From Squalus acanthias (taxonomy: Eukaryota), in assembly GCA_030390025.1 (NCBI GenBank), contig CM059427.1, positions 22,568,001 to 22,632,000 of the forward strand: DNA of 64,000 nt. The letters are read 5' to 3'. A model generated the notes under the pieces. That model searched no databases. It saw only the letters and a program-made list of their open reading frames with translations, and was not told the origin of the DNA. Below are positions 1 through 64,000 of this stretch, one piece after another; the stretch's first letter is position 1; each line of letters starts with the position of its first letter. Position numbers and translations under genes: made by a program.

Positions 1-30
1 AGTTGAAAAAAGTGAACTGCTGACGGATAC

Positions 31-514
31 CTGCAACTGTGCAGTTGTTTTTCTGCTTGGCATTTTGACGAGACTCTTTCATCCATGGGAAGATTTGCTT
101 GGTGAGAGTAGCAGCTGGGCTGGCAGAAGAATTTGGAATAGACTTGGTTCTTTTCTGTGTTGAGGTGTTGCTTGCATTGGGTGAGGGTGGTAAAGGAGGT
201 GGCTGCTGTGGCTCATTGATGCTTGGGGGCTGGGCAGTGCCCTGACTGCCACTTGTTCTCATACAGCTGCCATTTATATCGGAGGGCTTATGGTTTGGGG
301 CTCTGACACTAGATGTCTGAATGGGGCACGTCGAGCTCTGATAATCATTTTCAACAGACGATGGCGGGTAGGCCTGGTGACTAGAGCTGTAGCTGTATGC
401 GTTGGACTTTTGGTAGGAGTAACCACCGAATATTCCGGAGTTATCGTAGTAAGTCGTTTTTTGCATCTCGCTATTTCGAAATGACAGGGTCTTGACACCC
501 TTATCGAATAGCAT
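31..514 (-). CDS. HOXD3: Homeobox protein Hox-D3, coding exon 1 (exon 2 lies beyond the left edge)
   Basis: Translated by hand (absent from the ORF track): [34 protein letters not shown]...[24 protein letters not shown]. This has the Hox3 N-terminus and hexapeptide, then a phase-1 donor G|GTATCC at 31/30. In-frame ATGs at 514 and 466. Confidence 0.95.
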
Positions 515-1958
515 TGACACCTTCGATCACGTGGCACTGTTACACCAATCGCCAGTCTGCAGCAGTCCTAGAGGTTATGAGGCAAAAGACGATAATGGTG
601 AAACATTAGGAACTCATAGTCCAGTGTGTAAAGCATAAAACGGCATTCCAGAAATAAAATCTCATATTACATCGGTTAGCAGAATTTGATTTTTCTCCTT
701 CTGCAAGTCTAAGAATTAGTATTTTACGAGACAATTAGTAAGTTGCTAAAATGTATAATATATTATTTGACAAATTCTGGAAGACTTTTATAATTTTACA
801 AGATGTTTAAGCCTTCCTGAGATCCGAGGAATTAGCTTCAATTTGTAAAATCAGCTCTTGAAGTAACTATTTTCAAAACCTGTAGAAAATATTTATAGTT
901 CAAATGATGTATAAATTATTGCTATTGCATTCCACTTCGATGGCTATTGATTAATATTTCAATACATGATGCATTACTCGTCTATTAATATATATCACAG
1001 ACAAATGATCCTCTTATAAATACTCTATTTTGATTTTTTAACAAATAATAATATAACAGACAGTTATGAAATGTAATCAACTCCATCATATGAAATATTT
1101 TACATCATATGGAAAACAACCAATGTTATACCATGGCTTTATTATTCTAGAGCCTCAAAGCAATAGAAGTCAAAGAACGCTAAATATGTCCCAGTCATGC
1201 TTGATATAAGTGGACCTCGGTGGGACACACAGTGCTATTCCAGATGGCTTCACTGATTGAGGCCATTTTTATAATGGTGAGAACCAAAAAAGGCCCCTCT
1301 TAAAAAAAGCGAAAATACCATAGTCACAGACGACTTATTTGCCTGCAGCATTTGCTGTGGGTACAGACCGTTTTATTCTGTGATCTAGACAGTGTTACAC
1401 AGGACATGATGGATCGGACCAGTTCCAAAACCTGAAAAACCAGCGAAGTGTTCCCTCGCCATTGTTGGTTTCTTTTTCTTCAACGTAAGAGAGGTTTGTG
1501 TGAAGCGAATGTGCTTCTTTCTGTTACATCTTTCTGCTTTATGACAGAGGACAGGCAGAGTAGTTAAAGTGTAACTAGCACCTATTCAATCTCTTTGTTC
1601 TAATTAAAACAGAGAAATAAGCAAGTCAGCATTTTACATCTGCACTCTGCTGCTTACATCGGCTTTAGTTTATGCAGTTGTCGGCAAAATATCACATATT
1701 ACTGGATAAGATTATCATTTTAGCACATGTATGACGAAAACAAATCATCATACTAAGCTAAATTGAAACAAAAAAATCAGCGAATGAATGTTTATGTTTA
1801 GCCTTTACTAACCGTCAACCTTTCTTTAAGTCAATAAACGTTCCATAATATTAGAATCGATTTGAGACAATGAAGGATCAGACTATTGTAACTGTAGCAA
1901 TAGCTGTTACATACACTATATTACATATCAACTATTGAAACATCCTCTTTTTACAAAA

Positions 1959-1962
<4 letters not shown>

Positions 1963-1997
<35 letters not shown>
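1963..1997. repeat. (TA)n microsatellite
   Basis: Perfect TA dinucleotide run. Confidence 0.95.
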
Positions 1998-1999
<2 letters not shown>

Positions 2000-2175
2000 T
2001 GTCTAGATCTTTTCCCACCCTAACACCACTCTGCTGAACAATCCTTAGGTTTTTGAGAATGTATTAGTAAACTAATTGTATTTTATTTCTCGCAATCTCT
2101 GGACAGGAGACTTTTTTAAAGTATGTATCTAACGTCGTGAGGAGACCTCCCAACAAGCCGATATCTGCATGAACT

Positions 2176-2207
2176 GGGGAGGGGAGGGGTGGGGGGGGGG
2201 GGGGTGG
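2176..2207 (+). repeat. G-rich tract, potential G-quadruplex
   Basis: GGGGAGGGGAGGGGT followed by a 14-G run. Confidence 0.7.
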
Positions 2208-3071
2208 TGCTCAGCCATAAAGCCAAACCTTTTTGATAGAAGCATGGTACCTTGTTCTCGGAGTTAGGTTGCCCAGAGTTATTTGTTAAACTGGGAGGTT
2301 ATTGCTGCGACTGGAATTAAATGATCAAAACGCGCATTAAAACAAATCACTATGAAATATATAAACTTGAAACGTTACACGAAAATGATTGGCCGGGGTT
2401 TTAAGTTTTAAGTATAATACCTAGTCTGCAAAATCATTTAAATAAAACATATTGCTGTATAAACCATCACAGCCATTGGACGTATGACTTATCTGGCTAC
2501 TATATCACGTCACAAATAGATTTTCTATTCATTTAGAAAAAGCCTTCAGCCATACAAGACCTGACATTATAATGAAATATGAGGTTTATGATCTGCGGCC
2601 TCCAAAGTTGCAGTCAGGCACACGTGCACATCTCAGCTGTTCCTTTAAGAAAAAATGTCATTCAATGTTTTGCTTTCCTGCTCTATGTTGTTTGTTTCTA
2701 TGTGTTTCTTTATATTTTGTTTTCTTTTGTTATCCAGCTTTCACTTCCTATCCATGCTCGCCATTTTAGTTTAATACATTTGGCATTATATTTCTGCCCT
2801 TTCCTTGGTTATTTATCTGAAATCTAATTATATTTCTGTTCACCCCCACCCCCTCTCCCCATCTAATCTGCGTTATGTGTAAGAGATAAGAAAGTAACCC
2901 AGTATTATTTACTGCCATGGGGTCTGAACCTTCGCCACTACAGCCAGCCTCCTCGTCTGTAGTGCATTTGAAGGCGCTATCTCCAGAATATCAAAACTAA
3001 CATTACTGTTAAGGTATTGTGAAAAGGCTGTGGTGAAGCGGCAGATCTGGTTCAGAAACACCAACTGCTTG

Positions 3072-3088
3072 TGAACTCTGCTTGAACC
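3072..3088 (-). promoter_or_regulatory. DR5 retinoic acid response element upstream of HoxD3
   Basis: Minus strand GGTTCA-AGCAG-AGTTCA. A Pbx/Hox-type site TGATTTATGG lies at 3106-3115. Matches the paralogue-conserved Hox3 RARE. Confidence 0.85.
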
Positions 3089-5545
3089 TCAATCGCAGCC
3101 ATGGGCCATAAATCATTTGGACAATGGTCAACTGTTTCTGCGTTCATCTTTCAGATCTTTCTTACCTTACATGTTTTCTAAATGCAAGGGTGCATCACCT
3201 AATACAAAGATTTGATAAGTAACACCTTGGTATGGGCCATCACCACTTTTTTTTGGGTGCGTTTTCGAATACATTGTCTGCAATCGTGGGGCCCATGGCC
3301 GAAAACTAAAGTAGCGAATTATTAAGTGCGTTTGGTCAATATAAATGGCAAGTCTTACTGCAAAACTGACGAAAACTGGAAGAGCGAAGGAGGTAACGGT
3401 GCCACATGCACCGTGAAAGGATTGAAGTCAACGAGTTCAATTTCCATTGTCCATTGTCGCACGTTTCAAGCATGGTGTGCGGGGTTTCAAAAGTTAAACT
3501 ACTTTAATACAGACACAAGACAATATCAAAACCACATCGTTCGTCACATTTTCCCTATCTATTTACTGTGTGTTATGATCCATTATTTTATCTCACTTGT
3601 ACTGTTTTATGTATCCAAGGCCAGACCACTGAACGGCAGTTTCTATCATTTAAACACTGAGCAAATAATCGCTTTCCGTTTTCTTTTAATTTTCAGTCTA
3701 ATATTAGTAGAGTAGCCTAAGAATTTAAAAGCCATCTATAAAGGTGGGCAGTTCGCTGTTATTAAGAAGCTAGAGCCCTCACAGTGCATATCAATGCACC
3801 TGTCAATGTGTGCTACGCAAAATTTATGACTGCTAGTGCTATGGTCGTAAACGCTTCACTACAGAATGAAAAGAAAAACACTTTCCAAAGACTTGCTATC
3901 TTCAGAAGTGTAAAACAGCTAGAGCGTAGGAGGAAAGACCTGAAAAAGAATGCCCATACTCCGCAAGTTTCTTATCTACGAGGCGTTTCGCCAGCTCTTG
4001 CAGGATTTTATATAAGCCATTGAAAGTTGCCAGGGAATTTAAAATACGTTTCCGGCCACAAGCTTTTCACAGCTAGCAGAACCGCATGGCTCGAGCGGGA
4101 GGAACTGAAAATTGTCTTTGATAAGCGCCAGCTGGGAGCCAAATTTGAAATCAAAGGTTTGATTTCAGGTATGAAGTCGGGAGAAAAAGGGGGGGAAATG
4201 GGAAAAAAGGCTTTTCTATTCTACTCAGTGTCTGGCGGGCGTGTTCAATATAATGTTATTAGTTATGTATGCTTAGTTATTTTAAATCGTAACTAATCCT
4301 ACAAAATTTCAGAACTTGCTTAATCATACGATATATTTTGTTAAAAATACTACTCAAATATTTGTTGCCTTCAGTTATCACTCTCCAGAAGAAGCAGATT
4401 AATGTTGGGAACTAACGATGTTGATTATGTTTATACTTTGCGGATCAGTTCTGGCAAGGAATCTGGTTGGATATGCACATCTGCTCATATTTCAGCTTGG
4501 ATCACGCAATCTCTTCCAGATCTGCGGCTGGTTCCTAAACTGTGGACATCTAAGAACTTTGTTTTAATTTGGAATGATTTGCCTTCTGCTGCATTTTCCC
4601 AATGTCCCTGGTACAATAATCCAGGTTTGCAGAGAGAAGCGGCAAGATCCGCACATAAAACCAATATTCACCCCGATTCAGCTTTTAACTTATTTTTAAT
4701 GAAATTTACTTTATTCTCTATACAGTAAGTGGGATAAACACATTCACTGTAGACTGTAAAAGTTGCATGAATTGTGCAGTCCCTATCTCCAATTCACAAT
4801 CTGTCCTTGTCCACAAATATGACTCCAATGTACAACCCGATTAAATTATAAACTAGGTATTTGGTACGAGCAAATGTGTCTCTTGTCTAAGTGTGATGTG
4901 AGTTGCAAAAGAGAAAGGGATGGAAACTAATATATCAAGTTGAAACTGAGCGGGAAAGATTAAACAATAATGTTTGTAGAACTGGAGTGAAAGTAACGGG
5001 AGGGAATATTACAGTTCGAACGAATCACTTTCAACGCTTCATAAATCTTTCCCCTTCTAAAGATTGCAGATTTACCGAAACGCACACAGATTAGCATATT
5101 GACTATAAACATACCTTATTCTGTGTATTAAGAGTTGCCATAAAGTGATTAGCTTAACTAAAATTTCATTTCCACCCGTTTTCAATTTTATTGGTTCTTG
5201 TGAAGGCCTTTATGATTTGCAATCCAGACGTGTTAACATGATGCAGACCAAGTTATCAGAATTACCGATTATTTTACAAAAGTAATGGTTCTAGCACACA
5301 GTAGAAGCAGATTCACAGGCAGAAAACTCGAGGATAGCCACAAACGAAGAAACCAGGATCACGTCCCTGCGTATTCAAAGAATGTGTTTCATTTCTTCTC
5401 TGTGTGTTCTGGTGATTAAGATATAAAACCTTGAACTAATTCCCCATGGGTAAATCTCAGTTATTTATTAAACACACAGAGTCCAACGGAACACCGAATT
5501 CAGTGTTGTTGAAAGCGGAAAGGAGAGAAAAGTGAAACAACTCAC

Positions 5546-5625
5546 CACACACAATGTTTCTATCTGCTTTTCTTTGGCTTGGATTTGGAATCTGTCCGGA
5601 TTGACCAGAGGCCGCTGGCTTTGTT
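5546..5625 (-). other. Putative internal non-coding 5' UTR exon of HoxD3 (80 nt)
   Basis: Strong acceptor TTTTCTTCTTTCAG| and donor GTG|GTGAGT bracket 80 nt. Vertebrate Hox3 genes have such leader exons. Confidence 0.65.
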
Positions 5626-8600
5626 CTGAAAGAAGAAAATGTAATTAAATACTTTCAAATCTATTAATACTATTTCTCTATATCCTATATATTTTAGGTC
5701 ATCTTCCTGGCTGCTATCAAACAAAGAAAGGAAAAGAACTTGCAACAGGCCGTGCAGATTCACTTTTGTTCTTACACAATGTATTGGCTTTATTATTTAC
5801 ATAAAAAATGTGTGGGAAAAAAACAATGTTTCCTTGTGGGCTTTAATCCAATAACTATGGCATTTGACATTTTTTTTTAAAAAGAAAAAAATTACTAGGC
5901 ATCATTTTATTTCCTCCAGAAATTAGAAACACGATGTTACTGAATAGTAATGTTGTGTGATTAATGAGTGCGAGCCGCATTGTCAGTGAATTCAAAAAAC
6001 AACGAAAGAACGGGTTAAATAGCTTTAATTTTGGTAATGATTAAAATACGTAATTTGGCTTTTATTTGGAAATATTTGACAAAGAATGCCTCCCGATAAT
6101 TTGAATACACGATAACAAATCATTTATTTCAAGCTATTTTCATAATTCAAATTGTTATTGCGGTAACATAAATCCATTAACAGCACCGAGCATTTCATAT
6201 CGAAACTCCCATTTAAAGTGCCAGAAATGTGCCTCGAGGGTGGACTTATTACCCAATGAGCATGATATTTTGGGGCCTACTGCACTTGGTATGAAAATGC
6301 ATCGTTCTGTGGTGGCCTTTTAATGGAAGCTGGGTCTGAACGGAGCATTAAATAAGAACCACAATTTTATATCATGCAGTCTTTTGGTTTCCTCGAATCT
6401 GTTCCAAACCACTATCTGTAAACTGACAGTATCAACATTCTTCTTTATAAAAATAAATATTTATTTCTTTTCTCGTTGATGTTTAAATATATGCGTTTAA
6501 GGAAAACCTACCACTGTTGTCGAACATTTTGAAACAAGCCAACATAACAATACAAATATGGAGGTTTGCAAGAAAGAGCCTGGCGCCATGTATAAAACTC
6601 ATGAATAATGTATTATATTGACAGGCGGTTGGTTATGCTTTGTCATTGGGATACCAAACATCACGTATTATTTTATATCGATTAGGCATGATCATAATAC
6701 GCGCAATAAACAGCTTGGTTATACAAAAAGTAACTAAAATGCAATAATACAGCATCGCTGGAGCCTCTAAACAGGCTCCGAACTCCAAATCAATGTGGAA
6801 GAGGCGAACGCAAGCTGAAGTCGTGCATAAACTGTATTTTAGTGAATTTTATATCAATTCAAAACACATGCTTAAAATTTGGAAACACATTTAAGAAAAA
6901 CAGCAACAGTGGCAGATCAAATGCACAAAGAAATCGCGGTCATTAGCTGACAATATGTAAGAGTCATAAGCCTTTGAAATGACCTTTGGCTTGTACAGCA
7001 ATAACTCACCACTTAATGAACAACCAACGGAAGCGCCTCCACTACCTCACAATACAGCCCATCACATAACTTCACCATGGCTTTTCTATCCCTCTTTAAT
7101 CCCACTAAGGCGCAGCACTTTACAAACTAGTCTCACCAACTTGTGTCGATATAATTTGAAGTTGGAAGAGGATCCAAATCACAGTCGGCAAGGCATCAGG
7201 TCCTCGGTCCAATGCCTCCCACCATAATGTGTGTAATGTATTCACGTGGCCATACGTCAATTGAAAAGCTTTTATTTCTCTGTAATCACTGGAAGTAAGT
7301 AAAGTATTTGCAGGGTAAAGTCGCTACGTTCCAAGGAAAGCGAGTACAGTCGACAAGCTTTAAACACTTGGTTGCTTTCAAGCTGTTATTGATAACTTAA
7401 GTGTGCTCAGCTATGATCTGGACGGTAAGTTTTGAAACATCTTGCTTATTAATTTCGCAGCAGTGTAAGGGAGCTCTCATATTACCACCCTAAACACGTA
7501 TAAGCAGACTAACCGTTAGCAGAATGAATACGTCGAAAAGTTTTGAAAACTTTCTTTGTCACTTTCCTAAATTGCTAAACTGAGTTGGCAGAAAAACTTG
7601 GGAATGATTACGTGTTTATTACTTTTACTGTCTACCAGAGCATAATGGAGCAGGGTCTGTCTATAAGTCCAAGGCGGTTACTGTACGTGGTGCCTTAAAA
7701 GTTTTGACTTTATTCAGAGATGAAAAGTTTTAAAGCCACACTATCAAGCGAATGTTGCGAGTTACCATGACGTGAGCTGTAGAGAGGTTTATTGAAATTT
7801 TAGGTGAAGTTATAAGTGAGTGGCCCCATCGAGCAAAATGAAATGCTACTCACAGTAATTGGATTCAGCTGACTAACATGGCAGCCCAGCAGCTTCGAGG
7901 CATGCAGCAATGAAAAATGTTCGACTCAAAAGTTTTTACCGAGCAAAGCACATATGCACGTTGTGAAACAACTTTTATACCTGTGGACATTCTGAGAAAA
8001 TGTCCAAATCCACATACACACACACATGGATTTGGACAATTTACGTGTACAAATTTTCATTAAGAAAAAAGGAAACTTCCTCCATTATTAACAATAAAAT
8101 TACAACGAATAATACTATAGTTCTATTGGCTTTAAAAATGGAATTTAAAAAAAAAGCAACTTCAATCACACTCCCGATCCTACTTTCTATCTACATCAGA
8201 CCAACATCTTATATACAGTAATGACATTAAGATATTATGTCTAAACGTGGGAATTATAAGGCGTTTTGTGTTTTAAAATTGGAACATAATACAGTTGTAT
8301 TCGGGATAGTAATTAATAAAAGTAAGTGAACGCGTTTCTGGAACTGGAACAGAAATAACTAAGTTAACATTAAACATTTAAATTCCACTGGAACGTCGCC
8401 TAGACACCAGGAAATATGATTAAAACAGGATGATTTTGTTTCTGAGCATCTACACAAGCTGGTTAATAGTGAAGTGCATAACTATAAGAATATTGAATTT
8501 AATCTATTATAGAGACTATCTTCTGACACGATTATTATGAGTTAAAATAATATTCGATATTTTATATTTAATATATTTAAAAATACGGATATACTGAGTT

Positions 8601-9131
8601 CCTAGAAATTCACAAATTGTTTTCCTTGAACGACAATAACATTAATTGAGAAATAATTTATACAGGCTGCTGCAATAACTTTAGCCCGCAATATATTTCT
8701 GAAGCGCATAAATCAAAGAAGACTGCAGCCTGACGATAAGCTAGAGACAACAAATTAATGTGATTTACGATCTAAGTTTGCTAGTGACAGTTTGAAAAGT
8801 TCCCTAGGTTTCTATGCCTTTTTATTTCGTTTTCCTTTTACATAAAACCGCAGAATCAGCTAAAATACAGCCACAAGACAAATCTGGGACTGCTCTGGTT
8901 TGTCTGATCTAACCTTTCTCAAATTGCGCACTTTCGTGAAACAGCAAAATGTTCTTTATAAATCGCCATTCTTTGCTACAAAATCATTTTTCTGATCTGC
9001 TGCTGAAATGGAAACAATACACTAGTTTGTATCAGAATTTCATACAATTTGGCATGAAAAATATGCTCTCTTGCTGAAGGCATTATGCAAACCTACTGCT
9101 AAAGGTTGCATTTTATCATACGATTGCTTAC

Positions 9132-9562
9132 CTGTGTGTCAATTTATCATAAATCTGTGCTTCTCAAACTCAATCTCTTAGCCTGCAGCTGCGAATAATA
9201 TCCTCTGCCGTTTGTCTGCAGACAATGCTGTCTTAAACCAGATCTTGCGGTTTTACAGACATTTCGATACCAAATGCAGACGGTATTCCCGATAGAAATG
9301 GCTTCAGTCTCAGGGACAACTACCAATAAAAACGGCGTACAGAGATGCTTTAGCTTTAAATCTAAATCGAGACTTTATAATCGAACATCCAACGAGGAAG
9401 TGGTATTTATAAACCGGTAGGTATTCCTTTAAAAAGTTGCAATTTATGAATTTTATAGTGCAACGGATACCTTTTATAATCAGAAAATATAGGCGCTGCC
9501 TTAAGATACAGGCATATTTGTTCACGTGATCTGTGTTACCAGATTGTTCTGATTGAGCCAGT
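9132..9562 (-). promoter_or_regulatory. Putative HoxD3 promoter plus non-coding first exon
   Basis: Minus strand ACTGGCT...GATCACGTGAACAAATATGCC...TTATAAAAGG (E-box and TATA-like motif), ending at consensus donor CAG|GTAAGC (9132/9131). Confidence 0.65.
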
Positions 9563-12500
9563 AAGTTGAGCCAGCGCTACCTCACTAACATCTCTTTAAT
9601 ATGGATTGTTTGGGGCTTTGAGTCACTTCTTACATTAACACTAATGGGGAGCTGAGTGAAAATTAAATATTCTGTGCTGTACTTGAAAAAGCATTGTGAG
9701 GTTAGACTTCACTGGTACCGTCTTTCAGCACAGTACCACGTTTACTAATCTGAACAATAGATTTGTATTTTATTGCTATTTCACAGCTTCTATGGTTGTA
9801 TATTGTATATCATCATTCCTCGCGGTGTGTTGAGTTAATTATTGCACTCATTTATTTAATAAAACTAAAGAAGTATTATTTTTGTAGAATCAGATTTGTA
9901 GATATGTATAACTAAGGCGACGTATTTATATAAAATACTTAATTCGGTTTAAAATATTTTAGTATTTTCCAAACCAGATACATCAATTGGCCTCAAAACC
10001 AACACAAAAGCTTCGAATAAAACGACGAATTCTGCATTGGAACTACAACAAGCATATATTTAGGTTAAATATTGTGGAGTGATCACATTAAAATACGCGA
10101 ATGAATTGGACTTTTTCTTTATCCTGATTAGAATTTGAACCAGTTGAGAGGCGCCGTTACAAATATAGAATGCTGCAACAGATAAGACTTCCGTGAAACT
10201 CAATCTCCCCTCTTTTCTGCGATGGCAAATTAATCATCGTTCGTAACTGTAGTTTTATGTAGTGAAATTGATGTCTGTGTGCTAGGAATTAATGTGGGAT
10301 TTTCCCTTTCTCTTTCAGGTGAAGCAATTTAAATCACAGGAACCAGTGGCAACTTCTAGTTATACAAATGTATCACAAAACCGGGCGTTGGATATTGGTT
10401 CATTCTGTCTCCGTTCTTATTTTGTTTTTTCCCGCAATTGCTTTGTTGAAATACAACGTTTTTAGTTATGGAAAATTAATTTTCAGTTGCATTCTATCGA
10501 ATTGCTTAATATTTCTGTTAAATGCTACTTCAAACTGTTTTTAATATCTGAAACATTTGTCTGTAATTTAATAGCAATAAAAAACATTTCTATTGACAGT
10601 AATGCATGACCTTATTGCACCTAGCGCTGGCTTAACGCAACATTTATCTAAATTACTTTACCCTCTGTGGCTCTGTATGGTCGTTATAGAAATATTGCTT
10701 TGCAATTACTGCATTATAAATTATTTAAAAAAAACAGTTACATCTCACTGTTTAGCTAAAGCATTACGTTCGTTCAAAAACTATGTTGAGTAAGTTCGAA
10801 TCTCTGTCTTCTGACGATTGTGTTATGGGATTTTGTAAAGAGAATAAATCTTTTGTGTTGTTTAATGTATCCATGTTTGTGACTTTGAAGTAGTTCCTGT
10901 TATAATATTGTTCGATCCCAAAAGTGTAAATAGACCATTTTATTACGGCAAGTTATGCCTTCGCTGATAATTTTATGAGGAGAGTAAGATGAAGCAACTA
11001 AGTGCTAATGCTTGCCACTGTGGGAACTCGGCTTTACGGGGAATATAATCAAATAGGGATCCGAAGACGTCTTCGACCGCAGCATATGTTCATAGAGCAA
11101 TAAAAGGGAGAGATTTACAATCTTCGCCTGGCCTCGGCAGCCTTGCACCCTTTCAGGAATTACTAGTAGTGATTTATAGCAGGGTTGGAAATTGTTGACC
11201 CCCCACACCATAATACTTTATTTCGATTTAATGAAAAAGTTGTAATTAAAGCGTTTTCATTGATTCTTGTCTGCCTGGTTCTTTGCTGGATTAGAATTTA
11301 ACGGTAGATGATACTGAGTTGAAGTGAGAGTCGGAAAACTAGCAACTTGGCGCCACAACCGCAGCTTTGTCATCAGTAAAACAGCGCTGCATTTGTCATC
11401 GGCGAATAACTGAATTAATAGGTTATTGTTTTAATGCATAATTTATTAAAAAAGGAAACGAACGTCGACTTTACACACGTGACGACAGCACATATTCAAT
11501 TTCCAGAAGTGTTCTGTGACAAAAGCAACGGAAGCAATAAATGCCGAGGTTCATATTGTAAAATATCTCCAACCAACTTAATAAAATCCTTTTTCAAAGA
11601 CATCTGTATTTACCACAGTAATTTATACAGTTTAATTACACCTTTAGAGAGAGGTTTAGGAACAGAGCTGTCATGATATGCCACTAAAACCCTACACTGT
11701 AATTTACAGTTATTGAAGAATATTTATTGGTTTATAATGCTATTACACTCTTTGCTACTTCAATTATGATGCTTTTGGAATGCAGGGTCCTCTCCCTTTT
11801 CTTTACAGTAAGGTTTTACATTCCTGTTCAATGTTACAAATGAAAATGTTTACTGACCATTTGCTTTTAATTTTTACCCTAATAATAAAACTTTTGCACG
11901 TCACTGTAAAAATGTCAATAATAAAAAGCCAGATCATGCTTGCACTTTACTGCAATGTATATGTGAGGCATACTTTAATACGGTTCCCTAGTATTGTCGT
12001 ACTAACATAGATTCAGCAAATCAGAATTGTGTCAGTTTATTACCTTATAAAATGTACCAATAGTGAAAATACAGCGTGTTCTTGTTCTGGGCATCAATCT
12101 CTAGCATGTATTCTTTAAATGAGTCAAACACACACTGCTAGTTATGTGGATACTCATTTAACCGGCTACTGTAGGAAATAAATACTCATTTACTGTATAA
12201 AAAAAACTCCGTAGGTTCAAAGGAGTCATTTGTTCCATCTTTTAAAGCAAAACATCGACTAAAAAAATAAAGCACCAAACGCCCATGAATATATTTTCTG
12301 TATACATAAGTACCTGCAATTGTTCTGCTTGAATCTCATTTACAGACTTTCCATTACGTCTCAAAGAAAACAAAATATATGACTCGTGGTATTCAACATA
12401 AGCTCAGGCCTCTATTTCGCTGTGTACAAATAGGCAGCAGATGCCATGACAGCCGGCATTGTTTGCAATAAAGCACAACTAAACCGTAAAATCTACGCCA

Positions 12501-12763
12501 TTTCATGACACACAACTACGCCTTAATAATAATCCCATCGCAGTCTTACTAACGTTTACCCCCCACCTCCAAAATGCAGCCGGTACAATTTTTTTGCAGC
12601 TGAAGTTTATCATAGTTGCTCCAAAATGTTAAAGCTAATCCGAATAGAAGGTCAGTATATCTGCCTACTACAACTTATAACTGTCGCCTGGTAGCACATA
12701 GTAAGAAGCAAAGGGCGCTATTCATCAAATATATATGACAGTTACATTCATTTGCTATCTTAC

Positions 12764-13000
12764 CAGAAACAAAACTAAAATTGTTTACCTACCAAGCTTC
12801 CATTTTTCAGTTTCTGGCAACGTACTACAACAGCAAAGTGTGATAGCGGACCATTTGTATATAATATTCTTGGGATCTGTTCACTTTTCAAGTGTGATAG
12901 AGTCCTTTGCTTGGCCGATTAATGACGACGCCGTGTTTCTTTCGGGACGTACTGCATTAATTATTTAGTAAATCACGTGGCCGAATCAAATATAAAAGGA
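12764..13000 (-). promoter_or_regulatory. Putative distal HoxD3 promoter plus non-coding exon
   Basis: GGCCACGTGATTTACTAAATAATTAATGCAG...GTCGTCATTAATC (E-box plus homeodomain sites). Candidate donors at 12792 (GTAGGT), 12788 (GTAAAC) and 12763 (GTAAGA). Confidence 0.55.
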
Positions 13001-13439
13001 TACATAGAATCTTACCACCTCTTCTGGACATAATCATAAAATGTAAAAGTCTTTATAATTTGAGAAATATTAGGTTGGTAAATATGTTTTAAAATTCTAA
13101 AGGGGAAAGACTAACAAATATGGCTGTTTAGAAGCGCTGGGCTGCATCAGCTTTTGTCCCACTTTGAATGACCAGCCTATGGCATGGTCGTATTGACTCT
13201 TTGCCTTCCTTTCAGCTGTTTCTCTTTCCAGACTAGAAGCGAAGTAACGGGGCGATGTATATACAAGAATAAAAAGACAGTGAACATTTCTCGTTTAAGT
13301 TTAAGTTTGTTAAGACCCATTCAATTAAACTAAATATTAAGATTGTTTCATATTTAAGAAGGTCAAATAATTAAAGGTGGGACATTTTATGCATGTATTA
13401 ACCCCTTGGATGCGCATAGACATAATTACACGCGTGTAC

Positions 13440-13585
13440 AGTAAGTACACATATACATTATCGCAAACACACATATGTATATATAAACACTCATACATAC
13501 ATACATCTATACATATATACGAGCACATCCATACGTATACACATGCATACACACATATGTACATATATGCATACATACAAAAACA
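13440..13585. repeat. Degenerate (TACA/CA/TA)n low-complexity tract
   Basis: Mostly alternating purine-pyrimidine sequence. It explains the spurious Y/V/C/H/T-rich ORFs at 13337-13764. Confidence 0.85.
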
Positions 13586-15160
13586 TGCGGGTATGGAAAA
13601 AATACTTCTATGCATACAAACAGCACACAGCTAGATATAGGGTTAGATGTGGTTGTGGGAGCTGTGCTATGCGGCCATAGATATAAATATGCAAGTTGAT
13701 TGATTGTGATTGAGATCATATGTGACGTTATGAATTTTGAATGATATAACAGTTCAGAAATCATGATGTTGTTGACTTTTATGTTCTATAGTTCTCATGT
13801 TTGTGTATTCGATATTTATATGACAAATGATATAGTGAAAGAACCTGAAAATAATTAAGCTTCTAAATTTAAAACATTTGAATTATAAATTGTAACCAGT
13901 GCCCACACTAATACGTGTGGCTGGATAGGTTAAATATTGATAAATTACATGGCTAAATGAATGTGAGACGTTATCAATTGACCTTGGTGGTAACTGCGGT
14001 TAAAAGTAGGCTGCTTTTCAAGGAGATAGGTGTTGCACAAAAGTCAAAGTCAGATACTGCTTGCAGCCTCTTTTAACATATATATGTTCACGCAATTTAG
14101 ATTGTATCTTAGAAAAGACAGCACATGCTGCTGATTAATTATTACTTATTGTAGTTGTTTGCGTACATTGGGTCTCAGTTTCAGCGATTAGACTGCTTTA
14201 CGAAAATATTTTAAAAGTTCGTTTAGTTTCACTTTTTCTGGGTAGTCATAAAACAAAAAGGAGGCTCCATTGTACTCAACTTTCATAGAAGACGATGCAG
14301 ATTTTTTTGGGGGGGTGGGGTGGTTATGAGTTATAGCTTAGCATTAACACGGGCCAGACCGAAACACCTACACAATAGGGTGCTGTGTCCACTCGGTGTC
14401 GAAATGTGTCTTCTTTAATTAAAAAATGAATAATGACGAAATTATGCGGACTTTATCCATAATATGGATGCAACGGTGCTTGAGAATAGAATTATTTACA
14501 ACTGCAAAACTCGAAATCTTTTATTTTGGAATATTCATTGTTTTGTTGGGTATTTTACCATAGAATTTAGGTGGCATGAATAGATTTCAATTCTGGATTG
14601 ATAAACAACATATATTATTATTCTATACAAACGTCAACCGTTGTAACATGATTTCGAGTATTTTAAGCATATAACTAAATGTGGCAAAACTGTATTTTAT
14701 GGCCAATTTGTGCAGAAATAATTTAGTGGGGATCTTAATGCAAATGTTGGAAGATGAATGCCTGGGAGTGTTTCTGAACGTTTTCTTTATTCAAGCAGCA
14801 AAGAAAGGGAAGCGGGACCACATTGAGTTGAAAATGAGCAAAGTTTGAAGCCGAGTAAATCAACAACTTCTATGTTCTGTCATCAGAGATAAAGTGTAAA
14901 AGTGCGGGGACCGGAGAAAAGTGGAGCTTGGTGGCGCCACGCTTTCCACTAAAATCCGCATCTCTTGCAAATGGATGCAGAAGTTGCCACATGCAGAAAT
15001 TGGAGTAGTTCATACGTGAGAACCTATTTCAACTGGCTTTAACTAGATGGTGTCTGTGTTAAAACACATAGAAAAGGCGAAGGGTAGGATTTAGTCCAAA
15101 AGGTCAAGGGTTTAGAGGTCAGTCCTCCAGGCTGAAATACAGCTAATCGAATAGAAAATT

Positions 15161-15177
15161 TGTCCTCTTGGTGAACC
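15161..15177 (-). promoter_or_regulatory. HoxD4 3' neural-enhancer DR5 RARE
   Basis: Minus strand GGTTCA-CCAAG-AGGACA, about 2.5 kb 3' of the HoxD4 stop. Same form as the known Hox4 3' RARE. Confidence 0.85.
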
Positions 15178-17669
15178 TGTTTCTACAGTTTAGCCGAACT
15201 TCAGTAAAATACCTTTTCAGCTTCTCAACATGAAGGCGTCAGAAAAGGACATCTTTGCTACGCGTGAACCTTAGCGTTTTGTACTGGAGACAATGATTTA
15301 AATGGTATAGAGAATATCACTCATTTATAATATCAAGACGTGGATATATTATAGTAATGTCATGTGCAAGTCTGAGAACTACACGGCTTACCCTATAAAG
15401 AACAAAGAATCGTGGAATTCGCCTTTTCAAACAGACCATGTCCAGCTAAGCCAGCTGCAAGCTTGCAGGGCAGGGAAGGGACAGGAAAAAGAGCTGCACC
15501 GCCAACTTACTTTTGTTACTGAATGCTGCAAAAACGGGTTGAACATCGAAATTCCTGGGAAATAAATTTTCTTAACTTCTTGTATCTTGACAGAATTTTG
15601 GCATTGCCATCTAAATTGCTGTGTGATTGCAAATAATGATTTCCTAGAGTGTTGGTTTGGCTCGGTTTCCTTTTAGTGGATTAGATAGAACATTAACACG
15701 AACCCCTCCGGACTTTTTCCCTTTGCATTCATTTTCTACCAATAGCTTTAATTATTTTGAGGCAATATTGTGGATACACGTCATCTTTTTTATAAAACTC
15801 TAATTTTGCAGGTGAAAGAAATAAAACGGCCTAAATTTAATACACCTATTTTGTTCGTGGTTTTAAAAATGCGTGGGCCGATAACCGTCAATTGTAATCA
15901 CACAACTAAATACAACATCGTTCCCCAATCTTTGCTTTCATGTCTATCATAAATTAGGGGAAAGCGCTTCATGGTGAGGAGGCTGTACTTCCAAAGATTG
16001 GACATTTCCTCAAAAATCGTACATTAAATGAACCCAGAAGGGCTTTGTGAGAATTAAAAATATAATTATATATTTAGTTTATGGGGTTAACAGTATCATG
16101 GGAACAGTAAGTAGGTATGTTGTAATATCTATTTAGCTCTTCCTTTGTAACACAACGGGGACTTTATTCCGTTTAAAACATCTGGATATCCTACAATGAA
16201 TGACCGTTTTAAAGCTTTGCATAAAGGAACTGAGTGCGAAATCTCCATTACATACCAATGTGCCACTGATTGATATCGTGAGAATGTTGGCACAGCACAT
16301 CGAATCTTGTATTTCAGGAAGTTCTGACTCGTTTTGTCTGGTTGTAACATAACATTAGCTTCCTTAAAACTGCCAGAAACAAGAATCTTCAGCAATTTGT
16401 GTTTAGGTGTAAATTACCTAATTGAAGAGACTCTCGGCTATTGTCCTTGCCCCTCTAAATCAACCACCAGTGTGTCTTTACAGATTAATAGGTTGGAAAA
16501 ACGAAAAGGGCTCTTCACAAAACAAAATATACACTGTGTAGACCGTTTTCTGTTTCTAAACTGTGTACCGTGTCGTATTGTTGTTCGCTCATCCGTTCTG
16601 GAAAAAATCGAAAGGAAACACATTCCCACTTGTAATACTAAACGTTCACAGATTGGTGTAACCAGCTTACTCATTTATCAACCAACAAACCGAGAAACAG
16701 AGTTTAACAAGCGCCCTGAACACAAAGTACTTTTGCAATATTCCACGAAGCACATTTCTCTTTCAGAAATCTTGCTTTAGACAACGTCGGTTGCTGTCTT
16801 CGGATATTTGATATTGAACAGCAGATCACTGGATTTTTGGCAATTTGCATTCTTACAGAAAACGATGATATGTAGGGTCTCTTTTCATGGCATTTGTTCA
16901 CGACAGCATCGCAACATGAGCTGTAGTCATATATAAGAATGCATACCCAGATACCAAAAAGGAAAACTACTCACGCTATTCAGCTTGTTACTACTAAATT
17001 TATTTTTGAACTTTAGTAGTGCGCACGAATTTTGGTATCGTTCTTGAACATAAAAATGTATGCAATCTTGCATTGTAGACTTGTAACAATAATCCATCCA
17101 GCAGCACAATTACAAATACCATTTTCTCATTTTAAATAAAGAAACCACAAAACACTGTCTAATTCCTGATCACTATAAATCTCGAATATCAACACAATAT
17201 ACACAAAGAGATGGAATCGCAAAAATACACATTACAAGCAAAAATAGTTGTGGAAATAAGAAATTCCCACAACAAATCACTCAGCCTTCATTATAAAATA
17301 AAAAGACCATGAACAAGCGTCGCAGCCTTTCATTTTCATGCTAGCAGACTACACATGTACCTGGAGTGTACACCTCACCATGTCTTCACGACTTAGTGCC
17401 TCGCACTTGTTAAGGTTACTAAGGTGTGCTGTATGGTAAGAATAGCCACTGACTAGATTTGCAATCGTTTCAGCTGCAGCTAAGGTGACTTACTCCTTTT
17501 TGTTTCATTTCCTACATTTAAGAACAAGGTGACGGCATAAGATAAGGTCCCTTCAATGCCATAAAAAATCAGCAGGAAAGCACCTACAAGCCATGTTATC
17601 GGTACATGCAATTTCTGCCTGGAAATGTCTCATTATATACACTTAAAGAGCCACTTATAAGATTTCCTT

Positions 17670-17977
17670 CTATAAACTTGTGAGGTCTGTTTGTTGGTCC
17701 TTGGAAACAGTTTGTGACTGTTGATTGGAAGCAGAAGAACTAGACGATCTGGTCTTAGTGTTGGGCAGTTTGTGATCTTTTTTCCACTTCATTCTTCTGT
17801 TCTGAAACCAAATTTTGATCTGGCGTTCGGAAAGACATAAAGTGTGGGCTATTTCAATACGACGTCGTCTTGTCAGATACCTGTTAAAATGGAATTCCTT
17901 TTCCAGTTCTAAAACCTGCTGCCTTGTGTAGGCAGTTCGTGAACGTTTTGGTTCCCCTCCAGTGTAATTAGGATTCA
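17670..17977 (-). CDS. HOXD4: Hox-D4 exon 2 (homeodomain)
   Basis: Acceptor TTTTTCAG|. [75 protein letters not shown]...DLTSL*. Spliced product 239 aa. Confidence 0.97.
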
Positions 17978-18231
17978 CTGAAAAACAAAACAATTCAAAA
18001 ACCATTCAAATCTGAACCTAAAGTTTGTCAGCCGCTTCCACTATGCAATCCTAAAAGCAACGTCTGCTGTTACACTGCACTGTAACAGTACCCCTGGTAA
18101 GAAGTTCAAATATATATTATTACTAAGGACCACTTTAAAGTTCTTTCCGAATCAGAGATATAACATGTCCCTGTTACTCTCAGGCTCGAGTTTTCACATG
18201 GAGTCAGCCACATGGCCAGCGGCCTATTTCC

Positions 18232-18295
18232 TCAGCAATAAAAATTTATGATGGGTGTAATTGCCGGTCTTTTTAAAAACCGCTCATAAATCCTC
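18232..18295 (-). promoter_or_regulatory. Hox4 intronic HB-1-type homeodomain-binding element
   Basis: TTTATGA...CAATTACACCCATCATAAATTTTTATTG cluster in the intron, as conserved in paralogy-group-4 introns. Confidence 0.75.
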
Positions 18296-18398
18296 CTTTG
18301 AAGGAGTTATTTACGGTAGACCGATACCAATGGGTCACAAATATTTGCCAGGGGTGGCGATGCAGGGGGGTGCGGGGACACCAAAAAGTGGACCTTAC

Positions 18399-18810
18399 CC
18401 GTGTTAACGTGGATTTTCTTCATCCAAGGATAAACCACTGCTGGCTGTTTGGTTGCTGTGCCGTTTTGGTTCTTTGCATTATGTTGCTGCTGGCTGCAAG
18501 GCCGGGCTATGGACACTTGGAGCGGTGCAACGGGCTCCCCCTGCCCTGTGAGGTGGTTCTGAGGAGCGGGCTGTGCCTGCACATGACCCCTCTGCTGCAC
18601 TGGAGAGCCCCGAGCGTTGCTGCAGCTGTACGACTGGCCGCTGTAGTTTGACCGTGGATAGATTCCTTGGTGCTGAAAATCAGAGTCCTGCGACTGGCTG
18701 TAATACTCTGAGCATTGGTCAGGTATGTAGTTATTTTGCGAGTATTCCTCGCAAGGAGGAAATTTGGGATCCACATATTTAGAGTTCATCAAATACGAAC
18801 TCATGGTCAT
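18399..18810 (-). CDS. HOXD4: Hox-D4 exon 1
   Basis: [25 protein letters not shown]...[13 protein letters not shown], donor G|GTAAGG, phase 1. Confidence 0.97.
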
Positions 18811-18935
18811 TAATTTCTGAAGGTGGAAAATACTAATTTTTCTCGAGTTGTCTTTTTTCCCGTTCCATAAAGCCCTCCTACTTGCTGTCAACTGAATAAA
18901 GTTAGTCACCCATGTGACTGTACGAGCCAATGGCA
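18811..18935 (-). promoter_or_regulatory. HoxD4 proximal promoter / conserved 5' leader
   Basis: CCATTGGCT...GTCACATGG...TTTATTCAGTTGACAG...GAAATTAATG, a CCAAT box plus E-box cassette typical of Hox4. Confidence 0.7.
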
Positions 18936-20185
18936 GAGTCGGGCCCGATTCCCGGATAAGGAAACAGCTAATGACAATTTTTTACAAACTTCGTCCAGAA
19001 AACCATGATTTAAAAAATAAAATAAAAACGGCAACGTCTTTAATTTTTTCCAGAGGTCACTAAATATTCGAATTAGTTTCCGGAAAATGCGTATAATAGC
19101 GGTTTCCATTTGGAGAGAATAATGATCACTCACTGAGCGCTCGAATATTGCTCAGGTAATTTGCTCTTTTGTCCAAAGAGAATTTTCCACCATTCCTTGC
19201 CGCTTTTCACATAAATCAAGGATAGAGAAGGCATTCGGCCTGTTTGTATGTTTTTGTTGTTGTTTTCGCCCGAGAGCAGTATGACAATAGCGAGGGTACT
19301 TGGAGAGACGGCTGGCAATCCAACGTACGCAGGGTGACAAAGGAAGCATCCCGTTAGCCACAAAAAGGAATAACGGAGCTGAGGAAAATAATTACAGCCA
19401 TTACAGATGCAGGAAGGTCTTTTGGACAAAGTTATTCAAAGGCAAACATGGTCTACTCCCGATAAAGTCAGAACAAGGCATTCAGGGTCACACAGAGCAC
19501 TTTACACGTGTTGCTTAAGGACATTGTAAGGTCAAAAATACTTTGCTCTGAAAGTTCAATAATTTGGAAGAGTAGAATATAAGTTTTATATCCGTTGGCC
19601 TTGCCTCTCATTTGCAAACGTTTATGCTCCAATCTCTTCACAATTCGTTTTCCTCTTCTCACATCGTACCACCTATTATCTCTTTAAACTAACGCAATAA
19701 CGCATTTCTAACTCTTTTATTTGTAAAATGTACAATTCGGTTTGTAAGTTTTAAGCAAAGACGTTATCTAGTTCGATTTAATTCAGAAGCAACGTAAGTT
19801 GGTCAAACGCGGTACAGAACCGTAAGCCAATCTTTGTAGATAATTTATCGCCATCGCCATGGAAACAGGCAGCATTCAGAAAGAAATACTTAAGTTTCAG
19901 TAATCTTATATTTCCGGAGAGTAAATCCAGAAGTTTCGAAACGACTACATTCTGACTACTGATCAGTAAATCAACACGTTAAGCATCATATTTAGATTGC
20001 AAAGGATAGCTGAAATAAGCCATTCAATTCTGAGCGGCGGGATTTAAAAGTCTTCTGCTCAATATTGAAGACTGGATTCAATAAAAAACAGGCCATTCCT
20101 CAGCAAATCATTGAGTATTATTTAGAACTAAATCAGTCTAAGCAGTAAAAGCCACGAAGAGCAAATTGCTGATTTTCGTAGTGTT

Positions 20186-20272
20186 GGCATCGACCATATA
20201 CTCCCCTAGAAACGAATCTGTGACCGAATCATCACACAAATTCGGTTCTACAGGGTATATATAGACGACGGG
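20186..20272 (-). ncRNA. MIR10B: mir-10b precursor hairpin
   Basis: Mature TACCCTGTAGAACCGAATTTGTG at 20257-20235 and complementary 3p arm ACAGATTCGTTTCTAGGGGAG. Canonical position 5' of Hox4. Confidence 0.97.
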
Positions 20273-21914
20273 TTACAAACCAATTCGGCGACTAATTCCA
20301 AAATGGAAAAGTAGTTTAAAAAGCTGCAGTTCCAAGCTAGCCCCAAAGAGTTAATGACGTGTAATATTAATAAATAAGAAAATAAAATCCAGGCAAAGCG
20401 TTTGTTAAATAATGTAATTGTTTGGCCATTGAAAAATAATAGAAGTCGTTTCCTTATAGCTGGTAGGTGGTAGCAAACATTTATATTTGCATTGTTCGGC
20501 AGTGGGAGCAACATGGATCAGCGTGCAGAGCTGGTTTGTGCATACAGTCTACAAGGCAGAAGTTACTATTTGTTACTGTGTTTATGAACCCTTCGTATTT
20601 CACAGAGATTTTATAGGAAACAGTTTGTACCGATCCGCTCCAGCTAACATTACTAAGTGCCCCAGCGTGAATCAATAATTGCTCCAGATGCTAATAATTT
20701 GAACTCACCACTAACAAACCGCAGGATGTTATAACAAATATCACCCGGCCTAAACAATTCCTAAATCTAATCAAATACAATTTATACATGATAGCACAAA
20801 TATTGGTTTATTCCAAAGCGTTTTCCACTCATTGTTACTTTCATAAAATGATAGCAGCCCAGGAAAATAACGATTGTTTGTTCTATTCTAATCTCTCCCA
20901 TTTCCTAGGAGCTGGATCAAATAATACTGTCGGCAGTATACTTCAAAATCTCATTATACCACCAGTCAATTGGATTGTCATATGCAGGGCCAAAAATATA
21001 CAATTTAATCTGCCAGCTAATCAGGATTCCCTTTGCCTCGAACATGTCTAAGGTGGTTTCTAAACTCTAGTGCATTGCAGGTTCCTTACTTTGCTGTCCC
21101 CACTGTCCCTGCAGTGCCACCGCGTTGTGTGTTAAAGGCTGAAGGGCACGGGGTCAGGCTGAAATCATTTACAAACACCTCGGAAAGTTGCATTATAATT
21201 TTCACTTTAGCGACCGCCACACGCTGAACCTTTGCTAAGCGTGTGAACCTTTCCGAACTAACTCTTCAGCTAAGCTTACAGTAATTCTATCCTTAACTCT
21301 GTAGTTAAAAAAAACAGACACACGAGAGGCAGGCTGAGAACAATTATAAACGTACGCCAACGAAAATGAGTAAGTTTGTTCGACAATACAAAGATTACAC
21401 TTCAATGTTTTGAGATGCATTGATTAACAATGTAACACTGAAGCTGGACTTTTTGACACTAAACGGTATCTTCACTTGTTTATTTCTCTGCTGTTTCTGT
21501 CGAGTACAACAGACAAAGGTTTCGGGTTATCTACGTTTTATTGCAGAGCAGCCAAACTAATCCTCTACAAATGTTCAATCTCATATTTAATATCTCAGTA
21601 AGTTGATGTTTTGATTATTTTACTTTTGTAAAACATCCATAACGTCGCTAAAAGTTTGATCTGATTTACCTGTGATTTTTTTTTTCGTTTACCCCAGTGC
21701 ATTAGGAAAGAAAAGAGCTAAACAGTTTTCGACAACCAATGGCGCCAACGAAAGCACCAGCAGTGAATTCTGCTTTTAAAAGCCTTTTTGCAAAGAAAAT
21801 ACCAGATATCGTTACATCATCCGATAATTCGAAAGCCAAATCTCTTTACAGTTCAAATTATCGCACATTGTGAAGCTGATTGGTGCTACACATTTTAATA
21901 TTTGTTAGACGCTG

Positions 21915-21931
21915 TGACCTGCATTTCACCT
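21915..21931 (-). promoter_or_regulatory. HoxD4 5' DR5 RARE
   Basis: Minus strand AGGTGA-AATGC-AGGTCA, matching the known HOXD4 upstream RARE. About 3.1 kb 5' of the ATG. Confidence 0.9.
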
Positions 21932-24900
21932 TACTGCTCGACTCGTTCAGACAGGTCAATGCCAAAGAGTTATTGATGAACAAACCCGATTAAAATTCAC
22001 CTCTTTTTTTAACTGCCCACACAAGTGCTGCGACTTTTGATCTAGCAGATTTTGACCTAGAGAATGTCAATGCAAAGTAAGTGTTTGGGAAGTGAACCCT
22101 ATATTTATTCATAGATTCAGTGGTTCAATGAAAGCTATTATTGTCATCAGTCTGCTAAGGGCTTTCCTACGTATAAAAACAACGATTTTAAAAACAAAAT
22201 TGAATTTTTAAAAAGTTCACCTTTCTAGTGACCCAGAAAGCCAGTTTCTTGCAGAAGTCCGCTCAGTTTAAGCAAGACTGTTTTGCTTTTCAGTAGCAAT
22301 TGCCCTTGATTATTTATCAACGCCTAAAGATTCACATTGTAAAACTTAGTGCTGAAACGAAGGATCCATGGCGCTGGTCCATTGCTTTGCGAATACCGGT
22401 TAAACATTATCTGGATCTATTTAAAGTGAGTCCTTGTTTGACATTTATCTCGTGGCATAGTATGCTATTACTTGGAGGACAATAGTGTCGGATATTGTGT
22501 ATAAAGATAGACTAGTATCTGTGAATGTTTGCATTTGATAACCTAGCAGTGATTATAATTATCTGAAGTGAAGGAGCAATAGTAGACCTAAGGTGAAAAG
22601 AAACATGTACAGTCCCTGGTGTAGAGAAGACAGAATCTGAACATTTGTATTATTGGCTTGTGATAGCCAAATAGTAATCCAAATCGATGTTTTACAGTCC
22701 CTTTGAAATGGTAAGGTTTGAACCTTTCTAATTTGACGTGTGGCATTATCGGTTTTGGCTACTTTGATATTGCTAGCTTTCCCTTAAATGTACAATTTTA
22801 AAATAATAGCGTCAAATTATCCTCGTGAACCTATTAATAAAGCATTTCATTTACTGTATCTTTCATAGTTAACAAATGACAAGAAACTACTGAAAAATGC
22901 TCCCATTTAAAAAGTAACGAAATTTTACAATAAGTAATATATGCTTTTAATGAATAATTATTCTACCAACGACCTGGCCAACCTTTACAAAACTCACTAT
23001 GAAATCATAAAAGGCAAGCCTAGCCAATAGATAATACAAGAAAAGAAATACTGTGGTTTAGTTAAACGAATAGTTCATTTGATGCTGTGGCAGCCACAAG
23101 GCTTGATTTTTGGCCTACATGTTTACAGTGGCTGTAATATCTGGAGAGCTTTTAATATTTGCTTTATCCAACATGCCTCTGTTGACTCATTAAGAGTACA
23201 CTTTAAATATCTACTATAATTATTGCCACGTCATTCGCCAAAGCGTTTTTACAGATGTTGTTGAAACCGGAACAATAACTTTCCTCCAAATGACCTTTTA
23301 GAGATACAGCCTTGCACTGGGAGGCGCTGTGTTGTGCATTGCCAGTTCAAAATAACAAGCCAGCTAAATCTGACCCTGGATCTACACTGTCACAGTTAAT
23401 TAGAGTTAAGCACAATTATATTTTAACTGATTTTACTCTGTACCTATAAGGATCCTATTCCTTTCAGGGAAATTGAATGTAACAACATCATTTCTCCCAC
23501 ATCATTATACAAATTAAACAGAGTATCACAAAGAACGCAAGCTGCACACAACAATTACTACTAGAATCATTTCAGAATCCAAGCTACTGCTCCCTTTAGA
23601 CCCACAATCTGACAATCTCATTTTCCATATAAACCACATTCGAAACAACCAACCGCTTCCAACTATTGTCCATATTGTTAAGAAATAACACATAGCTACT
23701 TACTGAAGCGCCTCCTCCATTCTGCCAGATCTGCAATAAAATTAAAAAAACAAAGTTAGATTCAACAGTTTAGACTAAGTGAATCACAGAATAAAGATAG
23801 CATTCAGTACAAAATAAACGCACATGTGCACTTTCTGATCCAAACTAATATTAAAGTAACTGAAATGTTGTTAACTTCATCTTTAAGAGTTCAGGTACGT
23901 GGTCGTCATAATTTTATTTTCAAAGTCAAAGATTTTCACTGTGATCCACAACGTAACTTATGCTACCATTAGAACTGCGGGTCTGTATTTTTATAGTGCA
24001 GCATTTTAAGCAAAAATTCGATCATTTATATACTGCGAAGTTTATTTTTGCCCTACTAATTAACGTGGCACTACCAGTTTCTCTTTACGTTGTTTAAGAA
24101 TAGGAAACCCCATGCAATGATATATTCTATGTAAACTGTTATTTCAACACTGGTTTTAGACTGTCCTAGCCGTTAACAGTGTCTGACAATGTACATTTTA
24201 ATCTTCTTTTATGAGTTAATGTGACCATTGATTGAACTTTTAAAATAATTCTATATGAATAAAATGTCGATTTGTAATGAGAAGCGACATTAATAAAAAG
24301 TCCTCTGTCGGCCGTAATCCATTCACAAACAGTTTCTTGTACAACTTGGCACATCGTTTTTCTACGTGTTCTGTTTGTTATTCTTGTCAGTTGCAGATTT
24401 TATTGAAAATTTATAGCAGAAAAAGCTTGCACTCGCGGTGATGCTCTACCTCGTTAACTTCGAAGAATTTCCAAATCTTTATATTTTTCTCTTATTAAAT
24501 ATAGTTTTAAAATTATCCATTAAACTGATGTTGGTGGAAAAGGTCATTATGCGCCAGATTTTTTTCTTTTTAAAGAAACTCTGATTATTTATAGGTGTAT
24601 AGCTCTTATTTTCAGTCTTCAGTGTAAACATTCTTCATCTCAGCTTTTTGGGGTGAGCCTGCCCCGTGTCGTGTTTGATATTTATTCAATCTTTATTGCT
24701 GTGAATATGGGGATTTGGGATCCTATCTTACACTGTTTATGATTTAACAGTCTTCTCGCTCTCTCTCTTTAAACCTTACCATGGCATTCTACGTTTCATG
24801 TAACATTTGTGTAGGCCATAAGTAAATTCAACGTGTAACAGAAACAATACGGCTAGCTTATTTCGTATTGCATCACTATCTGCGAGACACAAAAATAGTT

Positions 24901-25848
24901 CAGTGAGAATTCCAAACTAGATCTCGCCAGCTGCAGTGAATGCTCTTACTGCACCTTTAACATTTAAGATGTTTTCTTTCAGCAGATATTTGGAGAAAAT
25001 GAAAGCTCGCCATTTTATACATTAAGCAGCACCTTGTTAGTCATTGTTCTATAATTCTAGTCCAAATTGTTACGAATGTGATCGATTAGAAAACCCTTGG
25101 GACTCTGAACAGAACCGTGACATCTATAACCGAACAGATTATTTAAAATGTTACAACCTCAGCAAATTAATATAGAGCAGGTTCAACAAAAGATATACAG
25201 AAGATTTTATTCTTCTATAAACGTGCAGAATCGTTTCTTAAATTATTTCATATCTTCCAGGTATTTTTTCAGCTAGTCTCGCAGATTATACAGAAACAAT
25301 TTGTATTCTGTACACAGCTTTGCTCCACCGAGCTCCGTTTTAAAAAAAATCGACTTTCAACGTATAAAATTGTTACATATTAGGAAGGGCTGTGTCGTTT
25401 ATATTTTTCAGAGCTGGCTTAATAAAATATTATTTCTAATACATGTGATTAAGCAGCATGAGAGCTACTTGTTTTTGTAAAGAACCCTACTTGCAGTTGC
25501 TTAAAATATCAGATAAAATCTATTCTTTATTTCTTCATTTTCTTTAATCTAACAGTTAAACACAATTATGAAGCACAACATTCTTCATGATTAAGCATTT
25601 GTAATTGTAGTTACAAATTTAGTAACATACTTAAAATATAATTTGTTTAGAATATTGCAATGTTATTTTGATAACTGAACATTATTTCACATTCATCATA
25701 ACAGCTAGTTGTTGAAATTGAACTCACGTCGTACTATCATTTCTTTTTTTTTTTGGCTGGCCAAGAAACAGTACATGCGCCCATGAGCCCCGAATGACAT
25801 CAGGTGTCACGCGTTCACCAGCCCTGTTACCGATTAGAAAGAACTTAC

Positions 25849-26140
25849 TTGCTGCTTTTCCAGCGCAAAGGTAGAAGCCACTAGGACACTGCCAATCCAT
25901 AGCGGTGGAACAGGACAGCTTGCTTCTTGGTGTCACTTTCCACAGACCCTCTCGAAAACACTAACCATCTGCACTTGTCTGCTCTTAACCTAATATATGA
26001 TGTGAATTATATTTTGGCTTGTCAACTCCCCTAACCATAAAACAAAGTTTAATGGCATCACGTGCCCCTCTACAGCCAGTCAGGACCTGGCTCTGTGGCG
26101 TCCATATAAATAACCCTTAAACTTTAAAACTTTTATTCAC
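25849..26140 (-). promoter_or_regulatory. Putative distal HoxD4/mir-10b promoter plus non-coding exon
   Basis: TGACTGGCT...GGCACGTGATGCCATTAAACTTTGTTTTATGG...TTGACAAG, with donors CAA|GTAAGT (25849/25848) and GAC|GTGAGT (25728/25727). Confidence 0.6.
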
Positions 26141-27649
26141 TAAAGACAGCCATGTTCATCGAAATGTGCTCTCAGTAATATAAAGCTAAACAACTGAGTA
26201 TGCAGAGGACGCGTGCCTTGGAGAATAAGTTATCTTTACTTTAAAACGCAGTCTGGGCATTTCTTATGCAACCACGGGGATCTATTAGATTTGGTAAGTG
26301 TAAATACACTACATGTATACGTGACCGATAGCTTGTGAGCGACAATGAAATAGAAATGGGTCGATTGAGAATACAAGCAAGGATTCCTTTTAACAGTTAC
26401 AGCTTCCTATGACTTTGTTTCCCTATTTCTGTCGCCTCAACAGTCTATTATTTCCTGCTGCTTTCGTCATAAATGCTGGGTACAAAAACATTCTCAGTGC
26501 AGTTATTCCTGCTAAATTATTCCATGCAATGGAAACTAATACGAAGTTGTTCATAAGCTCCATAGTTCTTCCAATCAAGTCCAACTAATGGATTTATATA
26601 TTTTCCCGAATATTTATAATGATAATAGCTATTAATAAAAGTATAAACTCGTATTATTCGTCCATTAGACAACAGTTTATCAAATTGTCTTTTGAAAATG
26701 AACGTGTCTGTAGTATAGGTGCTGAGGTTTCTGAAGTATGACTCATGTTCTTCTTAAAAAAGTTATTGGAATAAGTATCAGCTCGGCCAACAGTTCTTGC
26801 CAAAAATAATAAAAGTATTTTTTAATTCAGAAAGCGTTCAAAGAGGGTTCAGTCTAAGGAACTTTTATGAGTTCTGAAACATTGGGACCAGTATTTGGAG
26901 AACTCTGGTGTCAAACGAATAGAGGGCAAGTGCGAAAGTGAGATGGCATTTGGTTCTTTCACAAGTGACCAATTGTTCGTGCCTTTATACACCCATTGCA
27001 GCTAAAACACCAGGTGAAATCTTTATTGGTAAAACTGGGTTTATTTCAATGTTGTAGACAAAAACACCACTTCTTTCATTTACATAGGACAAAGGCAGAC
27101 ATTTAAACATTATATATGTACAGAATATACATGACAAGATATACCTGGGACCACAGCAACACTCGTGCCATAAACATTCCAAGCAATAATCAAACAAAAA
27201 AATCACCTTTGATGTAAAAAGAGATGAAAGAAATAATATTTATCTAAGTTTATAAAATCTTATTAAATTAGAGTCTTAGCGAAGCTATAATCCGGCATAG
27301 GATTTGTTTGTTCAGCAACCAGATATACAGCACAACTTCATTCTGTTCTCAGAGACAAATGGCTTGCTTGGCTACATTACGTCGGCTGACCTCTTTTTTT
27401 CTCTTACGATCTAAATTTAGGCATGGATGTTATCATCAATATATAAAAACATGATTTTAACATCTGTTGATGACAACTGATAAATTGTATTCTTTTCTTT
27501 ATAAATTGATGACAAGACGTTGAACCCACACGAGAACAACGTATTAACGTGTCTCATACAGGAGCATTTAATGTGGCCAAGCAAGCTTTCCTATTGCAAC
27601 TTAAAAGATCATCTGGATAGTAATATTAGAGCCAGTTAGGTGGAACCAG

Positions 27650-27901
<252 letters not shown>

Positions 27902-28289
27902 TTAAGAAAAAGTTAAAGATGCATTACTACACGCATCAATACAAACGAAAGTATGAAATCATACAGTTTCAGACAAATACGCCATAAGGTCTGTATCTAG
28001 AACAAAATGTTTAATTATTCAGATATATATGTTAAAATATTTTAAACATATTTTAAACTTCAACGGAAAGCGTTAAGATGCATAACATGGTACAGCTCCT
28101 GGCATAATTGCTATAATAATTCAAAGCAACAGTCTTATATTCCGATAGGATTCAAACTGCTGTACTTTTACAAATAGTCGTTATATACTTAGATCATGCT
28201 TGCTCAGTTATTTTGCTTCTTTATCTAAAAATTAATTCGATCAGGATTAAAATGTATGTCAAAAGGCAGAATGACGGCAGTGAGCGTAC

Positions 28290-28797
28290 CTTGGTTAAGG
28301 TGGAGCTTTTTCATCCAAGGGTATATCTGCATCTGCTGTGCTGGATCCTTGTCTAGTTGCCCACCTTCTGGTTTGGGGCTGTTCGTCCCCTTTTGATGCT
28401 CATCGGTAACCGGCGATGGGTCCTGGCTACCGCTGTATGAGTGACTGGGCTCTGTGATAGTAGCCCCCGTCTTAATAGCACTGTCTGATGGGCTTATTAA
28501 AGATCCCGAGCAGAAGGCAGGATCAGGAGACTTAGTTCTCACACCAGATGAGCTATGAAAGGTGTTACTTGCTGTTTGCAGGTAGTTAGTAGACCTTTCA
28601 CTGTCTCCACACAGATTTGAGTTAGAGCGAGTCATGCTGAGGTCTATCCCGGTGTAATCATAGCCATACCTGGCGGAGAGCATCGTCGACTCCCTGAAAT
28701 GCTCGCCCACAGACGCAGCATTTCCATAACTCTGCAACTGATAATCGTGGCCATTTTGGTAGCGACCTGAGAAGGAGTTTAAAAAGTAGGAACTCAT
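28290..28797 (-). CDS. HOXD5: Hox-D5 exon 1
   Basis: [21 protein letters not shown]...[11 protein letters not shown]...[13 protein letters not shown], donor G|GTACGC, phase 1. Confidence 0.95.
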
Positions 28798-28939
28798 CTG
28801 CCTTTTAGGGGTTTGATTTGTGGTTCTTAGACGTTTATTCGCCACTAGACCGCGCGATATATAATGAAATATGGAAATAAAAGGCACATGTCATTTCTCT
28901 GCCTCCTACGTATGCAACCAAATATGGGACACAAGTTTA

Positions 28940-29000
28940 GATCACGTGCTTTTGTTGACCAGTCGTAAATTCTTGTGCCTGACCCTGGGGGTAATTCATG
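28940..29000 (-). promoter_or_regulatory. HoxD5 proximal promoter element
   Basis: GAATTAC...ATTTACGACTGGTCAACAAAAGCACGTGAT, the conserved Hox5 promoter motif with an E-box. Confidence 0.7.
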
Positions 29001-30779
29001 CAGTGAGAATACTTGCTGTGATTTAGCGAGCCTTGTCCTACAGCGCCTCCTGCTGGCAAACATGGAGAAAACCAGGCCCATAATCAACAAAGCAAAATCG
29101 AAAGAGGCTTTGACGTACACACGGTTTGCTACGGTTTCTTCGGAATGGGTTCATTTTTTTTAAATGGTTCAAGCTTTAAGTTAAGAGAATTGTTAGTTAT
29201 GAAAGCTGCTTGCTGTTATCCGAAATTATGCATTATGTATCTGTCGACATGTATTGGAGCACACACGCAAAATGTTTCTGTAAATACAAAAATCCTGTTT
29301 AGTGATTTTATTAGTGTATGCGCTCGTGTACAGTACAGGTGTAAAGTGCTTGGCAGAATTGTCATATGTTGACGTGTTCTATACAACTACATAGAGCCTT
29401 TACATTTTATGCGATGCTTTTATTATGGAAAATTGTAGCACAATAATTCAACATATTTTGGAGCACAATTAACACCTCTTTTTTCTAATTCAGTTGAATT
29501 AGAACACCTTTCTTTCGTATTAACTGTGTACTTGACCCCTTAGTTTGATGTTTACTGTAAATAAATAATTTGATTCGTGGCGAATTGCCTGATGGAAATA
29601 AATCATAAATATTCGCAGTAATTATTACTACTGAAAAAATCAGATTGCGATTTTTGCTCAAACGGGTTGGGATTTTTAGATCCTTTTTCTTGTGGGAAAC
29701 GACGCCGTGGAAATTATTTTGATCGAAAAACTTAAATATACGATTCACAGGTAGCCTCTCCACACTTGCACACACTGCCCGCGGCACGAGAGTGATTGGA
29801 ATGTATTGTTTTCGTAGAACACTGCGCATTAGTTATATATCTTTACAGATTGTGCATTAAAAACCGGCTTTACAAAGTTTCCCATTAGCTTTTATTTGCA
29901 AATACGTGGTCCGTCTTTTGGTGTCCCTTGCCCACTAAAGTCAGGATTCTACATAAAGTATTTGTTTTCTGTTGTCATCAGGTACTGGTTTAAGAAAGAA
30001 AGGATTAACGCTATATGTTACTTTGTGACTGGTTAAGTCGACGCCGACACCAGTCTCGACAAAACAACATACCGAAAAGCTAAGCAGAAGTGTGTTATAC
30101 ACTTACTTTTATTTTCATTGTGCAATTCTTTGTGACCTTTATTGCGGTTTTCCCTTGTACAATCTACATTTTACACTATGGCGGGTGGTGGTATTTTCAT
30201 AAGCCTCTGAGGTCTGATGTACACTCCAATATACAAGCTGAGGCCATTTAATTAATCCGTACCGGAAGAGAGTCTTCGTCAAATATATACAACTTTCGAA
30301 AACGAATGGTGCAGATTGCAGGGACTGCACCTTTGGTCCGGTGTCTTTCTGTGCAGGGATAGTTTCGCGGTGCAGTATTCTACTTTAAACAAATCGAACC
30401 AGTTCGATCTGGCTAGAAATGCAGGAAAACTGCGAGGGCAATAAATGTAATATTTGAAAAAAGCATTTGTCTTTTCCGTTTTGATTAATAGGCGGATTAT
30501 AAATCCTAGAAACTGCTCCGGAACGGCGCAATTTAGAGAGGGGTAATGATGTCAAAAAGCGACTGCAGTAATTCGGGCCTGAAGAACTTTACAAAAGTCC
30601 ATCTATAATCGCAGTAATATTTAATACATGTGGATTACATTTATATGTTGCTGGTTGTTTTTTATGGAAATAAAAATGGGTGTTCCCATAACTACTTGTG
30701 TAAGTGAATTATTAAGCAATAAAATAGGATTCTCCGGTTATTTGGCTGCCCCACCCCACACACACTTGGTTTATCATAC

Positions 30780-30887
30780 GAACCAATATTTGATTTATAC
30801 GCTATGGCAGAAATATATTTACAGTATTTACTGCGTCGTCTTGTAGCGCTGTACAATCGAGGTATTTGTGCTCCTTTGCCTGATGCT
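30780..30887 (-). pseudogene. Possible highly decayed homeobox remnant (HoxD6-like)
   Basis: Gapped similarity to GRRGRQTYTRYQT and IKIWF codons at the position expected for Hox6 exon 2. Weak. Confidence 0.25.
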
Positions 30888-32082
30888 TATCACCGGAGTA
30901 TTTAAGAACAGGAGCGCTAAAGTATTGCAAAATAATTCAAGCCCAAGTATATTCCAAAGAAGATAGTATGCAATCAGGAACTGTATAAACAGGGCCCAAC
31001 CTCCACTGTTTTCAGCGCGAGAGTTAGAACGGCAGCCGTAAAACTGCATAGTTCCGAGTTATTGGGATGGTCTCAGGATTACAGTTTCAGTGTAGGCCTC
31101 GATTGAAAGTGTAGTGATTCTAGATACTACATCATATACTACAACTTATAGCGTGCGATTCGTTAAGCTTAAGTACATGAAAATGTAATATTTTAGCAAG
31201 TATATTTTAGATAAAATGCCATAATATAGGGTTTGGTTTTAGTTGTCCTTTGTGAACTTTGATTTGTGTGCCTCCCTTGTAATTCTGAGCTAAGAACGTA
31301 GTCGCTACACAGTCCAACTGACTCTGTCTAACGCTCGTAAATCTAACCTTGCCGCAGCCGCCTGACAGTCGGTGGAAGAAATATTGTCTTTGTCCTGTAC
31401 TAACAAATCAGGCCGCTCTTACACAACACCCGATTGAATAGTATGGTTTCTAGTGCTGAGTGGAGCGAAAATAAAAATATATATATTTTCCAGGCTACTG
31501 CCCCTTTGTAACCCTGAAACTTTTGAAACAGAATGGCCAGTATTGAAACATTTTACCCTTACACTGCACGCGATTGTGGATCATGTTCATACTGTGGAAT
31601 GAGCAAATCATTGCGTGCAGCACATACCAATTAATTTTTGTTGATTTTCACTTTACAGTGTGTTCGCCCTTGTAATAAATTCAGGAGAAGATCGCGGTCT
31701 GGAAATACGTTTGTTTGTCAACCCTGTGAGGAGAGAGCTGTCTCTGGAATCGCAATGGATTATTCCCGTTAAACTCCAGATTCAATCTGATGGGGAGTGT
31801 TTGGATTATGAATTGTTTACATTTACAAATTTATGTTAAAAGGACTGGAAAAGCAGCGTTATTAATTCAGAAGTGCTAAACGCTGTTGGCGATCAGATTA
31901 ACTTTTGACAGATGTTAATTGAAAAGATGTTTCCATTAAATGGTTAATTATAATATTTTGCTATTGTTATATTGGAATAGTTTGGAAATGAAAAATGCGT
32001 ATTGTCGGTGTAGAAAGTGTATTGCGAGTATAACTCCAGCGTTAAGCTTCCAAATAGACCGCTGGATACTGGCTGTAGATCA

Positions 32083-32108
32083 GCATACACATACACACAC
32101 ACACACAC
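32083..32108. repeat. (CA)n microsatellite
   Basis: catacacatacacacacacacacaca. Confidence 0.85.
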
Positions 32109-34336
32109 AAAATAGTGTCCCTGTTAAGCATTTTAGTACTTTTAGCAAAAATACGGACTAAGTGATCTTGAAGAACATAAATTAGATAATTCGACCTTAA
32201 AGATTGTCACTGGCATTGAGATTTGCAAATTTGCGTTTTCTGATTATTATATTTGTAATTTGGTTTTTCGGTTCAGTTTTATTTTTAATGTGTTTATATT
32301 AAATTATGTCTTGTCAAGAAGAAAACATCTAGGAAATCACAAATCAGCTTTTTATTGTATGCTAAAAAGCGCAGAGTGTAGCTATCGCATAACTCCCGCT
32401 AACCAGCTTGAGTTTATTGAAAAATATATCTAAAACAAATATTTATCTCGTTTGATTTTTTAACTGAGACGAAAAGAGCTTAATTAATAATATCTGCATA
32501 AGAATTATTGCAGTGAACCCAGACGATGCATTGACAATTATATGAAAACACACTATGTTACCCAATTAATGACAATTGCTGCGTGAAAATTGAGGTGAAA
32601 ATGAAACTGCTTTCTCAATAGAGAAAATAGCACTATGGACTTCAGCTTCTCCAATCTGATATAAATCGAGTATTATACATTTCTGTTTGTAGACCTTGTC
32701 TAAAAATAGACAGTTAATATCCGAATATTTACGATGTGATAAAGAATAATTATGACTTGGTTACAAATGTTACGATATCATTAAACGTTTATTTGGTTCT
32801 AGGAACACTTTGTGACCTTATTTCTTGCAGCCCGAGTTTCATTTCGACAAGGTACCTGTTGATCTGTGCGATGGATATAGGCACATGTAGATCAACGGTT
32901 TTCAAATCAGTCTTCATTTGCAAATATATACCGGATGCTAATAGCGAATTAACATCACTATAATTATACGCCATACGGATGATCAAACTAATATATTGTC
33001 ATTTTATCTGCTTCCAGTAAATAATCTGGAGACTGAAGGACGAACCACTTTATAGTCAAATGCCAAACACGACAATTCATTTCAAGTGGATGTAATTAGA
33101 AACTCCCTTGTTCAACTCTGATGTTAAGTTAGAAAAATCATGAACAATCCTCTCCGAGTACTTAATCCCCGGAAATACAAGCAACTGCCTTGGAAAAAAT
33201 ATAACAATAATAGACATATTTATTGATAAATTCATCTCTTGCTAACTCGCATGTCCTTGTTCTGCGCATATTTCCGCAGCAAGCTGTTGCAATTAAATAG
33301 TTAATATTGAGAAATAAGTGACAGGGGAAGTAAAGGAGCGCTATGTTTTTCTAGTGACTGCTCTGCTTTGCATTGTGAAAGCACTAAGGTGGGGTTGGGG
33401 CTATTTGTACCAAATTAAAGACATTCCCCAGGATGCAGACCTTATGGTTTTTATAAACTATACAATCCAAATTGGGTACAACTTGTTGCAGGAAATAAAT
33501 CATCAGATGGACGAACTGATACTGTTTACAGCTATGACAAAAAGCGCAGTGTTAGAAACATCTACTGAATCCCCACTCATTACTAGCATATTGAAACCAC
33601 AAGTCTGATATCGACTGCAGGATAATTACTGTAAGGGTACCTCTCATTTGTGCAAAGTACTGTCACGTGGTGAAATATCATTAAGATGTTAGCCAAACAT
33701 TTCCCTAAAAGTCTGATAGTTTCTTGGGGTTTCTAAAGCTAATGATTACTGCATGGAATTATTAGGATCATTAGCACAACGTGTATCATTCGTCACTACA
33801 GCATTTCCTTAGACAGCGCAAAAGAGTTCAACTAATGTCCTCGTCTGCAAGATACCAAATAACGTGGAAAACCACATATCTGCGAAAACAGAGTAAAACC
33901 GGCAATCACCGGGCATCACTCCTGCAAAATAACAACAACAGTAGCGCTACTAGTAATTATTATTATTATAATCGTCCCACGGGTAAATTACGCAATCCGA
34001 TTGCTCTCCACTGTGAATCATAGGCACAAATGTCAGCTGCCTTGTGGCGAAGCTTTCATATCAAAAATAGGCACGAATCGCAACTCTCCGTCTTATTGCG
34101 GAAAATAAATATTTAATTAATCTGCACCACAGCCACCATTTGAATTCACTCGACCACCTGGACCTGGGTAGAATGTGCCGTTTTAAAATCAGTCTTGTTG
34201 TTTGTTCATTTATGTCGAACACTCCTCGACCTCCAAAACAGCTGCCTAGACCCCAACCAACGAATCCAACGCCGTTCCCTCCTATGTACAACAGTGCTAT
34301 CTGCAACAACAGAGCAGGGGAAAGCACAGCACTTAC

Positions 34337-34800
34337 CGCTCTCAGGGCGCTTCCCCAGAATAGTAACCAGGTGGATGTTGTATTCCATTTGTAATTGATC
34401 GATTAATAAAATAACTTAAAAAAGGTAAAGCGAATTGAAGGGTAAATGAAAGACTGTTAGCAGACGTCAGAGGTCTGTGAGAGTGATCAGATTGCTAAAT
34501 CCCAGCATGAGTCGAATGACTTCCTCATAGTTGGACAGAAAAGGACTGAACACCGCGAACACAGCGGAAAGTGTCCTTTTTTGCAAGCAGCTGGCGCCAA
34601 ATACCAACGACAAAAGCAGGCAAGGGGAGATACTGACAGAAAAGACGGTTTGAGACGAGTTAGCAGCGGAATGCAGTGAAATATTCACAAGGGAAATCAT
34701 GAAAAGGCCATGAACGCAGTTACTAGATTCACATGACCAAAGCCAACCAATAGGAGCGCCGTCTCCGTCGTAAAAGGTCCATTACAAAGTTGTAAATTTT
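34337..34800 (-). promoter_or_regulatory. Orphan Hox-type promoter cassette plus non-coding exon (probably the H8/7-6 four-cluster element)
   Basis: TTTACAACTTTGTAATGGACCTTTTACGAC...CTATTGGTTGGCTTTGGTCATGTG, then donor GCG|GTAAGT at 34337/34336. No adjacent coding exon. Confidence 0.6.
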
Positions 34801-36924
34801 CTTCAAACAAAAAGGAATTCGCAGCAATTCCTTGCGGATTTCGCAAGTACAGCTCGCAAGCGCCATGTTTCCTTTAACGAGTTCTTTGCTACAGCTATTT
34901 GCTGTAATGTGTATTGTAACGAACGCCTTAACCAACTATACAGGCGGAAGTGCAGCAACAACATAAACAAAAAGGGAAATATTTCCACTGCAGTGGGCAT
35001 TTCACAGTACACCAATCAAACCCCTACAATTTGTTTGAAAATCTATACTTTTTTAGTTCATGTTTTAAATACGTCAAGTACGTTTAAAAACTAGTTCTAC
35101 AAATAATTAAACGTGTAACGATCACAATATCTAATGTTGCCAATTATGAATCAGACAGCTTATTCGTTTTGTTTGGACGTGATGTTCTGAGACCATCCGA
35201 TATAGCCGAGTTAAGAGTCGAAAACAAACGAACCTGAAGCGTGTTTGGCTACTGAAGAAATATCAAAACTACGGCGGTTGCCTTCCTTCAAATAACAATC
35301 AATAATAAAAGCAATGTGTCAACTTATTATAAATGTTCCATGGTGCATTCTACACAGGTGAGAAACTGGAAGTTAAGGATCAGCAAATCTAGCTATCTGT
35401 TTACACATCGTACCTCAATTTCTAATCACAATGGAACATTGCATTATACTCCTCGTGTTTCCAGTGTAGGGGAGAAAATTACCCTATAAAGTAAAATAAC
35501 AACACATCCCAGTAGTCAATAAGAATTGGGTTAAATGGATAAAATAGCTTCGTCGCTGGGTAAATATATTCAGCATGAATGAAAGTGTAAATGGTTTGAA
35601 TCAGTTCTTTCGGTGATTGTGCAGGACCATTCCCTTTACCGGCAGTGAGCGGGCTCGGCAACTAATGTTAAATTCACGGGAACCGCATTCATTAGGAAAA
35701 AAAGATGATGGCTGGTAGATATTTGATATTCGAACTTTCTACCTAACCCCATATTTCCCGCGGGTTTAACTCTGGAGAAAGGATAACAGTTGGCTGTCTC
35801 TGGTCTAATGCTTTGAAGTGATCTTACGGGGAAAATACAGAACCGCCTGCTAGAAATGTACGTGTCTAAGCGCCGATTTCTCAAACTTCATTTATGAAAA
35901 CGATAAACCGCTAGAAACGTTAGACCAAAAATAAAATGCAATATGAATAAAACGTTAAACCTTGTAAGTTATCCTTACTCTGGTTCCGAAAGATGTTTTT
36001 CTGGGGTGGGGGGTGGAGGGATTTCGGCAGAGGTTTGAATAGAAAAAAAACAAATGAACGGGCTTGAAGAACCCAGAGAAACCTTTTACAAGGATTCATA
36101 AGGAGCATTTTTTAATGCATGTCGCAGCATTTCTGGCAATTTTTGATCTACATTGTCTGCTAAAATCTATGCAAGTATGACGCTTAACGCCCACGTCAAA
36201 GGGCTGATTCCACCCAAAAGCCTCTTCCTTGTGTGCACCATTCCTTCAGTGAAAGCGCGGAGGTGCTTGCCATTCCTATCATCTAATAAGACTATCGATA
36301 AGGCCCAGCTCTGCCGTAATTGGTGACCGCGATTGCGGCAAAGACCCGTAATTGATTGTCCAATTTGTAAATGGCAGCGGATGCAAAAATAACTTTTTAT
36401 TTATTTCATTCTTTGGTTTAGAACTTTTTGTAACAGATTTGATGAAATTTTAAAATAAGTGTTCTTTCCAAAAAGGAGCTCAGATCACATATCATATTGA
36501 AAAAAACCATCTGGTTAAAAAGCAAGAGAGGCTTGTGAAAAACTATTAAAAGTTTGCGAAAAGACCACCCCCCGGCACGAGAATGCAATTTCAAAAATAA
36601 AACCCTGATATTACTTTACTTATAGTTGATTTATTCTCTGAAATTATTTATCTACGTTATAGTCGGGCACCCTTGTGATATACAATACATTTCACAAAAT
36701 GTATTTGTATTAAAATAAAGTATGATGCCATCGAGATTAGGATACATAAAATAGACACTTTAAAGTCTGACAAAACTGGAGTTTTCAAACTTCGCTGTTG
36801 TCCGTCTGAATGAGTCCATTGGCACTTCATATGGCCACCTACACCTGATGGAATGAGGACATTGTCAGAATATGACGCCTGGTTATGTAATATATTATTA
36901 TATTCGATTACAAGTCTGAAATTG

Positions 36925-37510
36925 TTTCGTAAATCAGAGATCTTAATATCATCGCTGTGTTATCAGAGTGGATTCTGGAGTCCGCTGGTAAAATGTGTAC
37001 TGTTATCTTTAGTTCTTCAAATAATCGCGCGGTTTTGATTGTTTGCACAACATTTGAAGTACAATGTTTGCTTTTTTTTCTTCTAATTGTTTCCTGTTTG
37101 TTCTTATCAATATTTTTTCTTTATTTAGGCTTATCATCATGCGCAAAGGAAAGGTGGAGATAGAAAATTGCCAGTTCCGATGGTTAGGGTTTATATGCCC
37201 ACTGATCCTGTTAAAGTTTAGATGTGGCTTGATCGCTGCTTAAGTAAAGTTTAATGGAAAGGCAGACGGTTACTTCGACCACTGAAGATTCTGCTTCCGC
37301 CCTCAGCCTTTAAACCAGAAAAGAATAAATTGGAACCCAGAAGTCCACAGTTTGCCGAGTGATTTGTAGTACTAGAACTTTTATTGTCGGTTTTACGAGA
37401 TTTGTTGATATACGTGTACAGTAGACCGCAGTTTAACACCAACCACTAGCTTTTACAGCGTCGTTTTAGCCACACATGAGCCAGGCATGTGATCTGACTA
37501 GCCAATGGTC
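36925..37510 (-). pseudogene. HoxD7 relic: promoter, 5' UTR and decayed exon 1
   Basis: TGGTGTTAAACTG...TATATCAACAAATCTCGTAAAACCGACAATAAAA...CTACAAATCACTCGGCAAACT-GTG resembles the HOXA7/HOXB7 leader, with ATG replaced by GTG at 37348. CCAAT and E-box upstream. No intact reading frame. Confidence 0.75.
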
Positions 37511-38127
37511 ACTCGAAAGACATTTAACTTGGGGCATAGATAAACTAATATTCTAATCATCAGCCATATCATTAACTTTTATAACTACATATAAAGAATT
37601 ACGCCATCTTCGGGCTTTTGCATCGAACGAACAGAGTTGCGGTGCTGTATGGCAGACGTACACCTTGTGGCCACAGGGATAGACAAACAAAATTAAAATA
37701 CATCTGATTTAACCTTACAGAAAATACTCGAAACAGCCACAGATCGCTGGCAAAATAGTGATCCAGCGATCTCAGCTGATTATTTCAATAAGAGCACAGT
37801 GATTTTCTATCAAATGAATTACTTTTATTTTCTTTGGGATACTGGTCGTAAAATGAAACAAGTACACAGTTAAATTGAATCAACATTTATTAATTTAATC
37901 ACATTCGACCATCATAAAAAGTGACTATTGCTGCGGAATACCTTGTAATTTTTTTTGCTTGTGTTTATAATATGCGTATCGGAGAATAGTTAATGGTTGA
38001 GAATTTCCAGCCGCAATACACCACCAATTAGTTTACACGCACAGTAATTAAGACACATCGCAAGTGCACCTTTTTTTCTATCATTAATTAAGTGTGTTCG
38101 CATTACATTCCAAATAATCCGTTCTAT

Positions 38128-38148
38128 TAGGCAGTTCATGTTGTTGGG
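38128..38148 (-). promoter_or_regulatory. Near-perfect miR-196 complementary site in the HoxD8 3' UTR
   Basis: mRNA sense CCCAACAACAUGAACUGCCUA pairs with miR-196a along its whole length, apart from one G:U and one bulged miRNA U. Confidence 0.9.
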
Positions 38149-38541
38149 TATAATCACAAAATGCTAAATAAAATCAACAAACTAAATCAATCACGATATC
38201 ATTTCATATTTTCGTCCTATTAAAAAAGCAATAAAATCTTTATTCAAAATGGCTATTTCTTCTGCGATTTTGCCGCTTTCCACTTTTAAAGGGAGTTGCA
38301 AAATTCTATAGGACGGTTGATACTCTATCTGTCGGAGTGTGATTGAAAAGGTTAAAATGATGCACACAGACCTCATTAGAAAGAATGTCGAATTAAGGCT
38401 CTAAAGAAATTCAAAAACAGGTGGACTGTTTACACAAAACTAGCCATCAATGTGCTGGAGGATTCATTCTGATCAACACGGTTAACAGTGGAATTGGCAC
38501 AAACTGAATGAGGTTTTGCTTTGAGGCCAAAGGGGGTAAAG

Positions 38542-38837
38542 TTACTTGGTCTCCTTTTCTGTTGTCTCCTGCTCAGGCTCTTCCTGTTCTTTCTTGACCT
38601 CTTCCTCCTCCTCGTCGTTCCGAGAGGTTGGGAATTTATCTTTGTTGTTTTCTTTTTTCCATTTCATTCTCCTATTTTGAAACCAAATCTTCACCTGTCT
38701 CTCAGTCAGTCCCAGAGCATGTGAAACCTCGATCCTTCGCTTTCGAGTCAGATACGGGTTGAACAGGAATTCCTTTTCGAGCTCCAGCGTTTGGAACCGG
38801 CTGTAAGTTTGTCTCCCTCTGCGTCTGCCGGGCGCTG
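38542..38837 (-). CDS. HOXD8: Hox-D8 exon 2 (homeodomain)
   Basis: [70 protein letters not shown]... Tandem acceptor TAG|CAG|. Spliced product 240 or 239 aa. Confidence 0.97.
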
Positions 38838-39060
38838 CTAAAGAACACCAGAAAGACAAGAAACAATCAACAGCGGATACAATGCACACAATCAAAGAAC
38901 GACAGACTAGCAACAAGGGCAACAATCTTTGCTTTGCTCGGCACTGCTACACAAAGAAAGTGTTCCTATAAAAGCCGACTATTACAGATAGCGTTAAACA
39001 CCTTGGCGGTGTAACTGAACAGTAAAACGTGAGATGGAAGCTAATTTTAATATATCCAAC

Positions 39061-39487
39061 CTTGAGGTCTCATCCAGGGAAACATTTGAGTAGGAGACGA
39101 GTTCTGATTTAAGTGCTCTGGTTCCTCGCCAATATTACTGCTAGACGATTTACAGTCAGGATATTGTACCAGATCGGCCTCTTGCTGTGTCGTAAAAATT
39201 TGCTGTCTTTGTAAGTTATCGTATCCGTAAAATTTAGAGGGGTCACCATGACACGTAATTCCACAAGGATTCTGTTGAAAGCCAGTATTAGGAAGTGCTG
39301 ATGTCCCATGATGGTAAAATTCTTGAACTTGAGCTGGGTGCTGGAAGCTGGCGCCGCTGCTGGGACCATAGACCACAGCGTGTCTACTGGTCACGTCTTG
39401 GGGAAACCGGCAGTCGTAGTAAGTGGGACTGAGGGCTTCTCCTGGCTTGTACTTGGAGTAGAATGGATTTACAAAATATGAACTCAT
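39061..39487 (-). CDS. HOXD8: Hox-D8 exon 1
   Basis: [17 protein letters not shown]...[13 protein letters not shown], donor G|GTTGGA, phase 1. Confidence 0.96.
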
Positions 39488-40128
39488 CTGTGCAGACTCT
39501 AGAATGGCCAATGAATATCAACAAATTAAATGTTAAACAATACTGGAGTGATGTTATTGGGTTCCCCGGTCTACACAGTGCTCATGATGGCAATGCAGGT
39601 CCAGTGTGCACTGATGCCCCGTGGAACATACTCGCTAATACTGTAGGTACACAACTGCCTCACTGCTTTGGCTGCTACACTTTGAAACCGCAGCTCAGTT
39701 CGAAGCCAGCTGAGGAGAGCTTTGACTGCCGTTTACAGTTACCGCTTTCGCGGGCAACACGTCTGTACTGGGAAATGATATTTTTTTAAAAGTAGAGGGC
39801 ATACAGATCGGAAAAAAAAGATAACATGCGGATTAATATATTCAGCACACTCTCATTACAATTAGGCGGGCCGCATCACAGAAAACATGAAATACGTGCG
39901 CCACTCAGCTGAAGAGAGATGAAGCTGGCCCGGTTACAGCACAGCAATTAGATTTTAGAGCACAACAAGGTGAGACTGGTCTCAAGGTCAAGACATAGCC
40001 AAAAATGGGGGGGAAAGGCCAGAGGGCTAAAAGGCTAAAGTTAGAATTAAGAGCAGGGATTATTTTGTACTGGCTGTTTCTGTAAATCTTGTAGAATCTG
40101 CGTGCGTCTGTCACTCTGCCTATCCAGC

Positions 40129-40200
40129 TTATATATATATAATTATATATTTAATATATATATTTATATATTTATTTATATTTACATACATAACTATATT
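40129..40200. repeat. AT-rich low-complexity tract
   Basis: Nearly pure A/T, degenerate (TA)n/(TTTA)n. Confidence 0.8.
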
Positions 40201-42156
40201 TGGCGCATGGATACTTCTGTCGTTTACATATAAACGGTTGTCAATCAGCCATAGTTATTGCTGTTACTGGGTTTAAGTAGGAAACAGATGAACAGAAATA
40301 GATCCCTGTTTACAAAAAAAAGTATCAAACAGCCTTAATATACTGCATGAAACATCCCTTCTACAAAGAACGGGAAGAAACGGTTACCCTTGCCTCAGAT
40401 AAAAAATAGGCTCGCTTGACTGAAACTTGGAGGTTAATAGCTACCTAATGAAAATCATGCCTGTGAATACAATTTCCATCATTTCACCCCTGGCAGACGT
40501 CATTGCCCAGAAAAGCAGCTGGGATCTGCAGGCAAACTCAAAGTTTGTAGTTTCAGGTTGAAATTTCAACAAGAACTCTCAGCATCGGGAGAAACAGCAA
40601 GCCTGAGCTGATAGGCGTGCAGTTCCCGAGCTGGTTAGCTTTAGTTCCTGATAGCTGAATCGCTCATGAATAAACTGAATCCCATGTTTTTTCCTTCAAG
40701 CGACTGCGTTTAAAGTTTAATCGAAAAGAGTGCCTGATCTGGTTAAACTTGTATTCACCAGTGAACTTTGTTCCTCACGCTCCGGTGGTTGTCTCAATTC
40801 CACAGAAAGCTTCAGGGAAATAGAATCAGCAATGTCTTCACTGACTGTTAACCAGAAGAATTATGCCTATACTTCAATGTGTATTGCAGCGTATGTTCAT
40901 TCAAAATGGACCAAAATCAGTTTTGAGTCCAATACGCGCTAGACTTTGCTGCAACCATATTCTTTTTCAGCAACTTCTCATTTATTTGCGTAAAACAAAA
41001 GTCAGCTGAAAATTCGCAATTTAAAACGCGTTATCATTGTGTAATTATAATATAATGTTCACGAATTTGTACATTGAGATGGAAATAAAAGCTGCCATTT
41101 TCCCAGTTTTAGCTGCATTCTAGAGCAGAAACACTGATCACAGCCTCGGTTAAAACCTCCGGCAAACTACTTTTCAGTATGATGAACATTTCCATTAATT
41201 TGTAATGCTGCATATTAATTTTGTCATTTACTTTTTGGCAAAATATGTATTTTGCAGAAATGTTTGCTTCATTTAAGCAAGTTTATATGAAAGTATAAAT
41301 GGCATAAATCGCCCCGGTGCCCTTTCTGTACAAGCCATTCAAGTCATTTTATTATTTTTAAAATCTGACCCGTAAGGCGAGAGAGTTTATATATACAGCT
41401 CGTTGTTAATTTAAATGTATATCTTAGCTCTGTTTTACTTTTCTATTTGTTTTGCTATCTGAAATGATTACAGAGCCGCTTCTAATCGAAGGGAGATACG
41501 CCAGCAATCCGAAAAGCACAAATTAACACTGATCGGGTTCATTGAATAAACCCCAGTGATCAGCGACAAACAAACACATACCGTATTTATCTGTAATTGT
41601 GGAATGTTGTCGGGTAGGTGCCTAATATAAAACAATGGAGTATGTGCATGTATATATAGTTTAAACCGGCTGCAAGCGTTCCTGCCGAAATCCTGAGAAA
41701 GGTTTTTCTTTGTTGAAAAGACATCTCGAATCACATTGTGTAGATTATAATTTAAATTTTAACTTTAAACTTCACTATTTCTTTCGCTCTAAAAAATATC
41801 TATATTTGTAGTCGATTTATTCGGGAACATGTCAACGCAGCGAGTCTATGAGCAGTTAAACCAATGTGCACAGTGGCATTGATTTTGTTTTACTTTTAAA
41901 TCTGTAACTGCATTCGCACGCTTGAAAATGTTTCAGAAATCGTTGAATATTATTACAACATATTTTGGAAGAAGTATTTTAAGGGGAAGATTGTAAAATT
42001 GGACGCCAAGCGGATTTTTAAACAAATGGTAGACCGGGCTCTATATTTTTGATTCATGTTTTGAAGACTAAAACGCACGTTAACATAAAGAAATGTTTAC
42101 TCCAGTTAAAGTTGAGAATGATGCATTTTGCTAAGATTAGCTCGGAATGCTCACTG

Positions 42157-42206
42157 TTTGTTGTGATAATGCTGCACTAGTTTTGTTGTGATAATGTTGC
42201 ACTAGT
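42157..42206. repeat. 25-bp tandem duplication (2 copies, 1 mismatch)
   Basis: tttgttgtgataatg(c/t)tgcactagt occurs twice head to tail. Confidence 0.9.
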
Positions 42207-42804
42207 TTACACATTTTCAGTTTTCGTTTCTGAATAACCTCATTTATTAAAATTGAGAAATTTAAGAAATGACTTATCCTTATTCTCGAATCCCACTCTG
42301 CATTATCTGACATGTACCGCGCCGACTGTGACCGGAGTGCACGACTTCATCCATTGTGGAAAGATCATATTTTAGAGTTTCGGTGATTGAACATCATTGG
42401 AACAAAGGCGAATACAGGCACAAATATGGAGATTTTTTGTGAAAATTGGAATTACAACTGTCTACAACAGTTGTAAATTGTTATGAAAAATCCGTCAATT
42501 TGTTCTTACAATTTTTTAAATATCGAAAGTCTGTACAATGTAACTATTTAATAATACATTTCCACAAAGTTATATGGAACTTTTTACGTTCACACGTGTT
42601 TGATTTTTAACGTTTTAGGTGAGTCTACAATTGTAATATTAAACTTATATTTTGAAATTCCTCCGAAGAATCAGACTTCAACTATTACTGTTTTTCATGT
42701 TTTCTAAATTAAAAAGTGCTACGAAAAGTTACTACTTTCCTTTTAAGCGTTTTACTATGTTTCTGTTGCCACTTGCAGGTTTCCAATTGGGTATAGTGGA
42801 GCGA

Positions 42805-42840
42805 CAGCACCCCCCAGTGGATAATGATATGAACTACGAC
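42805..42840 (-). promoter_or_regulatory. Candidate CTCF site between HoxD9 and HoxD8
   Basis: Minus strand CGTAGTTC-N10-CCACTGGGGGGTGCTG, a core motif plus an upstream-module-like sequence. Confidence 0.55.
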
Positions 42841-43912
42841 TGAACCGGAACTGGGGCTACTTTGGTTCACTTTTGTGCACAATCATTTAAGAACCAGTTA
42901 ACATGCTTGAGAAGAAACGAAACATAAAAGGAGCTCCATTAGATCTCAATAAATGATAGAAATGGTTTTATGTAAAAATGATTCAGAATTGTCACTACAA
43001 CTTGTCTCACATACTCTATGCACTAAGAAGGCATTCAGCACTCTCCAACGAAACTACAGAGGTTCAAAAAGTTAGATGATAATTTGAAACTTTATACACT
43101 TGGTATTGGGCAGAAAGCAGTCGACTAATCATATATATTATACTCCTGATATGGCTCTCCAAAACATATGTAAGTCAAATCGGCTGCTTGCCTATATATG
43201 TTCATTTCTACGGTGATCTAATAATCCGAATAAGGGAGGGGGGATGTGTAACTGCACGTGTATACAGAGACAAAGAAAGAAACACAGATGCACAGAGGGA
43301 ATCCTATTAGCGACTACTAAATATCTGGAAAGATCTAACTATGTCTTTCTATAGGTTGAGAAGTATTGCTGGATGTGCTGCATTTGCTGTTGTTAGAATC
43401 TTTTTTGCATTTATAAATACGTTTGTACTGCGTATGTGTGCGAGATAAGAAATATTTATATGGAGATGCAAAATGAAATAAATTCGTAAAACACAAATGC
43501 AAAATAAAGCAATTTCTCTAGCTGTGTTCAATTTAGTTTCGATTCGTCGTTTAAACAATCTGTTACACATATTCGCGATAATGCAGATTTACGCAAAATA
43601 TTAGTCAGCATGTCCAGTCAAAAAGTAATAACGCGGGAATCTGTAGGCTTACTAAATTTACTGAAAAGACATGCGGCAGTAAACAACAGAGACGTTCAAA
43701 ACTATAATACTTAAGTGCAATATATTTTGTTATGCACGATGCAAATGATTTATACGCGAAATATACTTCATTGTCCTTCGTACGTATATGTTTGGGAATA
43801 GATAACAGTTTGTCCAGACTCAAGTGACAAGGCGGAATTAATTGTCTTCGCCCCTTTAACTAGTGTCTGCATTTTTGTTTGTCACCAACAGACAAAAACA
43901 TCTGAATTGGTT

Positions 43913-43995
43913 GATTTCAAAGAAGTCCGTAATTACATGAAGAAAACCATAAAGCCATTAAGGTCAGACGTCTAGCCAGTTGTGGGGGTTTATTG
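43913..43995 (-). promoter_or_regulatory. Hoxc8-early-enhancer-like element upstream of HoxD8
   Basis: CTGGCTAGACGTCTGACCTTAATGGCTTTATGGTTT...CTTTGAAATC, giving Smad-like, Hox, Cdx and Tcf/Lef motifs in the order recalled for the mouse Hoxc8 early enhancer. Confidence 0.7.
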
Positions 43996-45959
43996 TACCC
44001 CGTTCCTTCCTGTTCTAAAATACTGTATGTAGAATTGTGGCAATAGATGGCGTTGCAATTCAACACCTTCTGAGCACTAAAAGTTTTCAGAGAACTTCTC
44101 CAAAAAGAATGAAGTTCTAGTTTTACGACTGCACGCAATTGTTTCCAGTCCGAACCGATAATGAGAGTGACGTGAAATAAAACGAAGCTGTCTGTGCTCT
44201 GTGGCTATTTGTGCGTACAGTTATAGTTAATCCGCACCCAATGCTTTACCAACAATGTATATATACTTTGTTGCTGTTTATTTTTAGACCTTTAACTAAT
44301 GTACCAAGTGTATTTGTAACTATGAATCATTCCAATCTGCTACTCGTCGGATACGGGTGAATAATATGAATAACACATTGCTCTAACAATAAGGGAGAAA
44401 CTATAAAACACCTTACAACAGTCTATAGAGGGCTGCTTAAGGGATGGACACAACTTCCTTCAAGCAGATACCAACTCATATACTAAGGAAATAAAAAAAA
44501 TACATTGATTAAAAAACGTTTTTGTTTTACAAAATACTTTGGCCAACGTTATCTATAAACCCCAAGAGTTTAGTGGACAGTTGCTAATTACTACAATCCA
44601 GAAAGTCCAAGATTTCTGAATTGTTTTCATAATATATACCAGCCAATGGTCCTTCTCCATCATGAGGTCAATATTAGAGTGCTGATCAGCTAATTTGAAC
44701 GAAATCCCCTTTGGGTCATCTTAATATTAGCATCCATTTAACAATACTGACTGTTTCAAACATAAAGCAGAGACAATGTAATAATGGCCTTCTAACGGAA
44801 TATATAGCTTTGCAGTCCCTCCTGAAATGGCTAATTGTTTACATCCAAACAGCGTTTATCGAATCATAAATGACTTTTACACTAGCAGCAAATCTGAAAT
44901 GTTTATAAACTTTTTATTATTATCATAACGAGCAAAGGTACAAAACAGTGAACATGAGTGGAACTTTCTGCTTTTAATTATAGTCTTTTGACTTTTGCAG
45001 CACAGTATAATTTTTATTGTCACATCTGTGGTAGCTATTAAATACTGTGAAGGATCTAGGAGTAAGTCAAAAACTACCGTGACATTATATTTTCTTACAT
45101 CTTCAAACTTCATTAATTACATTGGATTTGATTTATGTAATGGTCCAAGTAACGCCTCTTTATAACAGTATTCAAATCGACGCAATAAGCACCGCATTAA
45201 AGCAGGTCATATTCACTTGTCACTAAAATAAACTTGCTTCAGATTGTCCCAAACGCACAAAAAAGATGCCCACGGCCATTGGAAAAGTAACAGAATTTAA
45301 ACACCTTTCTATGTATTTGTGTTCCTTAGTCAAGATGCCTATAGTTTAAGGACACGTTTAGGTTATTCGAGAAATATACTTTCCCATAGTGACCGTGACG
45401 CTCTGCTAATGTAACTTGAAATATTTTAAATAAATATTACATTGGCTTGATACCCTTTATCAGCAAGTGATAGTGTCTTTCCACTGGAAAATAACTGATT
45501 GATGCACAGCCAGTGGCGTTTGTATTACATTCCACAGAGTAACCGGCATAAAAACTGAATAAAACGGAAAAGGGGTTGCATTTCTCTATATTTATATCTA
45601 AATAATACACTAACAGTACAGCAGAAACACAGCATTTTACACGTTGCACAGCTAAACAAATGCTCAAATATGCGTGTTTTATTTCTATATAAAACAAGTA
45701 TATTTTAATAATGTTTTAACGTAATACAACCAACGTGCTGACATCAGTTTAAATTCTGTTTAATGTAAGCCAATAGCAGCAAATCAGGGACAGTCTATAG
45801 ATAAAAGGCAGTTGTTTAAACACAGGATTGCTCTGAAACAGTACAACACTGGGAAACATAGACCGTGCTTCGAATAGACCAGGCACCACTAGATAGACAA
45901 AACACTTTTTACACAGTCTGTAGGATTTTCAAATCTATCGCTAAGATACGGATGATCAA

Positions 45960-46201
45960 TTAAGGCTCTTCGTTATTTTTCACCTTGTTCATCTTTTTCA
46001 TTTTCATTCTTCTGTTTTGAAACCAAATCTTTACCTGCCGCTCGGTAAGATTTAAAATTCTAGCAACTTCATATCGCCGGTCTCTGGTAAGATACATATT
46101 AAATAAAAACTCCTTTTCTAATTCAAGCGTCTGGTATTTGGTGTAAGGGCAACGTTTCTTCCTGGTAGAGCGAGCGTGGATCCAATTTATTGCAGGGTGA
46201 T
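45960..46201 (-). CDS. HOXD9: Hox-D9 exon 2 (homeodomain)
   Basis: [71 protein letters not shown]. Acceptor TCCTTCCAG|. Spliced product 265 aa. Confidence 0.97.
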
Positions 46202-46762
46202 CTGGAAGGAAAGGAAAAAACAATAATTACAATCTGAACATCTCCTGGATATTTTCCATGGAATTTCAGACACACTCAAGCATTCCCACAAACGCAATAA
46301 TATGTCTCAAAGCAGCGGTGCTCTTTCCCCACTAGTTACTTGTCAAGTTCAGGGCGATTCAATATATTAAGAAATGGAGGCAGCGATTGATTTCAGTCCG
46401 TTTGGGCCTGTTTTGAAGTGGGTTGTTATCAAATAGAAAAGAATATTTGATAGAAAGAATGGAAAAATACAGTTATAAATGTTTAAACTAGAAACATGTA
46501 TTTTGCCTTCGACTTTCAGATAGCCCTGTAAAATTCAGTGAGAAGGAATGCACCAACTTTAAAATAACCTTTTACTGTCTTGTCAGACGCAAATGTGTGT
46601 GTAAAAATTATCTGTAAACAATATAAACTCTTTACTGCTGGCTGTAGCTTTTCAGACTTGGGTAGGCGTCTAGACATTTTTATAGGTTTGTAAAACCATC
46701 AGCTTTGCACACTCGGGTCTACAGGTTCGGGTTGTAAATCAAGCTGCAATTTTTGCACTTAC

Positions 46763-47318
46763 TTGGGTCAAGTTGCTGTTGTTTCTCCTCCTTGTGCTCA
46801 CTGTTGCTCGTAGTCTCGGAGCTGGTGCAGCCAAGCTCATTGGGAAGCTTCTCCCTGCTCTGTGGGTAGGGGCCGCACGTGAATTCTGGCAGGCTGAGGG
46901 TTTGCAGCTCATAGGAAGAGCACTCAGTCCTCTTGGTTGCTAAAGTTTCTGGCTTGATCCCGTAATGCCGGCCGTTGGTATGGAATCCGGGGAAAGAGAC
47001 TGAAGTGGAAAGTGGTTCTAACCATGAGCGCACGTATCTGGTGTCTCCAGCTGCAAGATGCGATTGATGCATGTAAGGATGGTAGATCCCTGCAACGGCG
47101 GCAGAGGCTTGAGGATGAACGGGAGACCAGGGATTAGAAAATACGGTTGACTTGGGGGCAAAACTGCAGGAAGAGAAATCTGAACTGTCTGCTACACCTG
47201 ATGGCCTTGAAGCTGTGCTGTGTGATCCTTGGGCATATCTAGTCGCGTATAAGTCCTCTGTCTCCTGTCCTATCAAAGAGTCAACATAATAATTGTGTAT
47301 AGTGCCACCGGTCGACAT
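46763..47318 (-). CDS. HOXD9: Hox-D9 exon 1
   Basis: MSTGGTIHNYYVDSLIG...RSWLEP...HYGIKPE...QQLDP, donor A|GTAAGT. An alternative in-frame ATG lies at 47339. Confidence 0.96.
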
Positions 47319-50300
47319 TTTAGGCTCTCTCGCTTTCATAGAAAAGGTTACACTGGAAAGTGTATCTGATACCTTCACTCAGAACAATCATAGTATTTTG
47401 CCGACTACAGCTGCAGCTATTGGTTGCGCGGCTCACGTGATTGTATTTACCAATACAGCGAGTAAATCAATCCGCTCAGCGGTGTGACCACAAATGGGCC
47501 TAGCCCAGCTTTACAAGAAATTTTTAAAAATACATTATCAATGGGCAAAACAAAATCACTTGATCAAGATCGTTGGAAACATTCTGCTGGAGCCAAAGGG
47601 ACACGCTCTCCAAGTGCAGTTAAAAAAGGTTTCTGGAGAAACCGGGGACTATTTTCCCCCCGCAAGCTAATTAATGTCTGTCACTCATTTCATAATCAGC
47701 AGTGAGTAGTCCATGATCTATGTCAAGAGCAAATATCTGTTACTTTAGTGCAATAAAGCGGCAAGAAAACACCTTCGAGGTACGTTGGTGTTTCTGTACT
47801 GTATACCCTGTCTAGAGAAGAGTTTTTACAGACCATTGACTAGCGGCTCCCATAAAAGCAGTAAACGACAAGTTGTAAAATGAAGGATTTGAGCCTTTTT
47901 TTAAAAAAAAATCTTGAGTACACGAACGTGCTGATTTTATTTTCCCCTCTTCGAATCTTCGTCTAATATTTTAATTTGTTTTAAATATTACCACATTTTG
48001 AGGTAAACGGTTCCTCGCCCGCTTTATAGTCTATGCTCAGAAGCCACCATAAAGGCTTTTATGTCTATCAATAAAATTTTTATGAGGTGCATTTGATTAT
48101 ACATTAATGTGTCTTTAATAAAACAGGCCTCTTTTGGCATAGTAAAGTATGTTTAACCAACACTGGACGCTTAAGATTCCCACAAAGGTACAAGTATTCC
48201 CGCCTATAAATATGTTTCTAGTACATCGCCTGTTAATGGCAGTCAGTGTACCATCGTGTACAAAAGAGGAGAATGCACCCGCTGTTTGCAACATAAACGC
48301 ATCACCAGCTCCAGTGCCATGTTTCACTGCTCTCGCTGGCCGATACAATGGAGGAATTGCAGTGAGTCTATGAGTAAAGGTCGAGAAGATTGAGTTGGTT
48401 CCGAGTTTTTAAAGATGATAGCCATTAAACAGCTGCAGAGAGACTGCGTGTTTCTTCAGATAACACGTTCAGTGACCGTCCACCATGACACGAATCAGGC
48501 AAACTTCATTTGTGATAAAAGGAATAAGTTTCGTTTTACATTAAAAAATCCTCGCATTTCTAGGTTAATTCCTCTTTACTTTTCACATTGAACTTTGATT
48601 GTTTCTTTCTGTTGCATGGTCAGAAACGGCGCAGTAATCATGGCATTCACCATGACTAGTTTACAGGCATTAACTGAGCCCACCTCATGGAGGTTTCAGA
48701 AAAGAAATCACATTTCGCTAAAAAAAAAAGCGTTGTATTCTTATCTGCTCCTTTTTTCGTGTTTATGGGCAAAAGCGTTATTATTTATAATTTGTTCATT
48801 ATAAACGAGAAGAAAACACTGCTTCATGGATCATGGGGAAAGGCTAGAATCTAAAGATTTGCAAAGCTGAAGGAAAAGGCAGGTCAATAACCATTCGATT
48901 CAATTTTACTCCAGTATGAACCGTTATATATTATTGGCTCACATGGCTATACCTTAGTGCACTTAAGACACTTTATTTAAGCAACTTGTAACCATTAAAG
49001 ACCAACTTTGATTTCTATTTCACCAATTTATACACGTTATCACGCATTCAAGATTGTGCAAATAATAATAATCTTGCCGAATTTAGACACACGCTGAGGC
49101 GACTTTTTGACCAGACGTTTCTCGCAAGATTCCAATTTTTGCGATGTTGAAGGAATTGGAATACATTCAATCTTGTTGTTTCATGTCATTTACAAAAGAA
49201 AAATACGGTTTGCTCCTTTCCTGGCTGTTCAGTGCTTTAAGAATAAGGAATGGAACATACGCTACAGTTAGGTGCTGCTATATCTAAACAAACGCGTGGA
49301 TTGCATTTTCCCGTTTAAGGTTATTTAAAATAAAACGAAAATTAAATTAAATTTCTACAACATTCATTTTTTTAAAGTTTACTGCATTTCGTATAAGGAA
49401 TGTCGTCGCAAAGCGCATTCTTTCGTTGGCTGCCATTTTGCAGCACTTCAAGTAAAACTTAATTTTCTAAAGCGATAAAATAGTTAAGATTGACTGTCAA
49501 TATCCCTAAATTAACCCAGAAAATGCGTTGCTACTTAAATACCCGATGAATAGTGCATTAGCGATAAAGCATTATGTTCCTTATAAGTGTTCTGTTATGT
49601 AATAGAGGATAAAAAAATAGTACTTTTAAATAGTTTAAACATTTACACAGATCAGGGTTCTATAAAACTCAGTTAAGTGAATCAGTATTATAAATATAAT
49701 TATTATGAAGGAAAAATAACTAATTTCACACATTAATAAGTTTAAATCTACTAATTGAAGCTAACTTTATTTATTTTCTGATTTGTATATAGAAAGTCAG
49801 CTGTTAAAAACAAATTGGGAAGACTAATTTTTCCCTGTTCTCTCGTGTAGACTAATCTGAGCGAAAATGAATTCTATTTCGTATTAGTGGAAGTGGAAGA
49901 CGAAACAAATATTATGTTAAGCAGTCACGGCAAGGTTTCGGTTTGTGTTTCGCATTGTGTAAAATAAGTATTTTATTTCAAACTTGGACTTGGTTGAGCT
50001 GGTTTGATTTGGTTTCATTTATTATATCTGTTTTCTTAATGCCCTTGTATACTCTGTAATTTTAAGCGTTTCACGTCTCGTTTCTGTTTTTAAGTCTTGT
50101 AAATGCGACAGATGTGCAGCAAAGTTGTTTAGTTTAATTTAACAACATTATAATGTTTGTGGCACTAAACTGTTATCGAAGAATTTGAGCAATTGTGATG
50201 TAAATGCCCAGTACTTTGTTACTATTGTATTAGATACCTGCCTCTTTGCTTTTATTTAGGCTGATCGGTAAAGACTAGGATTTCGGTAGATTTTGAAATG

Positions 50301-52163
50301 GCGTACATCTGTAAATACAAAGGTTAACTTGACTCTTGAAGCGGTTTATTAATTGGTTTGAACCTTCTCCATCAAAAAGAATGCATCGAGCTAAACCATT
50401 ATCCGACAGTTCCTTTCTGTCCAATCTATATTTACAGTGCTTCGATTTGTTTTGCATCTATGAAACTTAGATAGAGGAATTTTACACTATTAACGCCCTT
50501 TAGATATATCACGAAACTATGCAAAATTCGTCACCTTGTGTGCTAAAAATATCAAAGACCTAATCATGTTACTAAAATTATTCCTTTTTTTATTGCCGCG
50601 GGTGACATTTACATGATACAGCTGGGCATCCTTAAAAGAAACGAACATTGAATTAATTTTATGTTTGACCCTGACTTGCAACCAAATATTCTTACAGTGT
50701 TTCGAACCGGATAATAATACGTGAGCATAGCAATTATCATTTGCATTGAACACGTCGGAATAACTAGCCCGAGAGGTGTCACGTATGTTTATTCACACCA
50801 AGGCCGCACTAATAAAGTGGTTTTGATATCGTGGTTAAAGTCAAACTAAAATAGATAAATAATCTAAGTACCTAACCGTGAACGTCTTTCAGTTAATAAA
50901 GCGGATTATTACTTTCCGTATATATTTCTATAGCAAACTTTAACTTTTAACATTGCAAATTCAGATCGTTACTTTAGATACTACCAGTTTATATCCCAGT
51001 AGAGGGTTTATACTAATACACATAAAGAAAACTCATACATTTGCATTGATACAGACTTCTGCACTGAGAAGACAAAGCATAAATAAATATGTTTCTATTT
51101 GGGCGTGTTTCTTGGGCCAGTATGTTATGCATGCTTTTTACAAAAATAGAATCCTATCAACGCAATAAATTATAATTTGATAAATAAATGCGTACATTTA
51201 CAAATGCTGTGCCCTGTATCAAACTGGATGCACTGTCCGGTCTAATTTTGCAGTTTGGTTTAATTTAGAATCGAACTCATTTAGAGAAAACTACCCTGCC
51301 GATTTAGTGTTGGTCACTTGATACTCCCAACGGCGCAAAGTACTGTTCTGAAGTATTAGAAAATGAATTCGAATTAATATCTATAATTACATTATTACAT
51401 TTAATTTATTAAACCATTAAAATATTGTGAAAAGCATTATGTTTGCGGTTGTTAAATCATTTTGATTGAAGTACCTATGAGTAATTTAGCAATTTCGCCT
51501 ATGGCCATTGGCGAAGACTTCCCAAGTTGCAAAACAGATTGAAGAAATTGAAATCTAATTTAGGATTTATTATTTATATTTATATTTATATATATATACG
51601 TGCAACAGACACATGCATATAAATACACATGAAAATTTGCATTACGACTCCATCACACACTCCAGAAATGGACCTAAAGAGTTTCTTCTACAGACCTAAT
51701 TATTTGAACACTGTACGTTATGGGACTATTGTTTAAGTGTAACTCTGTAATTAACAATTCAAATCGTGTGCTTCTAATAAGATTCTTCATTGTAGTGTCC
51801 CATCTGATTTGCAATTACTAAATAAATGTCCTCTTTCTGCATACCGTAATGTTGCAAAATTTGATGTTCTGATGTACAGTAAACTCCCAAATTGCAAGAA
51901 TATCCGTAGCATGTCAAATAACTTAAGACCTACTTACTAAACAAAGTAAATAATTAGCCCTGTGTTAAATAGAACAACATTTTAGAAAATATTCTTGCTA
52001 AGGTAAACGTGCTATTGTACTTTCAGACAACCATAACACTAACATGGTCAAATCAGAATAATCGACAATATCCCAGAGTGGATAAACAGAACGATTCCAC
52101 AGTCCCCAGTAAACCACTACAATATCAAATGTGTTGGATCACGTTCGAATCAGTGTTCCATGC

Positions 52164-52435
52164 TCACGAGAAGGTCAGATTAGTGGTCAGTTCTCGAATT
52201 CGGTTTTCTCTGCTCATTTTCTTCAGCTTCATTCTACGATTTTGAAACCAGATCTTGACTTGTCTGTCGGTCAGATTCACGCTCTTACTTATCTCTAGAC
52301 GGCGCTCACGAGTCAGATACATATTAAATAAAAATTCTTTCTCTAATTCCAGTGTTTGATATTTTGTATAAGGGCATCTCTTCTTCCTTCCACTCTTTGC
52401 TGTTAGCCAGTTGCTTATCGGAGTTTTGACCTCTT
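52164..52435 (-). CDS. HOXD10: Hox-D10 exon 2 (homeodomain)
   Basis: [90 protein letters not shown]. Spliced product 336 aa. Confidence 0.97.
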
Positions 52436-53661
52436 CTATCAGAAGTAAAAAACAAGAAATGAGATTCAGCAAACATGTCTCTAACATACTACTTCATACC
52501 AACCTCAGCTAGTGCTGTTAACACAAAACTGACACCTTACGCTGTACACAGACTGCAACAACTTAATACATGTTCTTTACTTGTTGGCATATAGTCAAAA
52601 CAAATATACACACAAATTGGCGCAATTCAAAGAGAAAATCGCTTAATCGGTTAAGGAAACCAAAAAAATGCATTTGGAGGTTAGCAAATAGTATTATACA
52701 ATACATTGTTTATTATTTTGCACATCTGGGGATAGGTTTGTTTGTGAATTGTCAAATAAATGCCAAAGTAAAATGCGGATACGAAAAGCATACAATTTGA
52801 TAATATTTGATGGATGATTAGGTAATGTTATTACTTGTGAACTGAATATAAAGCTGTGGGTTGCAATGCACCAATAGGTTTTTCACCAATAGGTCGTTTT
52901 TCAACTTCATAACTAAATTTAATGATTGTATAATCCTGACAGTACAAACGTATGTGGTCATGACAATAATTCTGGAGGTAAATCTCAGAGTATTAAACGT
53001 ACTATCGCTGCCTCTTATAGCGCAGCTTAATTGGAATTTACGATTATACGTGGGTAGCAATATTTCACAGTATTCGAATGGAACTTTTATCACAGCTTAT
53101 AGCAATATGTTACATATCCAACATAAACTATTCCAGGGGAAACGATAATTTTAACTGCGACCAGCACTCTCCCGCTCAATACTTCCAAGTCAGCAAATGA
53201 TGCAAGTAACTTACTTCCCACAATAGAGCGAGTAGGACTGAGCTTGGACGTTGTGCTAAATATATAAATAGTTGTCCTTAATATATGTCGTGTATGGTAC
53301 TAAAAGGTTCATACAATACCATAGGTCTCGTATTATATGACACATACCAACGCTAAGATGAAACTATCAATGTTACACTGACATCTGTAAATGGTTTACT
53401 AACCTTTACTATGTCATTAACAATGTCATGGTATTACTGAGCAAATTTCCCAACAACTCATTGTAATAAAAGAAAACTGTCATTTTATGCAATGTTATTC
53501 AGACTTTCCTTGCCCTTTTTTTTGTAAATTTAGGTGACCAGAAGAACACATAACTTGCCCAATAAATTGCCACAATAAAGTTACCTATTGTAGTGGCTGT
53601 GCAACCTTTGTATCAACTTTACGATGCTGACATGTTCACATTAAATCTTTGAAAAGCTCAC

Positions 53662-54400
53662 CTTTAGCCTCTTTGTCCGATAGTTCCGAGCTAGACTCGG
53701 CTTCTTCAGCGGTTGCACTGGCCTCCAGTAAACTCGGCTTTGGTTCAGGACTTTCCACATATATTCCCTTAGTGGATTCCTGTACGTTTGGTTTCTCGTT
53801 CATTTTCCTTTCCACTGGAGACTGGCTGGCTACCTGGAGTTTACTGATAAACCCTAGGTTTGACTGCGGCATTACATTTGAACCGATCTCCCCAGCGTGA
53901 TTATAATCCAGGCTTTTCTCCAATGGGTAAGCCTGACAGAGTCTGAAATATCCCGGGATGGGAATCTCAGGATTCTCAATGGAACAGGTTTCGGAGACCA
54001 GCCTGGGATAGGCGGGAATTGCTGTAGGATTGAGTTTGGCCCGTTTATCGGAATTATACATGCAGCAAGTGCTTTCTTCCTTTATGCTAGCAGGAAAGGA
54101 GCACGTGGGCATCTGTGGAGTAACAGGTTGTTCAATTCGGCATGGTCTTGAAGGGTCAGCCCAGCCATCTACCTGAGATAAATACGGATGAACGCTCATA
54201 CTCATATTTTGATGGCTAACCTCTCCTCGTTTAGTCATGGTCGGGAGCAGTCCACAGGTCTGCATTCCGTAAGTTCCCATATCCGTGCTCGATGGCATGT
54301 ACATGGAGCTGTTTGAATAGAAGCTGTCACCCCTACAAGCACTAATCAGGGAATCGACTAAAAACGAGTTAGTAGCAGGAGAGCTGTTGGGACAGGACAT
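53662..54400 (-). CDS. HOXD10: Hox-D10 exon 1
   Basis: [29 protein letters not shown]...[10 protein letters not shown]..., donor AAG|GTGAGC, phase 1. Confidence 0.97.
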
Positions 54401-54494
54401 TTTGGAGAGTATTTTGAAGAAGGCAGATGATGTCCTTTGTAAGCTGACATCTCTAACAAAACATTCCCTGTGTAATTGTGGATGCCTCTGTACA

Positions 54495-54570
54495 ACCACA
54501 TGACTACTGAGCCAATGGAATTTGAAAATGGCCTTGAAGCACTACCTCCCCGCACATCACATGATCCGCA
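54495..54570 (-). promoter_or_regulatory. HoxD10 proximal promoter
   Basis: CCATTGGCTCAGTAGTCATGTGG (CCAAT plus E-box) about 100 nt upstream of the ATG. Confidence 0.65.
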
Positions 54571-57500
54571 GTCAGTTGAATTTGATCTTAACTGTGGACA
54601 ACAGCGACACCTACACCACCCATTGAAAGTGGCGTCCGCTCCAGCTCGGTGCAATCCCCGCACAGACCCCGACTCAAACCCATCAACACATTCACACTTT
54701 ATGCTGTTTAATCTCATCCCAGCCATCAACAGGAAAATAATTAGCACTCGGTTTTTATTCTGTTTGCTAAAATGCCGCAAGCTTTTTTGATAAAACAAAA
54801 AGGAAATCCGTCGAAGAAAAAAACAAATTGCAGCAGTTTCTGACCATCGGGAATTACAAAGGTAGTTACTGATATTATAGAAAACGTCGGTGCAATGAAA
54901 CGAATGCAGAGCAGGTTTATGATGTGGGATATCTTTGTAGTTTCGGGAATCCCGGCGCTGCGAGGGGGCAATCCATTGTGTGCATTCTGCACATTACGTC
55001 ATTTACATGTATAACCAGCCGGGCCATGCACTTTGTTTTGATATAAAACAAACGTTTTGTGAAATGAATGAATGGATTCAAAATCTTGCACACTTATCGG
55101 TATTCATGGGTAGATTTCTTGCTCTTATATAACTAAATTATACTCTATGTTGCGGCTGCAAATACGTAAGAGTATTTTATTGTACAATAAACCCAATCTT
55201 CATGAGTAAAATTGATCGTTACGAGTGCCCATAACAGAGTTCGCATTTTGAATTATTGTAAGCTACCTCACGCCCTGAACGCCTATTCTTTCCATTACAA
55301 AATATCTACAGTAGTTAGAGTGCAGACACTGATGTAAATATCACACACTTCTATACTGTTTGCACAGACATCTTCCAAGATTTAAGACTGTGGCTGAGAA
55401 AGAGCAGCATTTCCGATTCTTGCTATTAATTCGGGGGTTTGACCTTTAATAAGGACTATTGGCGTTGATAGTTTATTACCTTGTCCTAAAAACCCAATTT
55501 AACGTTGGGCTTCTGCTGCAGGTGGGTGGTTTCGCTGTTGATAATCGACAGAAACATTGTCCAAAATAGGCCGGAAATGTTTCTGCACTCAATGGTCAAA
55601 ACATCGTGAAAAACAACGGAAAGGCACACAGCATGTTCGCCTGCTTTCCAACGCTAGCAGTGGTGGTACTAGTTGTTTTCAGGATTCAGCTTGGCTGATG
55701 GGGTTGGCTTCTTGTGCTGCAACCATGTCCAAGTGGTTTTCCGAACTTTCTGAGTATCTGGAGGCAATTTGCCATTTAACAGCACATGTTCTCGCCCGGC
55801 CATTGGGAGAACCCGCTAGGGTTTAAGAAAATACAAATAACGACAAGCATCAGCTATGGAGGAGCAATTTGACATCCACACAAAACTAACACGAAGAACT
55901 GAGAAGGCGACAGTGTCAGGGTCAAGGCTGCCACGGTGGCCGCATTTCTTTTATTTTTTTGCAATGTAAATGTAATCTTCGGAAATTGTTTCAGAATAAT
56001 GTAAATTTCAGTTTTGCACGAAACGTTTAAAATTCTACAACTATTGAAAATAAACAGAACATTAGCAAAAGTATAAGTATTTGTGGGACATGTAAGTTAG
56101 ACTTAAATGGATATAATCCTTTTAGTAGATAATTTGCCGCTGTTTATTTGCAAATCGTTATTTATGATTTGATAAGATTTTGTTGTCTAAATCTTTACAA
56201 TCAGCTCTACGGCGCCCCTGCATTTTAAGTTTCATGGTTGGTCTTTGTTAGCAGTTATTCTAAGCCAGAACGTAACTCCGTTCACAACGTCTTGATGTTG
56301 TGTAGCATATCTCACCCATACAAAATGTTGCTTCCAATAAGTATTTGTAGAGAAACGCAATTATTTGGATCCTAGAATGCTTATATTTCTCCAAAAATAT
56401 CACAATCCTGTTCCTAACAGCCAAACCTATCTTAGCGAAGGGCTCCAAAAGGCAGTAGAATTGGCTGTGAAATTCTTAAACTACTTTTCCTTCCGTGCAA
56501 AATAAGTTTACTAATTCTTTAAAATGACCTCAAAAGATGGGCGATATAACGGAGCAAGTAATACATCCAACTGAGACCGTCATACATTATTGATAAAGTT
56601 CATATTAATTTATTCAGCGTCTTGTCTTAATTACAAATGAGAGTAAACATGCTCTGATGTAAAACCAGTCTTCCAGGCAAGGGCAAGAGTAGCAGTACAA
56701 AGGGGAAAAAAATTGCTTTTCTAGGAATTTTGGAACCCTGGACGCATGTATGTGTAACATGAGTGAATACATGTAAAATACAGAAAAACTGATCGATACA
56801 ACGTTCTATCCATGTCTTCTTTATTATTTCCTCTGTCGACAATCCGCAACAGCCGTAAACCCTAAAGTCTACTCAACCTAAACATGAATGTAGTTTATAT
56901 CCCAGTAAAATAAAATACAAGCCACCCCCCACCAATACTGTTTTACTATTAATAATGGATACCATTCAATAAACACATGTAGATAGCACGACTATACCTG
57001 GAATAATATGATACTTAAATTACTGTTATAATTGGCTAATCTCTATGGTTTGCGTGTATAAGCAATGAGTTGTTGAACGAGAGCCAGTCGTGTGTTTTTA
57101 TTGCACAACGCCTCCTCATATTATAAAAAATATTCAGAATCATGGTGAACAAAATCAAACCGGCGGTGACTTTGCTTGTAAGCGATCAGAAGCAAATAAT
57201 CTAGCCGTAGTGATTTTGGACGTACTACAGACAAGAACCGATGCTGCACTATTTCAGACAACAGATGCTTCTTGCAGCCTTGAACGAGAGAAGTCTCAGC
57301 GCCGTGTGGCCTGCACAATAATAAACTGGTATTTATATACAAATTGCGATCTCAAATATACATAACCTTCCAAAGTCGAGATGTCTTGATCTTAGAATAG
57401 GCAACGCATAGCTCAAACGTGTTTTCACCATGAAGTCTTTCTTTTTCACTCAATACAAGGCATTTCGCTGCTCAGTAGCCGTGACTTGTGCCGGCCATTT

Positions 57501-60500
57501 ATTAGTCCCAGTTATTTGTTCTCACATTGTCCCGGCTAGGTTGAAGACAAGCAACATTAGTTACCGTAATATTACGTAGGGAGGCATAACCGCAGTACAT
57601 TTGTATTTATGTATATATTTATCAATTGTAAATTGCTATGCAGGAAACTTGTCAAATTTACAAAGCCACTTCAACATTCTCGTCTACATTTATTGCTTAT
57701 TTACACACGAGCTTGACGTTGATTGTATCAATATGTTTATTAAAACCAATGATAGCGGTTTAACGTATTAACCACCCTTAAGATTTCACTGCACCAATCT
57801 CTAGAAATTGCATGTCAAGTAAACAAAATAACTTAATTGTATCAAGAGGTTCTGTGTGATATACTATAATTGTTACTTTCAATGTACTCAAATAAAATTA
57901 TAAGTCTGTAAACCTGTATCATAAGATCCCTGGTATGACAAAAAACTCATAAAATATTACGACTGCAGACACACTAGAATTAACGGCTATGAAATCTTTG
58001 AACTATAAAGTGTCCTGGTATGCAGAGGAGAAGATTACAATATCAAACACAGTTATCATCAGGGTACACTCAACTCACGCAGAGCCAAGTTTTAGCAAAG
58101 GAAAGCTTGTATTAATAGCAACTAGAAAGTGGGCTGACTGATTAGTCTCCGAACGACACTTTAATGTTTAATAACGTAGTTATAAGCTGTTTATGGGAGA
58201 AGTGTTACATACAATCCTCCTTAAATTAGTTCTAATGATGGAGCTTAATTAAAACCTCGTAATACTTTAAAGCGCCAATGCGGAATGTGATTTGCTGGAA
58301 GGATTTTATATAAGGGAAGCTCAATGAATATTAGATTTAAACAGGAACATGAAGGCAATAGTGTTACATTTGCAGGGATTTACAATATAACATGAGGCAA
58401 CATTCCTCCTCCCCACGTATACACACGCCACCAACAACAACAACTCTCAAAATGAGACAAAATAATGGAAAGGACATTTGGCAAGTCCTTAAAAAATTTT
58501 GGTAGAACAATTTTAAATCACTGTAATGTCACAGCAAGTGTTTAGACAGAAAACAATGTTTCTTTGTTTGTTTTCCTTGTAACATTAACCAGGATGTTGT
58601 CCCTATGCTATGCTGGAGGCTCACAATTCTCCTTTTAAATTTCCCACTAGCCTAAACTGGTATGGTCTTGTGACCCTGAAACCGCCAGCCACTTGTATCC
58701 TTCACTTTCACCTTGACATTTTTTGAGCGTTTTGCCACATTTAGATCTCAAAATTACACAAAGAATGGGTGTCATCAGTTTCGGCCTGCGCTTTTGTTTA
58801 TAGTTTATCAAATAAATGTAGAAAAGATTGAATGAAACATCCCTTCCTGTCTGAATATTCAATAAACATCCGGTTAAAATGCACGCAAAGCTCTCGTCAG
58901 CCTAACTGTGTTTGCCACCACAGTTGTCTATAGCAAAACTTTGCTTTAATGTTACCACCTGCAGATACTTCGGAAATATTTTTGGTCACTAATCGTTTTC
59001 AGTTAAATTGTGAGTGAAAGCCAAATTATAGTGTACACGACCGCCGCTTTCATTATGCCTTACTACAAATTGCAAATTACTAGCAACAGAGTCCAACATA
59101 TTTAAATCACTTCACTCCTTGTCACATTAAATAAACTGTTCTGATCTTTGCTATCAGTAAACGATCACGGGTATCAGTTAGCAATTACACGTATCGGAAT
59201 ATTAGCCTTCCTATGTTTTAAATTATATGCGTCCGTGCATTCGTGGCTACGTCTGAGTAAAATTAATGCAATATTATTGTCATCTTATAAAATAAATAGG
59301 CAGGAATAATGAACTCTTTAAAACAGTTTTTCGTCATTTAAATTTTTTTTAAAAACTAGTATTCTACAAGCACAAAAAAACAAAAGTTCCCAACACAATT
59401 CGACTGAAGTGTACGGAACTGAAGGGAGGATAGCTGACAAGAATAAACACGCCAGCCTTGTCACGAGAAAGTTAAACACATCCAGGCAATGAGCTTATGT
59501 TCTCAAATCTTCTTTAGGGCAAATAGGAAATTAAAAGCAAAACGGCCCAATTAATACACAACCTCCGTGACGTTGGAGCGGGTATTAGTGCCATTTACTA
59601 TGATCAGTCGCTTTCGACTATTTAGAAATATGTTGCAAATGTGTGCTAATTCTGTTTTACAACAGATTAAAGCTTATCTCCTTGCATACAATATAACATT
59701 ACAAATTTCTGAAACCATTTCTCATAAAAGAGATGAAAATTCTACACATTAAGTATGTTCAGCGGGTTGTATCGTTGAATGGTTCACAGAACATTGCCGT
59801 CAAATATCCCTTGTTTCCATTCTCTTTGACAAAATGCGTTAGTTATTAATTTTTCTCGCCAAAGTAAATATTTCTTACTTTTTTTCACTTCTACAAAAGA
59901 ACGTAGGAATTTAACAGGCAAAAACGATGTAAACGGCGTTCCATGTCAATGTTTTAAAACAACCAATACAATGGTTAAACATAACGTCATTATCGAGGTG
60001 AAATGTAGAGCCTGAAATATTATTTGATTGTCCAATACGTCATTTCATAATCTTGTTAAATCTGTCTGGATTCGGAGAAGCTGTAAGGAGGAAGCAGTGC
60101 TTAGAAAGGGCTGATTCAGATACTGAGCTGCCATTTAAGCAGACCATATCGCCAGGTTGTGAATATAGCTATTTAGCATTTTTTTCAACGTTGGCTGTTT
60201 GATTTAACAATTTCCGCCTATTGTTAAATTGTTTAACATCGTTTTTCAAATTAGCGGCAATATATTCCCCTTAGTTTACTCTACACATTTACAATGTTAT
60301 TTGGGTTGTTGAAGAAATAATACACCAAGTCTGATTGATTTCTGTGTTGTACGTTACCAAACCTTTGTTTCGGCCCCATTACTTTGTAACTTCGTGTATT
60401 CTGCACCCAACAAATCCGATCAACAAGTTTAAGAGAATATACTGAGTAACGTCTAACAAATCTCTCCAAATAACGTCATTGGAAAGTGATTTTTATTTAT

Positions 60501-60772
60501 CTTGGACTTATTACGACAAGAAAGTAACGCCTTAATCTTTGAAGCGAGCAATAATCCAAATGAATTTACGAGTGCAATGAACTGTCTTGTATTTAAGTCA
60601 CTAGTATCTTATTTAATTCCATACTTTGACATAATATTTCAGATATATGACCGCAACAAGGAGAACTTTATCGTTCGTAATACTTACATTATTTCAGTTA
60701 ATTTCATGTTCATCCCTGAAAGCCATTACCACAGACCTCGATTGCTGGGCTGGGCTGGGCCGCGGAGCTGCA

Positions 60773-60791
60773 GTGCGCCGCCGTGTGGCTA
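60773..60791 (-). promoter_or_regulatory. Candidate CTCF site between HoxD11 and HoxD10
   Basis: Minus strand AGCCACACGGCGGCGCAC versus consensus GGCCACCAGGGGGCGC, in a local GC-rich island. Confidence 0.5.
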
Positions 60792-62257
60792 TTTGCAGAA
60801 TCAACTATCGCTGGCAATGTTAAGAGTGTCACTGTAAACGCTCTTTGCTGTTTTGTCACTTTTTTAACGAGCCTAATCAAATTATAAATGTTATGGGTAA
60901 TTAAAGTAAGATATGCAGTAAAATCGTACTTAGATCAGTATTGTGCGTTACAAGGATACAGAGAAAGTCGAACGGTCAGACTTGCATTGGAAATTTCAAC
61001 TATTGAGTCGTAAATTACATTTTCTCCCATTTCCATGGTAACCGAGACACTCGTGGGTGATTGGTATAGTGTATGAACATTTGATGAACATTTTTGACTA
61101 GTTCAGCTCGTATGTGAACAACCTGTATGGAAAGATATGTTTCCTATAAATTAAGCATAGAAGAACAAAGGAGTGTTCGTAATTATTTATGTTGTGCAAA
61201 AAGACTTTGCAAAGTATTGCTGAATGAAACTTTTGAAAAGCACAAATACTCAGTTAAAATAGAGACTTTTTAAGGAAGGGCCATTTTTCACATTTGACTG
61301 AATGTGTCCTTAAGCATGCGCACTTTAGTAGCATGTTCTAGATGTTGAAGTTTCTGTTTTACTTTAGGAGGGAAGCTGCAAGAACAACCCAACAGCCACC
61401 AGGCGCCTATGTCTTCAAAAAGGTTAAAGGTGATGACCTTGACATTATAGAAGTTCAAAGGCAACATTATAAGAATTCTCTTTACAAAATATACTTTAGT
61501 ATGCTCACAAGGCGATGCTACATTTTCAGTATCACCCTGGTCTTCCTTAAGTTAAACAGATTTGTTTGATGTAATGTATGTGAGCTCCAGATTTTATTTT
61601 ACTTTTTCAAATGTTGGACGTTATAAATTTAATTGACTTTGTGTTTTTCTTCCTTTTTAAAATCTTCTAGTCAGTCCTATTGACTTTGATTTCCCTCGAT
61701 CCTTTTGTTTGGTGTATAGTGCGGAAGCCTTTCTTAGTGACTGGAAGGTGTAATAAGTCGCCATTAAGCTGTTTAGAGCAGTGAACTTTACGATGTTGTC
61801 TAGACAGTTCAAGGTTTTGTAAACAACAATGCTATGTCATGCGGCACGGAAATTTGGCAATTCTTTTTCGAAAAGAAACTTAAGCGTTTTGAGAAGCTGT
61901 GTTACAGAGACACCGAGGTGAGCTTCAAGTTGTCATATTTTATTTATAAATAAGTGCTCCTCTTCTGCCGGAGTTCAGTTTATTTTTGAATATACGCTGC
62001 CATTTGTTTTTTTTTTCTTACCATACAATCGAAATAGATTCATCAATTAATTTTCAGATATAAATATATTTAATTGAAATATGTAAAAAGCAAATTGCAA
62101 TTAGCTATCATGTTTATAGGTAAAACATCAGGCCAACATTCGCCTTTTCCTTTTAAACAGAAACATTCATTTGGGTGCGTTCATTTTTGTATTTTAGTAC
62201 ACTAGAAACTATTTCTTAAATGGCTAGTCGTGCAGACGCATAATACACGAGCCAGGG

Positions 62258-62375
62258 ACAGTAAACTGCAACATAAACAGAAAATGCTGGAAATGCTCAG
62301 CAGGTCAGGCAGCATCTGTGATATTTCAGGTTTCCAGCATTCGCAGTATTTTGCCTTTTGTACAGTAAACTGCAA
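62258..62375. mobile_element. Short (90 bp) retroelement-derived insertion with 14-bp target-site duplication
   Basis: ACAGTAAACTGCAA at 62258-62271 and 62362-62375 flanks AACAGAAAATGCTGGAAATGCTCAGCAGGTCAGGCAGCATCTGTG...TTTCCAGCATTCGCAGTATTTTG. This resembles an abundant shark interspersed repeat (recalled, family uncertain). Confidence 0.8.
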
Positions 62376-63144
62376 TGTTTGCTTTTCATTGTATTTCAGA
62401 GATCAACAATATTTGTATCATTTGTAGCCATTGGTGACATTCTGTATTAGGTCTGCTTAAATAAACTCAAATAGTCTTTCATTTTTTTTATTTACAACAT
62501 TTCATATAAGGCTTTTATTGATTTGAGTAAAAACACATTCTAACACGTGGTTACCATGAAATGTCAACTAGTTTGTAACCTTAAAACAGAATTATTAACA
62601 TTACAACTGCTTTAGACATCTCTAGCTACGGTATGTTATAGTTAACTGATGAAATACAATGGAAAAAGTAAAATAATAAATATGCATTTCTTCTTTTCAT
62701 GAGAATACACACAACTTGAACAATTTTGGTTAGTTTGGCTAAAAACAGCAAAAGAAAATACTATATTATCTGATTGACCCATCGCTGTGAACGAACGATT
62801 GTTCTATTTCAGCCCTCTATTACCCCGGTTTATCGTTTAAAATGAGCACACTGCTCCCTTTTGCCCTGAATAGCCCGCAGAACCAAGCTTCTTCCGTTGG
62901 AACTGAATAACACAAATGCTGAGGTAAGAATGTTCCTTAATAAACATTACGCCCATGTTTCCTGCACAACCGTGTCACCTTAAATCTGATTCTACGTCAA
63001 TCGTAATAAGGACAGTCTGGTTTCCACATAAGAACGGCAGAACTGTCCCCTCATTCTTGCAGTCCCTCCTTGTGTAAATAAATATCGACTAAGGCAATGG
63101 ATAGTTGGTCGAAGAGAATCCATCAGAGTAAGCTGTATTCATAG

Positions 63145-63377
63145 TCACAATAAAGGGTTACCAGTAAAAAAGTGCAGGCGGTCTCTGCTAAGTTTCTTTT
63201 CTTTCATTCTTCGATTCTGGAACCAGATTTTGACTTGTCGGTCGGTGAGGTTTAACATTCTCGACAACTGCAGGCGTTTTTCTTTGTTTATGTAGACATT
63301 GAAGAAAAACTCTCGTTCAAGTTCCCGGATTTGATATTTGGTATAAGGACATCTTTTCTTTCTGGATCGCAGAGCAG
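63145..63377 (-). CDS. HOXD11: Hox-D11 exon 2 (homeodomain)
   Basis: Translated by hand: [77 protein letters not shown]. Acceptor CCCATCAG|. Confidence 0.96.
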
Positions 63378-63940
63378 CTGATGGGAATATGTTAAAACAT
63401 AATGTTACACATTATCATATACCAACAGGCGTGTTCTTACTTTCTTGTACTTAGTTAAACTAAACGTGAAACGATGCAAAAAAAGTTCGTGATTGACTCT
63501 TCTAATATACCCTGATAGCACTATTTATTTCTTCATAAAGTTTTTTTAATGAATATATTTGATTGCATTTTCTTTTACGACTTTTGTTTTTGTTTATATA
63601 CATATTGAAAGCAACAATAGCAGAAAACATCACAAATGAAACCTTGCCTTGTTGATATGAACGAAAAGTATTTGCAATGAATAGAAACGGAAATACCCTC
63701 CGATCAAATTGCAATGACATTACCGAAATCATTGCAGAAAGTTAAAATCAACTATTCGTGATTTTGCAGATTCAAAAAGCCCACCTAAACTGATTTCCCA
63801 TCGTAAACAACCTTTACAACTTTAAAGCAGATCTTATAGGGTATATAAAATCCTTCGTCTGCTTATAAAATTTCACATAAAATCTGTGAGACAAAATGTG
63901 TTGGCCCTGTATTCTAACCCCGGGTTACTACTGCACCTAC

Positions 63941-64000
63941 TGGATAGGCTGCCTTTCTCGGCCGCACTGTTACCGGAGGATTCGACGGTGCTCTTTTCGG
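63941..64000 (-). CDS. HOXD11: Hox-D11 exon 1, 3' end (truncated by window edge)
   Basis: Open frame EKSTVESSGNSAAEKGSLS, then phase-1 donor A|GTAGGT compatible with exon 2. Confidence 0.8.

Follow-up and report, generated by a model that had tools for sequence, protein, structure and literature searches.

To our knowledge, no jawed vertebrate carries an intact HoxD7 gene, and we likewise know of no intact HoxC7. The interval between HoxD8 and HoxD5 in the shark Squalus acanthias raises the question of whether the missing gene has left anything behind and, if so, what this remainder might still do. A reading made from the sequence alone (hereafter the sequence-only reading) had placed a molecular fossil of HoxD7 in this interval, based on a likeness to the 5' leaders of HOXA7 and HOXB7. 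HOXD7 is listed as absent in human (PMC1570148), and none of 80 Hox7-exon-1 matches is named D7 or C7. Here, we follow up the proposal within a window of 64,000 nucleotides (the whole stretch of DNA analysed), replacing the human leaders used there with the real paralogues from the same genome.

Setting and identity of the element

The minus strand of the window contains HoxD11, 10, 9, 8, 5 and 4 and the start of HoxD3, with miR-10 at 20193-20264 as the sole Rfam match. Exon 1 of HoxD8 shares 99% identity with the representative of a protein cluster that has 30 members, the 15 listed ones being all shark or ray HoxD8, and the window is thus assigned to an elasmobranch HoxD cluster. The candidate remnant lies about 1.0 kb past the HoxD8 stop and 8.5 kb before the HoxD5 ATG, on the cluster strand and, as the sequence-only reading had noted, near HoxD8 poly(A) signals (AATAAA at 37891 and 37829). 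A sequencing run that another study produced from this organism contains 94% of the sampled words of 36800-37800, so an assembly artefact appears improbable; sequence data of near relatives contain 40-55% of the sampled words of the remnant kilobase. Among the runs containing these words, none is labelled as RNA; five runs that may be RNA contain 28-51% of them, which we do not count as a sign of expression. The strings quoted in that earlier reading were all recovered from the minus strand at the places given for them. Together, the Hox7-like promoter and leader span 37508-37349 (minus strand) and include the following features, with negative numbers counted from the former start:

38542..39487 (-), intact HoxD8, the upstream neighbour, with its stop at 38542
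37508-37486 (-), CCATTGG/E-box block, one of the quoted strings
37502..37506 (-), CCAAT box (ATTGG on the gene strand) at -158; HoxA7 -164, HoxB7 -154
37486..37491 (-), E-box 1, CACATG, 15 nt past ATTGG as in both paralogues; CACATG in HoxA7, CACGTG in HoxB7
37473..37478 (-), E-box 2, CATGTG, 13 nt past E-box 1 as in both paralogues; CACGTG in HoxA7 and HoxB7, still CANNTG here
37349..37441 (-), Hox7-type 5' leader with GGTGTTAA (-92), TATATCA (-64), TCGTAAAA (-50) and CAAATCA (-18)
37441-37429 (-), TGGTGTTAAACTG, quoted string
37412-37379 (-), TATATCA...CAATAAAA block, quoted string
37386..37399 (-), invariant 14-mer CTCGTAAAACCGAC, exact in D, HoxA7 and HoxB7
37380..37385 (-), AATAAA in D only (ACTGAA in HoxA7 and HoxB7), which may be a poly(A) signal or belong to a second site of the Cdx/Hox13 type
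37369-37349 (-), CTACAAATCA..., quoted string

Seven motifs occur in identical order in the D remnant, HoxA7 and HoxB7, and the positions of TATATCA, TCGTAAAA and CAAATCA are the same in D and HoxB7 and are -65, -51 and -19 in HoxA7. For a quantitative comparison, the 200 nt before the GTG at the former start were aligned with 20 Hox leaders from groups 1-8 (clusters A, B and D, plus a single C gene); Hox groups 9-13, outside this set, were compared by whole-cluster blastn, among the matches listed. With HoxA7 the remnant reached a score of 83 (z 18.5) and with HoxB7 one of 67 (z 15.0), while all 18 other leaders gave z values of at most 3.2. The proposed likeness to the HOXA7 and HOXB7 leaders in order and spacing thus holds for the same-genome paralogues, with no comparable match to the other leaders compared. 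In a blastn of the D8-D5 interval, 37340-37446 matched the HoxA7 leader with 69% identity over 107 nt (E 8e-11) and 37346-37412 the HoxB7 leader with 75% over 67 nt (E 1.5e-7). The two leader scores are at the low end among living D-versus-A/B leader pairs, for which the range is 18-193.

The 14-mer CTCGTAAAACCGAC has five exact matches in the 3.7 Gb genome (43 for the reversed control), three of which lie in Hox7 slots, namely in the D element and in the leaders of HoxA7 and HoxB7 (contigs C4 and C13, respectively). It was through this pattern that the paralogues were found, as a genome-wide DNA search with 37250-37560 returned the window itself only. The two remaining matches (contigs C7 and C2561) lie in a common, different context with no homeobox within the 10 kb examined and were set aside, as were all 20 matches of a metagenome scan with the pattern, none of which had a homeobox and whose leader scores (28-38) are what the pattern alone yields. 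We take the 14-mer to contain a posterior-Hox/Cdx-type site, and TCGTAAAA, in the invariant core, and CAATAAAA are presumably sites of this type. In D, CAATAAAA follows 5 nt past TCGTAAAA, and both words are common throughout these Hox clusters. The D-only AATAAA at 37385-37380 is followed by CA and a GT/T-rich stretch.

A further paralogous element lies downstream of the remnant:

34653..34870 (-), separate A/B/D-paralogous element with ATTGG and an E-box, located between Hox7 and Hox6 in clusters A and B; donor at 34336

It matches the DNA between Hox7 and Hox6 of both clusters (E 4e-18 for A, 1e-21 for B), so the order is colinear and the element serves as a colinearity anchor: the remnant sits upstream of the very element that follows HoxA7 and HoxB7 in their clusters, and the two together constitute significant colinear similarity among the paralogous clusters A, B and D. 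An 'H8/7-6 FCS' was reportedly described by Kim in 2000, and paralogous conserved non-coding Hox sequences are said to have been described by Matsunami in 2010; we assume that 34653-34870 is probably the 'H8/7-6' element, which it fits better than the remnant does. Given the specificity for Hox7, the position between HoxD8 and HoxD5 and the second A/B/D element following in the same order, we are highly confident that the stretch is the promoter and 5' leader of a lost HoxD7. The Hox7 identity is founded on leader and position and not on the coding traces described below.

Probable decay of the coding part and retention of the leader

Downstream of the leader, the following features were recorded:

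37346..37348 (-), GTG aligned in the column of the HoxA7/HoxB7 ATG; in-frame TAA at codon 13 (37312-37310)
36960..37345 (-), probable decayed exon 1 with identity at aligner background; N-L-F-F-S at offset 17, E-V-T-V-C at offset 72
36965..36982 (-), clearest coding trace, an 18-mer resembling codons for NFRIYP, in the frame of the GTG and at offset 366; p of about 0.002 in the block test
36927..36936 (-), TGATTTACGA, with no counterpart in the HoxA7 and HoxB7 introns
35156..35336 (-), homeobox remnant, a weak hint; 8 of 300 null regions as high, start approximate

The GTG at 37348 does occupy the start-codon position, as had been proposed, by alignment with the ATG of HoxA7 and HoxB7. The marks of a functional Hox gene are missing: besides the GTG start and the TAA at codon 13, there are stops in all three frames of the probable former exon 1 and no open frame, and no homeodomain motif was found from the HoxD8 stop (38542) to the HoxD5 ATG (28797). 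The peptide traces named in the sequence-only reading (N-L-F-F-S, E-V-T-V-C and a hexapeptide-like stretch) are present in the frames in which it had read them, but they are statistically weak and in part generic to Hox6-8 N-termini. Plain local and start-anchored coding alignments to HoxA7 and HoxB7 were not significant, and the anchored test was highest for HoxB8. A position-aware block test, with blocks set automatically from the HoxA7/HoxB7 protein alignment, gave a Fisher p of 7e-4 over 8 blocks, driven by the NFRIYP-like 18-mer, for which the offset of 366 compares with 366 in HoxB7 and 360 in HoxA7 (the hexapeptide-like 21-mer starts at 36982, at the same offset). When about 277,000 null anchors served as the reference, this test had an empirical p of 0.0003-0.056 in nine settings, eight of which gave less than 0.05; in every setting, this p was the lowest among nine paralogue pairs, and of 72 control tests, 5 yielded p values under 0.05.

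A frameshift-tolerant whole-exon profile of 57 Hox7 sequences was matched or beaten by 59 of 600 and by 70-102 of 1000 null anchors (p about 0.05-0.16), and the Hox8 and Hox6 whole-exon profiles scored as well as or better than Hox7 on the remnant. For the first 129 nt, 2 of 600 nulls were as high with the Hox7 profile, but the same was true of 2 of 600 with Hox8 and 0 of 600 with Hox6. In 30 trials, our homeobox scan recovered 90% of artificially inserted homeoboxes carrying 0.8 substitutions per site; applied to 36950-34880, it found no readable homeodomain; 8 of 300 nulls were as high with the HoxA7/HoxB7 profile, against 49-184 of 300 with seven other profiles. The string TGATTTACGA (36936-36927), which we take to be a Pbx-Hox-like site, is indeed present after the hexapeptide trace as the earlier reading had it, but nothing corresponds to it after the HoxA7 and HoxB7 hexapeptides, so that its membership in the fossil, or its ancestry, is not supported. 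Exon 1 has thus probably decayed in place, with coding traces that are suggestive and not established.

Retention was expressed as the share of columns with the same base in HoxA7 and HoxB7 at which D also has this base, over 95 nt of leader and the first 120 nt of coding sequence. In the leader, D keeps 58 of 74 such sites (78%), and the leaders of the living HoxD5, D4, D3 and D2 keep 79, 91, 86 and 42% at sites where A and B agree. In the coding part, D keeps 34 of 86 (40%), compared with 72-92% in the living genes and an aligner background of 45 +/- 6% (60 random intergenic pieces). The difference between leader and coding part in D is significant (Fisher p 6e-5), and HoxA7 and HoxB7 agree equally in both parts (79% each). 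The promoter part is less kept than the leader (19 of 31, 61%), and E-box 2 has drifted in D from CACGTG to CATGTG. Leader remnants of the similarly missing HoxA8 and HoxD6 could not be detected in the HoxA9-A7 interval and at 29100-38500 of the window; orphan leaders thus do not persist by default, and the HoxD7 leader is the exception. What speaks most for selection on the leader is that it has retained 78% next to a coding part at background, given the equal agreement of HoxA7 and HoxB7 in the two. The earlier proposal that the coding part decayed under a selected promoter and leader gains support from these figures, and selection probably kept both after the protein was lost, as far as a comparison of paralogues over deep time can indicate.

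Possible roles of the element

The function that we propose, and hold to be evenly poised between right and wrong, is predicted from sequence: the HoxD7 promoter and leader may have been kept by selection as a promoter-like cis-element that acts on neighbouring HoxD genes and gives rise to at most a short, unspliced RNA. The protein-coding part of HoxD7 would have decayed while promoter and leader remained under selection; CCAAT- and E-box-binding factors together with posterior Hox/Cdx proteins would still bind the element, which would contribute to the timing or raise the output of neighbouring HoxD promoters, and RNA started at it, if any, would be short, unspliced and non-coding. According to the accessible text of a preprint, the promoter of mouse Hoxa7 lost its function when both E-boxes were mutated (bioRxiv 10.1101/2022.02.10.479744), and both Hoxa7-type E-box positions are still CANNTG in the D remnant. 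Within 1.55 kb downstream of the remnant, no splice donor of at least 6.5 bits was found, the best reaching 6.1 bits; four true Hox donors score 8.0-10.3 bits with the same donor matrix. This favours a promoter-like DNA element over a spliced first exon, although such donor-free stretches are not rare (9 of 67 windows of the same size).

The donor scores also bear on an alternative of the same origin, which we consider unlikely, namely that the element still serves as a genuine promoter with its first exon, from which a lncRNA or a long transcript spliced to HoxD5, D4, D3 or the miR-10 host would start. This would suit the retention of both promoter and 5' leader as far as the former start codon and the downstream position of miR-10 (20193-20264), and mammalian Hox clusters commonly give rise to polycistronic and antisense RNAs, one example being a D4-D3/mir-10b unit (PMC1831499, accessible part). 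Besides the shortfall of its best donor relative to true Hox donors, the AATAAA at 37385 and 37125 would shorten such a transcript, and 34653-34870 is better placed for the role, with a strong donor following it in each cluster, 391 nt on in D (9.4 bits), 437 nt on in A (11.4 bits) and 512 nt on in B (11.4 bits). As a strong donor is found there and none at the remnant, an alternative promoter for a long spliced transcript suits the second element better, and 34653-34870 is a likely candidate for a shared upstream promoter of long Hox transcripts.

Shark genomes evolve slowly, and a HoxD7 fossil might have survived neutrally through the slow change of shark Hox clusters; the faint colinear coding traces and the unchanged exon-1 length (offset 366) do show little deletion. 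Neutral decay should hit leader and coding part alike, however, which is at odds with retention of 78% in one and at background in the other, and makes this course quite improbable. Slightly less probable again is that the stretch, still of HoxD7 origin, was taken over by HoxD8 as a distal 3'-end or 3'-UTR element, as might be suggested by the D-only AATAAA (37385-37380) with its CA and GT/T-rich continuation about 450 nt past the last proximal HoxD8 signal; HoxD8 has three earlier AATAAA signals, and the kept CCAAT/double-E-box spacing and the upstream leader blocks would be left unexplained. An origin other than HoxD7, through later insertion or conversion of a HoxA7 or HoxB7 leader copy into the D cluster, would fit the fact that D sides with HoxA7 at 18 sites and with HoxB7 at 11 over 165 nt. 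We hold it to be very improbable, since the living HoxD5, D4, D3 and D2 lean equally to A, and slot, strand and order relative to the second paralogous element are all right.

For the promoter-like cis-element that we favour, a wider history can be outlined tentatively, and we rate it somewhat short of evenly poised. HoxD7 may have been lost before the split of sharks and bony vertebrates, with selection preserving promoter and leader for more than 400 million years as well as it does in living paralogues; both would regulate the HoxD cluster to this day, possibly in other jawed vertebrates as well. If this is true, a lost Hox gene has left its switch as working hardware of the cluster, which would be one reason why the clusters keep their spacing. 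As an element of 160 bp with named motifs, it is directly testable by reporter assay and deletion.

Known Hox remnants and further observations

No report of a HoxD7 remnant or pseudogene, which the sequence-only reading had suggested looking for, was found in the literature searched; older Hox footprint tables or supplements may list the stretch as an anonymous conserved element, and some matches to "HoxD7" refer to the HoxD70 scoring matrix and not to the gene. The accessible texts of Frith 2022, Mulley 2009 and Zakany 2017 (PMC5676926) contain nothing on the element. Known Hox remnants, as described in the accessible parts of the respective papers, include the HoxA14 and HoxB14 pseudogenes of Callorhinchus (PMC3707753), the caecilian psi-HoxD12 (PMC4470032), the bichir HoxA7 pseudogene (PMC1845163) and the cichlid hoxb7a (PMC2080641). 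The present case resembles these in that a dead Hox gene is recognisable in its own cluster slot. They have living orthologues or, in the accessible descriptions, were recognised by coding or gene-level alignment, whereas here the gene has no named intact orthologue and the signal is carried by promoter and leader, with the coding part at background.

Similarly, the element resembles paralogous conserved non-coding Hox sequences in being non-coding DNA common to clusters since the vertebrate genome duplications. Such pairs, including HOXA5&HOXB5 and HOXA4&HOXD4, are given by Matsunami and Saitou 2013 (PMC3595034), the text and four of five supplement files of which contained no HOXA7, HOXB7 or HOXD8 pairs when searched; unlike the pairs seen there, the remnant is paired specifically with a proximal promoter and leader whose gene is lacking from the HoxD cluster. 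The architecture is that of the Hoxa7 proximal promoter as set out in the accessible text of Akirtava et al. (bioRxiv 10.1101/2022.02.10.479744), with a double E-box upstream of a highly conserved leader, and an adjacent CAAT box is described there for Hoxa9. The mouse Hoxa7 promoter drives a protein-coding gene, whereas the D remnant has no open frame and its promoter role is a prediction. Hox pseudogenes and paralogous non-coding elements are thus already known, and the present variant differs in that the fossil is recognised by its promoter and leader instead of its coding sequence.

The remnant provides sequence evidence that the HoxD lineage once carried a Hox7 gene, otherwise inferred from the gap alone, and it illustrates how promoter and coding sequence of one Hox gene met opposite fates. 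Clusters A/B and C/D are sister pairs according to the accessible part of PMC10972751, and a search of the HoxC8-HoxC6 interval for a corresponding remnant would make it easier to date the HoxD7 loss relative to the second genome duplication; the remnant gave no match in the 30 kb around the HoxC6 of this genome.

Several minor observations were made on the Hox genes of this genome. The end of HoxD8 exon 1 offers two adjacent possible donor positions (window 39061-39056, minus strand), and the X1 and X2 isoforms of HoxD8 (240 and 239 aa) may reflect alternative splice-site use. Other non-coding stretches paralogous between HoxD and HoxA lie around HoxD5, around HoxD4 and upstream of HoxD3 (12710-12979, 15099-15176, 21890-21931, 25986-26084 and 6967-7277). 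Just outside the window, an intact-looking HoxD2 lies between HoxD3 and HoxD1 (C3:22560696-22561658, minus strand); HoxD2 is present in other cartilaginous fishes. A HoxC6-like gene with hexapeptide and homeodomain is found on a small, repeat-rich contig (C955:595457-598100, plus strand) as the sole homeobox in the surrounding 30 kb, and its leader has largely lost similarity to A6 and B6 (scores 26 and 38); elasmobranchs were reported to be without HoxC in the accessible part of a 2013 review (PMC3707753). Finally, a homeobox scoring like Hox10 lies outside the A, B and D clusters (C7:34359896-34360084, minus strand), with 63% identity to HoxD8 and nearly the score of HoxD10; it may be either a duplicate due to assembly or a stray HoxC gene.
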